DNA from: Octopus bimaculoides
Lineage: Eukaryota
Direction of reading: 5' to 3'
Length of the DNA stretch: 64,000 bases
Assembly: GCF_001194135.2 (NCBI RefSeq)
Contig: NC_068993.1
Coordinates: forward strand, 12,990,136 to 13,054,135
Shown: positions 1 through 64,000 of the stretch, piece after piece
Layout of the letters: every line of letters starts with the position of its first letter
Numbering within the stretch: position 1 is the stretch's first letter
The notes under the pieces: generated by a model
What the model saw: only the letters and a program-made list of their open reading frames with translations
The model's database searches: none
What the model was told of the DNA's origin: nothing
Position numbers and translations under genes: made by a program

Positions 1-12719: not shown

Positions 12720-13224
12720 ATAAATATGTATACATGTATATAGAGATAGATAAATAGATACACCACTAACTGTCGTAACAGTAAACCAACGCCGCAAAAT
12801 ACGTATCTAATAATAATAAGAGAACATACAAAACCATTACTAAACATCACCGCCAATACAAACACAACAACAGTAAAACCAACGAAAAAAAAGCCTACTC
12901 AGACACCATCGATACCACTCAGAATCCTCACCAGCACCACCACCAACCCGTCGACCTGTTACCCACACCCATTTATTTATTTATATATTCACATTTTTTT
13001 TTTGTTTTTGATTTTGTTGTTGTTGTTGCTGGCAATTTTTCTTGTTATAGATTTATTGATAAGGACTGGACGTAGGAGTTAATGAGGCTTGAGTTGAAGA
13101 GTCGAAAAGATAGAGATCAGTAATCCCAAGAACCGAAAGCCTATTATAAAAGTTCACGTAGACCTTTGGTGCAAAATATTCAACTAAATATTCAGTTCGA
13201 CCCTTTTGAATAATACTAATGATG

Positions 13225-13264
<40 letters not shown>

Positions 13265-13462
13265 TAATAATAATAATCATAGCACTACTATTCCTTCAGG
13301 AAACGAAACATCGCAGCTATATTCACTGTTCGTCTGTGTGTGTCTATGTATCTGTATATATTTAAGCCTTTATTTATTTAATAGGTCTATATATTTGTTT
13401 ACGTATTGATCTTTCCGTTTATCAATTGGTTTATCTATTAATGTTGCATTAGATGCACATGA

Positions 13463-13514
<52 letters not shown>

Positions 13515-13866
13515 NNNNNNNNNNNNNNNNNNNNNNNNNNNNNNNNNNNNNNNNNNNNNNNNNNNNNNNNNNNNNNNNNNNNNNNNNNNNNNNNNNNNNN
13601 NNNNNNNNNNNNNNNNNNNNNNNNNNNNNNNNNNNNNNNNNNNNNNNNNNNNNNNNNNNNNNNNNNNNNNNNNNNNNNNNNNNNNNNNNNNNNNNNNNNN
13701 NNNNNNNNNNNNNNNNNNNNNNNNNNNNNNNNNNNNNNNNNNNNNNNNNNNNNNNNNNNNNNNNNNNNNNNNNNNNNNNNNNNNNNNNNNNNNNNNNNNN
13801 NNNNNNNNNNNNNNNNNNNNNNNNNNNNNNNNNNNNNNNNNNNNNNNNNNNNNNNNNNNNNNNNNN

Positions 13867-13916
<50 letters not shown>

Positions 13917-16541
13917 AGGTAATAGAAACTAATATTAAAATCTACTTTTTCATCCTGTGAAAACTGTGCCGGTTCTTTGAATGTATAGATATATACACAC
14001 ATATATACAATTCTCCATGTACTTAATATACATTTCTGGTTTCACTCAAGATTTTACCAGGCCAACCTTAATTGGTCACCTCTTTAAAGTGTATGAGTTG
14101 ATGGGGGCAGATCACGATCAGTATACACATATGCAGTCGTGTTAACTCACCGCTAATTCGTTTCAGGGACGCCATATGGCATACATTTTTTCTTAAAGAG
14201 TGTTTATGATATATATATATATATTATACATATTATCTTTTAATCTTGAGGTTGTAAGTATTCGTGAACACTTACTTTTCTTGAAGGATGGGATTGTAGG
14301 AGGGCGAAGATGTAAAGAAAGGTAACGAGTTGTTAAAATAACATAAATAACTGTAAGAATTTATGTACCGAAAATGCAATAAATTGCTTTTCTTAATCTC
14401 ACCCATATTTTGTGATATGTTTTACCATTGTTGTCGTGCGTTTGTTCCCGCTCTTCCGTTTTTCTTTTTTTTCCCCACTTTTCAATCTTTCTTTGCGAAA
14501 GAAGAGAAACATATCTGAAAAGGCAGAGACACGAATTTAGACAACAAAGACGAATAATGTTATAGTAAATACAATGCAAGTTAACTTCTTGATTTATTAA
14601 ATATTTGTTCTTAATTTGAATTTGAGAAACGGTAAGCGAACGCCTGGTAGCAATTGCGACCAACTCTGAATCAGAAAGGTAGATAATATCAAGAATCAAC
14701 AATACTATGGAAGTGGCATTTCATTAAAAAAAAAGACGCTTGTCTTCTGGAGACTTAAGATCGGCAATAGACGCGTGTTTCTGTCTCAACAGGCGTCATC
14801 TGCACAGTAGTTTTCCCACTTCGAGTCTAGACAGGATAATTCTTAAATAAAGGGCAGAAATTATTTACAGCTTAGGGTAATTTATATAATCCCCAAAAAT
14901 ATATACATAGTTTACAATATCTTTATTACTGGCGCTCAAAATCTTTGGGGTGCCACTTTAGACACTCTGGTAGTCAGCAATTACCACTGATACTTTATTT
15001 CACGCAGAATGCCCATGGTGTTAATATCTGTTCAGTACTTAATGCTTCTTGACCTTTGATCGAGATTTGAACTCGAGCAAGATTGGAACAAACTTGTTAG
15101 TCCACGCATAACAGACTGATTGGGTGTACTTTTAACGGCTTACATGTAGGTTTAGCAGTAATGTAGATGCTTTTTTTTTCTCCCCTGTTGGAACGTGTAA
15201 ACAGGAAATTCGCTAAATCTCTGTTGCAATTTTAATAGCAAAGAAGTATTTATGTTGACATATATGTAGTCAGAAAAAAAACTAAGGAATAAAACACACA
15301 CACACACACACACACACNNNNNNNNNNTGGATGCGGACACACACACACAGAAATGCAAATCGAAATGTCAAATTTAAACACATGTAAACCTTGTTGAGTT
15401 TGAAATGCTTGGGGTATTTATGAAACTTTAGATACTGACCAGAAATTGTAAACACTTAATTGATAAAACCAGTACTCCGCCTAACAGAATGGTATTTGAA
15501 GCTAGAAAGGGTTAGATTCTGTCTACCTCGACAGCGTTCAAATTATTCAATTTAGGAGACAAAAAATATATAATAAAAACATCTTTCAAATCGTGTTTGG
15601 TTAAACCGGATCAAATTTTAAAGATTTGTTTTTTAGATATCTATGAAATAGGCTTGGCTTGGCGTGAATTTTAAAGATAGGAGATGTTTTAGTTTAAACA
15701 GAGAACAGTCTTTCATGTGATCATGTTGTTCTTTAATCATTTGAAAAATGTAGAAGTTAAATGCAGTATTGAATTATCAGCTAAGAACACATTAGTTCAA
15801 TCTGTATTTCGATGTATGAGTGCTCGGCAGTACACTTAATTCTTGATTACTTCCGATTCTCCCTTAGTAATCAGGAATAGACACCAGATATTCTAAGAAT
15901 GTTATCGACAATATACTGCTGACCTATTCAAGAGATTTATGTCTCTTCCGCTTCACGTGTTAAATCCCGAACTAAGCTCCGCCTCTCATGAGTCCCTTGA
16001 GTCTACTAGATGCAATTACGTATATATTACACTGCAAACCAGTGAGATATAAATGCACATCTGACTAGCATAACTATTCAGAAATATATCTAAACAGGAA
16101 ATACAATTCTTTCTTCATTAGATACTCTATTTGTTTGTGTGTGTGTGTGTAATTTCCTATTCTTTGAATGATTTATGTTACACTAAGGAAAACTAGCTAA
16201 CGAGTAGATAATCTAACGAGTAGATAATTTCCATGACCTGCTTAAAGAAGTGAGCCAAAGTTCCTGTTCACGCACTACGGCCCTTAAAAGATCTGGTGGG
16301 GAAAATCCCTTTGGATAATATACACTTATATACACTACTGGGACAATAAATCACGAAATGGTCACGACTGGAATACCTTTCACCATTAGTTCTCCTGGGC
16401 CAGGGATGACTTGGCGCTAAACAACAATGTTAAAGCAAATGTTCGATATTGGACTAGAAACATAAACGCACGTATCATGCCAACACCATCCTGCCACACA
16501 TAGTAGCAAATTGTACACATTATAACACTGTAACGTATTAT

Positions 16542-16648
16542 GTAACCTGATGACGTTTCTTCTGTACTGTGGGTTGCATTCGATTCCATTACATCGTTCT
16601 CCACCCACTGGCGAACAGTGCAGAAGTAAGCCGAAACGATCGTCGTAC
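16542..16648 (+). ncRNA. Type I hammerhead ribozyme motif (Penelope-like element 3' end type)
   Basis: CTGATGA (16547-16553); 12-bp stem II CTTCTGTACTGT/ACAGTGCAGAAG; GAAA (16633-16636); palindromic stem III A-CGATCG-T; GTC cleavage triplet ending at 16644; short stem I GTAAC/GTAC. Followed by AATAAA and (TA)n. Confidence 0.7.
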
Positions 16649-16684
16649 TAAATAAAGTTTTGCAGTACACTCTGCCTTTCCTAT

Positions 16685-16744
<60 letters not shown>

Positions 16745-17344
16745 TGTTAAATTTTTGTTTGATTAATGGCTACTTTTGTCCTTTCATAATTTGTCTTAAA
16801 TAAATGGCCGATTAAAGTATCTGTTTTGTGTACTCATAAGCCGACGAGAGTGTACCAACTGTTGGGATTCGTACAGTGTTTCGTGGTTTAGAAATGTACC
16901 TTGCAATCACGTGTTTAGTTTGTATCTCAATGCGCTGCATCTGAGGCATGTATCATCTACTCTAACCTGGTGTTGACCGATAATTTCTGAAAGAATTTGG
17001 TAAAAGGAGTAAAAACTGTGTAGAAGCTCGTCGTATAAGTTTATCAATCAGTCTCTCTCTGTTTATGTTTCTTTCATTGTCTTTATGCTTGGTGAGGTAA
17101 ACCAATTCTGGATCTGTGTCCATTTACGAAGAAAACAATTTAACTTATTTTAATGATCGCACTTTATCGGATAACTAAGCACAGGACAAGAGTAAATAGC
17201 TGAGGTCAATACAATCGACTAAAACCTCTTTAAGTTAAACTTATATCTTAGATAGAAACGATACAACAGACTCGGCATAATTATAACAAATTTAGTATCG
17301 GTATCACCATCAAGTGAACTGAAACTGTCAAGGGCTGTATATTA

Positions 17345-17433
17345 TTTACTATCTAGGCACAAGGCCCGAAATTTTGGGGGAGGGGGCTAGTCGATTAGAT
17401 CGACCATAGTACACAACTGGTACTTAATTTATC
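17345..17433 (-). mobile_element. SINE family A, 3' fragment in tandem with the next copy
   Basis: 'ctaggcacaaggcccgaaattttgggggagggggctagtcgattagatcgacc...ggtacttaatttatc'. Confidence 0.85.
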
Positions 17434-17640
17434 TTCTCTAATCTAGGCACAATGCCCAAAATTTGGGGAAAGGGGGCCAGTCGATTAGATCGACTCCAGT
17501 ACGCAACTTTTTACTTAATTTATCGACCCCCGAAAGGCGAAGTCGATCTCGGCAGAATTTGAACTCAGAACGTAAAGGCAGACGAAATATCGCTAAACAT
17601 TTCGTCCTACGTGGTAACGTTTCTACCAGCTCGCTACCTT
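17434..17640 (-). mobile_element. tRNA-derived SINE family A, full length
   Basis: On the minus strand the head is aaggtagcgagctggtagaaacgtt with B box GAGTTCAAATTC and a tail ending ttgtgcctagattagagaa. Homologous to many copies in the window. Confidence 0.9.
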
Positions 17641-19362
17641 GCAATTTTAGTATATTCTGAACTTAGAATTTGTACTTTATTCAAATTCATTACAGACCTG
17701 TTAATAACACGAAACAGAATTATTCATAAAATGCAGGTGTATATTTTGATAGTAAGTGTAGGAGAAAAAATATATATCATTCCCTCAAGCCTTAGTAGTT
17801 AATTAAATCTATATGGCAAGAAAATATGAGTTTAAACTTTCTTTAAAATAACTTTTCAGCTTATAACCAACTCCTTCAGAAAAGATGTTTATCTATAAAA
17901 GAGAAAGCGCTGAAAAATACTAACTGCCTGGTAACAGCTGAACGCCAAACGTTTCGGTTCTAATTTTCTAATTTTTCCTTGTTTATCGATTTAAGTTTTT
18001 TTTTCTCCTGCCTGTGTGCGTGCATACGTGTGGTGTAGGATGTGTGTGTGTGTGTGTGTGTGTGTGCTGTTTGTTGTTGTTATTTATTTGTTTATTTAAT
18101 TTATTTCTCTAAACTCAATAAACGGTGTTCAGGAGCAAATGTAGAATAGAAGCAAGGACGACAGATTTATGACCGAACAACATTAAGCCAAGGTATAAAT
18201 ATTTAAAACTAAGAGTCAAAATGAATTAGGAAACAAATAATAATAATAATGATAAACTCTGCGAAATAAACTAAAAAGTAAATAAAATAAATTAAAGCTA
18301 GTAAGGTGTTTAACAGGAGGGTGGGGAAGACTTGCGTGGTGGGTGGGAGAACTCGGTGATGGATGAAGAAAACAAGAGAAAAAGACAAGCGAGATGATAA
18401 TTAAAACACAACCACAGGAAAAATGAAGGGAATAAAAGATGGCCAGTTATTGAATCGAGAAAACGTTTAAATCTTTGAACAAAAACCATAAAATGTTAAT
18501 AAAACTTGTGGAAGAAGGTAAAATTAGAAAGAAGAGATAAAAAGAAAAAAAAAGAAGCATTTGAGCTAAGACATTATAAATGAGGAACGAAAGGTGATAG
18601 ATACTGATCAATAATAAGGAAAAGATATGTACACGCATATATATATATGTATATATATATATATAAGAGAAAGAGACTCGCAGAGTTACACACTCGCATA
18701 TATATATNNNNNNNNNNNNNNNNNNNNNNNNNNNNNNNNNNNNNNNNNNNNNNNNNNNNNNNNNNNNNNNNNNNNNNNNNNNNNNNNNNNNNNNNNNNNN
18801 NNNNNNNNNNNNNNNNNNNNNNNNNNNNNNNNNNNNNNNNNNNNNNNNNNNNNNNNATATATGTGAGAGACTCAAAGGCTTACACACTTTTGTATATCTA
18901 TGTATTACAGAAGTGTATAGTTGTGTGTATGTATATTTGGATTTACATGGGAGAGAAAGTGTTCCCAATACATATATCAGGTGTTAGTTAATACTTTATT
19001 GAAAGCTGAAACTTCTCTTTGACGCTACTCCTTAGTTGCTCTGAAGAGCAGCAACGTGAAACTCAGGGTTGCGGTGTAACAAAGTGTCAGTATGGCCTCA
19101 TATGTACATGCGTTGCTATAAGTTTTTGTTTAAAAGAGAAACGAATAAAGCATTATGATTTGAGGCAAAGAAATCTGTTCACAGATAGTGTTTGCATTCA
19201 TGTATTTGAAAAATAACTCTTACAAAAGGAGTCAATTTACACACACACACACACACACGCAGATATGTGCATATATCGAAAGGATCAAACGTCCTTTCTG
19301 AGCCGTAGACACATACGGCCGGGTTCTTGCATTCTATAACTTGTTTCTCTTCGTCGATTAAT

Positions 19363-19491
19363 AATTTTTGCCAGCTGAGTGGACTGGAGCAACGTGAAAT
19401 GCAGTGTTTTGTTCAAGAACACAACGCGTTGCTTGGTCCAGGAATCGAAACCACAATCTTACAATCATGAGCCCAATACCCTAACCACTAA
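19363..19491 (-). mobile_element. tRNA-derived SINE family C, 5' part
   Basis: Minus strand ttagtggttagggtattgggctcatgattgtaagattgtggtttcgattcctgg has A/B-box-like motifs, followed by the body gcgttgtgttcttgaacaaaacac...gctccagtccactcagctggc. Confidence 0.75.
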
Positions 19492-20147
19492 AACAAAATA
19501 GGTGTTCGCGCGCGCACACACGCACATACATGCATATCTGTGTAAACACATATATACGATAAATTTTATAGATAGGTTTTTGTACATAAGTATAATGTCA
19601 AAGTAATATTTATTATCAATAATGCATGTTTATTTCGATAATCTAGTATAGGCGAAACATCGTAGAAAACTGACACAATTTGGTTATAAATATATAACTA
19701 GATACTTATGTACATGCTGTATTTCGCTGGATATATGTATCTCGTGATGGTATTACACAATAAAACTGAATATATTTGCTGTAGTTATGAAGTGGTCTGG
19801 TAAGATGCAGGTAATACAATCTGGAGCGAAACACTGGTCGATTACCCTTGTCTCGCTGAATGTCATAAACTGATATACGATAGTCTGGCCAACCTTTAAG
19901 ATTGCATGTTTATGACTGTTGTTACGATGAGACTCATATGTTTCACAAGGATCGAACGTAGGTCTATGGTTCCTTTTTTCTTCTTTTAGGCTGTGTTTGT
20001 TTTTTAATTAGTGAATCATTAGTATGTGCGCGTTGGTAGAGGTGTTAAATGTGTTCCCTCCTATCTCTGTCCGTATGATTCTGCAGAATAATATCTAAGG
20101 CTTTTAACCAAGTAATTCAAGAACTAATAATGATATGAATATACAGA

Positions 20148-20194
<47 letters not shown>

Positions 20195-20940
20195 NNNNNN
20201 NNNNNNNNNNNNNNNNNNNNNNNNNNNNNNNNNNNNNNNNNNNNNNNNNNNNNNNNNNNNNNNNNNNNNNNNNNNNNNNNNNNNNNNNNNNNNNNNNNNN
20301 NNNNNNNNNNNNNNNNNNNNNNNNNNNNNNNNNNNNNNNNNNNNNNNNNNNNNNNNNNNNNNNNNNNNNNNNNNNNNNNNNNNNNNNNNNNNNNNNNNNN
20401 NNNNNNNNNNNNNNNNNNNNNNNNNNNNNNNNNNNNNNNNNNNNNNNNNNNNNNNNNNNNNNNNNNNNNNNNNNNNNNNNNNNNNNNNNNNNNNNNNNNN
20501 NNNNNNNNNNNNNNNNNNNNNNNNNNNNNNNNNNNNNNNNNNNNNNNNNNNNNNNNNNNNNNNNNNNNNNNNNNNNNNNNNNNNNNNNNNNNNNNNNNNN
20601 NNNNNNNNNNNNNNNNNNNNNNNNNNNNNNNNNNNNNNNNNNNNNNNNNNNNNNNNNNNNNNNNNNNNNNNNAAGCGCCACGGCTCATTAAATGTACATT
20701 TAGAGCGCGTGCGTGTATGTGGGTGCATGTGTGAGTGTGTTGACCGATGGTGGGTAGAGAACGAGAGAAAGTGGGGGGAAAAGAGAAAGATGGAGAAAAG
20801 AATTAGAAAAAGAGGGAGAGAGGGGAAGCGAAAGTCTATAATGAATAGATAAAAATATAAAATATTTCTTTCCTAATATATATGGTCATTATAATATCAT
20901 TATAGCGATGTGATAAAGCAATGACAAAGAGGACAAGAAC

Positions 20941-21009
20941 ACCACCAACATTAGTGGCAACATCACTAACATTAGTGGCAATAACACCAACATTAGTGGC
21001 AACAACACC
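20941..21009. repeat. 21-bp tandem repeat x3
   Basis: caccaacattagtggcaacaa-like unit seen three times. Confidence 0.85.
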
Positions 21010-21160
21010 ATCTATAGTAATACAATCAACACATCAACAAGGCAACGGTAATGAAAATGATTAACAAAAACGCTATTGAAGTCTTTCAGATAATTTATTC
21101 TAATTTAAGCAAGCAAGGACAGCAATCTTAAGTGGAGACCTTCAAGCAAAAACACCAACC

Positions 21161-21520
21161 CTAGTACTTTAACGTATTGGTTTTAAGTGGTTGAATGGTA
21201 ATGGTGGGTTTGACGGGATTCGAAATTAAAACGCAAAACACCAGAACACCTATCACAAAGAATTTTATCTGACACTCTAACGTTTCTATCAGTCTGTCGC
21301 TTTTAATAACTGTTGGGTACAGCAATCTTGTGTAGAGGCATTTAAGCAACAAAATCACTCCGAGTACTTCGCTAGCATTTCAACGTATAGACCCCGAATG
21401 GTTAAAAGGTAATTTTGTGCTTGGTGGGATTTGAAATCGGAACGTAAAATACCAGAACACGTAACACAAATAATTTTATCTAATGTTCTAACGATTCTGT
21501 TAGTCCGTCCCTCTTAATAA
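21161..21520 (-). mobile_element. Two old, diverged tandem SINE family A-like copies
   Basis: The blocks 21161-21310 and 21361-21520 share 'agtactt...gggatt(c/t)gaaat...accagaacac...aattttatct...ctaacg.ttct...taataac'. Confidence 0.55.
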
Positions 21521-22653
21521 CCTTTTTCTAATCTAGGACGCGTAGCTGTAGATATTCTTGTCTACTGTATTATATTTTATGGAAGCTGAAATGATTTCAC
21601 AAACTATAACTCAGAGTTTCACATAAATTATCATCTGACAGTTGTGAGATAAACTATTGCATTGCTTTAAATTTTTACGTTTGTCTGACGTCTTGTCACG
21701 TGATACTCTGAGTAACAGTTTGTGAAGCCTTATCAGCTTCAATGACATATTTTACTGTACCTCTTTTATTCGAGTACTAATTTCTCCCTGTTTTGCATCT
21801 ATGTCTTCATATCTGCCTCATTGAGTGAAACAGCAGTAAGAGATTTTCCTTACCTATCACGGCTGTTCTATGCTTTTTTTAAATATTTTTGTACTCTTTA
21901 TTATGAAATTAATATTCTCGAGCAACGCCAAATGCTTTTTGTTCATCTTCCATTTTTAATCTATCTATCTATCTATCTATCTATATATANNNNNNNNNNN
22001 NNNNNNNNNNNNNNNNNNNNNNNNNNNNNNNNNNNNNNNNNNNNNNNNNNNNNNNNNNNNNNNNNNNNNNNNNNNNNNNNNNNNNNNNNNNNNNNNNNNN
22101 NNNNNNNNNNNNNNNNNNNNNNNNNNNNNNNNNNNNNNNNNNNNNNNNNNNNNNNNNNNNNNNNNNNNNNNNNNNNNNNNNNNNNNNNNNNNNNNNNNNN
22201 NNNNNNNNNNNNNNNNNNNNNNNNNNNNNNNNNNNNNNNNNNNNNNNNNNNNNNNNNNNNNNNNNNNNNNNNNNNNNNNNNNNNNNNNNNNNNNNNNNNN
22301 NNNNNNNNNNNNNNNNNNNNNNNNNNNNNNNNNNNNNNNNNNNNNNNNNNNNNNNNNNNNNNNNNNNNNNNNNNNNNNNNNNNNNNNNNNNNNNNNNNNN
22401 NNNNNNNNNNNNNNNNNNNNNNNNNNNNNNNNNNNNNNNNNNNNNNNNNNNNNNNNNNNNNNNNNNNNNNNNNNNNNNNNNNNNNNNNNNNNNNNNNNNN
22501 NNNNNNNNNNNNNNNNNNNNNNNNNNNNNNNNNNNNNNNNNNNNNNNNNNNNNNNNNNNNNNNNNNNNNNNNNNNNNNNNNNNNNNNNNNNNNNNNNNNN
22601 NNNNNNNNNNNNNNNNNNNNNNNNNNNNNNNNNNNNNNNNNNNNTATATACAC

Positions 22654-22691
<38 letters not shown>

Positions 22692-22709
22692 GTATATACA
22701 TATATACAC

Positions 22710-22745
<36 letters not shown>

Positions 22746-22808
22746 GCACACACATACATACCTATGTACTGCTATACAAATACATATATGTACTCACCCT
22801 CACTTATA

Positions 22809-22862
<54 letters not shown>

Positions 22863-23359
22863 GGTTGATAGATACGTATGATTCTCTGTGGGTGTGTGTG
22901 GAGTAGGTATTTGTTTACGAATAATAAATAGCCCATTAGGCACACACGAACATACAGACGCGTGTTTGTGTGTGTGTATGTGTGTTTGAAAGAGAGAGAG
23001 GGGAGAGAGAGAATAAGAATGAAAGAGAGCGAAGGGGGAGATTCCTTCGACAGAATGTAATGTATGCATATACATTTTGGTGATAGTGTATTTCGTTCCG
23101 AGTGTGTTTATGAATGCAAGTTATAAACATATGCAGCGTGTGTACGCGTGTGTACATTTGCATTGTTATGTATGTGTGTGTGTACGAATGCGTTTGTACG
23201 TATGTGTGTGTGACCGCCATCTACGTGTTTCAGCTGATTAATTATACGAGCAATATGTGTCATTAAATCCAGAGTTAATGAGTCGAATCTAATGTACTAC
23301 TGATAAGTGGCGTACACACTTCCAGTCACTGAGTAAGACATAGAGCAGAAAAGAAAGAG

Positions 23360-23423
<64 letters not shown>

Positions 23424-23791
23424 GTAACGATAAGGGTAAGGAAAGAAAGAGGTGGCGAGATAGGATGCGGGGATGTGATTGTATAACGGAAGAGGTAGGG
23501 CGAAGTCGATGAAGTAAGGTCAGGGTTCATGTCAGCTGATGTTTCTGGATAGGAAACAGAGATAGATGTTGGGGTTGGAGGAATAACTTACATATTCCAG
23601 AGACACGGTATCATCTTGTGTGTGTGTTAAGTGTGGATGTATGAAAGGAAAAACAGAAGTGCTCAATGCTAAAGTAGAGTTTGGAATGTAAAAAATTAAT
23701 CAATCTTTAATAGAAAATATATTGTAACTCCGATTTTCATATCAAAGTCATCACTTATTTATTAAACAACAGCAATTGAATATACGGATTA

Positions 23792-24010
23792 CAGTAATCC
23801 CTCGACTATCGCGGGTGCTACTATCCAAAACGCCCCGTGATAGGCGAAAATCCGCGAAGTACAAACAGTACTGTATATTTTTTTTAATTATTTTTATAAT
23901 TTATATATATTTATTTTTTTTATAAATGCAAAACAACACCATGGAGGAATCGACGTAAGCTTGAATAATAAACCGCAATAGGTGAACCGCGATATGGCGA
24001 GGGATAACTA
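23792..24010. mobile_element. Tigger/pogo-like MITE
   Basis: TIRs cagtaatccctcgactatcgcgg and ccgcgatatggcgagggataacta. TA on the left and CA (mutated TA) on the right, subterminal direct repeats ataggYgaa..ccgcga, AT-rich centre. Confidence 0.8.
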
Positions 24011-24241
24011 CAGAGAGAGACAAACAGACAGAGACAGAAAGTGATTGATTCCGTAATCTAAACTCGAAAGATATTTCTCAACCTTGTACCATGTGTTCAC
24101 CTTGTTTGCTTTGTCGCAAACTCTTTGTGTCCTATTCCAGTCTTTATTTCAATACCTAGGGCAGGTGCCACTGGTTTCATTGCATATAATGCTATCTAAC
24201 TTCTTTCTAGCTCCCTTGTATACCCAAGGTACACATATATA

Positions 24242-24347
24242 TATTGCCATGCAAGTCAAAGGATCATATATAAATATATTGTCATGCAAGTCAAAGGATC
24301 ATATGTGTGTGTGTGTGTGTGGGTGTGTATATATGTGTATATATATA

Positions 24348-24382
<35 letters not shown>

Positions 24383-24430
24383 GTGTATGTGTGTGTGTGT
24401 GTGTATTGCCATGCAAATCATAGGATCATT
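24242..24430. repeat. Local triplication of a ~27-bp unit around a TG/TA microsatellite
   Basis: tattgccatgcaagtcaaaggatcat at ~24242, ~24277 and ~24404. Confidence 0.8.
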
Positions 24431-24735
24431 ATATTTGATTTTGTTTTTATACTGTATAGCGTGAATGAGATTTGTCTAGTATTTCTAGCATGCTGGCTTG
24501 CCATATAGAAGTTACGGCGAGGTCAAAGCATACTCGGCTAGGTTTCAAACTCAATACTTCGAAAATATAAACAAATCGTTCAGTCGAGAATATTGTGTCG
24601 TAGATACTAACAAATACTTAGAATATATCCTATTATATAACAGTCTTGTAAGTAATCATATCATATTTCTAACCATTTTGTATGTATATATGTATAATAT
24701 TGGTATTTATGTCTTTTTTTTTCTTTCTTTTGCAG

Positions 24736-24786
24736 GTAAGTACGCAGAAGCATTTTTGTCATCTTTATTGCCAAAATTAAAATCAG
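24736..24786 (+). other. Candidate recursive splice site (CAG|GTAAGT) with a 51-nt cryptic exon or microexon
   Basis: Branch-like TTCTAAC near 24667 and a ~20-nt pyrimidine tract, then GCAG|GTAAGT at 24735/24736. A second donor CAG|GTAGGC lies at 24786/24787. Only phase 1 is open: (G)KYAEAFLSSLLPKLKS(G). Confidence 0.5.
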
Positions 24787-25082
24787 GTAGGCTGATTTCT
24801 GACGTTTAAAATAACAGGAACAAAATAGCTGCGTTATTATTGTATATGTGTATGTGTGTCTATGTGTGTAGAAAGCAATTTTAAAAAAACAGCTTTGGCC
24901 CGTTTGATTCGATAGGTCTGTATCACTGCCCTTTTGTGTTTGTAATGCTTCCGTAACCCTTAAGAACCTTATGAACTTTCGCATGCGAATTAACCCGAAG
25001 TCATTTTTAGAGTTTAAGGGAGATGATCCCGACAAAACTCTTATTTAAAGGATCTCATTTAAAGATCAGAACGAAATTGTAA

Positions 25083-25084
<2 letters not shown>

Positions 25085-25169
<85 letters not shown>

Positions 25170-25170
25170 C
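25085..25170. repeat. (CA)n microsatellite
   Basis: CA run seen directly. Confidence 0.95.
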
Positions 25171-25371
25171 ACAATCTTTGTATCAGATAATTCAAGAAGA
25201 ATTGTAGAAAAAAGTAACTGTGTCACATTTTAAAGTTTTACATTTATACATTTATTATTGCTATTTATTATATTATAAATATTTATACTTTATACCTGTT
25301 CTCTATAGCTGTTACGCTAACACTATAAATTTCAATATTACATACATTATAACATAATATTGTATAATTAA

Positions 25372-25590
25372 TAGCCGGCGAAATGGCCGAAAGCGTCATA
25401 ACTCGCTGCGATCTCATTTAAATTCCAACCGTGGATATCTTTGCCTTTCATCATTTGCTCTAATGATGACAACGTACCAGTCATGGGTGGTTGATTTTAA
25501 AAACAAGATGCCTTTCTATATTTGATTCGGCTCTTTGTGTTCTGATTTCAAATCCCGCCAAAGCCGACATGTGCGCTTGATCCGTCTCTA
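25372..25590 (+). mobile_element. Two degenerate SINE family A-like fragments
   Basis: 'ttaaattccaaccgtggatatctttgcctttcatc' and 'gttctgatttcaaatcccgccaaagccgac' resemble the B-box region of family A. Confidence 0.45.
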
Positions 25591-26049
25591 GGTTTAACAT
25601 CACAACCTTGCAGGTTCCATGCCTTTAACGGAGTCCTTGACACAAACATTTGGCCAAGTTTCCACATTGAGTATCACTGACCAATCTCACCGGCCTTGTA
25701 AAGGGTAATTGTGCATTGACTTACCTTTTGATTAGAATATTGAAATACTGATTAGAATAATTAAAATATTTCATTATTGTTACTATGTAATCATATTATT
25801 CTTATATACTACGGTATTGCAAAAAATTGTAACTATATAATATAAATATGTGTGCGCGTTACTTCACTATATTTTTACGATATATTATATTTATATATTG
25901 ATAAATTATATCCATATATCTCTATACACCGCAATACATTATTTATTACATGTAAATATAAATCACATTATTAATATATTTTACGATATTGCATTCAAGT
26001 TTTTGACTTATTCTTCTCTTGATATTTGAAGGAGCAAAATTTCCAAAAT

Positions 26050-64000: not shown

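What the first reader, a model, noticed from the sequence alone, without database searches (positions are those of the whole stretch)
24660..24792. Candidate recursive splice site (ratchet point) with a 51-nt cryptic exon, or an unannotated microexon
Seen: TTCTAAC (~24667), the tract gtctttttttttctttctttt, then GCAG|GTAAGT, so a strong acceptor is immediately followed by a consensus donor. A second donor CAG|GTAGGC follows 51 nt later. The 51-nt segment is a multiple of 3 and open only in phase 1 (GKYAEAFLSSLLPKLKSG). Established: Drosophila and vertebrate long introns use AG|GT recursive sites that need a short downstream cryptic exon for definition. Inference: the window may lie in a giant + strand intron removed stepwise, with optional inclusion of a 17-aa exon. 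I do not know of this being characterised in cephalopods.
Basis: partly seen in the sequence, partly recalled or inferred. Interest (0 to 1): 0.8.

Follow-up and report, generated by a model that had tools for sequence, protein, structure and literature searches.

The report
Used intronic splice acceptor fused to donor
A splice acceptor directly followed by a perfect splice donor, deep in a long intron of what looks like an octopus gene, is really used in RNA from two studies and a sister species, which fits stepwise (recursive) intron removal, but the second step was not seen.

Summary
A 20-nt pyrimidine tract is followed by CAG(24735)|GTAAGT(24736), and a second donor, CAG|GTAGGC, lies 51 nt further on. 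The composite motif is expected 0.02 times per window. The bare 8-mer AGGTAAGT and the "open frame" are at chance level.

RNA evidence:
- **Acceptor use.** Assembled RNA contigs from five runs in two studies join an exon that is not in the window (…AATGTCTTGATCTTGCTTTCG) exactly to 24736. A sister-species RNA contig starts exactly at 24736.
- **+51 donor.** Every such contig reads straight through 24786|24787. No use of that donor was seen.
- **Coverage step.** RNA 31-mer coverage is 2-5 times higher in the 10 kb downstream of the site than in the 10 kb upstream. A run that behaves like genomic DNA is flat (0.72 vs 0.71).
- **Transcript ends.** No poly(A) end appears within 2 kb.

By the field's working criteria (motif, junction reads, sawtooth coverage) this looks like a recursive splice site with a cryptic 51-nt exon. 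The defining second step, re-splicing from the regenerated GTAAGT, was not observed. A long alternative last exon is not excluded. The optional 17-aa microexon has no support here.

Verdict: partly supported. It would be a new member of a known kind, in a phylum for which the searched open-access papers describe no recursive splicing.

The parts
24667..24673 (+). Candidate branch point TTCTAAC. The branch A is at 24672, 63 nt upstream of the AG. A weaker alternative is TTTAT with its A at 24709, 26 nt upstream.
   Evidence: Sequence and motif scan. The 81-nt AG-free zone from 24653 to 24733 is compatible with a distant branch point. Not tested by lariat reads.
24712..24731 (+). Polypyrimidine tract, 20 of 20 C/T.
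   Evidence: The other 11 AG|GTRAG sites in the window have 4-12 of 20.
24734..24735 (+). 3' splice site AG. The splice junction lies between 24735 and 24736.
   Evidence: RNA contigs join 20-29 nt of sequence absent from the window (…AATGTCTTGATCTTGCTTTC) to 24735/24736. X17 and X18. X13, X15 and X16. An organism B RNA contig starts exactly at 24736.
24736..24741 (+). GTAAGT, the putative recursive (ratchet-point) 5' splice site. It reads CAG|GTAAGT before splicing and TCG|GTAAGT after joining to the upstream exon.
   Evidence: Sequence and the junction contigs. Its use as a donor was NOT observed.
24736..24786 (+). 51-nt segment, a candidate cryptic recursive-splicing (RS) exon. It is in frame with the 29 nt seen of the upstream exon (…LLKCLDLAFG|KYAEAFLSSLLPKLKSG).
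   Evidence: The open frame is at chance level. T>C at 24756 is synonymous in organisms B and D. Organism B has a 1-nt deletion at 24764.
24787..24792 (+). Downstream donor-like site CAG|GTAGGC, the presumed exon-definition donor.
   Evidence: Sequence. All junction contigs read through it without a branch, so no use was seen.
24807..24809 (+). TAA stop in the read-through frame (…KLKSGRLISDV*). It matters only if the segment is a terminal coding exon.
   Evidence: The codon is TGA in organism B.
24736..26760 (+). RNA-covered stretch downstream of the site. It is colinear with the genome, with no joints and no poly(A) ends. By 31-mer shares, coverage continues across 24736-34735.
   Evidence: contigs; (31-mer shares).
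25085..25162 (.). (CA)39 microsatellite. It breaks all assemblies, and contig depth in study P5 falls 4-6 fold across it.

Best explanation
The site is a recursive splice site (ratchet point) inside a long intron of a + strand gene.

Shown:
- The acceptor at 24735|24736 is spliced to an upstream exon that lies at least 24.7 kb away, outside the window.
- That splice places the exon end …TCG directly against GTAAGT, which recreates a strong 5' splice site.
- Molecules spliced there are still unspliced at the +51 donor and further downstream.
- RNA coverage is several-fold higher downstream of the site than upstream.

Inferred:
- The 51-nt segment with its CAG|GTAGGC donor serves only to define the site as an exon.
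- The regenerated GTAAGT is then used as the donor to remove the rest of the intron, so the 51 nt do not reach the mRNA.
For: 1. Motif. The composite motif is unique in the window, with 0.02 expected.

2. Junction contigs. Five runs from two independent studies of organism A carry the junction. In X17 and X18, contigs of 345 and 347 nt at depth about 5 hold 29 nt of upstream exon plus 24735-25050/25053. In X13, X15 and X16, contigs of 392-394 nt at depths 33, 121 and 30 hold 20-21 nt of the same exon plus 24735 into the CA repeat. In X17 and X18 the first 31-mer is the first word that leaves the upstream exon, which suggests that the exon also has another continuation in those runs.

3. No branch at 24786|24787 in any of these contigs. 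If the 51 nt were a regular exon of a mature mRNA, its spliced form should outnumber the read-through.

4. Coverage step. Shares of 31-mers held, downstream 10 kb versus upstream 10 kb:
- X25: 0.49 vs 0.10
- X18: 0.43 vs 0.08
- X17: 0.19 vs 0.02
- X13: 0.68 vs 0.34
- X15: 0.65 vs 0.26
- X12 (a run that behaves like genomic DNA): 0.72 vs 0.71
. Locally, 24470-24735 has no coverage of its own in X15, X16, X17, X18, X20 and X25 (only short repeat-derived pieces lie at 24679-24731), while 24736 onward is covered.

5. Coverage continues downstream. Contigs are colinear with the genome at 25147-26760, with no poly(A) loose ends. There is no AATAAA before 27267.

6. Sister species. An organism B RNA contig starts exactly at 24736 and also reads through the +51 donor. 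Organism B run X27 holds 0.14 of the downstream words against 0.06 upstream.

7. Three deep RNA-seq runs of 2026 had 0 reads on 24470-24850 in about 12 million reads each. So nothing stable was seen there in those samples.

8. The field's working criteria are junction reads from a 5' splice site to an intronic AGGT plus a sawtooth (PMC6110457). Cryptic RS-exons that are defined and then skipped are described in PMC8605326.
Against: - The decisive second step is missing. There is no junction from the upstream exon to a downstream exon, and no lariat starting at 24736.
- The gene and its other exons were not identified, so 'inside an intron' is shown only for the upstream side.
- In study P5, contig depth falls 4-6 fold between 24736-25106 and 25147-26137 (121 to 19 to 9 in X15). 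That is steeper than a sawtooth over a long intron. It could mean that many molecules end near the CA repeat.
- All informative data are assembled contigs with no strand, a flat mean depth and rare variants dropped. The library types of these runs are not on record.
- The zero in the raw-read runs cannot be calibrated, because expression of the host gene in those samples is unknown.
Confidence: 0.5

Rival explanations
1. Alternative last exon, through intronic polyadenylation or a long 3' UTR. The acceptor at 24736 opens a terminal exon that adds …GKYAEAFLSSLLPKLKSGRLISDV* and then runs on as untranslated sequence. GTAAGT at its start is a coincidence.
For: - The contigs read through the +51 donor, and the frame closes at TAA 24807-24809.
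- In study P5 the first ~370 nt are 4-6 times deeper than the next 1.6 kb.
- The X17 and X18 contigs end at nearly the same place, 25050 and 25053.
- The frame is continuous with the 29 nt of the upstream exon.
Against: - No poly(A) loose end appears in any organism A contig.
- Contigs of study P5 are continuous across 24735-25106 and 25147-26137.
- No AATAAA occurs before 27267, and the only ATTAAA near the start (24776) is read through.
- In study P6, depth is flat (about 5) from the junction out to 26.7 kb.
- About half of all 31-mers over 10 kb downstream are held by X18 and X25, so a 'UTR' would need to exceed 10 kb.
- A random exon starting with GTAAGT right after a 20/20 pyrimidine tract is a priori rare.
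- Three deep RNA-seq runs had 0 reads there.
Confidence: 0.22
2. Ordinary or tissue-regulated 51-nt coding cassette microexon (17 aa). It would be included through the 24786|24787 donor in tissues not sampled here. On this reading, the read-through contigs are just nascent RNA waiting for a long downstream intron to be removed.
For: - The segment is 51 nt, frame-preserving, and open in the frame that continues the upstream exon.
- The one substitution shared by organisms B and D inside it (24756 T>C) is synonymous.
- The precedent is the Ubx m1/m2 pair, which are 51-nt RS microexons that are partly included (PMC8605326).
- This reading is compatible with recursive splicing rather than exclusive of it.
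Against: - There is no joint at 24786 in any run, even at depth 121.
- Depth over the segment equals the depth of the flanking intron.
- The open frame is at chance level, 0.49.
- Organism B has a 1-nt deletion at 24764, making the segment 50 nt (low depth of 2.6).
- A search of 5.8 billion protein clusters found no protein sharing even three 5-residue words with LLKCLDLAFGKYAEAFLSSLLPKLKSG.
Confidence: 0.13
3. Splicing noise. A chance motif is occasionally picked up as a cryptic acceptor and has no role in processing the intron.
For: By composition, many such motifs must exist by chance in a genome of gigabase size. Conservation in sister species is no higher than in the flanks.
Against: - The junction is the only assembled path into 24736 in five runs from two studies, at depths up to 121.
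- It appears to be used in a sister species as well.
- The 10-kb coverage step implies that most transcripts, not a few, splice there.
Confidence: 0.05

Closest known systems
Drosophila intronic ratchet points with cryptic RS-exons (Burnette 2005, Duff 2015, Joseph 2018 as cited in PMC8605326; Pai 2018, PMC6110457)
   Same: - A pyrimidine tract is followed by AG|GTAAGT deep in a long intron.
- Junction reads run from the upstream exon to the AGGT.
- RNA coverage steps up at the site.
- A short downstream segment ends in a second donor, here 51 nt. The Ubx-RP and chinmo cryptic exons are 53 and 56 nt.
- That donor is not seen in products.
   Different: - The organism appears to be a cephalopod mollusc rather than an insect.
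- The segment is frame-preserving, whereas fly cryptic RS-exons are 'generally out of frame'.
- The second splicing step and ultraconservation of the acceptor-donor motif are not shown here.
Ultrabithorax microexons m1 and m2 (Hatton et al. 1998, as described in PMC8605326)
   Same: Each is a 51-nt, frame-preserving (17-codon) exon inside a very long intron. It begins with a regenerated donor, so that after joining to the upstream exon it can be kept or respliced out.
   Different: Ubx m1 and m2 are included in a subset of mRNAs and are ultraconserved at all 51 positions. Here no inclusion was seen, and a sister species may carry a frameshifting deletion.
Vertebrate RS-exons (Sibley 2015; Blazquez 2018, PMC6224609)
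   Same: [quoted passage not shown] The two donors then compete.
   Different: Most vertebrate RS-exons are annotated exons kept in the mRNA through exon-junction-complex repression of the recursive donor. Here the exon is unannotated as far as the protein search shows, and it is not seen in mature form.
Alternative terminal exons from intronic polyadenylation
   Same: An intronic acceptor is followed by sequence colinear with the genome. The frame closes within 24 codons.
   Different: No poly(A) signal or poly(A) end lies within 2 kb, coverage persists over 10 kb, and a consensus donor is fused to the acceptor.

Membership tests
Recursive splice site (intronic ratchet point) | Juxtaposed 3' and 5' splice sites: pyrimidine tract, AG|GTRAGT | tested here: met
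   CAG|GTAAGT with 20/20 pyrimidines. It is the only such site in the window, with 0.02 expected.
Recursive splice site (intronic ratchet point) | Lies inside a long intron of a gene transcribed on the same strand | tested here: inconclusive
   The upstream side is shown. The joined exon is absent from the 24.7 kb upstream, and the junction orientation fixes the + strand. No downstream exon was identified, so the 3' end of the intron was not seen.
Recursive splice site (intronic ratchet point) | Junction reads from an upstream exon's 5' splice site to the intronic AGGT (the intermediate) | tested here: met
   Five runs from two studies of organism A. An organism B contig starts exactly at 24736. 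These are assembled contigs, not raw reads.
Recursive splice site (intronic ratchet point) | Sawtooth: RNA density lowest just upstream of the site and highest just downstream | tested here: met
   A coarse test only. 31-mer shares downstream vs upstream are 0.49/0.10, 0.43/0.08, 0.19/0.02, 0.68/0.34 and 0.65/0.26, and 0.72/0.71 for a run that behaves like DNA. Locally, coverage goes from zero to covered at 24736. No per-base profile from raw nascent reads was available.
Recursive splice site (intronic ratchet point) | The regenerated 5' splice site is used: a lariat with its 5' end at the site, and a mature junction from the upstream exon to a downstream exon without the RS-exon | not testable with these tools
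   The upstream and downstream exons are outside the window or unidentified. Contigs carry no lariats.
Recursive splice site (intronic ratchet point) | A downstream cryptic exon with its own donor, needed for exon definition | tested here: inconclusive
   CAG|GTAGGC lies at +51. Whether it is needed is untested, and its use was never seen.
Recursive splice site (intronic ratchet point) | The acceptor-donor motif is conserved above its flanks | tested here: inconclusive
   The motif is intact in organisms B and D, but the whole 24516-25073 stretch is about 95% identical. The species are too close to tell.
Expressed RS-exon or cassette microexon (Ubx m1/m2 type) | The exon is present in mature mRNA through its own 3' donor | tested here: not met
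   No joint at 24786|24787 in X13, X15, X16, X17, X18, X20, X25 or X26. Caveat: contigs drop rare variants, and few tissues were sampled.
Expressed RS-exon or cassette microexon (Ubx m1/m2 type) | Coding constraint: frame preserved and conserved | tested here: inconclusive
   The segment is 51 nt and open in phase with the upstream exon, but the chance of that is 0.49. There is one synonymous change, and a 1-nt deletion in organism B at depth 2.6. No protein in the database contains the peptide.
Alternative terminal exon (intronic polyadenylation) | Poly(A) signal and cleavage site, with transcripts ending in poly(A) | tested here: not met
   No AATAAA at 24736-27266. ATTAAA at 24776 is read through. 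Contigs are continuous at 24735-25106 and 25147-26137 without A-tails. The only A-run end, in organism B at 24879, abuts a genomic A7 run.
Alternative terminal exon (intronic polyadenylation) | Coverage ends at the exon's 3' end | tested here: inconclusive
   Study P5 shows a 4-6 fold drop across the CA repeat. Study P6 is flat out to 26.7 kb, and 31-mers persist over 10 kb.

The most novel reading that the evidence does not exclude
Recursive splicing operates in cephalopods. This would be the first ratchet point shown in a mollusc or any lophotrochozoan. It removes a giant intron in steps and carries a frame-preserving 51-nt RS-exon that parallels the fly Ubx microexons. That would imply the mechanism is ancestral to bilaterians and may be widespread in the very long introns of cephalopod neural genes.
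Probability: 0.5. Interest if true: 0.6.

Novelty: new member of a known kind. Interest (0 to 1): 0.45.

Why it matters
As far as the papers read here report, recursive splicing has been documented in flies and in vertebrates (PMC8605326, PMC6110457, PMC6224609). In the searched open-access library, no paper combines 'recursive splic*' with 'octopus'. The few hits for 'cephalopod' or 'mollus*' are incidental.

A validated site there would extend the mechanism to a third major animal lineage. It would also give a concrete locus, with a junction tag (TTTTGCTTAAATGTCTTGATCTTGCTTTCG|GTAAGT), for testing how such introns are processed.

Even on the rival readings, the finding marks an unannotated splice acceptor that is really used, and a transcript form that appears to be missing from the protein databases.

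Tried and rejected
- **Read laying on a wider stretch.** After that only microsatellite-free stretches could be used. This prevented scanning the window for the downstream exon.
- **Gene identification by protein search.** The 27-aa junction peptide was too short. Padded with X, it found no protein sharing three 5-residue words. I spent no further searches on this.
- **Exon hunting by ORFs.** ORF lists and stop-to-stop open segments on the + strand showed only microsatellite and repeat translations. No convincing coding exon lies in the window.
- **Upstream exon in the window.** No match at up to 2 mismatches.
- **Rfam.** No family reached its gathering score anywhere in the window, so the highly covered 24736-25106 segment is not a known structured RNA.
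- **Repeat scan.** It returned only microsatellites and N-run artefacts.
- **Coding-frame argument.** Rejected as evidence after simulation gave 0.49.
- **Conservation argument.** Rejected as uninformative, because exon and flanks are equally similar in the sister species.

Full report
**1. The observation.**

- TTCTAAC lies at 24667-24673.
- An unbroken 20-nt pyrimidine run lies at 24712-24731, followed by gCAG ending at 24735.
- GTAAGT lies at 24736-24741.
- The 51-nt segment is 24736-24786 and ends in CAG.
- GTAGGC starts at 24787.

How far this exceeds chance:
- The bare 8-mer AGGTAAGT occurs once on each strand. That is what base composition predicts (my estimate).
- With the pyrimidine tract added, this is the only site on either strand. 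The expectation is 0.02 per window.
- Its 20/20 pyrimidines compare with 4-12 of 20 for the other eleven AG|GTRAG sites.
- An 81-nt AG-free zone precedes the AG. That is compatible with the distant CTAAC branch point, whose A is at 24672.
- The 'multiple of three, open in one frame' point carries no weight. In simulation, 49% of random GTAAGT-led 51-mers of local composition are open in some frame.

The window itself is AT-rich and dense in microsatellites. It has 15 N-runs and no convincing coding exon on the + strand.

**2. The acceptor is used.**

Run identities are coded, and most library types are not on record. Where I call a run RNA, that rests on the tool's guess plus the spliced contigs themselves.

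- In two runs of study P6 (X17, X18), a 345/347-nt contig at depth about 5 consists of 29 nt that are not in the window (TTTTGCTTAAATGTCTTGATCTTGCTTTC) followed by 24735-25050/25053.
- In three runs of a second study, P5 (X13, X15, X16), a 392-394-nt contig at depths 33, 121 and 30 carries 20-21 nt of the same foreign sequence. It then runs from 24735 into the CA repeat at 25085.
- The foreign sequence does not occur in the window at up to 2 mismatches. The joined exon is therefore more than 24.7 kb upstream, unless it hides in an N-run.
- The break falls exactly at AG|G. The minus strand offers no GT-AG reading, so the transcript is on the + strand.
- In X17 and X18 the contig's first 31-mer is the first word that leaves the upstream exon. 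This suggests the exon also has another continuation in those runs.
- In a sister species (organism B, about 94% identical here), an RNA contig starts exactly at 24736. That is expected where spliced and unspliced paths converge.

**3. The +51 donor is not seen in use.**

- Every contig that enters at 24736 reads straight through 24786|24787 without a branch. This holds at depth 121, and also in organism B.
- Depth over the 51 nt equals the depth of the following sequence.
- A regular exon of a mature mRNA should be far deeper than its flanking intron, and the assembly should fork at its donor.
- Contigs can drop rare variants, so rare inclusion is not excluded.
- In the read-through frame the peptide would be …LLKCLDLAFG-KYAEAFLSSLLPKLKSG-RLISDV, followed by a stop at 24807-24809.
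- A search of 5.8 billion protein clusters found nothing sharing even three 5-residue words with the junction peptide.
- Organism B shows a 1-nt deletion at 24764, which would make the segment 50 nt long. This rests on a contig of depth 2.6.

**4. Coverage steps up at the site.**

Share of sampled 31-mers held by each run, 10 kb downstream versus 10 kb upstream:

| Run | Downstream | Upstream |
|---|---|---|
| X25 | 0.49 | 0.10 |
| X18 | 0.43 | 0.08 |
| X17 | 0.19 | 0.02 (background level) |
| X13 | 0.68 | 0.34 |
| X15 | 0.65 | 0.26 |
| X19 | 0.59 | 0.26 |
| X16 | 0.56 | 0.21 |
| X27 (organism B) | 0.14 | 0.06 |
| X12 (behaves like genomic DNA) | 0.72 | 0.71 |

- Locally, 24470-24735 has no coverage of its own in six of the RNA runs; only short repeat-derived pieces lie at 24679-24731. 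From 24736 onward the sequence is covered.
- X13 and X19 also hold the unspliced precursor at low depth.
- Downstream, contigs colinear with the genome cover 25147-26760 in study P5 and, in patches, 25406-26724 in study P6. They show no joints and no poly(A) loose ends.
- There is no AATAAA before 27267.

This is the pattern expected when most transcripts splice at 24736 soon after it is made and then carry on being transcribed.

**5. Interpretation.**

The field identifies recursive sites by three things: the motif, junction reads from an upstream 5' splice site to an intronic AGGT, and a sawtooth in nascent RNA (PMC6110457). In the current model, a short cryptic RS-exon is first defined by a downstream donor and spliced to the upstream exon. 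It is then removed because the regenerated ratchet-point donor wins (PMC8605326; PMC6224609).

- This site meets the motif and junction criteria, and the sawtooth criterion at coarse resolution.
- After splicing, the junction reads TCG|GTAAGT. By my own reading against the donor consensus CAG|GTAAGT, that is seven contiguous matches, from -1 to +6.
- The competing donor CAG|GTAGGC mismatches the consensus at +4 and +6.
- I therefore take recursive splicing as the best explanation, with a confidence of 0.5.
- The confidence is no higher because the defining second step was not observed. I saw neither a lariat from 24736 nor a mature junction that skips the 51 nt.

**6. What does not fit, and the rivals.**

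- In study P5, depth falls 4-6 fold between 24736-25106 and 25147-26137, and then about halves again in X15 and X16. In X15 the series is 121, 19, 9.
- That is too steep for a sawtooth over a long intron.
- It could come from internal oligo-dT priming at the A-run at 25208 in a 3'-biased library. That is speculation, because the library type is unknown.
- It could also mean that many molecules end near the CA repeat, which favours an alternative last exon (confidence 0.22).
- Against that rival: study P6 shows no drop, no poly(A) end or canonical signal is present, and coverage persists over 10 kb.
- A regulated coding microexon (0.13) remains possible in unsampled tissues, and it is compatible with recursive splicing.
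- Pure splicing noise (0.05) is unlikely, given the depth, the two studies and the sister species.

**7. Comparison with known systems, and novelty.**

- The closest known systems are the Drosophila intronic ratchet points and, strikingly, the two 51-nt frame-preserving Ubx microexons m1 and m2, which are handled by resplicing.
- This site differs from them in three ways. The organism appears to be a cephalopod. No inclusion was seen. No conservation above the flanks could be shown, because the sister species are about 95% identical across the whole stretch.
- In the searched library, no paper pairs 'recursive splic*' with 'octopus'. The hits for 'cephalopod' and 'mollus*' are incidental.
- If confirmed, this is a new member of a known kind in a new phylum. 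That is useful but not astonishing, since the mechanism is already shared by flies and vertebrates.
Species names are coded in the tools, so I did not verify it independently.

Noticed in passing
window 24841-24870: A TG-rich 30-mer (tgtatatgtgtatgtgtgtctatgtgtgtag region) matches, with 1-3 mismatches, dozens of 31-nt contigs. Summed depth over these positions reaches the hundreds to thousands in RNA-type runs of all four organisms examined, far above the local transcript. This looks like an abundant dispersed or expressed repeat family.
   Followed up: no
window 24736-25106 versus 25147-26760: In study P5 (X13, X15, X16) contig depth drops 4-6 fold across the (CA)39 repeat at 25085-25162. In study P6 it stays flat at about 5. 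This is unexplained. Possible causes are internal priming at the A-run near 25208, partial termination, or a library effect.
   Followed up: partly
upstream exon (outside the window), about 21 nt before its 3' end: Contigs of study P5 begin 20-21 nt before the junction, whereas contigs of study P6 begin 29 nt before it. A break in the assembly at …TTA|AATG… could reflect a polymorphism or an RNA-editing site in the upstream exon, or it could be only an assembly tip.
   Followed up: no
window 24764 (organism B contig): The sister-species RNA contig has TT where the window has TTT, which makes the '51-nt' segment 50 nt. It also has TGA instead of TAA at 24807-24809. Contig depth is only 2.6.
   Followed up: partly
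window 24880-24889: The organism B contig ends in nine A's exactly where the window has TTTAAAAAAA. Organism D lacks 4 nt here, which gives GCAATAAAAAAC and so creates an AATAAA. The run of A's could be an internal priming site or a lineage-specific poly(A) signal.
   Followed up: no
window 2359-2633, 13515-13866, 18708-18856, 20195-20672, 21990-22644, 27463-27794, 28976-29386, 30569-30864, 50377-50569, 57002-57299, 60687-60984 and four short runs: Fifteen N-runs total 3,783 nt. Nearly all are flanked by TA, CA or TG microsatellites, so they are probably assembly gaps or masking inside long simple repeats.
   Followed up: no
window 35209-35448, 37281-37627, 42951-43121, 47927-48130, 55786-55900 (+ strand frames): Similar peptide strings recur in translation (…VDYIDP…, …GQSI…PR…NLNSERK…). 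This points to a dispersed, SINE-like repeat family with several copies in the window.
   Followed up: no
window 56790-57731: A tandem array with a unit of about 59 nt (…TGTTCGTTTTGGGTTCCTGTATGTGTG… with TA/TG tracts), at least 15 copies, interrupted by an N-run.
   Followed up: no
window 25725, minus strand: This is the only other AG|GTAAGT in the window (aaaag|GTAAGTCA). It has 12 of 20 upstream pyrimidines. The RNA contigs lying over it have no direction, so no RNA evidence could be assigned to the minus strand.
   Followed up: no
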